Origin: a virus
Taxonomy: Duplodnaviria > Caudoviricetes
IMG/VR virus record: IMGVR_UViG_3300008262_000013
Length of the DNA stretch: 64,000 bases
Strand: one strand, 5' to 3'
Positions within the stretch are counted from its first letter, which is position 1. The number at the start of each line of letters is the position of its first letter. This document shows, in pieces, positions 1 through 64,000 of this stretch. The position numbers and the translations under genes were made by a program. The notes under the pieces were generated by a model that was given only the letters and a program-made list of their open reading frames with translations, ran no database searches and was not told the DNA's origin.

Positions 1-6515: not shown

Positions 6516-6668
6516 TTTGTAGTAGGAGCAGAGTCTAGTGGGATGGACAACTACACGGCTTAGTATTAACGAAAACTGACCATCAATCAGGAATTAGTGA
6601 ACGGCTGTGCTTAGTGAACGGAGTGTCGGGAGAGGGTGATGCCTCAATGTGTACACACCGGCTACAAA
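6516..6668 (+). ncRNA. unassigned ~150-nt structured RNA
   Basis: Closing stem TTTGTAGT/GCTACAAA with internal helices; fills the gap between two tRNAs. Confidence 0.45.
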
Positions 6669-6676
6669 TTTATTTT

Positions 6677-6752
6677 CGGTCTTTAGTAAAATGGATGATT
6701 ACGGCGGAATACGACTCCGCAAGTGGGAGTTCGATTCTCTCAGGACCGGCCA
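6677..6752 (+). tRNA. tRNA-Arg (ACG)
   Basis: GCGGA-ATACGAC-TCCGC arm with atypical A32/C38; CCA present. Confidence 0.88.
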
Positions 6753-6759
6753 AGTTAAA

Positions 6760-6847
6760 GGAAGTGTGTCTGAGTGGTTTAAGGTATCGGTCTTGAAAAC
6801 CGACGACTGTAAAAGGTCCGTGAGTTCGAATCTCACCGCTTCCGCCA
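6760..6847 (+). tRNA. tRNA-Ser (TGA)
   Basis: Long variable arm, G73, loop CTTGAAA and CCA. Confidence 0.92.
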
Positions 6848-6861
6848 TTTAAAGGAAAAAC

Positions 6862-7026
6862 ATGATACTCAATACAATTTTACAAATATTTTTTTATTGG
6901 TTTGTAATGGGATTTGCAATTGCGGTACTCATGTTTAGTTGCCTGATGTTTGCTAAATTTTGTGATATAATGGTGAGTTGGCTGAGTGGCTTAAGGCAGC
7001 GGTTTGCTAAACCGTCGAAGGTTTAA
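6862..7026 (+). CDS. hydrophobic 54-aa ORF running into tRNA-Ser(GCT)
   Basis: AAGGA SD; MILNTILQIFFYWFVMGFAIAVLMFSCLMFAKFCDIMVSWLSGLRQRFAKPSKV. Confidence 0.35.
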   Translation: MILNTILQIFFYWFVMGFAIAVLMFSCLMFAKFCDIMVSWLSGLRQRFAKPSKV

Positions 7027-7061
7027 ATCTTCCATTGGTTCGAATCCAATACTCACCGCCA
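6972..7061 (+). tRNA. tRNA-Ser (GCT)
   Basis: Long variable arm, G73, loop TTGCTAA and CCA. Confidence 0.92.
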
Positions 7062-7075
7062 TTAAAGGAAAAATA

Positions 7076-7324
7076 ATGTATAAAACATATGAAGCTAAAA
7101 TTGCAAAACAAGATTTGATTCATGGCGCTTATTATGCAGGCAGTTGTCGTAATGCAAGTGAAGCGCGATGGAATGCCGATAAACAAGTATTTGTACATTG
7201 GCGAACAAAGTTTAATCATACTTTTTTGGAAGAAATAAAACATCCAGAAGATGATCAATTGTTTGATGTATTTGTAGTAGAACATATTTTGGAAAATCCT
7301 TCAAAAGAAATTCCATTCAAATAA
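7076..7324 (+). CDS. conserved hypothetical phage protein
   Basis: Track ORF 7004..7324 with the start moved to the ATG at 7076 (AAGGA SD); G.CRNA..ARW motif. Confidence 0.7.
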   Translation: MYKTYEAKIAKQDLIHGAYYAGSCRNASEARWNADKQVFVHWRTKFNHTFLEEIKHPEDDQLFDVFVVEHILENPSKEIPFK

Positions 7325-7333
7325 GGAGGCATT

Positions 7334-7951
7334 ATGCCAGCAGTATTTCTAGTAAGTGACACACATTTTGGTCATGCTGGCGTATGTAGATTCCTGCGTG
7401 ACGATGGTACGAAACTTAGACCATGGGATAATCCAGAAGAAATGGATGAAGAAATGGTAAAGCGTTGGAACGAAACAGTTCGACCTAACGATAAAGTTTA
7501 CCATCTCGGTGATGTTGTAATTAATCGCAAGTCTCTCCAAATCCTTGAAAGATTAAATGGAGACAAAGTATTGATTAAAGGCAATCACGACATTTTTAAA
7601 CTCGAAGATTACACTAAACATTTTCGTGATGTTCGTGGTTATCATGTAATGAACGGAATGATTCTTAGTCATATTCCTGTACATGAGGAAAGTCTTGGTC
7701 GATTTGGAACAAACATCCATGGACATCTTCATTACAATAGAGTGATGAAAAATATTAATGTACAGGAATGGGGTCCTTACGATGAAAGACCTTTTACTAC
7801 ACAGAAAAAAGTACTTGATACGAGATATTGGTGCGCTTGTGTTGAACACACCGATTTTCGTCCGATTCTTTTTGAAGATGCAATTAAAAAAATTAAAGAA
7901 CAAGGTGGGACTATTGGATTTAAAAATGGAAATGGTCCTACTGTAGATTAA
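7334..7951 (+). CDS. calcineurin-like metallophosphoesterase
   Basis: Motifs DTH, GD, GNHD, SH and HGHLH. Confidence 0.85.
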   Translation: MPAVFLVSDTHFGHAGVCRFLRDDGTKLRPWDNPEEMDEEMVKRWNETVRPNDKVYHLGDVVINRKSLQILERLNGDKVLIKGNHDIFKLEDYTKHFRDVRGYHVMNGMILSHIPVHEESLGRFGTNIHGHLHYNRVMKNINVQEWGPYDERPFTTQKKVLDTRYWCACVEHTDFRPILFEDAIKKIKEQGGTIGFKNGNGPTVD

Positions 7952-7952
7952 T

Positions 7953-8030
7953 GGTAAGGTGGCTGAGTGGTCCAAAGCAGCAGTCTGCAAAACTGTAAAA
8001 CCGTGGGTTCAAATCCCACCCTTACCTCCA
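7953..8030 (+). tRNA. tRNA-Cys (GCA)
   Basis: U73, loop CTGCAAA and CCA. Confidence 0.92.
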
Positions 8031-8049
8031 TTTGTTATCAAGTTGATAA

Positions 8050-8099
8050 TGTTGTATTTTGGCAACAACGCTTGACAAATTCTGTGGCTAGTGTATAAT
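8050..8099 (+). promoter_or_regulatory. internal sigma70-type promoter with the TGTTG-N8-CAACA motif
   Basis: Motif 8050-8067, TTGACA 8072-8077, TG-TATAAT 8092-8099. Confidence 0.75.
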
Positions 8100-8171
8100 G
8101 TACTTTGTTGATTGAGAGTTCTTTAACAAGTTGATAACAAAGTTATTTTTATACTAACTTTTGGAGAAAAT

Positions 8172-8351
8172 ATGATTATATATCTCGGCCGTTTAAATTT
8201 GTATAAAGTTGGCAATCAAACTGCTGTTGGTATAAAAGATGCTAAATTTCGCCAGCGTGGTTATGCTGCGTTTGGTAAAGATGTGAAGATTCAAAAACTT
8301 AATAAACGAGTTCGATATTATTTTGAAGATGGAAATTGGTTTGTAAAATAA
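8172..8351 (+). CDS. small basic hypothetical protein, 59 aa
   Basis: GGAG SD; MIIYLGRLNLYKVGNQTAVGIKDAKFRQRGYAAFGKDVKIQKLNKRVRYYFEDGNWFVK. Confidence 0.55.
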   Translation: MIIYLGRLNLYKVGNQTAVGIKDAKFRQRGYAAFGKDVKIQKLNKRVRYYFEDGNWFVK

Positions 8352-8385
8352 AACAGAAGTGAGCGATCTGTCTCTGAAAAGAGTT

Positions 8386-8443
8386 TAACAAGGGTTTGAT
8401 GCAGCAATGACTTCGGCATCATGTAACAGTCAGTTCCTTGTTA
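8386..8443 (+). ncRNA. unassigned structured RNA
   Basis: TAACAAGG/CCTTGTTA closing stem enclosing TGATGC/GCATCA. Confidence 0.4.
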
Positions 8444-8457
8444 GCTTTAAGTTTTAT

Positions 8458-8532
8458 GCACCGTTCGTCTATCGGTTAGGACATTGCCCTTTCACGGCAG
8501 TAAGAGGAGTTCGATTCTCCTACGGTGTACCA
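8458..8532 (+). tRNA. tRNA-Glu (TTC)
   Basis: Loop CTTTCAC and CCA. Confidence 0.92.
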
Positions 8533-8603
8533 TATTGAAGCACATTTCGAACGGTTAGAGGCCGTCACCGGATGGGAGCTTGGTAAAGTGTGTTTCAATA
8601 TGG
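8530..8603 (+). ncRNA. long-stem structured element starting at the tRNA-Glu CCA
   Basis: CCATATTGAAGCACATTT pairs with AAAGTGTGTTTCAATATGG. Related to 5689-5773. Confidence 0.5.
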
Positions 8604-8732
8604 TGAAGAAGCAAGGTTAGGATTTGGTCACCGTATAGTGGCTGTGCTCTGAAACAACCTGTAATGAGAAGCCGAAAGGCGTCCTTGTGGTAAGTAGAGA
8701 GTTGGTGTAACGTCCAACCACCATAATAATAT

Positions 8733-8809
8733 GGCACTTTAGTTCAGTTGGTTAGAATGCCGCCCTGTCACGGCGGAGGTCAGGGATTCGAGTTCCCTAA
8801 GTGTCGCCA
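8733..8809 (+). tRNA. tRNA-Asp (GTC)
   Basis: CCGCC-CTGTCAC-GGCGG arm, G73 and CCA. Confidence 0.92.
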
Positions 8810-8832
8810 GAATATGTTATAGGAATGTTTTT

Positions 8833-9324
8833 ATGTTTGTAATAGAAAATATTTTAGACAATGAGGATGTAAAAAATATAGTTTCCTTAATTGACCTTGA
8901 AATTGAAAATAATTTTGATGTAAATGTTCCGTTATATCAGTCGCATACTAATATGCATTTAAAGTATGATGAGAATGAATCTTTTAAAAAATTTTTAAAA
9001 AAAGTTGATGATATAACTAAAACAGAAATGAGAGAAAGAATAACATTAATTGAGTGTTGGTTTAATATTTGCAAGAAAGATTCCAATTTCGAATTTCACA
9101 ATCATATTAGGACTAGAAGTTCAAGGCATTTTAAATATACTTCTGTTTTTTTTCTTAAAAATTGTACAGAGAATGGAACAATATTTAAAATTAATAATGC
9201 TTTATTGCAGTTAAAAGTTAAAGACAATGATTTAGTTTTTTTTGATCCAAGTTTATTGCATACCGTTCCACCTTGGAAAAACATTGATAGATATTCAATA
9301 GCTATGGATTTTATTGAACGTTAA
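8833..9324 (+). CDS. putative 2OG-Fe(II) oxygenase
   Basis: W-F-N..H-x-H, distal H (LLHTV) and R-x-S (RYSIA), the pattern of phage 2OG-Fe(II) oxygenases. Confidence 0.7.
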   Translation: MFVIENILDNEDVKNIVSLIDLEIENNFDVNVPLYQSHTNMHLKYDENESFKKFLKKVDDITKTEMRERITLIECWFNICKKDSNFEFHNHIRTRSSRHFKYTSVFFLKNCTENGTIFKINNALLQLKVKDNDLVFFDPSLLHTVPPWKNIDRYSIAMDFIER

Positions 9325-9331
9325 GTTTTAT

Positions 9332-9406
9332 TGCTCAGTAGATCAGCGGTAGATCAGCGGACTGTTAATCCGTGTGTCGTAGGTTCGATCCCTACCTGAG
9401 CAGCCA
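9332..9406 (+). tRNA. tRNA-Asn (GTT)
   Basis: Loop CTGTTAA, G73 and CCA. Confidence 0.92.
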
Positions 9407-9595
9407 GAATCCGGTTACTACTTTCCTAAAAGTAGCGTTTGGTACACGAAAAAATCCAGGTGGCTATGGCACCTTTAGTGAAGCGAACCTTCGGACAACA
9501 TAGCAGCGTGGACACTACGTAGCAAAGTGCTTTTAGTGTTCGGACAGGGTAACAACTCAGCTTGGGGGCGACCGTGGAAAAACGTGGCCTAAGCA

Positions 9596-9719
9596 ATATT
9601 AAATTTGCAGTTTGTAAGCCATGGGCTTGATCATGCCTGCGTAACTATGTACATAAACGGTAAATCCGGCCGGATACTCCGTTGAGCATAGCAAATAGTA
9701 TAAACTGCAAATCTAATAT
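9596..9719 (+). ncRNA. unassigned structured RNA (21-bp closing stem)
   Basis: 9596-9616 pairs with 9699-9719 with one mismatch, and ends at the tRNA-Tyr 5' end. Confidence 0.5.
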
Positions 9720-9803
9720 GGGTAGCGAGTAGCATTGGTGACTACACCTGACTGTAAATCAGGCGCTTCGGCATACGCGGTTCGATTCCGTGGCTACCCA
9801 CCA
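9720..9803 (+). tRNA. tRNA-Tyr (GTA)
   Basis: CCTGA-CTGTAAA-TCAGG arm, variable arm, A73 and CCA. Confidence 0.92.
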
Positions 9804-9850
9804 AGTTTCGCGTGTGAGGCGAGGAGAGTAAAATCTCCCACCTTTTCAAT

Positions 9851-9928
9851 TGCGGGTTAGAGGAGAGGTCGTCCTCGCTTGTCTCATAAGCAAGAAATCG
9901 TGTGGTTCGAATCCCACACCCGCAACCA
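9851..9928 (+). tRNA. tRNA-Met (CAT), initiator-like body
   Basis: TGCGGG acceptor and D-region resemble fMet tRNA, but the anticodon stem CTTGT/GCAAG lacks the GGG/CCC triplet. The T-stem is bulged. Confidence 0.8.
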
Positions 9929-9930
9929 AT

Positions 9931-10005
9931 GGTAGTGTAGCATAATGGTAGTGCGCCACCTTCATACGGTGTTAGGTGCAAGTTCGAATCTTGCCACTAC
10001 TACCA
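9931..10005 (+). tRNA. tRNA-Met (CAT), probably elongator
   Basis: Loop TTCATAC and CCA. Confidence 0.85.
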
Positions 10006-10024
10006 GCATAAGTAGTGTATAATA

Positions 10025-10099
10025 GCCCCTATAGTTAAATGGCCATAACGGTTGCCTTGTAAGCATCAATTCCTAGTTCGATTCCAGGTGGGGGCACCA
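10025..10099 (+). tRNA. tRNA-Thr (TGT)
   Basis: Loop CTTGTAA and CCA. Confidence 0.88.
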
Positions 10100-10115
10100 A
10101 TAACAAGGAAGTAAA

Positions 10116-10283
10116 ATGAGTGACGGCGGCAAAGGAAGTAGACCAAGACCATTTTCGGTTCCACAAGATAAGTTTTCTGATAATTGGGATAAAATTTTTA
10201 AGAATGAATATCAGGATATTTTAAGTACTGAAGATTGTGTATTGGATGCTTTTGAAGATAAAAAAGAAACAAAGCGGGATTAG
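10116..10283 (+). CDS. small conserved phage protein (MSDGGKGSRPRPFSV...), 55 aa
   Basis: AAGGA SD. The stop TAG is tRNA-Gly(TCC) positions 8-10. Confidence 0.6.
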   Translation: MSDGGKGSRPRPFSVPQDKFSDNWDKIFKNEYQDILSTEDCVLDAFEDKKETKRD

Positions 10284-10347
10284 TTTAATGGTAAAACTAC
10301 AGATTTCCAATCTGTTGTTATCAGTTCGATTCTGATATCCCGCTCCA
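10274..10347 (+). tRNA. tRNA-Gly (TCC)
   Basis: U73, loop TTTCCAA and CCA. Confidence 0.92.
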
Positions 10348-10353
10348 AGTTTT

Positions 10354-10427
10354 GCGGAATTAGTTTAATGGTAGAACAAAACCTTGCCAAGGTCTAGACA
10401 CCAGTTCGATTCTGGTATTCCGCTCCA
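10354..10427 (+). tRNA. tRNA-Gly (GCC)
   Basis: U73, loop TTGCCAA and CCA. Confidence 0.92.
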
Positions 10428-10431
10428 ATTT

Positions 10432-10506
10432 CTGGCGTTCGTTCAACGGATAGGACAAGGCTCTTCTAAAGCTTTAATGGGGGTTCGATTCCCTCACGCC
10501 GGACCA
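10432..10506 (+). tRNA. tRNA-Arg (TCT)
   Basis: Loop CTTCTAA and CCA. Confidence 0.9.
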
Positions 10507-10509
10507 AAC

Positions 10510-10601
10510 GCCTCTGTAGTTTAATGGTAAAACAGCGGATTTATATCCCGTGTGCAACAGATAATTGGCCAATGTGGGTTCGACTCCCGCCGGAGGCACC
10601 A
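10510..10601 (+). tRNA. atypical tRNA, anticodon TAT (nominally Ile), with a long variable arm
   Basis: GCCTCTG/CGGAGGC acceptor, A73, CCA, loop TTTATAT, A31-C39 mismatch and a 22-nt variable region. Confidence 0.7.
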
Positions 10602-10620
10602 ATAATAAGGAGAATGTATC

Positions 10621-11091
10621 GTGCGTAAACTTGATTTGGATGAAATCAAAGATTATATCAATAGTCAATCACCAGAAACCAAAATTTATATTGGTTGCGA
10701 TTCTGAACGATTTAAGGTTGATGGTGTTTGGTACGCCGATTACATTCTTGCTGTAGTAGTTCACATAAACGGAAATAATGGTTGTAAACTTTTTGGTGAA
10801 GTACAAAGAGAAAGAGATTATGATCAAAAGAAAAATCGTCCTAGATATCGTTTAATGAATGAAGTGTATAAAGTTTCTGACTTATACATTAAACTTGCGG
10901 ATGTGCTTGAAAATAGACATGTTGAAGTTCATTTGGATATTAATCCTGATGAGCATCACGGAAGTAACTGTGTGATGCAAGAAGCAATTGGTTATATTCG
11001 TGGTACTTGTAATGTTATACCTCTAATCAAACCAAATGCATTTGCGGCATCATACGCTGCCGATAGATTTAAAAGTTTACGAGCAGCTTAG
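10621..11091 (+). CDS. YkuK-like RNase H-fold protein
   Basis: IYIGCDS N-terminus, EVHLDIN and ASYAAD, typical of the YkuK family. Confidence 0.75.
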   Translation: MRKLDLDEIKDYINSQSPETKIYIGCDSERFKVDGVWYADYILAVVVHINGNNGCKLFGEVQRERDYDQKKNRPRYRLMNEVYKVSDLYIKLADVLENRHVEVHLDINPDEHHGSNCVMQEAIGYIRGTCNVIPLIKPNAFAASYAADRFKSLRAA

Positions 11092-11131
11092 TTTTATAAA
11101 TAGACACTCCAGATAGTTTTCAGGAGTGTCT

Positions 11132-11584
11132 ATGAAAAGAATAAGTGCAACCGATCAAGAAATAATTGAAGTGTCTAACACTTCACATTCAGCAACGCAA
11201 GCAGCACAAAGATTAGGTATTCAATATGGTACTTATCGTGTTCATGCTTTAAGATTGGGAGTGTTTAAGGCCAATCAAGGTGGATTAGGTACATCAAAAC
11301 CTAAAAAAGAAGGCGCAGGTAAGATATCATTAAAAGATATTTTAGAAGGTAAACATCCAGAGTATCAAACAAATAAATTAAGAAAAAGATTATTCAACGA
11401 AGGTTATAAAGAAAAAAAATGTGAAGTGTGTGATATAACTGAGTGGAACGGTAAAGAATTGTCGTTTCAGCTTGAACATATTGATGGAAACAGTTATAAT
11501 CATTCTTTGAATAATTTGATGATTATTTGTCCGAATTGTCATTCACAAACGGACACTTATTGTGGTAGAAATAAAACGAAATAA
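11132..11584 (+). mobile_element. free-standing HNH homing endonuclease
   Basis: CEVC...LEHIDGN..N..LNNL...CPNCH; located between tRNA genes. Confidence 0.75.
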
Positions 11585-11585
11585 T

Positions 11586-11669
11586 GCGGGTATGGTGGAA
11601 TGGTAGACACAGCGGGCTTAAAACCCGCCGCTGAAAGGCGTGCCAGTTCGAATCTGGCTACCCGCACCA
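11586..11669 (+). tRNA. tRNA-Leu (TAA)
   Basis: GCGGG-CTTAAAA-CCCGC arm, variable arm, A73 and CCA. Confidence 0.92.
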
Positions 11670-11682
11670 TCTTTTACTAGGT

Positions 11683-11737
11683 CTATTGTTGCGATAGAAA
11701 AATATCATTAGACTTTTGTGACTAATTAGTGTAAACT
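11683..11737 (+). promoter_or_regulatory. putative OxyR-type site abutting the ahpC promoter
   Basis: CTAT-N7-ATAG-N7-TCAT (11683-11708), then TAGACT-17-TAAACT (11709-11737). Confidence 0.45.
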
Positions 11738-11739
11738 AT

Positions 11740-11777
11740 GACTAAGTACTAGAGATAGTGCTTAGTCTTTTTTTTTT
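11740..11777 (+). terminator. intrinsic terminator ending the tRNA region
   Basis: GACTAAGTAC/GTGCTTAGTC stem followed by 10 T. Confidence 0.7.
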
Positions 11778-11788
11778 GGAGGAAATAA

Positions 11789-12325
11789 ATGAAAACAGTA
11801 GGCGATGTAATTGAACCGTTCGTAGTAACTGGTATTAATCCTGGTAGTGACAAATTTTTTGATATTACCGAAAAGTCTTTTGAAGGTAAGTGGAAAGTAA
11901 TTGTTTACTATCCAAAAGATTTCACGTTTGTATGTCCAACAGAAATCGTGGCATATGATAAGTTGTTCCAAGATTTTGCAGACCGTGATGCAGTTCTATT
12001 GACAGGTTCTACCGATAATGAATTCTGTAAACTTGGTTGGCAGGCTTCACATGAAGATTTGAAAAAAATCAAACACATTCAGTTTGCTGATACTTCGCGT
12101 GAATGGGGTGTATCATTGATTGAACAATTGGGAGTTTTCTATGAACCAGCGGGCGCAGCTCTTCGTGCTACTTTTATTATCGACCCTGATAATGTTATAC
12201 AACACGTTACGGTTAACAACCTCAATGTAGGTCGTTCACCAGATGAAACACTTCGTGTGCTTGATGCTCTTCAAACTGGAGAACTCTGTGCATGTAACCG
12301 CACAATTGGTGGCGAAACACTTTAA
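11789..12325 (+). CDS. ahpC: peroxiredoxin AhpC
   Basis: YYPKDFTFVCPTE peroxidatic motif and GELCACN resolving Cys. Confidence 0.95.
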   Translation: MKTVGDVIEPFVVTGINPGSDKFFDITEKSFEGKWKVIVYYPKDFTFVCPTEIVAYDKLFQDFADRDAVLLTGSTDNEFCKLGWQASHEDLKKIKHIQFADTSREWGVSLIEQLGVFYEPAGAALRATFIIDPDNVIQHVTVNNLNVGRSPDETLRVLDALQTGELCACNRTIGGETL

Positions 12326-12339
12326 TATTGGAGGAAAAT

Positions 12340-12744
12340 ATGTTGGAATGTTTAATCGTTGGAGATAGTATTGCTGTTGGTGTAAGTCAGATTAGAACTG
12401 AGTGTCAAGCTATTGTGAAAAGTGGAATTAATTCTAGTGATTGGAATAAAAAACATTTACACAAATTAAAACCTACTAAAACTTTAATTATTAGTCTTGG
12501 TGCAAATGATTTGGGAATTAATACGGAAGGCAACATTCGTTCACTTCGCACAAATGCTCAAGCCGAAAGAGTTTTCTGGTTGTTGCCTAGTCAAAAACTA
12601 AAACCAAAACAAGTTGAATCTGTGAAACTAGTTGCAGCTGAATTTGGTGATACGGTGATACCAAGACCAGAAACCAACATTAGTTCTGATGGTGTACATC
12701 CAACATATAAAGGATATAAAATTTTAGGAGACCAAACGAAATGA
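12340..12744 (+). CDS. SGNH/GDSL-like protein
   Basis: VGDSIA, ISLGAND and DGVHP blocks. Confidence 0.7.
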   Translation: MLECLIVGDSIAVGVSQIRTECQAIVKSGINSSDWNKKHLHKLKPTKTLIISLGANDLGINTEGNIRSLRTNAQAERVFWLLPSQKLKPKQVESVKLVAAEFGDTVIPRPETNISSDGVHPTYKGYKILGDQTK

Positions 12745-13259
12745 CATCGTGGGTAGATACATTAAAAGAAGTAAGTATTCCTGAATATGCTAAGGATACT
12801 AAACTCAATATTGATGCAGTAATTAAACGTAGCACATTACCAGTTGAAGAAGCAGAAGCAGTGGCATTAGCCGCTGCGTTTGCTACAGGTAACTCTAAAC
12901 TTTGGACATGGCTTCATCTACAAATAACTGACCGTAAAGAAGCTGACGCAGCACTTACGGCAGGTGCAATTATGGCACAAAACAATGTATGGTATCCATA
13001 TGTTGAGATGGCTGATGATCCAAATCTTACTGGACTTCCAGCACAATTACGCATGAATGCTATCGCAAGTCATGGTGGCACGACCAAAGCAAGATTTGAG
13101 GCTTACAGTTTGGCCGCAAGTATTGTTGGTAAATGTCATTTTTGCGTAAAAGCACATTATGAGACTTTGAAAAAAGAAGGTTATACGGTCGAACAATTGC
13201 GAGATATTGGTCGTATTGCCGCAGTCATGAAAAGTGTTGCAAGCGTTTTAGCTAATTAA
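12741..13259 (+). CDS. ahpD: alkyl hydroperoxide reductase AhpD
   Basis: IPEYAKD.KLN N-terminus and AASIVGKCHFCVKAH; clustered with ahpC. Confidence 0.9.
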   Translation: MTSWVDTLKEVSIPEYAKDTKLNIDAVIKRSTLPVEEAEAVALAAAFATGNSKLWTWLHLQITDRKEADAALTAGAIMAQNNVWYPYVEMADDPNLTGLPAQLRMNAIASHGGTTKARFEAYSLAASIVGKCHFCVKAHYETLKKEGYTVEQLRDIGRIAAVMKSVASVLAN

Positions 13260-13263
13260 ACCA

Positions 13264-13286
13264 GTGGGAACTATGTTAGTTCCCAC
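13264..13286 (+). terminator. hairpin after ahpD
   Basis: GTGGGAACT-ATGTT-AGTTCCCAC; weak U-tail. Confidence 0.5.
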
Positions 13287-13449
13287 TTACACTCCAAACT
13301 ACTAGTATTAATACTAAATAGTAGTATTGATCCACCTCAAACTTGGTGTATATTATCAAGTGTCTTGACCGCAACCTAGGTTGTGCCGTTCATATAATTC
13401 TTCGTTTTGCCTGTGTTGTTTACTATAACAACAACTAAAGGTGATAAAA

Positions 13450-13665
13450 ATGTCCGACAACTCGGATGACATAAAGCCCGATTTAAGTAAATTTAAGCCA
13501 AAAAAGAAAGCACTTGCAGTTCCTAAAGAATTCTTAGAAAACGCAAATAGTTATGATGAAAAGTTGGTAGTAGTTAAGGTATTTGCCGAAAAAAATGTGC
13601 AAAATACTGTTAAACTTTTCAAGAATATGTTGAAGGATGATATAGAAAGAAAAAGAAGAAGATAG
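13450..13665 (+). CDS. hypothetical protein
   Basis: Track ORF with an AAGGTG SD. Confidence 0.6.
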   Translation: MSDNSDDIKPDLSKFKPKKKALAVPKEFLENANSYDEKLVVVKVFAEKNVQNTVKLFKNMLKDDIERKRRR

Positions 13666-13668
13666 AAG

Positions 13669-14445
13669 ATGGATCCATTAACACTATTTGCATTAGCTAA
13701 TGGTGCTGTTAAACTTGTAAAAGAAGGATGTAAACTTTACAAGGACATTCAAGGAGCTGCTGGGGACATTAAAGATGTTCTCAAGGATCTTGACGACCAA
13801 TTCAATAGTAAATTTAAAGATCATCCTCCAACCGTGGCTGAACGTAATCAGTTCGTCACGGAGAAAAATCGAATAATTGAATTAAACAAAAAGGGCGGTG
13901 AGACAACCGATATCTATACACAAATAGGACAACACTTAGGTGTGTATTTCGACAACTATTATAAATGTTTAGCTGTGTTTGAGGAAGAAGAACGCCGCAG
14001 TCGAACTGAAGTATATCACGGCGAAGATAGTCTAGGTAAACGAGCTCTAATGCGTGTACTACTTAAAAAACAACTAGAACACATGAGTGCAGAATTGCGT
14101 GAAATCATGGTCTATCAAAGTCCACCAGAGTTAGGTCCTTTGTATCTTGATGTTGAAGAAATGATGAGAAAAGTTGGCAAAGAACAAAGTATTGTTATTG
14201 CGGCTGAGATGAGAAGAAATGCTGAAAAGTCGAAAATAAAAGCTCGCCGCAAAAAAAGATTGCAATATAAAATTATGTGTTGGAGTATGAGCAGTTTAGC
14301 TATTTTATATTTTATTTGGTTAGTTTGGGCAATAGTTCAAGTGAGAATAGAGAATAGTCCAGAATTAGGTCGATGTTTAATACCCAAAGGAACTTGGCCT
14401 TATCAACATTACAACAATTTAAAATGGATAGATTGCGAAAACTAG
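13669..14445 (+). CDS. coiled-coil membrane-anchored hypothetical protein
   Basis: Track ORF with a C-terminal transmembrane segment. Confidence 0.7.
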   Translation: MDPLTLFALANGAVKLVKEGCKLYKDIQGAAGDIKDVLKDLDDQFNSKFKDHPPTVAERNQFVTEKNRIIELNKKGGETTDIYTQIGQHLGVYFDNYYKCLAVFEEEERRSRTEVYHGEDSLGKRALMRVLLKKQLEHMSAELREIMVYQSPPELGPLYLDVEEMMRKVGKEQSIVIAAEMRRNAEKSKIKARRKKRLQYKIMCWSMSSLAILYFIWLVWAIVQVRIENSPELGRCLIPKGTWPYQHYNNLKWIDCEN

Positions 14446-14520
14446 TGTTGTAAAAAAACAACAGTCTTAACAATTCGATAACATAACCCGCTTGACTTTC
14501 GGACTAAAATGCTATATAAT
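14446..14520 (+). promoter_or_regulatory. early promoter with the TGTTG-N8-CAACA motif
   Basis: Motif 14446-14463, TTGACT 14492-14497, 17-nt spacer, TATAAT 14515-14520. Confidence 0.7.
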
Positions 14521-14566
14521 AGTGTAGGTCTGAAATTAAGGCGGGTTTTTTTATTGGAGATTTAAA

Positions 14567-15646
14567 ATGGCACGAATGCTCGATGCTAATCAAAAATTTG
14601 CGGGTGCAGAACCAAAGTTTTCTACAGAATTATCACAAATCGATTTATCGAAAGCTTTATCATGGTATGCACAAAATAAAGATTCAAAAGATTCTCAAAA
14701 GTATGCATCTGATTTTTTTAAGAAAAAATTCAAGTTAAGTATTTCTGATATAACTAAATCAAAACCACCAACTTTTGGTTTTATGTGTAGAATTATATCG
14801 AACGGTGGAATTTTATCCAAAAAGGATCAAGAATGGTTTGATTCAGAAATTGAAGATATTAAAAATAAAATTTCAAAACAAAAATCGGTTGATGAAAAAC
14901 CTGTAAAAACAAATACACCAAACATTCAAGATAGAATAAAAGAAAAGGCTAGTGAATGTGTGGGTGAATTAGAAGCATTAATTGATATTCTCATAGATTC
15001 CAGATTTAATGAATCTGTTTCACCTTATGGTGTTATGCATGGTATGGATTTGAAGGGTGTACACACAAAACATGTTATTGATTGGTTTAAAAAGATTCGC
15101 AATGAATACGATTCTGTAATGAATACTTCAGATCCAGAAATAAAAGAAGGATATTCAAATTTCAAAAAAACTGATTTGAAGAAATTGATTGCTTTTTGTG
15201 ATCAAGTAATTGTTGATGCAAGTAAGATTTCTGGCGAAGCTATAAAATCTAGAAAACCAAGAAAACGTAAAGTAAAGACGGTAGAACAACTTACGGCAAA
15301 AGTTAAAATTTGCCAAGAGTTTAAAGAATTAAACTTGACTTCTATCGATATTAAGAGTATAATAGGAACTATGCAACTATGGGTATACAATACCAAGACC
15401 AGAAAACTTGGTGTCTACCATGCCAGTGATGCAGGAGGCCTAAGTATTAAAGGAAGCTCACTTCAGAATTATAGTGACGATAAATCGATACAGAAGAAAT
15501 TGCGTAAACCTGAAGTTACTTTACCTGAGATACTTAAAGGTGGAAAAGTTTATTTGAGAAATGCAATTGATGGAATTAAAGCGGTTGCAGCACCTTTGAG
15601 TGGAAGATTAAACGAAGATACAATACTACTAAGGATAGTAAAATGA
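14567..15646 (+). CDS. conserved hypothetical protein of T4-like phages
   Basis: 359-aa ORF with a GGAG SD and a LWVYNTKTRKLG...QK.LRKPE C-terminal block. Confidence 0.8.
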   Translation: MARMLDANQKFAGAEPKFSTELSQIDLSKALSWYAQNKDSKDSQKYASDFFKKKFKLSISDITKSKPPTFGFMCRIISNGGILSKKDQEWFDSEIEDIKNKISKQKSVDEKPVKTNTPNIQDRIKEKASECVGELEALIDILIDSRFNESVSPYGVMHGMDLKGVHTKHVIDWFKKIRNEYDSVMNTSDPEIKEGYSNFKKTDLKKLIAFCDQVIVDASKISGEAIKSRKPRKRKVKTVEQLTAKVKICQEFKELNLTSIDIKSIIGTMQLWVYNTKTRKLGVYHASDAGGLSIKGSSLQNYSDDKSIQKKLRKPEVTLPEILKGGKVYLRNAIDGIKAVAAPLSGRLNEDTILLRIVK

Positions 15647-16533
15647 AAATCGCAGTGTGTAGTGACCTGCACCTAGAATTCGGAGATTTGGACCTTCATA
15701 ACGATGAAGGCGCCGATGTTTTGATTCTCGGTGGTGATATTTTGGTGGCAGAGGATTTGAAAGGTGCAGGATCGCCGATTGTTAAAGTGACGGAAACATT
15801 ATCTATACGTGCTGAAAGATATGTTGATTTTATCAATCGTTGTTCTGAAAGATTTCCTCATGTAATCTATATCATGGGAAATCACGAACACTATCATGGT
15901 GATTTTGCCGAGAGTGATAAACTCATCAAAGGAACTTTTGGTGATTTGAAAAATTTTTATTTTCTAGACAAAGATTGGATCAATATCAATGGTACTTTCT
16001 TTTATGGGGGCACATTGTGGACTGATATGAACAATGAAGATCCTAGAACGATGCGAGAAATGGCTTATTGTATGAACGATTACAGAGGCGTAGATAATAG
16101 TAATCGTCAAGTTAGTTATCGTGTACCAATTGATGTTGAAAATGAAAAACCAACTGGATGGGAGATGAAACAAAGACCCGGTCAGTTTACGCCTGACGAT
16201 ACTGTGGCTGATCATAAAGAATTTCTAAAAGGACTTGATGTAGCTCTTAATTTGTATCCCAATCATCGTTTTGTGGTTGTGGGACACCATGCACCAAGTA
16301 AACAAAGCACACACCCTAGATACAGAAATGAAGTTATTATGAATGGTGCTTACAGTACTAATCTAGACAACTTTATTCTTGATCGCAGGCAAATCAAATT
16401 ATGGACTCATGGGCATACCCATGAGGACTTTGATTACATGATTGGTACTACAAGAGTGTTGTGTAATCCGAGAGGATACGATGGTTACGAAGAACGTGCC
16501 GATAACTTTAAACTAAAGTATGTGGAGATTTGA
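15643..16533 (+). CDS. metallophosphoesterase
   Basis: SDLHLE, GGD, GNHEHY, HHAP and HGHTH motifs. Confidence 0.88.
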   Translation: MKIAVCSDLHLEFGDLDLHNDEGADVLILGGDILVAEDLKGAGSPIVKVTETLSIRAERYVDFINRCSERFPHVIYIMGNHEHYHGDFAESDKLIKGTFGDLKNFYFLDKDWININGTFFYGGTLWTDMNNEDPRTMREMAYCMNDYRGVDNSNRQVSYRVPIDVENEKPTGWEMKQRPGQFTPDDTVADHKEFLKGLDVALNLYPNHRFVVVGHHAPSKQSTHPRYRNEVIMNGAYSTNLDNFILDRRQIKLWTHGHTHEDFDYMIGTTRVLCNPRGYDGYEERADNFKLKYVEI

Positions 16534-16564
16534 CTAAATACTTCATAAACTAATTGAAAACAAA

Positions 16565-17413
16565 ATGATTATCTTTGATTACAACCAAGTGGCAATTTCG
16601 TCACTTATGGAACAAATTGGTTCTTCTAAAAAGCCTGTTGAAGAAGATTTAGTGCGACACATGATTTTAAATGTGATTCGTACCTATGTCAAGAAGTTCA
16701 AGGAGAAATACGGACCAGAAGTTATTATTGCTTGTGATAATAAAAACTACTGGCGCCGAGATATTTTTCCTGAATATAAAGCTTCTAGGAAAAAAACTAG
16801 AGATGCTTCTGGCCATGATTGGACTTCTATCTTTGAAGTTTTGGGTAAAATCAAACAGGAATTGAAAGATCATTCGCCTTATAAAGTTATTGATGTTGAT
16901 ACTTGTGAGGCGGATGATATTATTGCTGTTTTGACGATGAAATATTCTTCAACACAAAATGTCATGATACTTTCTTCGGATAAAGACTTTGCTCAATTGC
17001 AAAGATATCCAAATGTTGAACAGTATTCTCCAATTCTAAAAAAATCTATAAAAGAACCTCTACCACTTCTTCAACTTAAACAGTTGGTTATACGTGGTGA
17101 TAAAGGCGATGGTATTCCAAATATTCTTTCTAAAGATGATGTCTTTACCACTGGTGGTAGACAGAAACCCATTACTGAAGCTAAAATTATAAATTGGTTG
17201 AATCAAGAACCAAAAGAATTCTGTAATGAAGAAATGCTTCGCAATTATAGTCGCAACGAAATGTTAATCGATTTGACTAAGATACCGGATGGTCTTGTTG
17301 AGAAAATTTTGGATAGATACGATAGTGTTAAACCAAAAAGTAAAAATGAATTTATGAACTACATGATCTCCAATCGTCTTAAAAACCTGATTGAAGTGAT
17401 TGACGAATTTTAA
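16565..17413 (+). CDS. rnh: T4-type RNase H (5'-3' exonuclease)
   Basis: WRR..FPEYKASR, EADDIIA, SSDKDFAQL and GDKGDGIPN. Confidence 0.93.
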   Translation: MIIFDYNQVAISSLMEQIGSSKKPVEEDLVRHMILNVIRTYVKKFKEKYGPEVIIACDNKNYWRRDIFPEYKASRKKTRDASGHDWTSIFEVLGKIKQELKDHSPYKVIDVDTCEADDIIAVLTMKYSSTQNVMILSSDKDFAQLQRYPNVEQYSPILKKSIKEPLPLLQLKQLVIRGDKGDGIPNILSKDDVFTTGGRQKPITEAKIINWLNQEPKEFCNEEMLRNYSRNEMLIDLTKIPDGLVEKILDRYDSVKPKSKNEFMNYMISNRLKNLIEVIDEF

Positions 17414-17421
17414 GGATTAAA

Positions 17422-17850
17422 ATGGAATACCTTTACTCGGAGATTCTCGACATGTTTGAGAAAGCTCCAACCAAAAAAGAAAAAATTGATGTGTTGAAAA
17501 AATTTGAACATCCAACGTTCAAAGAATTTTTTAATTATGCTTTCAATCCAAGTATTGTATTTGACGTTGAGATACCAGAATATAAACCATCTTTTGATCC
17601 TGCCGGATTGAATAATGCATATCTTGATTCTGAATTGGAAAGAACTTATAGATTTATTGTAGGTCATCCCAAACGAGCCAATGGATTAAAACCAAGAAAA
17701 CAAACCGAATTACTTTTAATTCTTTTGGAAACTTTACACAAAGATGAAGCTGATCTATATGTAAGAATGTTAAGAAAAGATTTAAAAATTAAATTTCTTA
17801 CCAAGAAATTTATTAAAGAAGTTTATCCAGATTTACCTTTTGAGGCTTAA
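17422..17850 (+). CDS. conserved hypothetical protein of T4-like phages
   Basis: Track ORF in the usual position after rnh; LLETLHKDEA.L block. Confidence 0.7.
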   Translation: MEYLYSEILDMFEKAPTKKEKIDVLKKFEHPTFKEFFNYAFNPSIVFDVEIPEYKPSFDPAGLNNAYLDSELERTYRFIVGHPKRANGLKPRKQTELLLILLETLHKDEADLYVRMLRKDLKIKFLTKKFIKEVYPDLPFEA

Positions 17851-18603
17851 ATGAAAGTAGCAGTCGTAACACCAACGATAGGTTCTAAAACTCTAACACA
17901 ATGTATTCAATCAGTTGAAGAACAGACGTATGAAAATTTGACACATTATATTTTTATTGATGGTGAGAAAGAGTATGGAAACAAGATTTGGCACCAACTT
18001 GAAGATGCTACAAAGGTCAAAACAATCCGCCTTGAAGAAAATGTGGGCAAAGGTTGGTATGGTCATCGTGTATATGCTGCATGTAGTTTTCTTGTCGATG
18101 CTGATGTTATATGTTACCTCGATGAAGATAATTGGATTGATCCTAATCACATTGAGGAATTGGTTAAGGTACTTCAGGAAGGAAACCAGTGGGCTTATTC
18201 ATTAAGAAAGATTTACAACAAAGAAGGAGAATATCTCTGTGAGGATAATTGCGAATCGCTTGGAAAATGGCCTGTTTATTTTAACAATGAAGTATTCCAT
18301 ATTGATACCTCAAGTTTTGCTGTTAGGCGTGATGTTGCTGTTGCTATAGGACATGCATGGTACGGTCAATGGGGTGCTGATAGACAATTCTTCACAAATT
18401 TAAAAAGACTTTTTCCAAAATTTGAGTGTTCGAATCAATACTCACTTTGTTACAGACTTGATGGGAATGAAAATTCAGTAAACTTAGAATTCTTTGAAAA
18501 GGGAAATAAAGTTACTGAAGAAAGACACAATAAAAAATATCCTTGGTTGAAAAGAGATAAAGTTATTAATGAAATTGGACCAGGCATTCGAATCGTTGCG
18601 TAA
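17851..18603 (+). CDS. glycosyltransferase family 2
   Basis: VAVVTPT N-terminus and a YLDEDN DxD motif. Confidence 0.8.
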   Translation: MKVAVVTPTIGSKTLTQCIQSVEEQTYENLTHYIFIDGEKEYGNKIWHQLEDATKVKTIRLEENVGKGWYGHRVYAACSFLVDADVICYLDEDNWIDPNHIEELVKVLQEGNQWAYSLRKIYNKEGEYLCEDNCESLGKWPVYFNNEVFHIDTSSFAVRRDVAVAIGHAWYGQWGADRQFFTNLKRLFPKFECSNQYSLCYRLDGNENSVNLEFFEKGNKVTEERHNKKYPWLKRDKVINEIGPGIRIVA

Positions 18604-18604
18604 T

Positions 18605-19564
18605 ATGTTTTTCAGACCAAAAGTTCTTGTTACTGGAGGTTCAGGTTATCTTGGATCTCATGTTTGCAAAATGTTGAAACAAGAAAACTGGAATATTACT
18701 ATACTTGATATAAAAAAACCGAAACATAATTACTTCAATCATTTCGAACAAATTGATGTATGTGATTATGAAAAAGTAAACCATCTCTTTTGGAAAAAAG
18801 GTAAGTTTGATATCGTATTTCATTTTGCCGGTAAAATAGAAGTCGGTGAATCTGTAAATAAACCAAACTATTACTACCACACAAATACAGGTGGAACTTG
18901 TACAATATTACTTGTGATGGAAAAGTATGAGTGTGAAAATATCATCTATTCTTCGACAGCAGGACTGTATCAATCTAAAGATCAACCTTTGTTAGAAAAT
19001 GATGAGTTGAATCCTATGAATAATCCTTATGCAGGAAGTAAATATGCATCGGAATTGGCTATAAAACAGTCGGGTATGAATCATATAATTTTTCGTTATT
19101 TTAATTTAGCTGGTGCCGATGAAGATGGTGACATAGGTGAGAATCACGAACCCGAAACCCATCTAATTCCTAAAATTCTACAAAATCTAAATAACTTTGA
19201 AATTTATGGTTCCGACTATGAAACAAAAGATGGTACATGCGTTCGAGACTATGTGCATGTATCTGATGTTGCAAGGGTGCATATTGATGCTGCCAATTAT
19301 TTGTTATCAGAGAAAAGGTCTCACGTTTTAAATTTAGGTACAGGAACAGGTTACTCCGTATTAGAAGTTATCGATGCAATCGAAAAACACACAAATCAAA
19401 AAGTATTCAAACAATATCACCAGAGGCGCGCTGGTGATCCTCCAAAATTAGTATCCAACATTGATTTAGCTAAAAAAATATTAAACTACGATCCTAAACA
19501 TGATATCTCATCTATTGTAAAAACTGCATATAATTGGGAAAAAAATGGCCGAAAAGATTCTTGA
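18605..19564 (+). CDS. galE: UDP-glucose 4-epimerase
   Basis: VTGGSGYLGSH, YAGSK, RYFNLAGA and RDYVHV. Confidence 0.9.
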   Translation: MFFRPKVLVTGGSGYLGSHVCKMLKQENWNITILDIKKPKHNYFNHFEQIDVCDYEKVNHLFWKKGKFDIVFHFAGKIEVGESVNKPNYYYHTNTGGTCTILLVMEKYECENIIYSSTAGLYQSKDQPLLENDELNPMNNPYAGSKYASELAIKQSGMNHIIFRYFNLAGADEDGDIGENHEPETHLIPKILQNLNNFEIYGSDYETKDGTCVRDYVHVSDVARVHIDAANYLLSEKRSHVLNLGTGTGYSVLEVIDAIEKHTNQKVFKQYHQRRAGDPPKLVSNIDLAKKILNYDPKHDISSIVKTAYNWEKNGRKDS

Positions 19565-20108
19565 TTTTTTATCTCCAACAGATGAGATCAACTCAACGCT
19601 GTTAAAGAATCACGTACATTTTTTAACCGGCAATATTGATGAGAACAATACGTTAGAAGCAATTAAGTGGATTATATACGAAAACTTAATACCAGAAAAT
19701 AATGACTTGATACTTTATATCAATTCAAATGGTGGAAGTTTAGAAGATGCTTTCGCTTTGATTGAGATTATGAATAAATCTAAGAAAAAAATAAAAACGG
19801 TGGGATTAGGATCAGTTTGTTCGTCAGCATTTTTAATTTTTGCATCAGGACATAAAGGTGAGAGATATATCAGTAAATCCTCATCTGTTATGTGTCATCA
19901 ATTTTCCAATGGATTTGATGGTAAATATCATGATATAAAATCTGCTGCAAAAGAAAACGATATGATAAATCAAAGAATGTTATCTCTGTTAAAAAAATGT
20001 ACGGGATTAGATACTCGTACAATTAAAACCAAACTTATTCCACCAAGTGATGTTTGGTTTACGACAGAGGAACTTTTAGAACTTGGCATAGCTGATAATG
20101 TTTTTTAA
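19545..20108 (+). CDS. clpP: ClpP-like protease subunit
   Basis: LYINSNGG, catalytic Ser (VCSSAF) and His (MCHQ), and D.WFT. Confidence 0.8.
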   Translation: MAEKILDFLSPTDEINSTLLKNHVHFLTGNIDENNTLEAIKWIIYENLIPENNDLILYINSNGGSLEDAFALIEIMNKSKKKIKTVGLGSVCSSAFLIFASGHKGERYISKSSSVMCHQFSNGFDGKYHDIKSAAKENDMINQRMLSLLKKCTGLDTRTIKTKLIPPSDVWFTTEELLELGIADNVF

Positions 20109-20124
20109 GGAGGAAAAAAACGAA

Positions 20125-20277
20125 ATGATTCACGGTGGTCAAAAATATCAAAAAACTGAAAAAACTAAATTTAGAAAAAATCAAGATCGTGAAAAGGCTA
20201 AACAGGATAAAAACAGGCACCATGATAAAAGTTTTTATCGTTTAATGAAAGAGGAAAAAGATAGTTATGTCTTATAG
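20125..20277 (+). CDS. small basic protein, 50 aa
   Basis: AAGGAGG SD; hand-translated. Confidence 0.55.
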   Translation: MIHGGQKYQKTEKTKFRKNQDREKAKQDKNRHHDKSFYRLMKEEKDSYVL

Positions 20278-20431
20278 AGAAATTTTAGAGAAACAGATAA
20301 AAGAATTGGAAGAAAGAATCGCTAACTATCAAGGCGATAAAAAAATTCTCCAAGATCAATTAAACAAATTAAAGTTATCCGAATTTGAAGAATCGGAAAG
20401 AGAATCTGGACAACAGTTGTTAAAAGGATAA
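20267..20431 (+). CDS. small coiled-coil protein, 54 aa
   Basis: MSYREILEKQIKELEERI...LLKG; hand-translated. Confidence 0.55.
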   Translation: MSYREILEKQIKELEERIANYQGDKKILQDQLNKLKLSEFEESERESGQQLLKG

Positions 20432-20482
20432 TGTTGTAGAAATACAACACCTATTGCCAAAGTCTTGAATTTGTGAGATAAT
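20432..20482 (+). promoter_or_regulatory. early promoter with the TGTTG-N8-CAACA motif
   Basis: Motif 20432-20449, TTGCCA 20454-20459, 17-nt spacer, GATAAT 20477-20482. Confidence 0.6.
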
Positions 20483-20488
20483 TCAAGC

Positions 20489-20911
20489 ATGTTTAAAATT
20501 CTCAAAGAAACCACGGACTGGTCTGAGTGTGATTACAAAGTTTGTAACCATACTTATTTGATAAGTCCAAAAAATAAAGTTATCGCTTTTGCAAATGGCG
20601 AAACCGGTGATATTGTCAAATTGAAAAATGGTTGGAATTTTGATAAACGTTATCGAAAGTTTATCGAAGTTGTCAATAAAGAACTATCTAATCTGATACC
20701 AAAAGATTATCAAAAAGAAAAGTTGCAAAAACCGCAACTTGTCAAATCTGCAAATATACGTAATTTCAAGGTCTTGTCAAAAGGTAAAGAATATTACGTT
20801 TCTTATAACATTCCAGGAAGTTTCTATAATTGCAACTGTACGGGGTTCGGGTATCGTAGAACTTGTTCACATGTTAAGGCTGTTGCAGAAAAACAACAAC
20901 AAACCGCTTGA
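20489..20911 (+). CDS. SWIM zinc-finger protein
   Basis: CNCTGFGYRRTCSH. Confidence 0.75.
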   Translation: MFKILKETTDWSECDYKVCNHTYLISPKNKVIAFANGETGDIVKLKNGWNFDKRYRKFIEVVNKELSNLIPKDYQKEKLQKPQLVKSANIRNFKVLSKGKEYYVSYNIPGSFYNCNCTGFGYRRTCSHVKAVAEKQQQTA

Positions 20912-20935
20912 CAATATTACCTATTCCTGTATAAT
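20881..20935 (+). promoter_or_regulatory. early promoter with the TGTTG-N8-CAACA motif
   Basis: Motif 20881-20898, TTGACA 20908-20913, TG-TATAAT 20928-20935. Confidence 0.7.
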
Positions 20936-20968
20936 TGTACCTGTTGAGTGATTAATAAGGTTAAGAAA

Positions 20969-21295
20969 ATGATAACGAATTTAGACTTGTATCTGGAAGC
21001 TATCAAAGCTGACTATTTGACTATGGTAACACCTGGTGACGTTATTCAGGAAGAAATGTACCAAGATTTTTGTGATGGTTTGACTTTTAGTGTCGGTTCG
21101 AAATATATCAAAGTTTTTAAGGATCGAAAAGGCGGTTGTTCTGTACATTCTTTTATTTGCTTGAAAGATGACGCTAAATTTAAAAAAGGCGATATTCTGA
21201 TGGCTGCTTCGTGGAATGCTCCTGCTCGAAATTTTGCTCGAGGCAATGTAATTGAAAAAACCTTTGATCGTGTTCGTTGGACTGGAGCTGTATAA
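20969..21295 (+). CDS. conserved hypothetical phage protein
   Basis: KKGDILMAASWNAPARNFARGN block. Confidence 0.75.
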   Translation: MITNLDLYLEAIKADYLTMVTPGDVIQEEMYQDFCDGLTFSVGSKYIKVFKDRKGGCSVHSFICLKDDAKFKKGDILMAASWNAPARNFARGNVIEKTFDRVRWTGAV

Positions 21296-21486
21296 TGGGA
21301 AATTTGAATACTTTTGTTGTTGTTGCGGCTGCTGATAATATTGCAAAAATGACACCTGCACAATTAAAACTCCTTGCTGAACTTGTTGTTGATTCTGAAA
21401 ATGCATATCGATTGGTGGATTATTTGACTTTTGCGCTCCAAGATAAATTAATTTCTGAAATTGAAGTGCAAGATCCTGTCTGTTAA
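21295..21486 (+). CDS. hypothetical protein
   Basis: Track ORF 21277..21486 with the start at 21295. Confidence 0.55.
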   Translation: MGNLNTFVVVAAADNIAKMTPAQLKLLAELVVDSENAYRLVDYLTFALQDKLISEIEVQDPVC

Positions 21487-21839
21487 TGATAATCTACACA
21501 AATCAAACTTCCAAGAAAAAGAAGAAGCTCACCGCGAAAGAGCGTGAGCTTCAAGATTCTTGGAACAAAATAGTTAATAAACATGCAAAACCAGTAGTTG
21601 TCAAAAAGAAAATTGTCAAATCGACAAAGTTTCCAAAATTGACAATTCCTGAAGGTCGTAATCCCTACGATATAAAATCGGTCGATTCTGGAGGCGGTCT
21701 GGCGAACTGGAATCGCAAGGATAAGGTGACCACGTACACTGGTACAGCGATGAAAGGTATTGGCACCCTCCACAAGTCCAATGCGGTTCCTGTGTTCACG
21801 GATGAAGAAGCCAAAGACCAGGCGGCCATGCGAAGATGA
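21486..21839 (+). CDS. conserved hypothetical phage protein
   Basis: YTGT.MKGIGTLHKSNAVPVF block. Confidence 0.75.
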   Translation: MIIYTNQTSKKKKKLTAKERELQDSWNKIVNKHAKPVVVKKKIVKSTKFPKLTIPEGRNPYDIKSVDSGGGLANWNRKDKVTTYTGTAMKGIGTLHKSNAVPVFTDEEAKDQAAMRR

Positions 21840-21850
21840 TAACATTTCTA

Positions 21851-21917
21851 TTTTGATAACAAAAATAATGCTTGCCTTCCTTTGCGGTTCCTGTATAATT
21901 GATCCTGTTGAGTTGAT
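21851..21917 (+). promoter_or_regulatory. early promoter, near-copy of 1464-1530
   Basis: TTGCCT 21872-21877 and TATAAT 21894-21899. Confidence 0.75.
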
Positions 21918-21933
21918 GATTGAGATATAAATT

Positions 21934-22683
21934 ATGAAACTTCTTTCTACTGGCAATCCCAAAGTGTTAAAAGGAATGAAACAAGGTTATAATACCTATA
22001 TTCTTCATTTGGCACCTGCAAATATTAGCGGATATGAAACATGTCCAAAACGTACTGCTGGTTGCACAGCTGCTTGTTTGAATACGGCTGGTCGAGGCGG
22101 TATGTTCAAAAAAGGCGAAACGACTAATGTTATTCAACAAGCTCGAATTCGCAAAACCCAATTCTTTTTCGAAGAGCGTAACGGATTCTTTGAGTGGTTA
22201 GTGAAAGATATCGAAAAAGCCATTAAACAATCGGTTAAACTTAATTTGATTCCTGTATTCCGCTTGAATGGTACTAGCGACCTTGCGTGGGAAAAATATG
22301 AGGTAGTTCGTTCGGGTAAACTATATCGCAATATTTTTGCGGCTTTTCCTGAAGTCCAATTTTATGATTACACCAAGATTCTTGGCCGTAAAATAAAAAA
22401 TATCGAAAATTACCATTTGACGTTTTCTGCTGCTGATGGTAATGATGCTGACGTAGTAAAAGCTATCGAACAAGGCTATAATGTGGCTGTAGTATTCGGG
22501 TTGAAGAAAACGGAAACAATGCCTGATGAGTATATGGGTCGTCCTGTGTATAACGGAGATGATAGCGACCTACGATTCATTGACCCAAAAGGTGTTGTGG
22601 TTGGTTTATATGCAAAAGGTAAAGCCAAAAAAGATACGACTGGCTTTGTGAAATATCCTAAAATTATGTTGAAGGCTGCTTAA
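21934..22683 (+). CDS. Gp88-like phage protein
   Basis: CP..TAGC.AACL..AGRG, RLNGTSD, FYDYTK and GD..DLRF motifs. Confidence 0.7.
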   Translation: MKLLSTGNPKVLKGMKQGYNTYILHLAPANISGYETCPKRTAGCTAACLNTAGRGGMFKKGETTNVIQQARIRKTQFFFEERNGFFEWLVKDIEKAIKQSVKLNLIPVFRLNGTSDLAWEKYEVVRSGKLYRNIFAAFPEVQFYDYTKILGRKIKNIENYHLTFSAADGNDADVVKAIEQGYNVAVVFGLKKTETMPDEYMGRPVYNGDDSDLRFIDPKGVVVGLYAKGKAKKDTTGFVKYPKIMLKAA

Positions 22684-22684
22684 T

Positions 22685-22906
22685 ATGAATATCGTCATTA
22701 TGATTGAAGAAGAACTTTCTTTTGGAGAATTGACTTGGGCACAAATTGCTGAAAAGTATAATGTTCCCGTTGGTGATGTTGAACTCATTTATGAAGAAAT
22801 GATGAAACAGTTTGATGATTCCATGGACGGCGATTTTGATTCTGCCATGGCATCTGCTGGATTTGGCACTGATGAAGATTATGGTTATTATGGAGAGGAA
22901 TACTAA
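22685..22906 (+). CDS. acidic hypothetical protein
   Basis: Track ORF. Confidence 0.65.
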   Translation: MNIVIMIEEELSFGELTWAQIAEKYNVPVGDVELIYEEMMKQFDDSMDGDFDSAMASAGFGTDEDYGYYGEEY

Positions 22907-22907
22907 A

Positions 22908-23069
22908 ATGAATTTTCTACTTAGTGTGGAATATGATTCCGTTTCAGAATGTTATGTTGCTTGTTATTCTGAAGGTGAAGTGATTCAGCTCGGTGCAAAC
23001 AATTATCAAGATGCGATTCTCGAAGCTGATATGCTTGATATTGAAAATTATGAAAAAGGATATAACTAA
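22908..23069 (+). CDS. small acidic hypothetical protein
   Basis: In frame within track ORF 22812..23069; GAGG SD. Confidence 0.55.
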   Translation: MNFLLSVEYDSVSECYVACYSEGEVIQLGANNYQDAILEADMLDIENYEKGYN

Positions 23070-23467
23070 TGGGTACTCGTTCACTTACATATGTTTATGA
23101 TGTTAAAACTCCCGTAGTTTGTATGTATCGTCAATATGATGGTTATCCTTCAGGTCACGGACAAGAACTTGCTGAATTTTTATTTGACGGCAAACTCGTA
23201 AATGGAATTCCTTCCGGTGCAAAAGGAAAACTTTTTAATGGTATGGGTTGTTTAGCTGCACAAATGGTAGCCGCATTTAAAGATGGTGTTGGTGGATTTT
23301 ATTTGTATCACACCGACCTAAATCAAGATTCTTGGCAAGAATATGAATATCATGTTTTTGAGGATAAAGTTATTGTTTATTCCGGATGTAGTAAAGATAA
23401 TAATATTCTTTTTAGTGGTTCCTGGTCAGAATTTGCCGAATTCTGTTCCGAGGATTATGTTTCTTAA
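23069..23467 (+). CDS. conserved hypothetical phage protein
   Basis: MGTRSLT...YRQYDGYPSGHG. Confidence 0.75.
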   Translation: MGTRSLTYVYDVKTPVVCMYRQYDGYPSGHGQELAEFLFDGKLVNGIPSGAKGKLFNGMGCLAAQMVAAFKDGVGGFYLYHTDLNQDSWQEYEYHVFEDKVIVYSGCSKDNNILFSGSWSEFAEFCSEDYVS

Positions 23468-23552
23468 TCGGCAAACATCCACATATCGCTTGCCAAATAG
23501 TGTAAGTTGTGGTATACTATAATCTCATTAAATGAAATAGGAGTAATTTATT

Positions 23553-24104
23553 ATGGCAAAAACTAAAACTGTAAAATCTGTTAAACTTAAACCTTTCGAA
23601 AAACTTCTTACCGTTATGGTGAGTGGTAAGCCTGTAACGATTGAAGAAATCGAATCGACTCTAGGTGATGAAATTCATATGTATCGTCTTTCGACATACA
23701 TTTGGCATATCAAAACCTTTGCTAATGGTGTAGTTAAGGCTATCAAAGATGGCCGTAAAGTGACTGCTTACCAAATCACTAACGTAAGCGAAGTGAAACA
23801 GTATATGAAATCCGCTGGCGTGACCGCTGCGAATTTTGTACCTGGTCAATCACAAAAAATCACCCGTGGTGGTGCAAAAGCCGCAGCTAAACCTGTTGCA
23901 AAAGCAAAAGCGGTGAAAGCTAAAACACCTAAGGTTAAAACAGTCAAATTCAGAGGAGCCACTGTTACTAAACTAAAAGATTTGAACTCTACGCCAGTTC
24001 AAACTCAGTTTGATGTTCCTGTTGTTGAGGAAATTATGAATGATGGGTTCGATTCTGAAGTAAATGATATCGTTAATGAAATTCGTGACAGTATCGTTGA
24101 CTAA
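23553..24104 (+). CDS. hypothetical protein with a Lys/Ala-rich linker
   Basis: Preceded by a TTGCCA...TATACT promoter and an AGGAG SD. Confidence 0.7.
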   Translation: MAKTKTVKSVKLKPFEKLLTVMVSGKPVTIEEIESTLGDEIHMYRLSTYIWHIKTFANGVVKAIKDGRKVTAYQITNVSEVKQYMKSAGVTAANFVPGQSQKITRGGAKAAAKPVAKAKAVKAKTPKVKTVKFRGATVTKLKDLNSTPVQTQFDVPVVEEIMNDGFDSEVNDIVNEIRDSIVD

Positions 24105-24380
24105 TTAAGTTATGGGGAAGTGGCACGACTGCCTACTTTTAAACAACAACAGACTATCGGGAGATACTCGCCGTGCCCCCACCATTACTAAAATTATGAT
24201 GTTAAAAATTCTAAAATATCTTACACATAGTGGTATTACCATCAGTATACCCATAAATCCACTTCATTGGTATTATATTCCAAGGTTCTATAAACAAGTA
24301 GATCCTTGGGATGATTATACCTTCATTGTTTCTTTTTTATTTTTACATATAAACTTTTACATTAGTGACGGGAGTTGGTA

Positions 24381-24629
24381 ATGACACAATTTGATTTAGA
24401 ACAAGCTATCATTCGTTTGTGGGGAATGGATGAAGATATTCAATTGCTCTATGAAAATGTAATGGAAAAAGATCCTTCAAGTGATGATATTGCTAATACA
24501 CTGGTGGGTTTAAAACATATAATTCAAATGCGAGGTGAAAAGTGTTTCGAATTGTTTGAAGCGTTTACCCGTGAATATTATGAATTAAAAAAACAAAATG
24601 AATATCTTTTATCTCAGCAAAAACCCTAA
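24381..24629 (+). CDS. hypothetical protein
   Basis: Track ORF 24375..24629; MTQFDLEQAI. Confidence 0.65.
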   Translation: MTQFDLEQAIIRLWGMDEDIQLLYENVMEKDPSSDDIANTLVGLKHIIQMRGEKCFELFEAFTREYYELKKQNEYLLSQQKP

Positions 24630-25158
24630 AGAATGTGCAGAAATGCACCTCGATAAACATGTGGTGAAAATGATTATTGAGTATGCACAACTTATGTCAA
24701 CGGCGCATCGTGTTTTAGACGGACAAGAATATTATGATTTGACTGCGAATAACCGTAAGATTAAACGATGGCGATTGAATGATGATCGTGAAGTGACGTT
24801 GATGAAAGCTTCACACATCAATCATCCATCGGCTGTTTGGGCTCGCACCTCAGATTTAAACTATATTTGGTTGTACAATATGTGGAAACATTTACTTGAT
24901 GAATATACATATCGTTATGGAAAAATACATGCCTGCGCCAGACTATATACAGTATTAAGTGCGATTCCAAAAAATATTAAAGTTGGTTTTTTTACCGATC
25001 CGACACCAGCGATGCCTGATGAATGTAAGATTGCCGGTAATTCTTTAGCATCGTATCATAAATATTATTTGGAAAAGAAAAATCATTTCGCTAAATGGAC
25101 TAAGAGACAACCTCCCATTTGGTACATCGATGCAGTAGATAATAATGCCAACATATAG
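24598..25158 (+). CDS. pyrimidine dimer DNA glycosylase (DenV-like family)
   Basis: MNIFYL...DKHVVKMIIEYAQL.STAHR, H.NHP, H.C and YH.YY motifs. Confidence 0.75.
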   Translation: MNIFYLSKNPKECAEMHLDKHVVKMIIEYAQLMSTAHRVLDGQEYYDLTANNRKIKRWRLNDDREVTLMKASHINHPSAVWARTSDLNYIWLYNMWKHLLDEYTYRYGKIHACARLYTVLSAIPKNIKVGFFTDPTPAMPDECKIAGNSLASYHKYYLEKKNHFAKWTKRQPPIWYIDAVDNNANI

Positions 25159-25441
25159 ATTCTTGAATACTGAAACTGGAGAAGAATTTGATGATTTCTT
25201 AAGTATATCATCCAAAGAAGAACTCCTCGAAAAAAATTCCCACATTAGACAGGTGCTGACCACATTTGGTATATCCAGTATGGTCGGCGATATTCATTCG
25301 AAAACTGACGATACTTGGAAAGAAGTTTTATCCAAAGTCGCAGAAGCTCATCCAAATAGTAAAGTGGGTAGACAACATGGTAGAAGATCAATTAAACAAG
25401 TTAAGACGGATCAGATTGTAGAAAAATGGAAAAACAAATAA
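25145..25441 (+). CDS. FmdB-like small protein
   Basis: MPTYRF...TGEEF N-terminus. Confidence 0.6.
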   Translation: MPTYRFLNTETGEEFDDFLSISSKEELLEKNSHIRQVLTTFGISSMVGDIHSKTDDTWKEVLSKVAEAHPNSKVGRQHGRRSIKQVKTDQIVEKWKNK

Positions 25442-25490
25442 TTTGAGAAGGTTCTATATTATGCTAACTTTCTTTTGTAAAGGAGAGACT

Positions 25491-25658
25491 ATGGCAAAAA
25501 GAAAGGACACTCGCACTAAAATACCTATTTTAAGGCAACATATTAGAGGTAACTTAGGGAGAAGGGAATTACTTGATGATCTTGAAAGATGGTTTTCCGA
25601 TAGACAGGAAATACAATTAATAAACAACACTAACATAGGAAAGTTTGTATTAACATAA
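25491..25658 (+). CDS. hypothetical protein
   Basis: AAGGAG SD; in frame within track ORF 25443..25658. Confidence 0.5.
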   Translation: MAKRKDTRTKIPILRQHIRGNLGRRELLDDLERWFSDRQEIQLINNTNIGKFVLT

Positions 25659-25664
25659 AGTTTA

Positions 25665-26384
25665 ATGAATTTTAATCATGTGAAAATAGATGGATTAGAT
25701 TATGAATTAGAATCCACAACTACAGAGAAGGGTAGAGTGTATAAGACACCGGGAGGAAATCTCTACCCTTCAATTACCACTATTCTATCCCATTCTACCG
25801 ATAAAAAACATTTGGACGAATGGCGTCAAAGAGTCGGCGAAAAAGAAGCCAATAGAATAACTAAAAAATCTTCCGATAGGGGTACAAAATTACACGAAAT
25901 GTGTGAGAAGTATTTACTGAATGAATTAACAGATTTTAAAATTCGCATGATGATGCCTGATATAAAAGACTTCTTCATGCAATTAAGGCCACACATAGAC
26001 CAGAATGTTGGAGATGTTTTTGGTCTAGAATTACCACTTTACAGTGATGTATTAAAACTGGCAGGTAGAACAGATTGTGTTGCCCTATGGAATGACAAAG
26101 TATCAATAATTGACTATAAAAATTCTAGAAAAGAGAAAAAAGAAGAATGGATTCAGAATTATTTTGTTCAGTGTACCGCTTATGCGGTGATGTTCGAAGA
26201 AAGAACTGGTATACCTGTAGAACAGATAGTAGTGGCGATTGCAAATGAAGAAGGAACACCTCAGATTTTCATCAGAGAAAAGTCTAAATACCTGGAAGAA
26301 CTCCAATCTTATATCGAAAGGTATTGGACAAATGAAAAAATTTCTTCTACCGTTACTGCTATTTCCAGTAATGGCAATTGGTAA
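25665..26384 (+). CDS. PD-(D/E)xK exonuclease of T4-like phages
   Basis: YPSITTIL, RGT.LH, AGRTDC, IIDYK and Q..AYA. Confidence 0.85.
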   Translation: MNFNHVKIDGLDYELESTTTEKGRVYKTPGGNLYPSITTILSHSTDKKHLDEWRQRVGEKEANRITKKSSDRGTKLHEMCEKYLLNELTDFKIRMMMPDIKDFFMQLRPHIDQNVGDVFGLELPLYSDVLKLAGRTDCVALWNDKVSIIDYKNSRKEKKEEWIQNYFVQCTAYAVMFEERTGIPVEQIVVAIANEEGTPQIFIREKSKYLEELQSYIERYWTNEKISSTVTAISSNGNW

Positions 26385-26670
26385 TAATACGAATGTTGAA
26401 CAACAAGAATTTGATCTGATACAAACTAAGATAATTTGCACCGAAGATAAAGTAATTTATTCTTCTTTGGATGAATATGGTGAGAAACCTTTGTTACATA
26501 TGATATCTCATAGAAAAATAAATGACGGTACAGAAGAATCGATTAATTCTTATCCAACAATTCTATTTGTAAATCCAAATACTGGAACTTGGACTTTGGT
26601 AGAAAAACATACAGAAAATATTTTGTGTGTAGTTACTATAGGGCAACAATTAAAACCTTATAGTAGATAA
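26332..26670 (+). CDS. secreted/periplasmic hypothetical protein
   Basis: Signal-peptide-like N-terminus MKKFLLPLLLFPVMA and a GTWTLVE...C block. Confidence 0.6.
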   Translation: MKKFLLPLLLFPVMAIGNNTNVEQQEFDLIQTKIICTEDKVIYSSLDEYGEKPLLHMISHRKINDGTEESINSYPTILFVNPNTGTWTLVEKHTENILCVVTIGQQLKPYSR

Positions 26671-26702
26671 AGCTTGACAAATAATCTATATTATGTAATA
26701 AT

Positions 26703-27025
<323 letters not shown>

Positions 27026-27048
27026 CAATTATAAAAAGAAGAAAAAAA

Positions 27049-27354
27049 ATGATTACTAAAGAAATTAAACTTATAAATGAATTAGGACTTCATGCTAGAG
27101 CGGCATTAAAATTTGTTGAGACTTCATTAAACTATAAAAGTGAGATAGTCGTAACTCATGGAGAAAAGACTGCAAATGGCAAATCAATAATTGAATTAAT
27201 GTTATTATCTGCAAGTAGTTTTCTTTACTCGAACAGTGTTTTAATTTTAAATATAAATGGTGAAGATGAGGAAGAATGTATGAATTCTTTAGTTGAGTTG
27301 ATTGAGAATCGATTCGGAGAAGCTGAATTTCCCGCTATAACCTTTGGTATGTGA
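27049..27354 (+). CDS. ptsH: HPr-family phosphocarrier protein
   Basis: GLHARA (His15) and NGKSII (Ser46) motifs; C-terminal RFGE. Confidence 0.88.
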   Translation: MITKEIKLINELGLHARAALKFVETSLNYKSEIVVTHGEKTANGKSIIELMLLSASSFLYSNSVLILNINGEDEEECMNSLVELIENRFGEAEFPAITFGM

Positions 27355-27465
27355 AAGTAAATTCATATTCATAGATTTTTAATGATTATCAGTAGAACTT
27401 TTTTATGAGTTTTTCAATACATAAACAGACAGCTAATACTGTCACTATATTAAAAGGAGAGAAAT

Positions 27466-27537
27466 ATGTGGACTAAACCTACTGCACAAGATATGCGTTT
27501 TGGTTTCGAAATCACGATGTATATCGCAAATCGTTAA
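27466..27537 (+). CDS. pqqA: PQQ precursor peptide PqqA, 23 aa
   Basis: MWTKPTAQDMRFGFEITMYIANR with an E-x3-Y core and AAGGAG SD; below the track length cut-off. Confidence 0.92.
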   Translation: MWTKPTAQDMRFGFEITMYIANR

Positions 27538-27659
27538 TTGAAATAGTGGGTTTGGTGGCATCACCCGGACTTGTTCCGAAAAACCACCACTTTAAGCAAT
27601 AAAAACACTAAATAGATATATCGGTTCGCCGATATACACACAACACACAGGAGAAGTAA

Positions 27660-27932
27660 ATGAGTAATCTTACACCGTTTGAGATTCGTCTTGAACTTTT
27701 AAAAATGGCGCAAGGACTTTTGCTAGAAGAATATCATTCTAACAAAGAGCGTCTATCAAATGAGTGGCATATGAAGGTAGAGTCCGCTAAACTAAACGGA
27801 CAACCAATACCTGATCATCCACCATATCCCAACTATCCCACAGAAAACGATATCATAAACAAAGCTCAGTCTTTGAATGGGTTCGTTTCTAACATCACAG
27901 CAGAAAAGACACAGAGCAAAAAGTCTGCCTGA
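27660..27932 (+). CDS. conserved hypothetical protein of T4-like phages
   Basis: PFEIRLELLKMA...YPTE.DII.KA..LN.FVS; CTAAATA late-like motif and AGGAG SD upstream. Confidence 0.75.
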   Translation: MSNLTPFEIRLELLKMAQGLLLEEYHSNKERLSNEWHMKVESAKLNGQPIPDHPPYPNYPTENDIINKAQSLNGFVSNITAEKTQSKKSA

Positions 27933-27979
27933 CGGGACCAGATGTGCTTCGGCACATCTCTAACTAACAAGGAGAAAAT

Positions 27980-28543
27980 ATGCGTTTATTAACCGTATTA
28001 TCAAGTATATTATTTGCTATATTCTTAGGTTTCTTTGCATTTGCTTTTTCGCAAATACCGATACCTACAAAACTAAATGTAAAATTTAGTGATTTAAGTA
28101 TGGATGCAAGAAAACAAGTAGAATGTTTAGCGCAAAACATTTACTTTGAATCTGCACACGAACCCACTGAAGGTCAAATTGCAGTAGCTTTTGTCACTTT
28201 GAATAGAATGAAAAGTGGACGTTTTCCCAATACATATTGCGATGTAGTTAAACAGAAAACATATTTCGAAAGATATGTTGTTTGCCAATTTTCTTGGTAT
28301 TGTGAAGATAAACCTCTGGCGATATTGAAGAATAATGGCTTGACAACACGCAACAATTCGTTGTATAATAGTATTGTTGACTTGTCTTTAAACTTTTATT
28401 TGAATCATGATAAGATGAATGACCCAACTAAAGGTGCTCTTTTCTACCATGCAGATTATGTTTCACCTGGATGGCCTAATATGAGAAGAACAGCTTATAT
28501 TGGTAGACATATTTTTTACAACAAAACTAAATGGAATGCTTAA
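27980..28543 (+). CDS. cell wall hydrolase (SleB/Hydrolase_2)
   Basis: CLAQNIYFES, QFSW, GALFYHADYV.P.W and IGRHIFY. Confidence 0.88.
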   Translation: MRLLTVLSSILFAIFLGFFAFAFSQIPIPTKLNVKFSDLSMDARKQVECLAQNIYFESAHEPTEGQIAVAFVTLNRMKSGRFPNTYCDVVKQKTYFERYVVCQFSWYCEDKPLAILKNNGLTTRNNSLYNSIVDLSLNFYLNHDKMNDPTKGALFYHADYVSPGWPNMRRTAYIGRHIFYNKTKWNA

Positions 28544-28546
28544 ACT

Positions 28547-28795
28547 ATGGAGAACTTAATGAGTAGTGAATCAAACAACAAAAGTTATGCGGTAATTTTT
28601 TCTGTAACAGTAGTACTTATTTCAGCTATTGTTGCTGTCTGCATTTACGGATTGAACGAACGCAAATTGATGGCATCGAATATTGAAAATGCTATCTCCA
28701 AAGGAATAGATCCACTTTCAGTTCGTTGCTCATATGCGAGAGGTGATGATATTATCTGCGTTACTCATGCTGCATCTGGAACACGTTACAAATAA
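28547..28795 (+). CDS. membrane-anchored hypothetical protein
   Basis: Transmembrane segment followed by KGIDPLSVRC.Y. Confidence 0.7.
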   Translation: MENLMSSESNNKSYAVIFSVTVVLISAIVAVCIYGLNERKLMASNIENAISKGIDPLSVRCSYARGDDIICVTHAASGTRYK

Positions 28796-28812
28796 AATAG
28801 GAGATTTTCATT

Positions 28813-29085
28813 ATGGCTGTACAACAATTATCAGTAAATGTACTTAGTAATCCTGCTGACCGCGAGAAACTTCTGGTTGTGTTGAAAGAATGTTCAAATT
28901 CATTGACACGCATGGAAGGCGAAAAGGATTATATTAAAGAAGCAACAACTAATATTGCAAAGGATCTTCAACTACCGAAAAAACTTGTCGCTAAGATGGT
29001 GAAAGTATATCATAAACAAAATTATGATGAGGAAGTTGCAGTACATGAACAATTTGAAACTCTTTATGAAACGGTCGTAAAATGA
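28813..29085 (+). CDS. dsbA: T4 DsbA-like dsDNA-binding protein
   Basis: KMVKVYHKQNYDEE...FE.LYE; adjacent to gp33 as in T4. Confidence 0.75.
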   Translation: MAVQQLSVNVLSNPADREKLLVVLKECSNSLTRMEGEKDYIKEATTNIAKDLQLPKKLVAKMVKVYHKQNYDEEVAVHEQFETLYETVVK

Positions 29086-29435
29086 AATATACATTTACAT
29101 GTGAAGATGAATACTCCAATTGGAAAAATTCTACAGAATTCTATGCAGATTCGTTAGATGAAATTCTAGAAAATTTCGGTTATTTTTTGAAAGGAAGTAC
29201 CTTTCATATTGATGGTGAAATTGATATAGTTGGTACTGATATAGAATTGTCAAACGAACACACGAATAGTCCAAGTAGTATAAATTTTATAGTTGATTCT
29301 CTATCATCGTGGAATGAAGATGCTAAGAAATTGATGTCACAATCTGATAAATGTAATATTTGTGGTTTCGCAATAGATATTATGGCTAGACATGATTGTT
29401 ATCAACCAGAATGCCCACTTGCAAAATCTTTGTAA
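29082..29435 (+). CDS. hypothetical protein
   Basis: Track ORF. Confidence 0.65.
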   Translation: MKYTFTCEDEYSNWKNSTEFYADSLDEILENFGYFLKGSTFHIDGEIDIVGTDIELSNEHTNSPSSINFIVDSLSSWNEDAKKLMSQSDKCNICGFAIDIMARHDCYQPECPLAKSL

Positions 29436-29438
29436 GGT

Positions 29439-29672
29439 ATGAAATTTATGCCGACAAAAGACGAAATGCTTAAATTTGCGAAAACTATTGAATCATTAGT
29501 TGCAAACACTGATTACAACTACATTGAAGCCATAGTTGAGCACTGTAAGCAAACTGGTCTTGAAATAGAGGTTGCTGCTTCACTCATCAATCAAAACCTT
29601 AAGGCTAAGATTGAGAGTGAAGCTATGAATAATAATTTATTGAAGGTGAAAGGTAATCGACTGCCAATATGA
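29439..29672 (+). CDS. gp33: late transcription coactivator gp33
   Basis: YIEAIV..C...LEIE.AA.LI...LK.KIE.EA...N.L; synteny with gp59 and gp32. Confidence 0.85.
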   Translation: MKFMPTKDEMLKFAKTIESLVANTDYNYIEAIVEHCKQTGLEIEVAASLINQNLKAKIESEAMNNNLLKVKGNRLPI

Positions 29673-30268
29673 TAACTGGTTATGAGGCTTTTGGAATATA
29701 CAACGCACTCAAACTACATTTTACTCAGGAATCATATGATTACTTTAAATATAATGGGAAAACAAATGTTAGTTTGAGTTCTTTTGAAAACAGAAAAGAT
29801 AAATGGCATTTCACTAAACTTTCAAAGAAGTTTAATCTAAAAGATGATCTGGTATCTTTCATTGTATCAAATTTAGTGAACAATGAAAAACTCTGGATTG
29901 GAGATTTATTGAACGAAGATGCTGATGTGCATCATATGAAAAGAAAAAAGGTGATACAGTCGTTCTCATATGTTTTCGAGAATGATTGTATCAAACTATT
30001 TTCCAATGTTCAAAATCCAAATGAGTTATTAGTGCCCGAGCAGGGTTCTCATCCCAAGTTACTTACATCATGTATGAGAAAAGAGATTGAAATAGAAACT
30101 CTTTGTGTTCTGAATTCTATTTTAAATTTTTTTCCAATGTGGAAACAAAAAATAGAAGATACTATTATATGGCCATCGTATAGAATGAAAGTCTTAAAAT
30201 ATAATGATTTTTTGAACAAAGACCAAACAAAAAACAAAATAATTTTAAGGAAAATATTAAATGCTTAG
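29669..30268 (+). CDS. gp59: helicase loader gp59
   Basis: Y.ALKLHFT..SYDYFKY.GK and FENRKDK..F.KL. Confidence 0.9.
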   Translation: MITGYEAFGIYNALKLHFTQESYDYFKYNGKTNVSLSSFENRKDKWHFTKLSKKFNLKDDLVSFIVSNLVNNEKLWIGDLLNEDADVHHMKRKKVIQSFSYVFENDCIKLFSNVQNPNELLVPEQGSHPKLLTSCMRKEIEIETLCVLNSILNFFPMWKQKIEDTIIWPSYRMKVLKYNDFLNKDQTKNKIILRKILNA

Positions 30269-31046
30269 AATAATAATAACAACAATTGCATTGACTATTT
30301 GCACCTTTTCTTATGCAAAGCGTTCGGAACCATCAATAATTCACTTTGATGTTTCTGAAAATAAAGTCATGTTCAATCAAAATATTAGTGATACTCGTTC
30401 TATAGCTAGTGTTACAAAACTCATGACCGCCATGGTAGCTTTGGATTACAGTACTGATATGAATAAACAATTAAATCTAGTACGAAAAGTAAAGTCTAGT
30501 TTGCCACCAAAGTCATACACTAGAGGTGAATTATTTGAAGCGATGTTAATTCGTAGTGATAACGCAGCTGCTGAAACTTTAGCGTCTGATTATCCTGGTG
30601 GTCGAGATGCTTTCTTAAAGGCCATGAACAAAAAAACTTGTGATTTGGGTATGAATTCTACTTATTTTAAAGATCCAACAGGACTTAATATGGGTAATAT
30701 TTCAACTGCAAATGAAGTTGTGAATATGGTGATTGCGGCATCAAATTATCCAACAATAAAAAATATAAGTATAAGAAAACAAACTCTTATAGAAACTAAG
30801 TTTAAGAAGAAGGTAAGAAAAATCGTTCTGTATAATACAAACAGAAGGGTTCTTTTTGAGTTTGATAATGTAATTGTGAGTAAAACTGGATTTACCAACC
30901 CAGCCGGTTATTGTGTAGCAATTATGGTAGAACAAAACAATCGTAAACATGCCATAGTAATATTAGGAGCTAAAAACTCCAAAGAAAGAGTTGACACGGT
31001 TAAAGAAATCATGTATAATAATATTATAGATGGCGAATCTCACTGA
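30261..31046 (+). CDS. D-alanyl-D-alanine carboxy/endopeptidase (peptidase S11, PBP7-like)
   Basis: Signal peptide plus SVTK (SxxK), SDN and KTG motifs. Confidence 0.88.
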   Translation: MLRIIITTIALTICTFSYAKRSEPSIIHFDVSENKVMFNQNISDTRSIASVTKLMTAMVALDYSTDMNKQLNLVRKVKSSLPPKSYTRGELFEAMLIRSDNAAAETLASDYPGGRDAFLKAMNKKTCDLGMNSTYFKDPTGLNMGNISTANEVVNMVIAASNYPTIKNISIRKQTLIETKFKKKVRKIVLYNTNRRVLFEFDNVIVSKTGFTNPAGYCVAIMVEQNNRKHAIVILGAKNSKERVDTVKEIMYNNIIDGESH

Positions 31047-31051
31047 ATACC

Positions 31052-31270
31052 ATGAATAAAGAATTTGATAACATAATGAGTCGAATAAAAAACTTGAGGG
31101 AGTTTGAGGTTCAATATACTGTTCCCGATAGTTTTAATTTTAATGGACCTGTTCCTTTTGATATGTCCATCAGTGCTGGTATAGCATATGTTAGAGTCAT
31201 TGCCGTGACTTTGGAAGAAGCAATGACAAAAGTAGAAAAATATTTCGAAGGAGACGATTATGAGTGTTAA
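31052..31270 (+). CDS. hypothetical protein
   Basis: Track ORF after a TTGACA-17-TATAAT promoter at 30991-31019. Confidence 0.65.
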   Translation: MNKEFDNIMSRIKNLREFEVQYTVPDSFNFNGPVPFDMSISAGIAYVRVIAVTLEEAMTKVEKYFEGDDYEC

Positions 31271-31466
31271 AGAAATTCTAACAAATAGAGATGACTGGAA
31301 ATTAAAATTTCAAATGGAAGATTGCTTATCGCCTAGAGGTATGAGGCATTTACGTTTTACTGGTGAACAGTATAATAAAGAAGGTGAGATGACAAATACT
31401 TCCTCTTATGATTTCTTTTTAGAAGAAACAGAAGTTTTTAGGTTAGCAAACTATTTACTCAAATAA
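31260..31466 (+). CDS. hypothetical protein
   Basis: Track ORF with a GGAG SD. Confidence 0.65.
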   Translation: MSVKEILTNRDDWKLKFQMEDCLSPRGMRHLRFTGEQYNKEGEMTNTSSYDFFLEETEVFRLANYLLK

Positions 31467-31468
31467 TT

Positions 31469-31966
31469 ATGATCAAAAAAATATATCTTGATATGGATGG
31501 CGTTTTATGTGATTTTGAAAAACGCTATTTTCATTTATTCGATGAAACACCAGGTGAAACAAGAGATAAGAAGAATTTTAACCCAAATTGGAAACAGTTT
31601 GTTAAAGGTGAAAATTTTGCCACATTAGATTGGTATCCTGGTGGTAAAGAATTGTTGAGTTTTATTAAAAAATATCCAGTTGAAGTTGAAATTCTTTCCT
31701 CATCTGGTGGAGAGAAGTTTCATGGTGAAGTAACCGTTCAGAAGATTAAATGGCTTCGTAGCCATGGCATTAACTACAAAGCAAATATTGTTCCTGGTAG
31801 AAAACATAAGAAAGATTATGCTACACCAGATATGATTTTGATTGATGATACTCCAGATGTGATTGAAAGTTTTAATAAAGCTGGAGGTCATGGTATACTT
31901 CATAAAGATATTACTAAAACTAAGGAAATGTTGAAGAAGTTGCTTGCAAGTTCACTAAATAAATGA
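31469..31966 (+). CDS. HAD-family 5'(3')-deoxyribonucleotidase-like protein
   Basis: DMDGV, LSS, K..W and LIDD motifs. Confidence 0.8.
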   Translation: MIKKIYLDMDGVLCDFEKRYFHLFDETPGETRDKKNFNPNWKQFVKGENFATLDWYPGGKELLSFIKKYPVEVEILSSSGGEKFHGEVTVQKIKWLRSHGINYKANIVPGRKHKKDYATPDMILIDDTPDVIESFNKAGGHGILHKDITKTKEMLKKLLASSLNK

Positions 31967-32035
31967 TATACTATGTTTATGTGGATAAGTCGTTTTATAC
32001 ACCGTTAATACACCGTTTATACGAAAGGAAGTACT

Positions 32036-32926
32036 ATGTCTAGTTTTGCAAATCTCAAACGCAATCGCAGTTCGTTGGACAAACTAACAAAGGCGATTGA
32101 ATCAACAACCCAATCTGGCGAAGCAAATTCAAAGGACGATAATAGATTTTGGCAACCATCAGTTGATAAAGCTGGTAATGGTATGGCAGTCATTCGTTTC
32201 TTGCCAGCACCTGCAGCAGATGGTGATGAAGGTCTACCATGGGTAAGAATTTTTCATCACGGTTTTCAGGGACCTGGTGGATGGTTAATTGATAACTGTC
32301 TTACTACATTGAACGATAAATGTCCTGTTTGCGAACACAATTCTACTTTGTGGAATTCTGGTGTTGAAGCAAATAAAGATATTGCTCGTAAACAAAAACG
32401 TAAACTCTCATACATTGCAAATATTCTCGTTATCTCGGATCCAAGTAATCCAGAAAACGAAGGACAGATTAAACTGTTTAAATTCGGTAAGAAAATCTTT
32501 GATAAGATTACTGAAGCAATGAATCCTGAGTTTGCTGATGAAACACCTGTTAACCCATTTGATCTATGGGAAGGTGCTAACTTCAAGTTGAAGATTCGTA
32601 ATGTTGAAGGTTATCGTAATTATGATAAATCGGAATTTGCAGATAAGTCTGCTGTTCTTGATGGTGATGATGATAAACTTGAAGAACTTTGGAAGAAAGA
32701 ATTCTCCCTAAAAGAATTTACAGAGAAGAAAAACTTTAAATCGTATGAGCAATTGAAAGCTCGTCTTGATAAAGCTCTAGGTTTTGAAGCTGTTGCACCA
32801 AGAACTAAAGCTGAAGATTTTGTTCCTAAAACTTCATCTGATCTTGATGGATCTTCATTCGATACTTCATCAAATATTGATGATGATGATTTGGATTATT
32901 TTAAATCACTCGCATCTCAAGACTAA
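32036..32926 (+). CDS. gp32: single-stranded DNA-binding protein gp32
   Basis: IRFLPA, HGFQGPGGW..NC.T...CPVC, DLWEGANFKLK and an acidic tail. Confidence 0.96.
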   Translation: MSSFANLKRNRSSLDKLTKAIESTTQSGEANSKDDNRFWQPSVDKAGNGMAVIRFLPAPAADGDEGLPWVRIFHHGFQGPGGWLIDNCLTTLNDKCPVCEHNSTLWNSGVEANKDIARKQKRKLSYIANILVISDPSNPENEGQIKLFKFGKKIFDKITEAMNPEFADETPVNPFDLWEGANFKLKIRNVEGYRNYDKSEFADKSAVLDGDDDKLEELWKKEFSLKEFTEKKNFKSYEQLKARLDKALGFEAVAPRTKAEDFVPKTSSDLDGSSFDTSSNIDDDDLDYFKSLASQD

Positions 32927-32929
32927 AAG

Positions 32930-32955
32930 AAAACCCACCGAAAGGTGGGTTTTTT
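32930..32955. terminator. bidirectional intrinsic terminator
   Basis: AAAACCCACC-GAAA-GGTGGGTTTTTT between convergent genes. Confidence 0.85.
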
Positions 32956-34807
32956 ATGCGATAATACTTCGAAACAAATTTGGTAAATAATCTTTAGATT
33001 CTGACTGATTTTCCATCACTATTACATTTTGTTGATTAGTATTATTGTTGATGAAAACTATTGGAGTATCTTCATTCATTGATCCAAAAGCCACATTAAA
33101 AGAAGAATTATCTATCATCTCACCCATATTACCCATGGATTGAGGACTAAAAACTGGAGGATTTTTTCTTATTTCTTCAGCCAAAGCTCTACCTTCAGAT
33201 TTCATTTTATCTGGAGAAATTTCTCCATGTCCAACTACATTTAAATCTCCATGACGTTTTCTTAAAAAAGCAACAAGAGCTTTTGCTGATTTGGTTTGAG
33301 CTTCAGTAAATGATTCACTATTTTTAGAAACTATTTCTACACCAATTGAGTTTTGATTCGTTACTCCCGATTTAGTTCCAGCGTGGTACATGATTGATTT
33401 ATCTGGAGCTATGTTATAAACAGTTCCATCTCTATCAATCACATATTGAACGCCGTGTTTATAACCTTTGCTTTTGCCTTCTTTGTCTGTTTGAAATCTT
33501 TCAAATTCATTTAAGGCACTTGTTAATCTATTATCACCAGTATGGTGCAGAACAACATTTTCAACTTTAGACATTTGACCATAAATTCCAAAATCACCAG
33601 TAACTTCTTTCATTTTGAAGCCTTCTACATTTACATCTTTTATAGTTCTAGGACCAGCTGGTTTTTTTACGAAACCGCCTATTGGTGTTCCTATTCCTAA
33701 TGAATCAAATAAAAGTTTCAAATAATTTTGAGATGCTTTGGTGTCTACTCCTACAGTTCCACTCCAAATTCTAGCTGCTTCATTTAAAGGTTTTGATTTA
33801 TACATTGGAGATTCCCATTTTTCTCTCTGAGCTTGTTTTCCAGCTTCAACAGTAGGAAATTGTGCAAAAGGAATTTTTTTACCATTTACATTTAAGAAAT
33901 GTTTTTCAGAAGGTTTAGCTCCCAATTTTTTTTGAGATTCATCTTTTTCATTATAAAGCATTGCTCCAGGATTATTAAGTTCAGTTGGTTTTGTTCCTTT
34001 TACACCAAATCCTTCAGCTTTTGCTTGAGCTTCCAAAAATTTCTTTTTTTGATCTTCAGTTAAAGTACCAAATGTTAACCTGGACATTTCTCTTTCGATA
34101 TCGGACGCATCAGTAAAAAAATCAATCGACATTACTTCATCAATCGATTTTTGTACTGATTTTAAGAAATCATCAATAGATTCTTTTAAGTCTATATTTC
34201 TTATTCTTTCAACCGCATTATATACACCTTTAATAGCTAAGGTAACCATACCTAAAAGACCTGCAAAAAATGCTGCATCCACTAAAACTCCAAAATTAAA
34301 AGATCCTGAATTTGGTTTAGTGATTTGTCTTTCCGGAGAATTGTTATTTCTTAAATTTGATAATTGTGATTCATACATTTCTTCTCTTTTTGCGGCAGCT
34401 TTAAAATACATATCAGCTTTTGTTGCTGCATCAAATTTTTCCAACTTTAAAAGTTTTACAATATTTTGTCTAATCACATTGAAGTCTCTGTGAATAGAAG
34501 GTAAAACACTTAGATTTTTAGCTGTAATTCTGGTGTCAGATTGTATATTTTCAAATATAGGTTTTATATCTGAAACATCCACTGAAGATTTTTCTATTGA
34601 TTTTCCGGATATCCTAGGATTTGATCCTGCTTTCGATTGGTAAGTTTTTAATCCCGGAAATAAAGCAGCTAATAAACCTCTTTGATTAATTAACTGTCGC
34701 GGATCAAATTTTTCTTTTAATCTTTCTTTGATACCTCCGGCCAAAGCTCCAGTAACGCTGCTACCCTGACTTCTTCGATATGATACTATTTCGGATAATC
34801 TAGACAT
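32954..34807 (-). CDS. tail/hub-associated protein with a C-terminal N-acetylmuramoyl-L-alanine amidase domain
   Basis: VVLHHT, YHAG, SIGVEI and GHGE (Amidase_2 pattern); the N-terminus is shared with the neighbouring gene. Confidence 0.7.
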   Translation of the reverse strand: MSRLSEIVSYRRSQGSSVTGALAGGIKERLKEKFDPRQLINQRGLLAALFPGLKTYQSKAGSNPRISGKSIEKSSVDVSDIKPIFENIQSDTRITAKNLSVLPSIHRDFNVIRQNIVKLLKLEKFDAATKADMYFKAAAKREEMYESQLSNLRNNNSPERQITKPNSGSFNFGVLVDAAFFAGLLGMVTLAIKGVYNAVERIRNIDLKESIDDFLKSVQKSIDEVMSIDFFTDASDIEREMSRLTFGTLTEDQKKKFLEAQAKAEGFGVKGTKPTELNNPGAMLYNEKDESQKKLGAKPSEKHFLNVNGKKIPFAQFPTVEAGKQAQREKWESPMYKSKPLNEAARIWSGTVGVDTKASQNYLKLLFDSLGIGTPIGGFVKKPAGPRTIKDVNVEGFKMKEVTGDFGIYGQMSKVENVVLHHTGDNRLTSALNEFERFQTDKEGKSKGYKHGVQYVIDRDGTVYNIAPDKSIMYHAGTKSGVTNQNSIGVEIVSKNSESFTEAQTKSAKALVAFLRKRHGDLNVVGHGEISPDKMKSEGRALAEEIRKNPPVFSPQSMGNMGEMIDNSSFNVAFGSMNEDTPIVFINNNTNQQNVIVMENQSESKDYLPNLFRSIIA

Positions 34808-34808
34808 T

Positions 34809-36773
34809 TTAATTCTTAAAAGGACCTAATGGGTTGGACATCATATCAGAAAAGTGTTTATCTATGAAATCATTATTCCAAGCAGAAGCTGCACCTCCGA
34901 GTCCTCCTACAAAAGGTGGAAAACTTTTTTTATCCGATTCTTGAGTTATAACGATTGGTTGTTTAAACACCACAGATTTTTTTCTATTATCAAATGTTTT
35001 ATCTATGATGTTTGTTGTATAAAAATCTTTCATTTGTGTTTCTAAACTTCCTGATAAACTTGTAAGACTGTTTCTTGCTGTGTTAGCAGTATTCTTTATA
35101 ATTGAACTAACGTCGGGAATATCTAAATCTTTAACAAATTTTTCACCCGCTTTTTCTACGTTACTTGTGATGCCTTTCATTATATCACTGTTCATAATTA
35201 CATCAGTTGCTCTTTCAGTATAAGCGTCAAGAAAACCTGGATCTAAATTTTCCATAACACTTCGCAAGTTGGAAAAGTAAATACGTTTATCGGCACTATT
35301 TGAATTAATTTGTTCTGCAACAAAATTTGCAGCAAAACTTAATAAATCACTTTTTATTATATTAAATTCTTCTCTGAGTTTTGTTTTAGCAGGACTTGCT
35401 GAATTTTGTAATGAGATTAGTTTTCTAAGTGCTGAGAAGTATTCTCGTTGTTTATCACCGTATTCGACAGCTTGTTCTTTTGTCAGTAAAAAAGGATGAG
35501 TATCATTAAGTCCTGGTATGTGTATTTTATACATATTTCTCATTTTACTATAGTATTCTTGTAAAACTCCAGGAGCAAACCTATCTTTTAATATATTTTT
35601 TTGTAACTCAGTTAATTCTCCATTTTTTCCTAATTGTACAGATTTTCCTTCTGAAGCTCCGATTATAGAATATTTTGCATTTGCATCAGCCGTCAAACCT
35701 ATTAATTTAGATCTTTCTAATTCTTCTCCTTCCATTTTTCTGCCACTTGTTGGCAATTCAGAATATTCTCCTTTTTTTAAATCCAAAGATTTTTCATTTA
35801 TTGTTTGTTGATACATATCTTTATCGGATATGTTTTTATCCTGTAACATATTTGCTTGTCGTCTTGCTTCTGGAAGTATTGATAGACCAAAAGCTCCAGC
35901 AAAAAATGCTAATAATCCCATTCCTATTCTTATTAATCCTTTTGGACTTAATACAAATCCTATAAGTCTACCTATTATTGATCTAATTAATATTTTAACT
36001 AAATCACTTGAGATGAATCCTACGATTGTTTTAAGTATGTTCTTAAGGTTTGGCATTAATCCAGCTAAACCGGACAAAGCTCCAAAAAAGGCCTTTCCTA
36101 AAGTTGTAAATATAGTGCCTACAATTCCGGCTAAAAATTTAAATGCTCCTAATATAGCTTTACCAAGACTAGCTAAAGCACTAACGACTGAGGATAATCC
36201 TTTCACTATTGAAGAAATTAATTTTTGAAAAAAACTTTTAGTGCCATCATCTTGTTTTTTCTTTTCATCTTCTTTTATTTTTTGGATTCTACTTTGTTTA
36301 TTTCTTTCTTTTTTTAGTTCCCGTTCATATTTGTCCTCACGTTCTTTTGCTTTTACAAAATACATATCGGCTTTTGTTCTAGCGTCACCGCCTTTTAACT
36401 TTACTAATTTTACTATATTTTGACGAATTACATTTACATCTCGGTGTAGTGCTGGTAAAACCATAGTATTTTTTGCTGTCATTTTTGTATTGAATGAAAT
36501 GGTTTCCAACATAGGTTTTATTTCATCAAAAGACGTAACTTGCATCGAAGATTGTGATATTTCTGATGCGGAAGTTTTTGCTTGATATGTTTTTAGTCCA
36601 GGAAATAAAGCAGTTAATAATCCTCTTTGATTAATTAATTGCCGAGGATCAAATTTTTCCTTAAGTCTTTCTTTGATACCACTAGCTAAAGCTCCAGTAA
36701 CGCTGCTACCCTGACTTCTTCGTGAAGCAACGATTTCTGTTAATCTTCCTCTTGATGGTTTTTTAGTTGCCAT
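34809..36773 (-). CDS. putative baseplate hub/tail length protein (gp29-like position)
   Basis: Helical and hydrophobic tape-measure-like stretch; follows gp26 and gp51. Confidence 0.5.
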   Translation of the reverse strand: MATKKPSRGRLTEIVASRRSQGSSVTGALASGIKERLKEKFDPRQLINQRGLLTALFPGLKTYQAKTSASEISQSSMQVTSFDEIKPMLETISFNTKMTAKNTMVLPALHRDVNVIRQNIVKLVKLKGGDARTKADMYFVKAKEREDKYERELKKERNKQSRIQKIKEDEKKKQDDGTKSFFQKLISSIVKGLSSVVSALASLGKAILGAFKFLAGIVGTIFTTLGKAFFGALSGLAGLMPNLKNILKTIVGFISSDLVKILIRSIIGRLIGFVLSPKGLIRIGMGLLAFFAGAFGLSILPEARRQANMLQDKNISDKDMYQQTINEKSLDLKKGEYSELPTSGRKMEGEELERSKLIGLTADANAKYSIIGASEGKSVQLGKNGELTELQKNILKDRFAPGVLQEYYSKMRNMYKIHIPGLNDTHPFLLTKEQAVEYGDKQREYFSALRKLISLQNSASPAKTKLREEFNIIKSDLLSFAANFVAEQINSNSADKRIYFSNLRSVMENLDPGFLDAYTERATDVIMNSDIMKGITSNVEKAGEKFVKDLDIPDVSSIIKNTANTARNSLTSLSGSLETQMKDFYTTNIIDKTFDNRKKSVVFKQPIVITQESDKKSFPPFVGGLGGAASAWNNDFIDKHFSDMMSNPLGPFKN

Positions 36774-36776
36774 ATT

Positions 36777-36914
36777 TTATCTCTTTTGATTTTGTGCTGC
36801 TTTTAATCTTTCAGATTCTTCTTCTAGATATCTCATTAACATATTCACATAGATATCTTTTTCCCAAGGAATCATATTCTCCAACTCTGTTAAACTATAT
36901 TTGTGATGTTGCAT
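36777..36914 (-). CDS. gp51: baseplate hub assembly protein gp51-like (ATG-initiated form; the frame is open to 36977)
   Basis: MQHHKYSLTELENMIPWEKDIYVNML; the in-frame upstream segment FGHDNLQNHYHTNFAL has no ATG. Confidence 0.8.
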   Translation of the reverse strand: MQHHKYSLTELENMIPWEKDIYVNMLMRYLEEESERLKAAQNQKR

Positions 36915-36964
36915 TAACGCAAAGTTGGTGTGATAGTGATTCTGCAAATTGTCATGACCAAATG

Positions 36965-37693
36965 TTAACCGAAAAAACTTTGTAAACCTTCTAATTCAAT
37001 GTTTTCGTGATAGCCGCATTTATTACATTCAAAATCTACTTTCTTTTTAAGTTTTGGCATAGTGTCGAAAAAATCTTTAATTTTTTCCAAATCTTTAGAT
37101 TGTAACGAATCTAAAAACTCTGTTAATTCTTCTTTAGTAGAATCTTTCGCATAATATACATTGTTTTCATCGTAAATAAAATCAATACAGTTTATAATTA
37201 AATCTAAAACAACATTAAAATCTTCTGTATTCGTGTTATCTTTTATCAAGTTCATTTTAGGATACTTCATCATGATACCTAATTTGTCTGTGATTTCTAT
37301 TTTATTTGAATGATTTTCTTCTTTAGTTGGTTCTATTTCCAAAACATTCAAATCTATTTCAACAGAACTGTTACATTTTTTAGGTTCTTCTTCTGTACCA
37401 ACATCATTATTACAACGGTACTTTAATTTGACTATTTCGCCAATTGAACGAGCTCTAATATTTAAAAATAAATGTTCAATATCAAATGTTGGCAAATCCT
37501 TTATATCAATATCACTTACTACACAATTATTTAAAACTTGCATAATTGTGTCTACAGAATATTTTGCATCATCAGATTCATAAGCCATAAGAAATAATTT
37601 TTCTTCTTTTACTGTAAAAGGTCTAAACTTAATAAACTCACCAGTAGAACTTAATTTTATTTCAAATAACGGAACATCAATTTTAGGTAACAT
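36965..37693 (-). CDS. gp26: baseplate hub subunit gp26
   Basis: MLPKID.P, FRPFTVKEEK, FL.IRARSIGE, C..C and EGLQSFF. Confidence 0.85.
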   Translation of the reverse strand: MLPKIDVPLFEIKLSSTGEFIKFRPFTVKEEKLFLMAYESDDAKYSVDTIMQVLNNCVVSDIDIKDLPTFDIEHLFLNIRARSIGEIVKLKYRCNNDVGTEEEPKKCNSSVEIDLNVLEIEPTKEENHSNKIEITDKLGIMMKYPKMNLIKDNTNTEDFNVVLDLIINCIDFIYDENNVYYAKDSTKEELTEFLDSLQSKDLEKIKDFFDTMPKLKKKVDFECNKCGYHENIELEGLQSFFG

Positions 37694-37704
37694 AGTAACT
37701 CCAT

Positions 37705-38454
37705 TTAAAATTTAAAGAATTTGTCAAATAACTTTGTACTTTTTGCTCCAAAGTAAGAAGCAGCTGCTTCACCCAGATCAGTATAACCTTCATAGATAGT
37801 TTGATATTTTTGATATGCGAATTGAACAGTTAATCTATGATAACCGTCATCACTCCAAGCTAACGGTTGTGCTGCGACACCTATTGGAAAAGCATCGATT
37901 AATTTTACAGAATAAATTTGTTTGATAAAGTCGTCGTACTGAAGAACTTGAATGTCCGTCATGTATCTAGTTTCTTCATCTTTGGGAAATCTTAAATTGT
38001 TGGTGTCAGATGGCATAATAGCATCGATCCAAAGATCAAAAAGTTTTCTTTCATAAAAATCGTTTGTACAGATAAAACTTAAACTCATATCATTATATTG
38101 TTTTTGATATGGTATTTTAAATGTCGGACCATAAATTTTTACATCGGCTGTTTGTAATGTTTTTCCTGGAAGTTCAGCGGTATCACACTGTAAAGAAAGA
38201 TATCTTGTGATAGAGGGATTCGAACTTCTCTTAAAAGGTACTCCTGTTGTTTCATAACTAGTTCTTGAACTTACCCAATCTGTAATGTCAGTAACAAGAG
38301 TATTTGGTAAGTTTAATAATCCTTCTAAAACTCCTGTGCTAACAAAATTACCTATGTAGTTAGGGATCGGTAAAATTACTTTAAATCTATTCGGTCTGGC
38401 TAATCCATCTTTGGCTCGAATATTTGATAAAAAGAGTGTTGGCGTAAAAGACAT
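37705..38454 (-). CDS. gp54: tail tube initiator gp54 / tube-family protein
   Basis: GLARPNRF.V, C..AELPG and AFP..V....L.W; synteny. Confidence 0.6.
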   Translation of the reverse strand: MSFTPTLFLSNIRAKDGLARPNRFKVILPIPNYIGNFVSTGVLEGLLNLPNTLVTDITDWVSSRTSYETTGVPFKRSSNPSITRYLSLQCDTAELPGKTLQTADVKIYGPTFKIPYQKQYNDMSLSFICTNDFYERKLFDLWIDAIMPSDTNNLRFPKDEETRYMTDIQVLQYDDFIKQIYSVKLIDAFPIGVAAQPLAWSDDGYHRLTVQFAYQKYQTIYEGYTDLGEAAASYFGAKSTKLFDKFFKF

Positions 38455-39044
38455 TAGAATGTATCCTTAGAATCTTGAAAAACTACAGATTTAGAAACAG
38501 GTTTTTTCTTGGATGTAAAATCTTCCATTGGAAGTAGAACGGCTATATCCCATTCTTCAGCACTTATTTCTAAAAATCTTGATTGTATTTGTGTAAATAG
38601 GTATCTCTTAATGCAAGCATTTTTTTCAAATATTCTTGATGCCGCTTTAAGTGTTTGATATGTTAATTTTAACTTCGTGGTTTTGTCAAACTTGTCATTG
38701 TTGGCATATGAACTAAGTTTGTCCATCAATATTAATCTTTGTTTGGGATGAATGTAATGTAGATTTAATCCTAAAAAACCATCTGCATATTGTTCTATAG
38801 GTAAAACTAAAGGAAATCTATCATAGTATTTCATTTTTTCCTTTGTCTTAGGATCGTAAAAGAAAAAATACATTCTACCAATAATACTACGCTCACGCAA
38901 TCTCGCCATATCATTCATTAAACTTGCTTTTGTTGGTTTTAGGTTTGCAACTTTCGTGCGTAACCAGTCTCTAGATTCTCTTGATCTAGAAGCGTAACCT
39001 TCTTTTTGAAGTGATGCTTGAATTCTGTCGATTAAATATGCCAT
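38454..39044 (-). CDS. gp2: DNA end protector gp2
   Basis: YDPKTK..M.YYDRFPL and GFLGLNLHYI. Confidence 0.9.
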   Translation of the reverse strand: MAYLIDRIQASLQKEGYASRSRESRDWLRTKVANLKPTKASLMNDMARLRERSIIGRMYFFFYDPKTKEKMKYYDRFPLVLPIEQYADGFLGLNLHYIHPKQRLILMDKLSSYANNDKFDKTTKLKLTYQTLKAASRIFEKNACIKRYLFTQIQSRFLEISAEEWDIAVLLPMEDFTSKKKPVSKSVVFQDSKDTF

Positions 39045-39051
39045 CGACTAT

Positions 39052-39486
39052 TTATACTAGACCGAGATCGTTTTCCGTAAGTATGAGAAACTTCCAACCA
39101 TGTTCTTTACAAAAGATATCTGCTGCTTTCCATTTTTCTTGATTGATTGCATAAGTCGCAGCTTCCTGTAAATACCGTTTGGTCTTTCTTTTTTGTTTAG
39201 GCATTTTTGTTTGGACTTCTGGTTTTACTTCTAGTACGTAAGTCATCACTGTTCCATCTTTTTTCTTCGTTTTTACGACAAAATCTGGAAAGTAACGGTG
39301 CATCTTTTTATCGATGGGATTGCGATATGGTATGAACAGTTCTTCTGATGCCCACCAGGTAACCATAGGATTTTCATCCAAATATTTCATGACGTAGAGT
39401 TCCCACGAAGAACGGTAGATGATATTTGTTGCATCTCCGTTATATTTCGTCGGATTTTTTGGAGTAAACTTTCCTGAATATGGCAT
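39052..39486 (-). CDS. gp4: head completion nuclease gp4
   Basis: YSGKF.PKNP.KY.GD...I.YRSSWE, RYFPDF and EVKP. Confidence 0.92.
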   Translation of the reverse strand: MPYSGKFTPKNPTKYNGDATNIIYRSSWELYVMKYLDENPMVTWWASEELFIPYRNPIDKKMHRYFPDFVVKTKKKDGTVMTYVLEVKPEVQTKMPKQKRKTKRYLQEAATYAINQEKWKAADIFCKEHGWKFLILTENDLGLV

Positions 39487-39514
39487 AAATATTATATATT
39501 CACAAAGGAATCAT

Positions 39515-40825
39515 ATGGCATTTTTCAACTTAACCGAAATCAAAATCAATAATACGAGTGATGGTGATACCCTTGGTTTAACAAAACAAATTTTGCGTGA
39601 TAGCAGATATATGAGTAATGTACTAAGATATCCTTTGGATATAGGTTCTTTAGATAAAGGACACTATATGGTAATCCATATTAATCAACAAGAAAAAACT
39701 AGATTTGATAGAACAAAGGACGAGGTTGGCTTGCCTAACTTTTATGGAAATCCTACTATTATACAAAATCAAAAGTATAATGGAACACCCAATCCTTTTT
39801 CGCAAACTGTATCTGGTCTTACACAAATAGTTGAAGATGTCAATGAATCTGGACCTACACAAATAAGTAAAGAAATGATTAAAAAAGGAGCTTCTTTTCT
39901 TTCTGATAAAGCCAATGCAAAAATAGAAAATATGAATGAAACGTTCCAAGAAGGTTTTGAGAGTGCTGCTGGTGGATTAAATTCGTTTGGTAAAGGATTG
40001 TCTGATTCTGCGAAAGAAATTTTTAATTTAGCTAATTCTGGAAAAGGTTTGAGAACTATAAAAAGAACCACGGATAGTATTGCTTTTTATATGCCAGATA
40101 CTTTAAATTTTACAAATAATCAACAATATTCTACAATAGAATTTGGATCTTCACCTCTAGCTTACTTGGCAGCTGCAACAGCCGGTTATAGTCAAATAAA
40201 AGGATCAGGAGAGAAAAAAATTGAAAGTGCCGTTAAAAACTTAACACCATTCATTTTAAACAATTTTTTACGAAAAACTCTCGGTGGTGCAGGATCAGGA
40301 GTTTTTGCCGCAGGATTTGGAGCAGTTGTAAATCCTCAACTAGAAATGATATATTCGTCTCCTTCATTTAGAGAGTTCAGATTTGATTTTATGTTATATC
40401 CAAGAAGTTCTAAAGAAGCGGTTGAAGTTCAAAAAATATTACAAAGACTTAGATTTCATCAAGCACCAGAAGTTTTAAAAGAAGGAATTGGAGCCTTAGG
40501 TGGATTCTTCTTAGTGCCACCATCCGAATTTGATATAAAATTTTACTACAACGGTTCTATAAATCCTAATATTCCTCAAATTTCAACTTGTGTTTTGACA
40601 TCTATAGATACAGATTATGCACCAAATGGATGGTCTGCATATGAATCTCCTGACAATTTTGGACAACCTGAGATTGGAAAAACTGGTATGCCTGTTGGTA
40701 TTAGATTATCTTTAAATTTCCAAGAAACGGAAATTCTTACAAAAGATTCTTTTGTTGAAGTTGCGGGAAGAGATAGGGACGATGTGGCGATGTGGGAAGT
40801 TTCTACCACCAAAAGAAGATTTTAA
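39515..40825 (+). CDS. gp48: baseplate tail tube cap gp48
   Basis: NP.LE..Y..P.FR.F.F.F...P.S..E and CVLTSI..DYAP; start at the ATG at 39515 with an AAGGA SD. Confidence 0.8.
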   Translation: MAFFNLTEIKINNTSDGDTLGLTKQILRDSRYMSNVLRYPLDIGSLDKGHYMVIHINQQEKTRFDRTKDEVGLPNFYGNPTIIQNQKYNGTPNPFSQTVSGLTQIVEDVNESGPTQISKEMIKKGASFLSDKANAKIENMNETFQEGFESAAGGLNSFGKGLSDSAKEIFNLANSGKGLRTIKRTTDSIAFYMPDTLNFTNNQQYSTIEFGSSPLAYLAAATAGYSQIKGSGEKKIESAVKNLTPFILNNFLRKTLGGAGSGVFAAGFGAVVNPQLEMIYSSPSFREFRFDFMLYPRSSKEAVEVQKILQRLRFHQAPEVLKEGIGALGGFFLVPPSEFDIKFYYNGSINPNIPQISTCVLTSIDTDYAPNGWSAYESPDNFGQPEIGKTGMPVGIRLSLNFQETEILTKDSFVEVAGRDRDDVAMWEVSTTKRRF

Positions 40826-40838
40826 TAAAAGGTAATAA

Positions 40839-41492
40839 ATGTCAAAATTTTTTAATTACTTTCCTAAGGTTGTTTATTTTTCCGATAGAGATCAAACATC
40901 TTTAGATATAATAACAAACTTAACTTTTAAATTTAAGTTTAATGAAAATTTTAAACAAAATTCTGTTGTTTATTATGATTATATTATTCCTGAAGGAGAA
41001 ACACCAGAAATTTTAGCGGACAAATTTTATGATTCTTCCGAAAGACACTGGATAATTTTAATGGTTAATAATATTATAAATCCTTTGTTAGATTGGCCAA
41101 TGAGTTATACAACACTAAACAAATATATCGATTCAAAATATTCTGCAAATAATTATGCCGATACTTCTAATACCTCGGTTACGGGACTTTCTTGGTCGGA
41201 ATCAAATGTAAAAGAATATTTTGTAAAAGAGAGAAAAACTATATTAGATACTAAAGAGTTTGAAGAAAAAACGATAATTCTAACGCAACCTGACTACGCA
41301 AATACTTCTCCAATAACCTCAAATAATTACACTTTAATTGGTGGTACTCAAATAGAATTTAAAAGAACTAGAGGAACAAAAACTTATTATGAATATGAAC
41401 ATGAGACAAATGAAAATAAAAGAAAAATTAAATTGTTAAAAAAAGAATTCGTTCCTTTTTTAGAAAAAGAATTTAAAGATTTAACAAAATAA
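40839..41492 (+). CDS. gp53: baseplate wedge subunit gp53
   Basis: GETPEILA.KFY......WIIL..N.IINP..DWP and YEYE...NE.KR.I. Confidence 0.88.
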   Translation: MSKFFNYFPKVVYFSDRDQTSLDIITNLTFKFKFNENFKQNSVVYYDYIIPEGETPEILADKFYDSSERHWIILMVNNIINPLLDWPMSYTTLNKYIDSKYSANNYADTSNTSVTGLSWSESNVKEYFVKERKTILDTKEFEEKTIILTQPDYANTSPITSNNYTLIGGTQIEFKRTRGTKTYYEYEHETNENKRKIKLLKKEFVPFLEKEFKDLTK

Positions 41493-41493
41493 A

Positions 41494-42846
41494 ATGCAAT
41501 CGAATTTTTTAATATCAACTGGGTTTATAATAAAAGAATTAAACCTTGTCGCCAAAGATAAAACTGAACGAAGTCTTATTGCACACTACAAAGAAATAAA
41601 CATTTTCGATTCAATATTGCAGCCATGTTTAACTGGTAATATTTTAATTGAAGATTCGTCTGGATTGTCTGATTCTTTTTTATTAGACGGTAATGATTTT
41701 ATAAAAATTCACATAGGAAAAGTTGACGATGATACTTTAGATATAAAAAGAATTTTTAGAATTTATAAACAGTCTGATAGAAATGTAGTAAATCAAACTA
41801 AAGAAACTTATATTTTACATTTTATTTCTGAAGAATTTGTTACGGCACAATTTAAAAAGGTGGGACAAGCTTATTTAAATACCACATATAGTAACACTGC
41901 ACTCAAAATTCTTAGAGATTATTTAAAAACTCCTAGTGAAAAAATAAAAGGAGGAGAATTTGATACATCTTTAGGAATAAGAGATATTGTAGTTCCATTA
42001 TATTTAAATCCAATAGACGCTATAATGTGGATGACAAAATTGGCAATTGATACTGATCACAGACCATGTTTTCTTTTTTACGAAAATATTTTTGGTTATA
42101 ACTTTGCTAGTTTAAGTAATTTGTTAGATAAAGAATCGGTTGTAAATATAAATTTTGATCCTAAAAACTTAGGTCGTATGGATGAAACAAATGATATGTT
42201 TGGAGCCAGACATTTTGAAGTTATACAGCAGTTTGATATTTTATCAAATATAAAAAACGGAGTTTATTCGGGTAAATTTATTGGATATGATAGAAATATA
42301 GGTCAAAGTCTAGAATTAAATTTCGATTACAATTCTATAAATCATCCAAAAAATTCTAGGAATAACGGACCTGCTGTGGCAAATTTAAAAACCATAGAAG
42401 GCGATTTATTAAACAATTTTTCAGAATCAAATATAGTTGAAGGTCCTACAAGTTTAATATCTAGAAATATAAATGAAATAAAACAAAATAGTCCAGGAGA
42501 ATTCGAAAAGAAGATAGATTATGAACAAATTTTATTTCAGAGAGAATCTATATTTGCAAACTTCTTTTCACAAAGAGTTAAACTTGTAGTGCCAGGAAAT
42601 TTTGGAATTTCATCAGGAGCAAATGTATATTTAAACATACCTAAATTCTCCGAGAAAGTTCCAGGAGAAAATAATTTAGACAGAACATTATATGGTCATT
42701 ATATGATCATCGCAGCACGGCACAAATTAACACCGGACAATAAACACGAAACTATTTTTGAAGCTTGTACAAACAGTTCAAATAGAAGTGATAGATATAA
42801 TAAAATGATCGGCGTTGATAATGTAACTAATACAAATTATGCGTAA
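41494..42846 (+). CDS. baseplate hub-associated protein (gp27-like position)
   Basis: Lies between gp53 and gp5; LFYEN..G.NF and VPGN...G motifs. Confidence 0.6.
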   Translation: MQSNFLISTGFIIKELNLVAKDKTERSLIAHYKEINIFDSILQPCLTGNILIEDSSGLSDSFLLDGNDFIKIHIGKVDDDTLDIKRIFRIYKQSDRNVVNQTKETYILHFISEEFVTAQFKKVGQAYLNTTYSNTALKILRDYLKTPSEKIKGGEFDTSLGIRDIVVPLYLNPIDAIMWMTKLAIDTDHRPCFLFYENIFGYNFASLSNLLDKESVVNINFDPKNLGRMDETNDMFGARHFEVIQQFDILSNIKNGVYSGKFIGYDRNIGQSLELNFDYNSINHPKNSRNNGPAVANLKTIEGDLLNNFSESNIVEGPTSLISRNINEIKQNSPGEFEKKIDYEQILFQRESIFANFFSQRVKLVVPGNFGISSGANVYLNIPKFSEKVPGENNLDRTLYGHYMIIAARHKLTPDNKHETIFEACTNSSNRSDRYNKMIGVDNVTNTNYA

Positions 42847-42867
42847 TATTTTTTTAAGGATAATCCT

Positions 42868-44673
42868 ATGACTATGCAAGTTGTAGAAAGAGATGCTATA
42901 GTTATCAATAATGCTGATCCACTTGGATTAGCCCGACTTCAAGTTTTTATCTATGGTGTTCATGATATAACTGGAATTAAAACTCCATTTGAGAACCTTC
43001 CTTGGGCGTTTGCATCTCAAACTACCGTTTCTATACCAAAAATATACACTCCAATAAAAGTAAAATATAAATTTTCTTTTGGTAGTGCAATGAGAGCTTT
43101 TGCTGATCAAGAGGCTTTAGAATGGCACTCTCCTTCACCTTATTTGAAATTAACAGAAAATAGAGACCCAAGACTCTATTTAAAATATGACAGTGAAAAT
43201 CAAAAATTTTTAAACCAAAGTCCTGTAGATTATTCAACGATTAAAAATAAAATAGCACAATTAGAGGAAGAAAAGAAAACATTAGAAAATGCCAAAAAAG
43301 CTAATGAAGAAGAACTAAAAAATTTAATTGCAGATGAAGAAAAATATCAAGTTTCACCTATAGACGAATCTGGATGGACTGTAGCTATAGAATACTCAAA
43401 AAGTGAACTCAATAACTTTTTAAATGATGTTGGTTCAATTGGTTCAGTAAGTGGGCAATCTTACGATAGTAGAATTTCTCAATTAGAATCTCAAATACAA
43501 AGTGGTAGAAAATTAGCTGAGATTGCGTATCCAAATAGAAATGAAGATGAGCAAGATTTAACATTAGAACAATATGCTGATCAAGTTTGGAATTCTCGTG
43601 AACTAACTGAAAGAGATAATTTAGTAACCAGAAAAGGACTACTAGAAAGAAATATATTAGATGCTGAGACAAACCTGGCAAATCTTTATAAGAACTCTAC
43701 ATCAAATTTAAATAGAGTAAATACGCAAAAACAAGGAATTCAAGAAGAAATAAACAAACAAAGTCTTAAAATACAAGAAATAGATAAACAAATTGCAGAA
43801 CTAAATTCTCAAGCTTCTAATGCGCCGAATGCTTTACTTTCCATAGAACAGGCAAGATCATTGGATGCAAGAGTAGGCCGATATGATGAAACTTCTGGTA
43901 AAGTTTATAATACACAAGAAGAATTAATAGGTAACTGGACAGGATATACTTTTTATTTACCCGGTTACGCATTACAACCTGGACCTTCTATACCAGACAG
44001 AAAAAAATTAATACCAATAGATTCGAAAGGTAGAATAAGTGAAGAATCTTATTTACAATCAACAAATCTTAATGGTTCAAAATCTGGTCAACTGAGTACA
44101 ATTATAGATCCTTCGGATAGTGTAGCTATAGAAAAATCAAATAATGATAAAACTTGGAATTGTGATATTTCCTATGAAACTAGATTAAAAATTCTCACAA
44201 AAAGACAAGAAGTTATAACAGCAGTTAAATGGTTGAGAGATAAGATACTTGCTCTTTTTGCAATTGATGGAAATTCTGCCACAGCTCAGTGGATTAAACA
44301 AACGGTTAAACTTTTAACGGCTACACTCAAAAGTATTCAGAAATTTTTAAAAGTAATAAATGAAATAGTACTAGAGATTGCAAAAATTACCGCACAGATA
44401 AGACAACTAATAAACTGGATATTAAGTTTACCCGCAAGATTATTGGTTCTGTTGCAAGACTGTTTAACTCATTTTTTTAATTCATTGACTGATGCTTTTT
44501 CCGAATCAATATCTTTAAGTGGTGCCGGTGGTGAAAATGTATCTTTTTCTGAAGTAACAGAATTAATATCTGAAACACAAAAAACATTCCAAACAGCAAA
44601 AGAAACAGTAGAAATTACAACAATAGTATATACAGAAATTAAAGCGATAGAAGCAACATTTGAAAAGGTATAA
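42868..44673 (+). CDS. gp5 N-terminal OB-like segment fused to a long coiled-coil region
   Basis: The first ~60 aa (NNADPLGLARLQV..YGVH...LPWA) match the gp5 N-terminus; the rest is heptad-rich. Confidence 0.55.
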   Translation: MTMQVVERDAIVINNADPLGLARLQVFIYGVHDITGIKTPFENLPWAFASQTTVSIPKIYTPIKVKYKFSFGSAMRAFADQEALEWHSPSPYLKLTENRDPRLYLKYDSENQKFLNQSPVDYSTIKNKIAQLEEEKKTLENAKKANEEELKNLIADEEKYQVSPIDESGWTVAIEYSKSELNNFLNDVGSIGSVSGQSYDSRISQLESQIQSGRKLAEIAYPNRNEDEQDLTLEQYADQVWNSRELTERDNLVTRKGLLERNILDAETNLANLYKNSTSNLNRVNTQKQGIQEEINKQSLKIQEIDKQIAELNSQASNAPNALLSIEQARSLDARVGRYDETSGKVYNTQEELIGNWTGYTFYLPGYALQPGPSIPDRKKLIPIDSKGRISEESYLQSTNLNGSKSGQLSTIIDPSDSVAIEKSNNDKTWNCDISYETRLKILTKRQEVITAVKWLRDKILALFAIDGNSATAQWIKQTVKLLTATLKSIQKFLKVINEIVLEIAKITAQIRQLINWILSLPARLLVLLQDCLTHFFNSLTDAFSESISLSGAGGENVSFSEVTELISETQKTFQTAKETVEITTIVYTEIKAIEATFEKV

Positions 44674-45485
44674 TGATGGCAGATACAGAAGTTAAAAAAC
44701 CCGAAGGTGATAGTACTTGGTATGAACCCGATTCTCAAGCAAATAATTCAGTTTATCCTCATGTAAAAGGATTTTATTCCGATTCTGGTCATTTTGTGGA
44801 AATGGATGACACACCACAATATGAAAGAATGAGAATACAACATAGAATAGGAAATTATACTGAGATACAATCCGATGGAACAGAAATTCATAAAATTATT
44901 GGTGATAATTATGAAATAGTTGTTAAGAACAATCATGTTTTGATAAAAGGTTATTGCTCTGTGACTATAGAAGGTGATTCTAAATTAAATGTTAAGGGAG
45001 ATGTTTATCAAAACATTGAAGGTAATGTTTATCAAAACATTGAAGGTCAGATGGACGCTGTTGTCACCGGTGAGGTAAATTTAACTTCAGAAACCGATGT
45101 AAACATAACTGCTGGAGGAATAGAAGGACAAATTAATTTAAATGCTCCTTTTTCTGTTCATGTCGAAGGTGATTTAACTGTAAACGGAGGAATATCTTCC
45201 ACAGGACCTATTGCTTGTTCTGAAAACATAATAGCGAGTAAAAAAGTTTTTGGTGCTTTAGGATTGGTAACTCCCACAGGAGTTTTAGTTGGCCTTCCAG
45301 ATGCTGGTGCTGTTGCACCAGGAATTTATTCTGCTGGTCCCATTTCATCATTATCCTCAGTTACGGCGCCAGTATTGAATGATATTATTGGACCAATACA
45401 GATATTCAGACATGCGTATACATATCATTTTCATCCAGGAGATTCTGGAGGAGTTACTGGAATTCCTAGCATAGGAGCTTTATAA
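44673..45485 (+). CDS. gp5: gp5 C-terminal (beta-helix spike) part
   Basis: YPHV....SGHFVEMDDTP..ER....H..G.Y.EI and octapeptide repeats (VYQNIEG twice, tandem 24-nt repeat at 45001-45047). Confidence 0.75.
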   Translation: MMADTEVKKPEGDSTWYEPDSQANNSVYPHVKGFYSDSGHFVEMDDTPQYERMRIQHRIGNYTEIQSDGTEIHKIIGDNYEIVVKNNHVLIKGYCSVTIEGDSKLNVKGDVYQNIEGNVYQNIEGQMDAVVTGEVNLTSETDVNITAGGIEGQINLNAPFSVHVEGDLTVNGGISSTGPIACSENIIASKKVFGALGLVTPTGVLVGLPDAGAVAPGIYSAGPISSLSSVTAPVLNDIIGPIQIFRHAYTYHFHPGDSGGVTGIPSIGAL

Positions 45486-46297
45486 TGGCAAATGTTTTAG
45501 ATAGATTAACAACTACTTTCGATTCATCTAAATTTGGTGATGATATTAATTTGAGTGACAGAGCTAAAGCTTTTTTAAACACAAGTCCTATAAAAATAAG
45601 TTCATGGGCGGCTAGTGATTTGGCCAATGGTGCGGTGACACGTTCTGATTATTTTCAAAATCCTGTTGCATCTTATGTTTCTAGTATATCTTCTAATTTA
45701 AATTCAATTATAACATTATGTACTACTAGTCCAGATACAAACTATCCTAGTTCTAATGCTGCGATAAAAAATTTAGCTAATTCATCAAATAATTTAGTAA
45801 CTCAATTAAATTTATTTTTACAACATACAAATAGAATATCTGGTGTTTCAGAGAGTTATTTTGATTCATCTACAGGAGTTATAAAACCAAATTATCAAGA
45901 TTGTGTCGGATCTGGAGGAATGATATTAACTATATTGGGAACAACAGATAATGTTAGAAATTCTACTCCTATTTTAAACCAGTTTACTAGTTTGTATATT
46001 GAAGAAGAATTGGCGGCTAATAATTGGAGTATAGGAAATACTAAAAACTCACTACAAACCGTGCCTTCTTCACTGACAACATCTCAAGTAAATGCAATGA
46101 ATGTAATAATAAACACCGCAAATACATTACTTTACACCAGAAGAACCGAAGATGAGAATTATTTTTACGCTTCCCAACAAATTTTAAAAGATTTTCAGAT
46201 ACTAAACGGAATGCAAAACTCGGGAAGTACTGAAAAAAATCTAATTACCAATAAAATAGGAACCGCAAAACTCAAAACCTCTTTAGGAGTTGAATAA
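45485..46297 (+). CDS. conserved hypothetical virion-region protein
   Basis: Track ORF between gp5 and gp25. Confidence 0.7.
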   Translation: MANVLDRLTTTFDSSKFGDDINLSDRAKAFLNTSPIKISSWAASDLANGAVTRSDYFQNPVASYVSSISSNLNSIITLCTTSPDTNYPSSNAAIKNLANSSNNLVTQLNLFLQHTNRISGVSESYFDSSTGVIKPNYQDCVGSGGMILTILGTTDNVRNSTPILNQFTSLYIEEELAANNWSIGNTKNSLQTVPSSLTTSQVNAMNVIINTANTLLYTRRTEDENYFYASQQILKDFQILNGMQNSGSTEKNLITNKIGTAKLKTSLGVE

Positions 46298-46304
46298 ATA
46301 ATAG

Positions 46305-46709
46305 ATGGCCACAATTACTACCAATGTTGCGAGAACTTATAAGGACTTAGACCTCCTTTTCAATGTTCACCCAATAAAAAAAGACGTTAATAAACACACA
46401 GCAGAAATGGCTGTGATTAATTCTGTAAAAAACTTGATTTTAACAAATCATTATGAACGTCCTTTTCAACCAGAAATAGGATCTAATGTCTCAAAACTTT
46501 TATTCGAACAACTAGATTTTGTGACTGCCGCAGCATTGGAAAGAGAAATTTCTCAGACAATACGAAATTTTGAACCAAGAGCCTCTGTTTATAGAATACG
46601 TGCTTTACCAGATTATGACAACAATGGTTTTACGATAGATATGGAATTTACCATTATAAACAGAACTGAACCAATAACAATAACATTTTTTCTAGATCGA
46701 GTAAGATAA
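46305..46709 (+). CDS. gp25: baseplate wedge subunit gp25
   Basis: YKDLDL.F, SVKNLI.T...ERPF.P.IGS and FEPRA. Confidence 0.92.
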   Translation: MATITTNVARTYKDLDLLFNVHPIKKDVNKHTAEMAVINSVKNLILTNHYERPFQPEIGSNVSKLLFEQLDFVTAAALEREISQTIRNFEPRASVYRIRALPDYDNNGFTIDMEFTIINRTEPITITFFLDRVR

Positions 46710-48785
46710 ATGACAGATCGTTTAAGAGTAACAGAACTTGATTTTGATCAAATCAAAACAAATTTAAAAAGTTTTTTAAAAAGTCAAAATGAATTTACCG
46801 ACTATGATTTTGACGGTTCTGGATTAAGTGTACTTTTAGATATACTGGCTTATAATACACATTATAACGCTTATTATCTAAACATGATTGCAAATGAATC
46901 CTTCTTAGATACGGCTCTTTTAAGAAACTCGGTTATTTCTCATGCCAAAAAATTTGGATATGTTCCAAGATCAGCAACAGCTGCAAGAGCTACAATTAAC
47001 TTTACTATCAATAGTTTAAACTCTACACCAGGTAGTTTAACTTTACCAAGAGGATATATTTTCTTATCTTCATTGATTGATAATAAAGTATATAATTTTG
47101 TTACATTAGAAGATACTACCGTAACAAAAACTGGGACAAATTTCGTATTCAATAATTTAAAAATATACGAAGGATCTTTGAATAGATATTCTTTCAACCA
47201 TTCTGAAGCTTCAAATCCAAAGCAAATATTTTCTATACCAGATTCGAATATTGATACATCAACATTAAAAGTTACTGTACAACAATCTTCATCTAATACA
47301 GATTCGGTTGTTTATAGTTTAGCCACAGATGTAATAAATCTTACTGCTAACTCTACTGTTTATTTTTTACAAGAGGGACTAAACAATCAATATCAGATTT
47401 ATTTTGGTGATGATGTAATCGGTAAAAAAATACCTGACGCTGGTGTAGTAAATGTAACCTATCTTTCTACGAACGGATCTGTTGCTAATAAAGCCAATAC
47501 TTTTGTTGCCACGACACCAGTCTCATCTTTTACTACTTTTAGTGTGACCCCAGTTGCCGCTTCTTCTGGCGGCGCAGCAAAGGAATCTGTCGATCAAATT
47601 AAGTTTGCAGCTCCATTACAGTTTACCTCTCAAAATAGAGCTGTAACAAAAAATGATTATATTAAACTAATTCAACAAAAATATCCACAGTTTGATGCGG
47701 TTAATGTTTGGGGTGGAGAAGAAAATATTCCTCCCGTTTATGGTAAAATTTTTATTTCTGCTAAACCTAAATTGGGATTTGAAGTTTCTGATACCGAAAA
47801 AAATTATTTTATAAATGAGATAGTTAAACCCATAAGTGTTTTAACAGTTACTCCAGAATTTGTTGATGTTGATTATAATTACATTAAGTTAATTTCTACC
47901 GTTTATTATGACCCAACGAAAACTGATTTAAATACATCAACTCTACAATCAAAAGTTACAAATGCGATAACTTCATTTTCAAATTTAAATTTAAATAAAT
48001 TTAATTCAATTTTTAGTTCATCAAAATTAAGAACTAATGTTGATAATTCTGATATTTCTGTACAATCAAACGAATTGGAAATATTTTTGTCTAAGAGATT
48101 TAGACCTGTTTTAACACAAACTAATACTTATACTTTAGATTTTGGTGTTGAATTGTCTAGAGGCACAACACTCGATAATTTTTATTCTTCACCAAATTTT
48201 AATATACTTGACGAAAATTTAATAGAAAGATCCTGCTTTATTGAAGAAGTTCCATCTTCATTTACAGGAGTCGAATCGATATCAGTTATAACACCAGGTT
48301 CAGGATATACGTCAACACCAACCATAGAAATTATTGGAGATGGTCGAGGAGCCAAAGCGGCCGCCATTATCGTAAACGGAAAACTAAGTTCAGTAAAAGT
48401 TATAAATCCTGGTATTGGTTATACAACAGCTGCAATAAGAATTATTGGTGGTGGAGGAACAAATGCTACTGCTGAGTCTATTTTAGAAAATAGGTTTGGT
48501 AAAATTAGAATCGCCTATTTTAAACCAGATGAGCTTACAAGTAGAAGTACAAAGGTTATTTTAAATGCCGAAAAAAATGAAGGTATTACTGGTGTTATAG
48601 ATTACGTTTTAGGCACTATAACAATAGAAAATTTTGCTCCACTTTCTGTAGATAATGATTTTGATGAACTTTCTATAAATGTTAGACCAAAATCTACAGT
48701 TTTACAATCAATTAAAAATAAAATGTTAGCTTTCGATCAAACGGATCCAACCAGTGTTGTTGTTGAACTAAAAATCATAAAATAA
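46710..48785 (+). CDS. gp6: baseplate wedge subunit gp6
   Basis: LDFDQIK.NL..FL...EFTDYDF.GS.LS.LLD.LAYNTHY and QNRAVT..DY. Confidence 0.93.
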   Translation: MTDRLRVTELDFDQIKTNLKSFLKSQNEFTDYDFDGSGLSVLLDILAYNTHYNAYYLNMIANESFLDTALLRNSVISHAKKFGYVPRSATAARATINFTINSLNSTPGSLTLPRGYIFLSSLIDNKVYNFVTLEDTTVTKTGTNFVFNNLKIYEGSLNRYSFNHSEASNPKQIFSIPDSNIDTSTLKVTVQQSSSNTDSVVYSLATDVINLTANSTVYFLQEGLNNQYQIYFGDDVIGKKIPDAGVVNVTYLSTNGSVANKANTFVATTPVSSFTTFSVTPVAASSGGAAKESVDQIKFAAPLQFTSQNRAVTKNDYIKLIQQKYPQFDAVNVWGGEENIPPVYGKIFISAKPKLGFEVSDTEKNYFINEIVKPISVLTVTPEFVDVDYNYIKLISTVYYDPTKTDLNTSTLQSKVTNAITSFSNLNLNKFNSIFSSSKLRTNVDNSDISVQSNELEIFLSKRFRPVLTQTNTYTLDFGVELSRGTTLDNFYSSPNFNILDENLIERSCFIEEVPSSFTGVESISVITPGSGYTSTPTIEIIGDGRGAKAAAIIVNGKLSSVKVINPGIGYTTAAIRIIGGGGTNATAESILENRFGKIRIAYFKPDELTSRSTKVILNAEKNEGITGVIDYVLGTITIENFAPLSVDNDFDELSINVRPKSTVLQSIKNKMLAFDQTDPTSVVVELKIIK

Positions 48786-48789
48786 AAAA

Positions 48790-51585
48790 ATGTCAGAATT
48801 AATTGTTTCCAATTTAGTTTCAAGTCAACTACCTGATTTTATTAGGTCTGATAACCCCAAGTTTGTCATTTTTTTAGAAAAATACTATAAATGGTTAGAA
48901 AGTAGTAATAATGCATTATACGAAGTCAAAACTTTAGAACAGTCTAAAGATTTAGATTTGGTCGATGATTACTATTTAAATGAAATAGCAAAAGAAGTTT
49001 TACCATATTTTCCAAAAGAAATTCTTTTAGATAAAAGAACTTTTATAAAAAATGTAGGAGAATTTTATAGGTCAAAAGGAACACCAGAATCAGTAAAGTT
49101 TTTATTTAGAATATTATATAATGAAGATATTGAAATTTATTTTCCAAAAGAACAAATATTAAAAGTTTCTGACGGAAAATGGGTATTACCTTTATCGTTA
49201 AGAGTTGAGACTGGTGATACCAATATTTTTGATATTGAAAAATGTAAAATTACCGGAACAAATTCAAAAGCAACAGCTATCGTTGAAAAAGTTATAAAAT
49301 CGGTTGACCGACAGTTAGGAATAGAATATGTAGAATTATACATTTCCAATATTAATAAATTATTTTTAACTGGAGAAAATGTAAGCACAACTATAGTAAG
49401 AACCAATGGAAATGAAGATTTTGTTACCGCAAAATTAATTGGTTCTTTATCTGAAATTAAAATTGATCCTAAAAATAGAGGATTATATTACAATGGATAT
49501 GATACAGAATTAAGATATGAAGGAGATCCAGTTACAATTATAGGTGGATTGAATCCAAGTTCTGGTAACCCTATTGGTGCTATAGCTACAGTTGGAAATG
49601 TATTACAGGGTTCAGTTGACGATGTTGTTGTTACTAATGGAGGTTTTGGATTTAGGGATCCCGCATTATATCAAAATTCCTCAATTCTTGATTTTACTGG
49701 AGGATTTAAAGATATATTATTAGGTTCTGAAGCTAAGGCTAAAATATTACTGTTGGATGAAAAAGTATATAGAACAATAAACGTAAGTAATATAACAATA
49801 GAATCTTTCTATTCTTCAACTATTGACGGAATTGATAATGTAAATGACAATAAAACGATAAATGAATTGACTACGAAACAAACACTGAATGTTTTTCCCA
49901 TATCTTTTATTACCGTAGAATCTTCTGGTGGAGGGTATAAAACTCAACCCGATTTGGACATTTATAGTTTGTATATGGAAGAACTTGATGATACATTAAT
50001 TATAAATTCAACTACTGCCGTAAAGGGCACTAGAGTTTTGAGAGATGAGTCTCAAGATTTAACCAACTCTTTTGAAGTTGGAGAAACAGTAAAATTATTT
50101 TTAAGAAATAGATATGAAGAAATAAAAATTGTAGCCAACGTAAGTTCAAACACAATAACTTTTTTTGATGAATTTGAAAATAATATAAACAATCTTTCAG
50201 TATATAAATTAAATAGAAGGAAATTAACCGAAGTTGGATCTTTAGGTAGAATTCAAATAGTCAATGGTGGAAATGGTTATTCTGTTGGGGATTTTTTAGT
50301 TTTTAGTAGTACTGGTAGAGGATATGGAGCTAATGCGAATGTTAGTTCTGTACATGCCGGAAATAATGGAATTAAAACAATAACTTTCAATGAAACATCC
50401 GATTATATTAGAGGTGGTGAAAGTTATACTATGATTGACCTTCCAACCGTAACAGTTAATTCTCCCGGTGGAGGACAAAATGCAGTATTAAAAGTATCCG
50501 AAATATTAGGTGAAGGATTAAATAAAGAAATTTCTACAACTAGAATTGGTGCAATATCAAGTATAAGAGTTATAAGTTACGGTTATGATTATGTTTCTGC
50601 TCCAATTATTTCTTTGAGAAATGCTGACATATCATTAACTGATGTTACCGAAGGTCAAATTTATGTAGCGAATACATTTGTTTATCAAGGAGCATCGAAT
50701 ACAAATTATAGTTGGTCTGCTTATGTGGACAAATATTCAACATCAAATAATTCATTAAGAGTTTATAATTATACAGGAACTTTTGATTCTAGTCTATCTA
50801 TAAAATCTGATGATAATTTAACCACAGGAAATGTTGTGACCTCGTTGTTCTACGGCGATGGTAAGGCTAAGGCAACAGCCAAATTTGAAAATGGATTGAT
50901 TCGATATCCTGGAATTTACTTGAATACCGATGGTCAACCAAGTTCGGATCAAAAATTTCAAGATGATAAAAAATATCATAACTTCTCGTATATAATTAAT
51001 ACAGAAAATGATTATTATAAATTTAAGAAAACATTGCAAGAAACTGTACATCCATTAGGAACAAAAACTTTTGTAACTAAAATTGATACGAATTCAAAAA
51101 ATGCTTCTGATCAAAATGTACAAATAATCTATTTAACGCAAGATTATCATTCAAATACATTTAATATAAGTAATATTTCTAATAGTATAGTGTCAACGTC
51201 AATAACTCCAAACGTGCAATCTGAAGTTTCTGTTGGCAATTTAATTATTTTAAAAAATTTAGAAAAAACCATAAATGGTACAGCAAATATTTCATCCAGC
51301 TCAAATGTAATAACTGGTAACGGAACTAATTTTATTCATGATGTGGTTGATGGCCAAACGCTCTATCTTTCCTCTGGAAATACAGTAGTCGTAAAAAGTA
51401 TATTTAATGCAAATACTATTTTTGCTCAAACAGAATTTGGCATTTCTAGCACCGATTTGACAATTAGGGTGGTGTTTGATGAAACGAAAAATGTCTCTTT
51501 TGTGAATGCCAACACCATTTTAGTTGACACTAATCCAATAACAACAAACAACTTTGTTTCAATAATTGTACAAAAAGTGAGATAA
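48790..51585 (+). CDS. gp7: baseplate wedge initiator gp7-like
   Basis: FY.SKGT..S..FLFRILY and QD...YH.FSY.I; lies between gp6 and gp8. Confidence 0.7.
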   Translation: MSELIVSNLVSSQLPDFIRSDNPKFVIFLEKYYKWLESSNNALYEVKTLEQSKDLDLVDDYYLNEIAKEVLPYFPKEILLDKRTFIKNVGEFYRSKGTPESVKFLFRILYNEDIEIYFPKEQILKVSDGKWVLPLSLRVETGDTNIFDIEKCKITGTNSKATAIVEKVIKSVDRQLGIEYVELYISNINKLFLTGENVSTTIVRTNGNEDFVTAKLIGSLSEIKIDPKNRGLYYNGYDTELRYEGDPVTIIGGLNPSSGNPIGAIATVGNVLQGSVDDVVVTNGGFGFRDPALYQNSSILDFTGGFKDILLGSEAKAKILLLDEKVYRTINVSNITIESFYSSTIDGIDNVNDNKTINELTTKQTLNVFPISFITVESSGGGYKTQPDLDIYSLYMEELDDTLIINSTTAVKGTRVLRDESQDLTNSFEVGETVKLFLRNRYEEIKIVANVSSNTITFFDEFENNINNLSVYKLNRRKLTEVGSLGRIQIVNGGNGYSVGDFLVFSSTGRGYGANANVSSVHAGNNGIKTITFNETSDYIRGGESYTMIDLPTVTVNSPGGGQNAVLKVSEILGEGLNKEISTTRIGAISSIRVISYGYDYVSAPIISLRNADISLTDVTEGQIYVANTFVYQGASNTNYSWSAYVDKYSTSNNSLRVYNYTGTFDSSLSIKSDDNLTTGNVVTSLFYGDGKAKATAKFENGLIRYPGIYLNTDGQPSSDQKFQDDKKYHNFSYIINTENDYYKFKKTLQETVHPLGTKTFVTKIDTNSKNASDQNVQIIYLTQDYHSNTFNISNISNSIVSTSITPNVQSEVSVGNLIILKNLEKTINGTANISSSSNVITGNGTNFIHDVVDGQTLYLSSGNTVVVKSIFNANTIFAQTEFGISSTDLTIRVVFDETKNVSFVNANTILVDTNPITTNNFVSIIVQKVR

Positions 51586-51593
51586 ATAAGTCT

Positions 51594-52934
51594 ATGTCAT
51601 CAATAATAACGAACACCTTTTCTACTTTACTCGCACAACAATTCATAAATTTATTGGATGTTGGTGCGAATACGTACTTGCCCTTAAATCGAAGGTCTTA
51701 TCTTTTTGCGACTATTGGCAAACAAACGCCTTGGAATCAAGGTGACACTCCTCCTGTTTCTCCCGGACAATCCACCAGAGATTTGATTGAATATTACAAT
51801 AGGGGTATTGTAGCGAAGGTAATTCAATTAGACAATGTTTCTTTCGTGGTTCCGAGGTATAATTGGCAATCCGGAACGGTGTATTCTAGATATGGTTGTA
51901 CAGTTTGTCCTATTGGAACACCATTTTATGTTTTAAATTCTAAAAATCAAGTTTTCAAATGTTTAGATAATAATAATAGTATTGCATCTACGGATGAACC
52001 TGAATTATTTTTATCTGCGACTTCTTTAGAAGAACCATTTTTTATAACTTCTGACGGATATAAATGGAAGTATTTGTACACTATAAGTTCTGATCAAAAA
52101 CAAAAATTTTTAAATCAAGATTGGATGCCGGTTGCTTATAATAGATTTGTTAGAGCAACTGCAATTAATAGAAGTATTGATATCGTTAGAATAGGAAATG
52201 CTGGAAACAATTATGTTGATGGTCCAACACAAAGTATAATTACTATTGTTGGTGATGGAACCGATGCCGTTTTAAAAGCAAATGTTGTTGGTGGAAATGT
52301 AGTAAATATCGTTATTCAAAATAGAGGAAAAGATTATACCACAGCTAACTTAATATTTACTGATGTTGCGGGTGGCATAGGAACTGGTGCTTCAGCTAAT
52401 GTAGTTTTATCTCCGCAAAATGGACATGGTTATGATCCGGTTGAAGAACTTTATGCAAATACTGTAATGTTTAATGTCGATTTTGATGGTAGTGTTGGTG
52501 GAATTTTTCCATCAGAAAATGAATTTAGAGAAGTTTCCTTAGTATACAATCCTTATATTAATAATACTGAGACATTGGCTTCAGCTGATACATATACACT
52601 TTATAGTAAAGTTTTAGTGTCGCCTGGTGTTGGAGATTATAATAACGATGAAGTTATTATACAAGGTGACACTTTAGAAAATTCCACATTTAGTGCTGAA
52701 GTCATTTCATTTGATGAGGGTACTAATGTTATGTACCTTAATAATTTAAAAGGAACTTTTACACCCAATCAACCAGTAAAAGGATTGAGTAGTGGTTCAA
52801 TACGAATAGGAATTAATGTAACAAACCCATCTTTAGAATTATATTCAGGAAAAATATTATTTGTTTCAAATAAAGTTCCTGTAACTAGAGATCCAGACCA
52901 AACAGATAGAATTAGATTTATTTTAAGTTTCTAA
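51594..52934 (+). CDS. gp8: baseplate wedge subunit gp8
   Basis: VVPRYNW.SG..Y, VFKCLDNN, DGYKWKYLY and P..GHG.D. Confidence 0.88.
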   Translation: MSSIITNTFSTLLAQQFINLLDVGANTYLPLNRRSYLFATIGKQTPWNQGDTPPVSPGQSTRDLIEYYNRGIVAKVIQLDNVSFVVPRYNWQSGTVYSRYGCTVCPIGTPFYVLNSKNQVFKCLDNNNSIASTDEPELFLSATSLEEPFFITSDGYKWKYLYTISSDQKQKFLNQDWMPVAYNRFVRATAINRSIDIVRIGNAGNNYVDGPTQSIITIVGDGTDAVLKANVVGGNVVNIVIQNRGKDYTTANLIFTDVAGGIGTGASANVVLSPQNGHGYDPVEELYANTVMFNVDFDGSVGGIFPSENEFREVSLVYNPYINNTETLASADTYTLYSKVLVSPGVGDYNNDEVIIQGDTLENSTFSAEVISFDEGTNVMYLNNLKGTFTPNQPVKGLSSGSIRIGINVTNPSLELYSGKILFVSNKVPVTRDPDQTDRIRFILSF

Positions 52935-52945
52935 AAGAGGAATAA

Positions 52946-55900
52946 ATGACTAAGCTTTTTAATTACGATCCATATAATGACGATTTTGATGAAGATAAAA
53001 ATTTTATGCGAGTTCTTTTTCGCCCAGGATATTCCTTGCAGGCGAGAGAACTTACTCAATTACAAACAATCTTGTCCAATCAAATTGAAAAGTTTGGTAA
53101 TCACATATTTAAAAATGGAAGTCCAATAACTGGAGGTAAAATTTCCCTAGATGATAGAGCTTATTATCTAATTCTAAAGGGTCAATATAGTGGTCAAGAT
53201 ATTGTTTTGGAAAACTTTTTGGACAAAACTATTGTTTCTTATAATTCATCTAAAGTAATTAGAGCCAAAGTTATAGCTATAGATAATTCAACAATTTTTC
53301 CTATTTTAATTGTAAAATATTTAAGTGGAGATTTTTTTGCAGAAGGCGATGAATTAAAAGTCTATGGACAAAATATTTTTGCTGAATTGGAAGATGCAAA
53401 TGCTACAGGACGTTCTTATGTAGCTAGTATACAGGAAGGTGTTTATTACTTTAAAGGACAATTTGTAAAAGTTAGTCCTCAATTTTTAGTATTAGAAACA
53501 TATTATAGATTAGGTTTAAACACAGAAACAATTAACAAACAACCTTCTTATAGAATAGGTATTGAATTTGATGAATTGGTTATTGATGAAATTGATGATG
53601 TTTCTTTATTAGACCCAGCACAAGGTTCGTTCAATTATCAAGCACCTGGTGCAACAAGGTTTAAAATTAATACCATATTGAGTAAGAGAACATTAGATTC
53701 TGCTGATGAATCTTCTTTTTTCGAAGTTATCCGAATTGTTGATGGGGTAAAAACAAAAGAAATTGATTATCCTATTTACAATGAAATTGATAAGACTTTA
53801 GCAAGAAGAACATTTGACGAATCTGGTAATTATACTGTTGATCCTTTTGTAATATCTCTAGAAGAAGAATACGTAGATACATCAAATAATAATTACGTTG
53901 ATCCTAATTATTTTACAGCATCATTGGATCCAGGTAAAGCATATGTCGGCGGTTATGAGGTACAAACAATAGCTCCAACAAAATTACAAGTGTCTAGAGG
54001 AAGAGCCACAGCTAGTATTAATGACTATGATTTACCCACAAATTATTCGAGTTATGTCCATGTAGCAAACGTATATGGAACCTTAGTTATATCCAACTTT
54101 GAACTTTTGGATATACATTGTGCAAATCATGCCAGTGTTAGTGTTGCTTCTACGACAGAATATAATTCTTCAAAAATTGGTACAGTTCGTGCCAATATGA
54201 TAAAATATAACAAATCTTCTAATCCCGATCTAGGCACAACCCATCAGTTTACAGTTAATCTTTTTGATGCAAATACTTCTTCAATAACAGGAAGTGTAGC
54301 TTCTTCTGGATCTACTAATACCGTTATAGTCTTACCTTCATCTTTTGCACAACTTCCAGCAAACAGTTATTTGGGAATGTTTTTTAGTATTAAAGATGGA
54401 GCAGGATTAAATTTAGCACCAGTTAGAATTAAAGAATCGAGTGGATCGTCAAAAACAATTACGTTATCTTCAGCTTTACCTTTTGTTCCTTCTTCAAACG
54501 CATTTTCAATTGATTCGGATTTTAAATTTGCAGAATCATTAATAAAAAGAAGTGGTTCAAAAATTTTTGGTGCTGATATAACAGATGATTCTAAAACTAA
54601 CGATGATAATAAGTATGCTTTTATTACTGAACCTAACAGACAAGGATTAATTTTTGATGTTCCTTTTGACGCTATTAAGGAAGATACAATAACAAATTTT
54701 GATTTTTTTGCAAGAAAAGTCTATAGCGATAAGACATCAAGTGGTTCAGGAATTATTACTTTAGCACCGGAGGGCACTGACACCTTTGCATTTGCTGGTA
54801 CTCCAGGAACTTTATCTGACAGCGTTATTTTAGATAATATAATTTGTTTTATTCGACCTGATACTTCTGGAGGAATTCCAAGTATAGCACCAAATACTGT
54901 TTTAAGTTTAGCTAATAATGAATATACCGTATCAGCTATAAGTAGCACTGAAATTAGAGTCAATTTTGATCCTACAAACACAGGACTTTTTGGTGGTATT
55001 AGAGCAGATTTTATAGTAACAACTAAAGTGAATAATGCGGAAAATGGATCAACTGGAGCTATACGATCAAAAGTTTTATACCCATTATCTGTAAGTAAAC
55101 ATGAAAAAGTAGCTTATATGATTGATACTACAACGGGTTTAACTTCACTTAATACTGGAACAACTACTGCTTTTTCTGGAGGATATGTTTTTCCAGAGTT
55201 GGGTGTAACTTATTTTGATAATGAAACGGGAGCGGGAGATGCCGGTACAGTTAAGAAATTAAAAACTCCAGGAGTTCCTGTTAGTTTACAAGTACCTGAC
55301 GTATTAGAAATTGTAAAAATTATAGATTCGAGAACAATTACTGGTAACATTACAACAGCAATGTTGACTGATCCACTTTATGACGTAACTAATAGATATG
55401 AATTTGATAACGGACAAAGAAAAACTCATTATGATCACGCAACAATCAAATTAAAAAGAGGATTTAGTTCTCCTGTTGGCAGTTCAATTTATGTTATGTA
55501 TAATTATTTGAGTCATGGATCAGCACCATCTCCTCAAAATGATGGATTATTTACTGTAGATTCTTATTTGAACGAAACTTCGGATATTACATATGCAACT
55601 ATAAGTAAGTTTGTCGATAAATCTACTGGAAAAATTTTATCTGGAAGAGCTTCTTTTGATTTTAGACCAACTAGAGGTATTGCTCAAAATACTTTGTCTG
55701 GAGCGGTTTGTCCGGATCCTGATGAAATTGCAGAAGTTTCTTTTGAAAATTATTTAAGTAGGGTTGATAAAGTAGTTGTAAAACCATCAAAAGAGATGGC
55801 TATTATTGAGGGACAATCTGCTGTTAAACCTTTGATTCCTCCACATGATATAACTGATATGTTACTTTACACCCTGTATATACCCCCGTATACAGAAAAT

Positions 55901-58900
55901 GTAAAAGATGTTCGTGTAGATTTCCAAAATAATCGTAGATTTACCATGAGGGACATTGGTGCGTTTGAAAATAGAATTAAAGGATTGGAATATTATGTCT
56001 CTTTAAATTCTTTAGAAAAAAATGCTAATGATTCTAAAATATTAGATGCTAATGGACTCGAAAGATCAAAATATGGAATTTTAGTTGACAATTTTACTTC
56101 AACTAGCGTTCAAGCTAATTATGGTGATGTAGGTTTTGATAATAGAAATAAAGTAGAAGATGGAGAATTAAAGCCAGCTTCTTTAATGAGTACGACTAAA
56201 CTCCTATGGTCGGAAAGTACTTCTTCTGGTAGTTATAAGGTTGTGGGTACAAATACTCAAAAATCTTTGATTATGAATTATACTTCCACAAAATTTGCCG
56301 ATCAACCATATGCAACTAAAACTATTCCTATTGCTAGTGCTCTTTATGGTAATTTTAATGGAACGTTAAAACTTTTCCCAGAGTTTACGAGTGACCATGA
56401 TACTAGTGTTACAGCTAAAGTTACTTTAAACTCGGTTCAAGGATTAGAAGATGCCTTTAATTTCGTTGATGATAGATTAAATTACGTAGCTGAACAGAAT
56501 CCAACTTGGCTAAGTGACAAAGATAGTCCTTTTGCAAAAGTTCCAGATTCTTCTTGGTTTGAAACAAAAACCACAGTTGAAAATAAGACAGTACAAATTA
56601 ATAGAAATACAAATGGTAATTTACAAACCACTACTGATCAAGTTTATGTTAAAACAGGAGCAACATTAAGTGCAGATCAGATTGGTGTGTCAACATCAAA
56701 ACAGGATTTAGGATCTTATATTACAGACACAGCAATAAATCCTTTCTTAAAACCTAGAGGTATAGTTTTTATAGGATCTTCTTTAAGACCTAAAACGAGA
56801 TTTTATTCGTATTTTGATGGCACATTAGTTGATAACTACACTATCGTTCCATCAAAAGTTACTTTAACTCAGAATACTCCATTTAAATCTGGAGAAATGG
56901 TTTTAATTGCCAATACAAATGCTGAATTATCAACTCATATAGATAATTATGCTTTAGATACTGGAATATACCATTTAGGTGTTTGTGCCGTTTCTGAAGT
57001 GGGATCAGCTAATGTTTCTATAGTAAATGAAAGTAGTTTGTCATTGAGTGGAAAATATGTATATGGTCTAGATTCGAAAGAAACTAAAATTATTAGTTCA
57101 GTATTAGATCATCGTTGTGGAAATACAAAATCGGTAACATCCAGTACAATTACATTAGCTGCAGATGCTCCAAGTGTAGACATTACTGGCAACACAGTAA
57201 GTTTGGTTAGAATTCAAACTACTGACGCTGATGTAAATCCTGCAACTGGAATTGGTTCCACTTACACAATTACTGCTTATAATACTACTACTAAAGTAGC
57301 TACAGTATCAGGAACAATACCTTCCTCCGAAGTAGGAAAAACATTTTCTTATAGTATAGGAACGAATGTTTCAAATAAAGCTGGCCAAATTGGTGGAATA
57401 TTTTATCCACCACAAGCCACTTTCTTAAGTGGAGAAAGAGTTTATAGATTAACGGAGTCTTTCAATAACTCTTATGATAAAGATGCAATTTCTTTTGCCG
57501 ATAAAAATTTTGTATCATCAGGTATAACAACAACAAAAACTTCTTTAGTTGATACCGTATACAATATTGGAATAAGTAATCAAATTGTAGGAACTGTTAC
57601 TTCACCATTGTTACAATCGACAACAGTTACAAGTACAATAACAAGCACTTGGAGAGTCGATCCATTAGCACAAACATTTTTTGTGGATGAACAAACTTAC
57701 CCACATGGATTGTATTTGGAGAGTGTAAATTTATTCTTTAGTGCTAAGGATGATGAAAACCTTCCAGTCAGAGTGCAAATTAGACCTACAGTAAATGGTA
57801 CACCTTCTTTTGATTATTGGTATCCTGAATCTGTAGTTGAAAAATATCCTAGTGAAATAATTGTCTCAAACACACCTAGTATTAATGATAGTGCTACCAA
57901 AAATGTTTTTACTTTTAGTTCACCAGTATTTTTAAAACCAGGATTATATGCTGTTGTTATATTAACTGATTCTCCAGATTATGTTGTTTGGACAGCAGAA
58001 AAGGGACAAACAACATTAACTAATCAAACTGTTTCTGTTAACCCTTATGTTGGCACTTTGTATAAATCACAAAATGCTATGGAATATGTTCCATATCTAA
58101 ATGAAGATTTAATGTTTGAATTGAATCGTTGTGTTTTCAATACAAGTTCTGCAACATTTTTATTACAGAGTGAGAAACAAGATTCAAAAATTTATATTGA
58201 TAGATTTAGATTGTTGGAGAAGTCTATTACAACACAATCTAGTTCTCCAATATCAATTTCTTACTCAGTTATTACTAAACCAGTAAATTCATCGAAAGAA
58301 ACAATTTATAGAAATATAACACCGTCTACAATTTATAGTATGGGAGATGACACCTTCTATTCTATAGGTAATAGAAGAAAAGAGTTACTAGATAAAAATG
58401 ATTTTACAGTAAGATTAGAAATTTCAACTTCAAACGATGCTGTGACTCCTTTAGTTTCTTTAGAGAGTTTATATGTAAATACTTGGGAAAACTTTATTGA
58501 TAATGGTGAAATTAATCCTGAAGATTTTAATATTATTGTAGCTGGTGCAAAGTACTCAAATGCTAATGTGCTTACTGTTATTTCTTCCACAGGAGAAGGC
58601 GCAAATGTTGAAATAGTTGTAAATAATAGTACAGATGGAAATGTGGTTCGAATGAATGTCGCTTCATCTGGTATAGGATATGTTGATGACTTTTATATTT
58701 CATATCCACATACATCAAACAGTTCAACTGTAACAGCTAATGCCTCTATTGTATTAAATAGTGAATTTGATAGTTCTGGTGGACCATGTTTGGCGAGATA
58801 TATTACTAAACCTATTATTTTGACAGACGGATTTGATGCTGGTGATTTGAGGGTATTCTTATCTGCCAATAAACCTGTTGGAACAGAAATTCATGTTTTC

Positions 58901-59185
58901 TATAAAATTTTATCTAGTTCTGATATTATAAGTTTTTCCGATAGACCTTATGGTAAATTTGAATGTTTGAATCCTAGTGTTAGTGGCGCAATAGATGAAA
59001 CTGAATTTAGAGAATATGAATACCGACCTTCTCTAACAAGTGACGAATTGACTTACACTTCTGATGCTGGAGTTATTTACGACACATTCAAAACATTTGC
59101 AATAAAGATTGTTATGACTTCGCGTGATCCTTCGGTAATACCGAGGGTTAAAGATTTAAGAATAATTGCTTTGCCAGCAGGATAA
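52946..59185 (+). CDS. large virion structural protein (DUF4815/VrlC-like)
   Basis: PY.DDFD..KNF..VLF.PG...QARELTQLQ.IL, GILVDNF, DPLAQTF and P...DLR.IA. Confidence 0.8.
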   Translation: MTKLFNYDPYNDDFDEDKNFMRVLFRPGYSLQARELTQLQTILSNQIEKFGNHIFKNGSPITGGKISLDDRAYYLILKGQYSGQDIVLENFLDKTIVSYNSSKVIRAKVIAIDNSTIFPILIVKYLSGDFFAEGDELKVYGQNIFAELEDANATGRSYVASIQEGVYYFKGQFVKVSPQFLVLETYYRLGLNTETINKQPSYRIGIEFDELVIDEIDDVSLLDPAQGSFNYQAPGATRFKINTILSKRTLDSADESSFFEVIRIVDGVKTKEIDYPIYNEIDKTLARRTFDESGNYTVDPFVISLEEEYVDTSNNNYVDPNYFTASLDPGKAYVGGYEVQTIAPTKLQVSRGRATASINDYDLPTNYSSYVHVANVYGTLVISNFELLDIHCANHASVSVASTTEYNSSKIGTVRANMIKYNKSSNPDLGTTHQFTVNLFDANTSSITGSVASSGSTNTVIVLPSSFAQLPANSYLGMFFSIKDGAGLNLAPVRIKESSGSSKTITLSSALPFVPSSNAFSIDSDFKFAESLIKRSGSKIFGADITDDSKTNDDNKYAFITEPNRQGLIFDVPFDAIKEDTITNFDFFARKVYSDKTSSGSGIITLAPEGTDTFAFAGTPGTLSDSVILDNIICFIRPDTSGGIPSIAPNTVLSLANNEYTVSAISSTEIRVNFDPTNTGLFGGIRADFIVTTKVNNAENGSTGAIRSKVLYPLSVSKHEKVAYMIDTTTGLTSLNTGTTTAFSGGYVFPELGVTYFDNETGAGDAGTVKKLKTPGVPVSLQVPDVLEIVKIIDSRTITGNITTAMLTDPLYDVTNRYEFDNGQRKTHYDHATIKLKRGFSSPVGSSIYVMYNYLSHGSAPSPQNDGLFTVDSYLNETSDITYATISKFVDKSTGKILSGRASFDFRPTRGIAQNTLSGAVCPDPDEIAEVSFENYLSRVDKVVVKPSKEMAIIEGQSAVKPLIPPHDITDMLLYTLYIPPYTENVKDVRVDFQNNRRFTMRDIGAFENRIKGLEYYVSLNSLEKNANDSKILDANGLERSKYGILVDNFTSTSVQANYGDVGFDNRNKVEDGELKPASLMSTTKLLWSESTSSGSYKVVGTNTQKSLIMNYTSTKFADQPYATKTIPIASALYGNFNGTLKLFPEFTSDHDTSVTAKVTLNSVQGLEDAFNFVDDRLNYVAEQNPTWLSDKDSPFAKVPDSSWFETKTTVENKTVQINRNTNGNLQTTTDQVYVKTGATLSADQIGVSTSKQDLGSYITDTAINPFLKPRGIVFIGSSLRPKTRFYSYFDGTLVDNYTIVPSKVTLTQNTPFKSGEMVLIANTNAELSTHIDNYALDTGIYHLGVCAVSEVGSANVSIVNESSLSLSGKYVYGLDSKETKIISSVLDHRCGNTKSVTSSTITLAADAPSVDITGNTVSLVRIQTTDADVNPATGIGSTYTITAYNTTTKVATVSGTIPSSEVGKTFSYSIGTNVSNKAGQIGGIFYPPQATFLSGERVYRLTESFNNSYDKDAISFADKNFVSSGITTTKTSLVDTVYNIGISNQIVGTVTSPLLQSTTVTSTITSTWRVDPLAQTFFVDEQTYPHGLYLESVNLFFSAKDDENLPVRVQIRPTVNGTPSFDYWYPESVVEKYPSEIIVSNTPSINDSATKNVFTFSSPVFLKPGLYAVVILTDSPDYVVWTAEKGQTTLTNQTVSVNPYVGTLYKSQNAMEYVPYLNEDLMFELNRCVFNTSSATFLLQSEKQDSKIYIDRFRLLEKSITTQSSSPISISYSVITKPVNSSKETIYRNITPSTIYSMGDDTFYSIGNRRKELLDKNDFTVRLEISTSNDAVTPLVSLESLYVNTWENFIDNGEINPEDFNIIVAGAKYSNANVLTVISSTGEGANVEIVVNNSTDGNVVRMNVASSGIGYVDDFYISYPHTSNSSTVTANASIVLNSEFDSSGGPCLARYITKPIILTDGFDAGDLRVFLSANKPVGTEIHVFYKILSSSDIISFSDRPYGKFECLNPSVSGAIDETEFREYEYRPSLTSDELTYTSDAGVIYDTFKTFAIKIVMTSRDPSVIPRVKDLRIIALPAG

Positions 59186-59188
59186 TAT

Positions 59189-59428
59189 ATGAAAGAAAAT
59201 CTTTTAAAAGTAGAAGGCGATTTATTCGTAAAAGATAGGAAAAATGGTGCCATTTTGGCTGTAAATAAAAATATACTCATACAAAATGAAGCTAGAAAAA
59301 AAATGGGTAAAAAAATGAGCAGTAATGACACTGAGATAAATAACTTAAAATCTAAAATAGAAGAATTATCTAACGATATGACCGAAATCAAATCGTTGTT
59401 AAAAACTTTGATTCAAAAGAAGGATTAA
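59189..59428 (+). CDS. small coiled-coil virion-region protein
   Basis: RD..NGAI...N followed by a coiled coil; common after the large structural gene. Confidence 0.7.
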   Translation: MKENLLKVEGDLFVKDRKNGAILAVNKNILIQNEARKKMGKKMSSNDTEINNLKSKIEELSNDMTEIKSLLKTLIQKKD

Positions 59429-59437
59429 TAATTAGAG

Positions 59438-62400
59438 ATGCCTACTTCACTAATACCAATTATTGCCAGAACTAACACTATCGATGAGTGGAGAATTCAA
59501 ACTAATAAATCTGCTACAGATTTAAATGATCTTGGATTCTACACCTACGATAAAGCTCAAGGCACATTACTACTCTCGGGTACCTCCCTATTAAGTATAA
59601 CAGCTGAAGGAACACCGTTACAAGTAGCTAACAATGTTTTATTTCAAAGTAGTTTGACTCTTGGTAATACTCTTTTCTTAGGCATTCAATCTTCAGCAAC
59701 TGGTAATATTATTGCTGGTGGAACAATATCAGTTAGGGGTCCAGGACAATCTCTAAACGTGGCGAATAGTGTTTACGTGGGTAGAGACCTGCAAATTGTT
59801 CAAAATGTTTATACCAGTAATGTTATTGTAAATACTGACATAACCATAGCAAATAATTTAACTGTAACAACAGGAAAATTACGATTGAATGGATCTGGAA
59901 ATGTATCCTATATTAATACAGGTTCTTCTTTTACTAAAACGCTATATTCCGATCAAGTATATTCAACAAATGTAAGCACTGCAAACCTATATGCTTTATA
60001 TGCTAAAGTTGATGTTTTAGATGATTTGTCTTTTGCTAGAATTATTACTTTAGATAATACTACTACAAATTCTCATATATTAAAAACTAATGCCGCTACT
60101 TCAAATTTTTTAACAACTAAAAATTTAATAGCCAATGTAACAGCGAACATTGTAAATTTAGAATCGAATGTTGCTGTAATTAACGTAGCAACAATAATTG
60201 ATGGTAATGTAGTATCTCTAGTTTCAAACAATTCTACAATAAACATTTCTACCGTAAATACTTCTACGATATTGACTGGTAATGTAGTTTCATTAGTTTC
60301 AAACAATTCTATTTTAAATAATTCCACTGTAAATACATCTACGGTGTTGGTTGGTAATGTAGTAACACTTACTTCAAATAGTTCTACTATAAATGTTGCT
60401 AGTATCAATTTAGCTTCGATTAATACTTTAACGACATGGAATATAACTTCCACAAATAGAATTACAGGAAATAGTATTGTAACAAATAATATCGTTTCTT
60501 CTACAATTAATACATCTATTTTAAATGTCACATCAAACTTATGGATGAGTACTGGTTCTTTAACAAGAATTTTTGCACCGAATGATCAGCACGAATCTTT
60601 GACTGTTGATGGTAAAACTACTTTAAGAACTGCATTAATTACTAGTAATTTAACTGTTGAAGGAACTTGGACAGCTCTAGGTGATATTGAGTATGAAGTT
60701 GGTGAAATAATTTTAAATAAGAGAACACCAACAAACGCTGAAGCGACATTTAGAAATGAAAGACCTATAGGTGATGATGCGTTAATTAGATGGAATGAAG
60801 CTGATGATAGATGGACTATTTCGAGAGGAAATACATATTCTTCCCTCTATGGAATTTTGGATGATAGTTTCTTAAGTTCATCAATAAACAGCACAAGTAC
60901 TTCAAATGTTGCAACTTCTTTAGCTGTGAATACAGCCCATTTTGTTGCACAGACTTCGGGTATGTACGCTAACTCAGCATTTGCCGCACAGAATACAACA
61001 GGTAGTTATGCTAACTCAGCTTATGCTCAAGCAAATTTAGCATTTACCGCGGGAGGTGTTATAGCTGGAAGTTATGCCAATTCGGCTTATCATACAGCTA
61101 ATAGTGGATCATCATATGCGAATTCAGCTTTCACCCATGCAAATTCATCATTCATTCAAGCCAACACACCATCGCATGTAGCAAATTCTGCAGCACTTTA
61201 TGCAAATGGTGCGTTCTTAAGGGCAAATACACCAACACATGTTGCAAACTCCGCGTCACTTTATGCCAATGCGGCTTTCTCTAAAGCCAATACAGTTGCT
61301 ACTGATTTAAATGACGTTGCTATTTCTACGGCTACAGCTGTACATACTTCAAGTTCTGCATCATTATATGCTAATGGAGCTTTCGCTAAAGCTAATAATT
61401 CTTCAGACGCTGTAGCTTTAGATAAAGCTACTTCTGGATCTGCATATGCTAACTCTGCATTTGCAGCAGCTAATAATGCTGTGCAGAAAGTTGCTCCTAC
61501 ACAGACGATTACTGGTGATCTTACTATAACCCGTAGATTAAATACTGCAAATCTTCAATTTGACGGAGATAGTGCTAGATATTTTGGTTCCAATTTTGTA
61601 TTTAATTCGGATTTAAATCCAAATACATCTCCAGGTGAAAATGCTGCTATACAAGTTTATCGAGGAACTAATGCCTCTCCTGCTACATTCCAATGGAATG
61701 AAACATTAGATAAGTGGCAATTTGAAGATGGTGTAAATGGTTTACATAATTTGGAAGAATTTGCCAATAAAGCAAATAATATTACTGGTGGTGCAACTAA
61801 TAAAATTCCATATCAAACAAACACTAGTGCAACACAATTCATTGATGCTCCTGCTGTTGCTAATCGTTTCTTAAAGTGGACAGGAACCGAGTTTACTTGG
61901 GCGGATGTTCCTGCTGCTGATTTAAATAATTTAAATGCTACCAATTTAACTTCTGGTACTGTGCCGAGTGGTAGACTAACCGGTACTTATAGTATAAACA
62001 TCAATGGAACAGCATCATCAGCATGTACTGCAACTACTGCTAGTTCGGCAACTAGTGCTACAAATGCTACAAATGTTATTGATGGTGGAACTGTTCACAC
62101 AAACACTATAAGATGTGATGATTTTGCAAATTTCTATTCGAACGTATTTTTTAGAAGTGGTGGAACAACAACGTCTAGAACTGACCCAAGTAATTTAGCT
62201 GCTTTAAAAGTTACTGGTGATGTTGCTGTTTCTAATGAAGTTTGGGCACTTCAGTTTCAAGGTGTCGCAGTGCGAGCCCTTTACGCTGACTTGGCTGAAA
62301 AATATTTGTCCGATAAAAAATATCCTACAGGTACCATAATGATGGTTGGTGGCAAAAAAGAAGTTACTGCAGCAAAAGACACCAAAAAACACGCTATCAT

Positions 62401-62650
62401 CGGAATCGTATCGGAGAAACCAGCATACGTAATGAATAATGACTTGAAAAATGGTTTAATAGTTGGACTTAAAGGTCGATTACCTGTTAGAATAATTGGT
62501 ACTTGTGAAAAGGGTGATTTAATTACTGTATCTGAAAAGTCTGGTGTAGGTATTTCTATAAAAGAAAATGTAATTTTACCATTTAGAATTATTGCTTTAG
62601 AAAATAAAGAAACTGAAGAAGAAGGTTTAATAGAAGTAGTTATTATGTAA
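59438..62650 (+). CDS. tail fibre protein with a C-terminal chaperone-like domain
   Basis: N/T/S-rich beta repeats, repeated YAN.AF..AN units and C-terminal YADLAEKY...GIVSEKPAY.MN. Confidence 0.8.
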   Translation: MPTSLIPIIARTNTIDEWRIQTNKSATDLNDLGFYTYDKAQGTLLLSGTSLLSITAEGTPLQVANNVLFQSSLTLGNTLFLGIQSSATGNIIAGGTISVRGPGQSLNVANSVYVGRDLQIVQNVYTSNVIVNTDITIANNLTVTTGKLRLNGSGNVSYINTGSSFTKTLYSDQVYSTNVSTANLYALYAKVDVLDDLSFARIITLDNTTTNSHILKTNAATSNFLTTKNLIANVTANIVNLESNVAVINVATIIDGNVVSLVSNNSTINISTVNTSTILTGNVVSLVSNNSILNNSTVNTSTVLVGNVVTLTSNSSTINVASINLASINTLTTWNITSTNRITGNSIVTNNIVSSTINTSILNVTSNLWMSTGSLTRIFAPNDQHESLTVDGKTTLRTALITSNLTVEGTWTALGDIEYEVGEIILNKRTPTNAEATFRNERPIGDDALIRWNEADDRWTISRGNTYSSLYGILDDSFLSSSINSTSTSNVATSLAVNTAHFVAQTSGMYANSAFAAQNTTGSYANSAYAQANLAFTAGGVIAGSYANSAYHTANSGSSYANSAFTHANSSFIQANTPSHVANSAALYANGAFLRANTPTHVANSASLYANAAFSKANTVATDLNDVAISTATAVHTSSSASLYANGAFAKANNSSDAVALDKATSGSAYANSAFAAANNAVQKVAPTQTITGDLTITRRLNTANLQFDGDSARYFGSNFVFNSDLNPNTSPGENAAIQVYRGTNASPATFQWNETLDKWQFEDGVNGLHNLEEFANKANNITGGATNKIPYQTNTSATQFIDAPAVANRFLKWTGTEFTWADVPAADLNNLNATNLTSGTVPSGRLTGTYSININGTASSACTATTASSATSATNATNVIDGGTVHTNTIRCDDFANFYSNVFFRSGGTTTSRTDPSNLAALKVTGDVAVSNEVWALQFQGVAVRALYADLAEKYLSDKKYPTGTIMMVGGKKEVTAAKDTKKHAIIGIVSEKPAYVMNNDLKNGLIVGLKGRLPVRIIGTCEKGDLITVSEKSGVGISIKENVILPFRIIALENKETEEEGLIEVVIM

Positions 62651-62653
62651 ATT

Positions 62654-63388
62654 ATGATTGGAATTATTGGTTATGGAATGGTTGGACAAGCCGTTGAATA
62701 CGGCTTTTCCAAAACCCAAGTTTTCGTTTGTGATCCGAAATATAATCACGTAACGGTCAAAGGCCTCTGTTTATTAAATCCAGAGGCAATATTCGTTTGT
62801 GTCCCCACACCAACAGACGATACTAATTATTCATTGGTTACTTCAGTATTGAATGAAATTTTCGAGATGAACTATCAGGGAATAGTTATAGTAAAGTCCA
62901 CAATTTTGCCGCAATATCTTGAAAAATATGATATTGTGTATAACCCAGAATTTCTATCAAGATCAACCTCGAAAGAAGATTTTGTAAATCCACACTTATT
63001 AATACTTTCTGGTAAAAAATCTCAACAGGCTTTGGAACTTTATAAAAAACATTCTACCGTAGATACTGAAAATATTTTTGTAACAGATATTAATACAGCA
63101 TCATTTATAAAATACACCATGAATTCCTTTTATGCAACTAAGGTAACTTTTATGAACTCTATGTATGAGGTTGCTAAAAAAATGGGTGTCGATTATAATG
63201 AAGCTATAACTGTTCTCTCTAAACATCCATGGATGGGATCCAATCATTTCAAAGTACCTGGTCCTGATGGTAAAAAAGGATTTGGTGGGCCTTGTTTACC
63301 AAAAGACACAGAGTGTTTAGTTAAAAATTATGATGTTGAAATACTTAAAAAAGTTTTGGAATTAAATCAAAAGTTTAGAAATGAATAA
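62654..63388 (+). CDS. UDP-glucose/GDP-mannose dehydrogenase-like protein (short form)
   Basis: GIIGYGMVG, VCVPTP, KST, YNPEFL and FGGPCLPKD. Confidence 0.85.
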   Translation: MIGIIGYGMVGQAVEYGFSKTQVFVCDPKYNHVTVKGLCLLNPEAIFVCVPTPTDDTNYSLVTSVLNEIFEMNYQGIVIVKSTILPQYLEKYDIVYNPEFLSRSTSKEDFVNPHLLILSGKKSQQALELYKKHSTVDTENIFVTDINTASFIKYTMNSFYATKVTFMNSMYEVAKKMGVDYNEAITVLSKHPWMGSNHFKVPGPDGKKGFGGPCLPKDTECLVKNYDVEILKKVLELNQKFRNE

Positions 63389-63456
63389 GTTTGTTGAACA
63401 GTTTTGTCAAACACTATATATTAGTACGTCTTTGGTTTAAATAAAAAGGAGAAAAA

Positions 63457-64000
63457 ATGGTAGTAGATATAAACGTAACAAGTATCTGCAATTTAGCTTG
63501 CACATATTGTTCCGAAGGTTTTGAATGTGGACTATCTACCGAGTTTGAAGAAAATACTTCTTTGACATTAGATAATGTTGAAGAATTTATGGCTAAAATT
63601 TCTGATCCCAAAAAAGATGTTTATTTCTGGGGTGGTGAACCATTTGTTAATTGGGATTTTTGTAAAGGTGTCATAGAAAAATTTAAACATGATCCTGGTT
63701 TTTCTTTTTTCTTTTATACAAATGGAACGTATTTAAAGAGATATTTAAAAGATTTGGTTAGAATTCACAATGAGATTCCCGGTAGATTAAAGTTGCAGGT
63801 TTCATATGATGGAAAGCCTGTAAACGACATCGCCAGAGTGACTAAATCTGGTACTCCATCGTCAGCAATGGTCAAAGCAAACTATATTGCAGCTAAAGAA
63901 GCTGGATTGAATGTTTCACTGAAATCTGTACTAACGTCTGAAAATTTCCACTTAATCTATGAAGCCTTTTTGGATGTCATAGAAATGGATAAAAATTATT
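63457..64000 (+). CDS. radical SAM protein (cut by the window end)
   Basis: AAGGAG SD; CNLACTYC (CxxxCxxC), FWGGEP, YTNG and VSYDG; no stop before 64000. Confidence 0.85.
   Translation, partial: MVVDINVTSICNLACTYCSEGFECGLSTEFEENTSLTLDNVEEFMAKISDPKKDVYFWGGEPFVNWDFCKGVIEKFKHDPGFSFFFYTNGTYLKRYLKDLVRIHNEIPGRLKLQVSYDGKPVNDIARVTKSGTPSSAMVKANYIAAKEAGLNVSLKSVLTSENFHLIYEAFLDVIEMDKNY

What the first reader, a model, noticed from the sequence alone, without database searches (positions are those of the whole stretch)
36777..37000. -1 slippery site fusing gp26 to gp51, like tail-chaperone G/GT frameshifts
Seen in sequence (minus strand): gp26 ends CAA AGT TTT TTC GGT TAA, which contains the heptamer T TTT TTC (36977-36971). 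Slipping -1 gives TTT TTT CGG TTA ACA TTT GGT CAT GAC AAT TTG...ATG CAA CAT CAC AAA TAT, open to the gp51 stop at 36777. The segment HDNLQNHYHTNFAL looks like part of the gp51 family but lies upstream of the only ATG (36914) and has no start or SD of its own. The pair sits just before a tape-measure-like gene. Established: many long-tailed phages make a short and a long tail chaperone by -1 frameshift immediately upstream of the tape measure gene (lambda G/GT). Inference: here gp26 and gp51 may be one frameshifted unit.
Basis: partly seen in the sequence, partly recalled or inferred. Interest (0 to 1): 0.7.

Follow-up and report, generated by a model that had tools for sequence, protein, structure and literature searches.

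The report
Frameshift makes gp51 in T4-like phage
In this freshwater T4-like phage and its relatives (cyanophages included), the small "gp51" gene has no start of its own and is most likely made by ribosomes slipping back one base at a conserved TTTTTTC at the end of gene 26, which gives the T4 group the lambda G/GT-style tail-chaperone frameshift that a 2016 review says T4 lacks.

Summary
On the minus strand, gp26 (37693-36965, Pfam T4_baseplate) ends AGT TTT TTC GGT TAA. The heptamer T_TTT_TTC lies at 36977-36971, and the -1 frame stays open to the "gp51" stop at 36777.

In the window alone the heptamer is not above chance. Its conservation is what counts:
- All 83 close relatives keep xxT TTT TTY NNN stop in the same phase.
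- Seven further lineages that I picked for divergent gp26 ends keep T_TTT_TTR or T_TTT_TTT plus stop.
- Codon-position variability switches from the 0 frame to the -1 frame directly after the heptamer.
- About 62 of 72 unique junctions have no ATG, GTG or TTG for the next 18 conserved codons.

T4-type gp51 (250 aa) is T4_baseplate plus Gp51_C in one chain. It is collinear with gp26 plus the -1 peptide, with the join at the slip site. T4-type RB51 has two T4_baseplate genes. Four searched genomes with the adjacent arrangement have one.

The locus lies between a tube-like gene and a tape-measure-like gene. The gp26 N-domain resembles solved tail assembly chaperones (Z 7.3-7.7).

I read this as a G/GT-type -1 frameshift, with confidence about 0.85. 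I found no prior report. No protein evidence exists yet.

The parts
37705..38454 (-). Tube-like gene directly upstream (gp54-type baseplate tube initiator or tail tube fold, 249 aa)
   Evidence: phrog_45 'tail tube' 1.4e-37 and Pfam Phage_TTP_2 1.1e-5. The same neighbour is annotated as tail tube, tail tube monomer or gp54 in S-CREM1, phiM7, AsFcp_4 and RL38J1.
36965..37693 (-). gp26 ORF in the 0 frame, 242 aa. This is the short product (the 'G' equivalent). It has an SD GGAG at 37702-37699.
   Evidence: PF12322 T4_baseplate 8.2e-62 and phrog_150 2.2e-68. AF2 model has pLDDT 95. The N-terminal 1-93 resembles HK97 tail assembly chaperone 2OB9 (Z 7.5), YqbN 3KLU (Z 7.3) and 3FGX (Z 7.7). A C-terminal Cys4 zinc-ribbon-like motif is present.
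36987..36991 (-). SD-like GAAGG ending 9 nt upstream of the heptamer. Possible frameshift stimulator (inference).
   Evidence: GA[AG]GG or RRGG is present in all 30 aligned relatives (alignment A1). It also encodes the conserved Glu-Gly, so RNA-level selection cannot be separated from protein-level selection.
36971..36977 (-). Slippery heptamer T_TTT_TTC in X_XXY_YYZ phase of the gp26 frame
   Evidence: Entropy is 0 bits at the six T positions, 0.2 at Z and 0 at the following G across 67 unique relatives. Upstream wobble positions average 1.14 bits, minimum 0.3. Variants are T_TTT_TTA/G and T_TTT_TTT.
36965..36967 (-). 0-frame stop TAA, one codon after the heptamer
   Evidence: The heptamer-to-stop distance is identical in 83 of 83 relatives. 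In three other lineages the stop follows the heptamer directly.
36777..36977 (-). -1 frame segment: FF plus 64 residues (Gp51_C domain) plus stop. Predicted fusion = gp26 residues 1-241 followed by RLTFGHDNLQ...NQKR, about 305 aa.
   Evidence: phrog_634 5.8e-28. hhalign against the T4 gp51 family gives probability 95.1%, E 3e-8, peptide columns 2-50 against gp51 200-247. Codon periodicity switches to this frame directly after the heptamer.
36777..36947 (-). The small ORF as gene callers see it (TTG 36947, first ATG 36914). Probably not an independent gene.
   Evidence: No SD upstream. In relatives it is annotated with inconsistent starts (ATG close to the stop, TTG, or a 31-aa remnant) or not called at all.
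34809..36773 (-). Tape-measure-like gene directly downstream (654 aa)
   Evidence: Only a weak match to phrog_305 'tail length tape measure protein' (1.5e-3). Supported by position, size and a conserved N-terminal motif in relatives.
32954..34807 (-). Second tape-measure-like paralogue (617 aa) with the same N-terminus and an Amidase_2 domain
   Evidence: Amidase_2 3.7e-22. 71% identity to the first paralogue over the first 120 residues.

Best explanation
Gene 26 and the so-called gene 51 of this phage are one recoded unit. Most ribosomes translate gp26 (242 aa) and stop at TAA 36967-36965. A minority slip back one base while tRNA-Phe molecules occupy TTT and TTC of T_TTT_TTC (36977-36971). 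They then read CGG TTA ACA... and add a 64-residue helical Gp51_C domain, giving a protein of about 305 aa. That long form is the orthologue of T4 gp51, and the short form is the orthologue of T4 gp26. T4 and other Tevenvirinae make the same pair from two paralogous genes without frameshifting. By position (tube-like gene, then chaperone pair, then tape-measure-like gene), by the short/long product logic and by the chaperone-like fold of the N-domain, the pair most likely works like lambda gpG/gpGT. That is, an abundant short chaperone and a rare long one, in a ratio fixed by the slip frequency, would act on the tape-measure and hub proteins during initiation of tail assembly and would not stay in the virion. 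Shown here: the sequence anatomy, its conservation, the frame switch of coding constraint, the collinearity with T4 gp51, and the one-copy versus two-copy pattern. Inferred: that the slip occurs, its efficiency, the stimulators (upstream GAAGG, nearby stop codon) and the chaperone mechanism.
For: (1) All 83 relatives (gp26 identity 37-90%) have xxT TTT TTY NNN stop with the same spacing and an open -1 frame of 62-71 codons wherever the contig runs far enough. (2) Seven further lineages that I picked for divergent gp26 ends keep the six T's. Four change Phe to Leu but use TTA or TTG, never CTN, including contigs of 49-52% GC. Three have T_TTT_TTT followed directly by the stop. All seven have the -1 frame open into Gp51_C. 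(3) The three 0-frame wobble positions inside the heptamer have entropy 0, 0 and 0.2 bits. The 20 upstream wobble positions average 1.14 bits. (4) The most variable codon position switches from the 0-frame third base (1.14 vs 0.75 and 0.37 bits) to the -1-frame third base (1.02 vs 0.58 and 0.34 bits) in the stretch between the heptamer and the first ATG. (5) About 62 of 72 unique junctions have no ATG, GTG or TTG in the -1 frame before codon 20-21, yet codons 2-20 are conserved as protein: R[LIV]xFG[HY][DE]NLxNxYQTNFAL. The codon after FF is a variable G, V, E or A in the 0 frame but a conserved Arg plus aliphatic residue in the -1 frame. (6) T4-type gp51 matches PF12322 over residues 1-201 (3.5e-54) and phrog_634 (2.9e-24, best stretch 147-246). 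All 97 full-length homologues of about 250 aa carry PF12322 plus PF28602 Gp51_C. Profile alignments are collinear: gp26 columns 16-247 against gp51 6-203 (probability 98.1%), and -1 peptide columns 2-50 against gp51 200-247 (probability 95.1%). (7) PF12322 copy number is 1 in a complete 214-kb close relative and in the P-SSM2, S-CREM1 and AsFcp_4 records, and 2 in RB51. (8) The tube-like, gp26, small ORF, tape-measure-like synteny is conserved. (9) The gp26 N-domain matches HK97 tail assembly chaperone, YqbN and 3FGX as the top three of 48,161 chains (Z 7.3-7.7; the next unrelated hit is 4.4). (10) The T4 literature lists both gp26 and gp51 as hub assembly chaperones and says gp51 is required but absent from the particle (PMC3004832).
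Against: No protein, ribosome-profiling or reporter data exist for any member. No conserved RNA structure lies downstream: the window fold has z = +0.72 and RNAalifold on 30 sequences finds nothing. Any stimulation must therefore come from weaker elements, and efficiency may be low. The FF dipeptide is itself a conserved protein motif (T4 gp26 ends ..EFFELL, written TTC TTT), which explains part of the T-richness. Three distant phages lack the heptamer and have an ATG overlapping the stop, and five of the 72 junctions have an ATG at -1-frame codons 3-5 (one also a GTG at codon 3). The C-terminal piece can therefore evidently also work, or be made, as a separate small protein. The chaperone-fold match has a borderline Z and did not reappear among the top 50 hits for the T4 gp51 model.
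Confidence: 0.85

Rival explanations
1. The Gp51_C piece is made as a separate small protein. Ribosomes terminating at the gp26 stop would re-initiate nearby (translational coupling), possibly on a near-cognate codon such as ATA, ATT or TTG, and no fusion would form.
For: Three distant phages (VAP7, phiDP23.1 and Vibrio D524) have TAATG stop-start overlaps and no heptamer. Mendera, RSP15, RL38J1 and phiM7 have an ATG over or just after the stop together with the heptamer. Five of the 72 junctions have an ATG at codons 3-5, one of them also a GTG at codon 3. A stop-start overlap by one base also gives the -1 phase.
Against: About 62 of 72 junctions have no canonical start before codon 20, while codons 2-20 show -1-frame coding constraint. 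The Arg codon shares its C with the heptamer and is conserved. The heptamer wobble bases are invariant, and TTA or TTG is kept even in contigs of about 50% GC. Coupling does not need any of this. No SD is present. T4 gp51 shows that the covalent fusion is the functional form in at least one lineage.
Confidence: 0.08
2. The fusion is made at the RNA level. RNA polymerase would stutter on the T6 run and add one U (or drop two), so that a fraction of mRNAs encode gp26-Gp51_C in one frame.
For: The site is a homopolymer run. Transcriptional slippage is used for comparable two-product genes in other systems (reviewed in PMC5009743).
Against: The run is only 6-7 T and has not lengthened in any of about 95 lineages. 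What is conserved is exactly six T's in X_XXY_YYZ phase with a free seventh base (C, T, A or G), which is the rule for tandem tRNA slippage. From general knowledge, efficient polymerase slippage usually needs runs of about 9 or more. No RNA data could be obtained.
Confidence: 0.04
3. The small ORF starts at its first ATG (36914) or at TTG (36947), as most annotations assume, and the conserved sequence upstream is conserved for another reason.
For: Gene callers and GenBank records annotate such starts.
Against: Annotated starts are inconsistent between relatives (ATG at codon 5, TTG, or a 31-aa remnant) and sometimes absent. One lineage has no Met at the usual position at all, reading FALCQFHKW. 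Three-base periodicity in the -1 frame begins at the heptamer. T4 gp51 aligns from the residue at the slip site.
Confidence: 0.02

Closest known systems
Lambda gpG/gpGT tail assembly chaperones and the conserved tail-gene frameshift (Levin 1993; Xu, Hendrix and Duda 2004, as cited in PMC2147016 and PMC5009743)
   Same: A short ORF followed by a -1-frame ORF without its own start. The slip site lies a few codons before the end of the first ORF. The location is between a tube-type gene and the tape-measure-type gene. There is no obligatory downstream RNA structure. The logic is an abundant short product and a rare long product. The gp26 N-domain has a fold like the solved HK97 chaperone (Z 7.5).
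   Different: The heptamer is T_TTT_TTC rather than G_GGA_AAG. The first ORF is 242 aa with an extra beta-rich, zinc-ribbon-bearing domain, against about 140 aa for gpG. There is no sequence match to any Pfam tail-assembly-chaperone family. In the T4 literature the genetically defined role is baseplate hub assembly. Binding to the tape measure and tube proteins is not shown.
Bacteriophage T4 gp26 (208 aa) and gp51 (249 aa), 'hub assembly chaperones' (PMC3004832)
   Same: Same protein family. The window gp26 and both T4 proteins carry PF12322. The window's -1 peptide is the Gp51_C domain of T4 gp51, joined at the same point.
   Different: T4 encodes the long and short forms as two diverged paralogous genes on opposite strands (51 | 26-25) and needs no recoding. 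Here one gene plus a frameshift must supply both, and there is one PF12322 copy per genome.
[quoted passage not shown] 2007, PMC2147016)
   Same: A precedent for replacing the G/GT frameshift by two genes that share a homologous domain. That is how I read T4 gp26 and gp51.
   Different: Unrelated sequences. In 0305phi8-36 the shared domain is C-terminal in one protein and N-terminal in the other.
E. coli dnaX -1 frameshift (A_AAA_AAG with an upstream SD-like element and a downstream hairpin)
   Same: Tandem-slippage heptamer in a bacterial system, with a purine-rich GG-containing element 9-10 nt upstream.
   Different: No downstream stem-loop. The shifted frame here extends the protein by 64 residues, whereas in dnaX it truncates it.

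Membership tests
G/GT-type tail assembly chaperone frameshift | Two overlapping ORFs placed between the tube gene and the tape measure gene | tested here: met
   Order is tube-like 38454-37705, gp26 37693-36965, small ORF 36947-36777, tape-measure-like 36773-34809. The same order is found in relatives. The tape-measure assignment itself rests on weak evidence (phrog_305 at 1.5e-3).
G/GT-type tail assembly chaperone frameshift | X_XXY_YYZ slip site near the 3' end of ORF1, with ORF2 in the -1 frame and lacking its own start and RBS | tested here: met
   T_TTT_TTC lies 2 codons before the stop. About 62 of 72 unique junctions have no canonical start before codon 20. No SD is present.
G/GT-type tail assembly chaperone frameshift | Slip site and phase conserved among homologues beyond what coding requires | tested here: met
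   83 of 83 close relatives, 7 of 7 further lineages and 5 distant phages keep the heptamer. Wobble entropy is 0, 0 and 0.2 bits against a mean of 1.14 bits. Three distant phages lack it.
G/GT-type tail assembly chaperone frameshift | Trans-frame fusion protein actually produced at a low fixed ratio | not testable with these tools
   Needs mass spectrometry, a reporter assay or ribosome profiling.
G/GT-type tail assembly chaperone frameshift | Products needed for tail assembly but absent from the virion | not testable with these tools
   Known only by homology: T4 gp51 is required for assembly and absent from the particle, and T4 gp26 is listed as a chaperone (PMC3004832).
G/GT-type tail assembly chaperone frameshift | Tail-assembly-chaperone fold or sequence family | tested here: inconclusive
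   gp26 residues 1-93 against 3FGX (Z 7.7), HK97 chaperone 2OB9 (Z 7.5) and YqbN 3KLU (Z 7.3), each with 83-85 residues aligned at rmsd 3.5-3.7 A. These are the top three of 48,161 chains. Z is borderline, Foldseek E-values exceed 1, no Pfam chaperone family matches, and the hits were not recovered with the T4 gp51 model.
G/GT-type tail assembly chaperone frameshift | Short part binds the tape measure and the extension binds the tube protein | not testable with these tools
   Requires binding experiments.
T4 gp26/gp51 family (PF12322 T4_baseplate with or without PF28602 Gp51_C) | T4_baseplate domain | tested here: met
   8.2e-62 over residues 10-241.
T4 gp26/gp51 family (PF12322 T4_baseplate with or without PF28602 Gp51_C) | Gp51_C domain homologous to the C-terminus of T4 gp51 | tested here: met
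   phrog_634 at 5.8e-28. BLASTP to RB51 gp51 residues 200-246 at 1e-4. hhalign probability 95.1%, E 3e-8. PF28602 is recorded on the equivalent ORFs of relatives.
T4 gp26/gp51 family (PF12322 T4_baseplate with or without PF28602 Gp51_C) | Both domains in one polypeptide, as in T4 gp51 | not testable with these tools
   The DNA allows it only through a -1 shift. Collinearity without a gap at the junction is shown, but the product is not.
dnaX-type stimulated -1 frameshift | Downstream stem-loop or pseudoknot | tested here: not met
   Window fold -11.6 kcal/mol, z +0.72. RNAalifold on 30 sequences gives 2 pairs and no covariation.
dnaX-type stimulated -1 frameshift | SD-like element about 10 nt upstream of the heptamer | tested here: inconclusive
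   GAAGG at 36991-36987, with a 9-nt spacer. RRGG is present in all 30 aligned sequences, but it coincides with the conserved Glu-Gly codons.

The most novel reading that the evidence does not exclude
gp26 and gp51 are the T4-group version of the universal G/GT tail assembly chaperone pair. In this reading the -1 frameshift at the end of gene 26 is the ancestral and still most widespread way of making the pair across T4-like phages of cyanobacteria, freshwater and marine bacteria, rhizobia, Aeromonas and others. T4 itself is a derived two-gene form in which the frameshift product became fixed as a separate gene, gene 51. That would remove the long-standing 'except T4' exception. It would also give a mechanism for gp51's 'catalytic' role in hub assembly: a low-abundance long chaperone that recruits the first tube-like or hub subunits onto the tape measure.
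Probability: 0.5. Interest if true: 0.8.

Novelty: new variant of a known kind. Interest (0 to 1): 0.72.

Why it matters
Programmed -1 frameshifting in tail chaperone genes is one of the most conserved recoding events in viruses. [quoted passage not shown] This locus indicates that the T4 group uses it too, in a different protein family, and that T4's gp26 and gp51 are the two-gene equivalent.

There are three practical consequences:
- Hundreds of cyanophage and other T4-like genomes annotate 'gp51' as an independent ORF of 31-57 aa with arbitrary starts, or miss it altogether. These should be annotated as a ribosomal-slippage join with gene 26.
- The 50-year-old question of what the 'hub assembly catalyst' gp51 does becomes testable by analogy with gpGT.
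- The family offers natural variants for studying how recoding sites are gained or lost: a frameshift form, a form where stop and start codons overlap, and a two-gene form.

Tried and rejected
1. Complex prediction of gp26, the -1 peptide and the first 120 residues of the tape-measure-like protein gave no verdict (score 0.02 against a mark of 0.32). It is evidence neither way.

2. Downstream RNA stimulator: none found.

3. In-frame fused ORFs from metagenomes (P0001, P0003, P0004, P0007, P0008). I first took these as natural fusions. P0001 and P0003 show internal frameshift scars. P0007 and P0004 come from '_pilon' contigs, a name I took to mean polished long-read assemblies, and have T-runs of 7 and 4 plus other indels. 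They cannot be told from homopolymer errors, so I did not use them.

4. Tree of PF12322 domains. Tevenvirinae gp51 N-domains, Tevenvirinae gp26 and the single-gene forms make three groups on an unrooted tree. Whether the frameshift or the two-gene form came first is not resolved.

5. The fold search with the T4 gp51 model returned only generic helical hits on residues 195-250. Foldseek against the PDB with gp26 gave nothing at E <= 1e-3. BFVD returned only other 'baseplate hub' proteins. No Pfam chaperone family matched any of the 122 gp26 homologues.

6. No solved structure of gp26 or gp51 exists by sequence search.

7. RNA evidence: no RNA holder was listed for this stretch. The raw-read run that I laid held no reads.

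8. No whole genome is held for the window. Copy number was therefore tested on a complete close relative and on four other records instead.

9. Nine literature searches found no paper describing a gp26/gp51 frameshift. Subscription-only papers, including Xu et al. 2004 and Taylor et al. 2016, could not be read.
Full report
**What is in the window**

On the minus strand the order is as follows:
- gp4 (head completion) and gp2 (DNA end protector).
- A tube-like protein, 38454-37705 (phrog_45, Phage_TTP_2).
- gp26, 37693-36965 (242 aa; Pfam PF12322 T4_baseplate 8.2e-62; SD GGAG 5 nt before its ATG).
- A small ORF, 36947-36777.
- A 654-aa tape-measure-like protein, 36773-34809 (weak phrog_305 hit).
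- A 617-aa paralogue with the same N-terminus and an amidase domain.

gp26 ends AGT TTT TTC GGT TAA. The heptamer T_TTT_TTC is at 36977-36971 and the stop at 36967-36965. The small ORF is in the -1 frame. Read from the heptamer, that frame is open for 66 codons (FFRLTFGHDNLQNHYHTNFALMQHHKYSL...) and matches phrog_634 'baseplate hub assembly catalyst' at 5.8e-28.

**Chance**

Taken alone the site means little. The window is 33% GC. 17 of 49 FF dipeptides in its long ORFs are written T TTT TTY, and long ORFs hold 213 in-frame X_XXY_YYZ heptamers. The case rests on comparison with relatives.

**Conservation of the site**

I fetched 80 loci from IMG/VR (gp26 identity 53-90%) and read three cyanophage records (P-SSM2, S-CREM1, ACG-2014a; 37-42%).
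- All 83 have xxT TTT TTY NNN stop at the same distance from the stop.
- All have a -1 frame open for 62-71 codons wherever the contig is long enough.
- Across 67 unique sequences the six T's and the following G have zero entropy. The three 0-frame wobble positions inside the heptamer score 0, 0 and 0.2 bits. The 20 wobble positions just upstream average 1.14 bits, with a minimum of 0.3.

An HMMER search of 1.84 billion representatives found 4,221 family members. Of the best 150, 108 end FF plus one residue, 15 end FF, and about 17 end FL plus one residue. I looked up DNA for seven of these divergent endings.
- The four 'FL' forms read GAT TTT TTG or GAT TTT TTA, never CTN, including contigs of 49% and 52% GC.
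- The three 'FF-stop' forms read xxT TTT TTT followed directly by the stop.
- In all seven the -1 frame runs into a Gp51_C homologue.

What is conserved is therefore six T's in X_XXY_YYZ phase with a free seventh base. That is the requirement for tandem tRNA slippage. It is not a particular amino-acid sequence.

**The -1 frame is translated from the slip site**

The most variable codon position is the 0-frame third base upstream of the heptamer (1.14 vs 0.75 and 0.37 bits). Immediately after the heptamer it becomes the -1-frame third base (1.02 vs 0.58 and 0.34 bits). This holds in the stretch that precedes the first ATG.
- The 0-frame codon after FF encodes a variable G, V, E or A. The overlapping -1 codons encode a conserved Arg, whose C is the last base of the heptamer, plus an aliphatic residue.
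- Of 72 unique junctions, five have an ATG at -1 codons 3-5 (one also a GTG at codon 3), and a few have a TTG or GTG at codons 10-16.
- The remaining 62 or so have no canonical start before codon 20-21, although codons 2-20 are conserved as R[LIV]xFG[HY][DE]NLxNxYQTNFAL.
- One lineage lacks even the usual Met, reading FALCQFHKW.
- Annotators and gene callers disagree about this ORF. They give an ATG two codons after the stop in P-SSM2, a TTG in S-CREM1 and a 31-aa remnant in ACG-2014a. They call nothing in AsFcp_4 and in three metagenomic contigs.

**The fusion exists as a normal protein in T4**

In T4-type phages (RB51, a Mosigvirus, Acinetobacter phages 133 and AB2I2) gene 26 is followed by gene 25, and gene 51 lies on the opposite strand.
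- RB51 gp51 (250 aa) matches PF12322 over residues 1-201 (3.5e-54) and phrog_634 (best stretch 147-246).
- BLASTP aligns its residues 200-246 with the window's -1 peptide from that peptide's second residue: FKLLVNPDE... against FRLTFGHDN....
- All 97 homologues of about 250 aa carry PF12322 plus PF28602, which is named Gp51_C.
- Profile-profile alignment places gp26 columns 16-247 on gp51 6-203 (probability 98.1%, E 1.3e-13). It places the -1 peptides' columns 2-50 on gp51 200-247 (probability 95.1%, E 3e-8).

gp26 plus the -1 peptide is therefore collinear with gp51, and the join falls at the slip site. A whole-record search found two PF12322 genes in RB51. It found one in a complete 214-kb close relative of this phage (direct terminal repeats, CheckV 100%) and one in each of the P-SSM2, S-CREM1 and AsFcp_4 records. 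In the single-gene phages a gp51-type protein can arise only by the -1 shift.

**Distribution of the three states**

- Heptamer without a nearby start: this freshwater clade, Kyanoviridae cyanophages and Aeromonas phage AsFcp_4 (Straboviridae).
- Heptamer with an ATG over or just after the stop: phiM7, RSP15, Mendera, and RL38J1 (T_TTT_TTG).
- No heptamer, with an ATG overlapping the stop (TAATG): two Ackermannviridae (phiDP23.1, VAP7) and Vibrio phage D524.
- Two full-length genes: Tevenvirinae.

In every adjacent arrangement the phase is -1. A tree of the PF12322 domains does not resolve which state is ancestral.

**Mechanistic details**

No downstream RNA structure is present. The window fold has z = +0.72, and RNAalifold on 30 sequences finds two invariant pairs. 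Two possible weak stimulators exist, both inferred:
- A GAAGG ending 9 nt before the heptamer. This spacing is close to that of the dnaX SD-like element, which I recall from general knowledge. It cannot be separated from the conserved Glu-Gly codons.
- The stop codon, which lies one codon or zero codons downstream.

Lambda G/GT also works at a few percent without a strong stimulator (PMC5009743 gives a 30:1 product ratio).

**Comparison with tail assembly chaperones**

The locus has the canonical synteny: tube-type gene, short ORF with -1 extension, tape-measure-type gene.
- AlphaFold2 models are confident: gp26 has pLDDT 95 and T4-type gp51 has pLDDT 93.5, with four C-terminal helices forming Gp51_C.
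- An exhaustive structural scan of 48,161 PDB chains with the gp26 model puts four small proteins on top, all aligned to residues 1-93. They are 3FGX (Z 7.7), the HK97 tail assembly chaperone 2OB9 (Z 7.5), YqbN 3KLU (Z 7.3) and 5IR0 (Z 5.0). The next hit scores 4.4. I recall YqbN as an XkdN-type prophage chaperone.
- These Z values are borderline. Foldseek E-values exceed 1. No Pfam chaperone family matches. The hits did not recur with the gp51 model.

I therefore treat homology to classical chaperones as open, and similarity of working principle as likely. The T4 literature already lists gp26 and gp51 as hub assembly chaperones, and describes gp51 as essential but absent from the particle (PMC3004832).

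**Robustness of the sequence**

The stretch occurs nearly word-for-word in 20 runs from 13 freshwater or lake metagenome studies. Contigs from three runs cover the junction without any indel. These include a strain variant with 17 substitutions and 0 gaps, none of them within the heptamer.

**Novelty**

Nine full-text searches found no description of a gp26/gp51 frameshift. [quoted passage not shown] Hardies et al. [quoted passage not shown] This is the precedent for how I read T4's gp26 and gp51. Pfam's domain names (T4_baseplate, Gp51_C) show that curators know the two-domain build of gp51. I found nothing that links it to recoding. Subscription-only literature could not be checked.

**Verdict**

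This is most likely (about 0.85) a conserved programmed -1 ribosomal frameshift that makes the gp51 orthologue from the end of gene 26. It is a G/GT-style system in a different protein family. T4 itself is a two-gene variant, and a few lineages use an overlapping start codon instead. The missing piece is direct detection of the trans-frame protein.

Noticed in passing
window 32954-36773 (minus strand): Two tandem tape-measure-like genes (654 and 617 aa) share 71% identity over their first 120 residues and then diverge. The second carries an Amidase_2 domain (3.7e-22). The N-terminal motifs (RLxEI...EKxDxR...KxY and ITAKNSMxLPxMARDMNxMRQNI) are conserved in the gene downstream of the small ORF in dozens of relatives, which suggests a shared partner-binding end.
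   Followed up: partly
L090 (Dickeya phage phiDP23.1), L087 (Vibrio phage VAP7), L091 (Vibrio phage D524): These phages have no slippery heptamer at the end of gp26. Instead an ATG overlaps the stop (TAATG) and opens a small Gp51_C-like ORF of about 50-60 aa. This looks like a third way of expressing the same module, as a separate coupled gene.
   Followed up: partly
L089 3217-3384 (Aeromonas phage AsFcp_4); L099, L100, L104 (metagenomic contigs): The Gp51_C-coding stretch is left unannotated because it has no start codon. In GenBank cyanophage records 'gp51' is annotated with inconsistent starts (31 aa in ACG-2014a, a TTG start in S-CREM1).
   Followed up: yes
P0002 (213 aa, JGI, from a 33.8-kb contig): A called ORF that runs from just upstream of the FF motif through Gp51_C and straight on into the N-terminus of the downstream tape-measure-like protein. 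It may be a read-through, a sequencing error, or a real fusion of the extension to the tape measure.
   Followed up: no
window 39052-39486 (minus) and 39419-40825 (plus): The gp4-type head completion protein matches the Pfam TnsA-like endonuclease N-terminal domain (1.5e-22). The mechanical ORF for the divergent gp48-type gene overlaps it by 68 nt, so the true start of that gene is probably a later Met.
   Followed up: no
gp26, window 36965-37693; alignment A2: Four nearly invariant cysteines (C57, C107, C223, C226 in window numbering) and weak zinc-ribbon Pfam hits suggest a structural zinc site in the C-terminal half of the gp26 family. The T4 gp51 family also keeps invariant cysteines (C85, C88, C185, C186).
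   Followed up: no
window 36600-37800: The stretch is present nearly identically in 20 public runs from 13 freshwater or lake metagenome studies (2017-2025). This phage lineage therefore appears in many independent freshwater datasets.
   Followed up: partly
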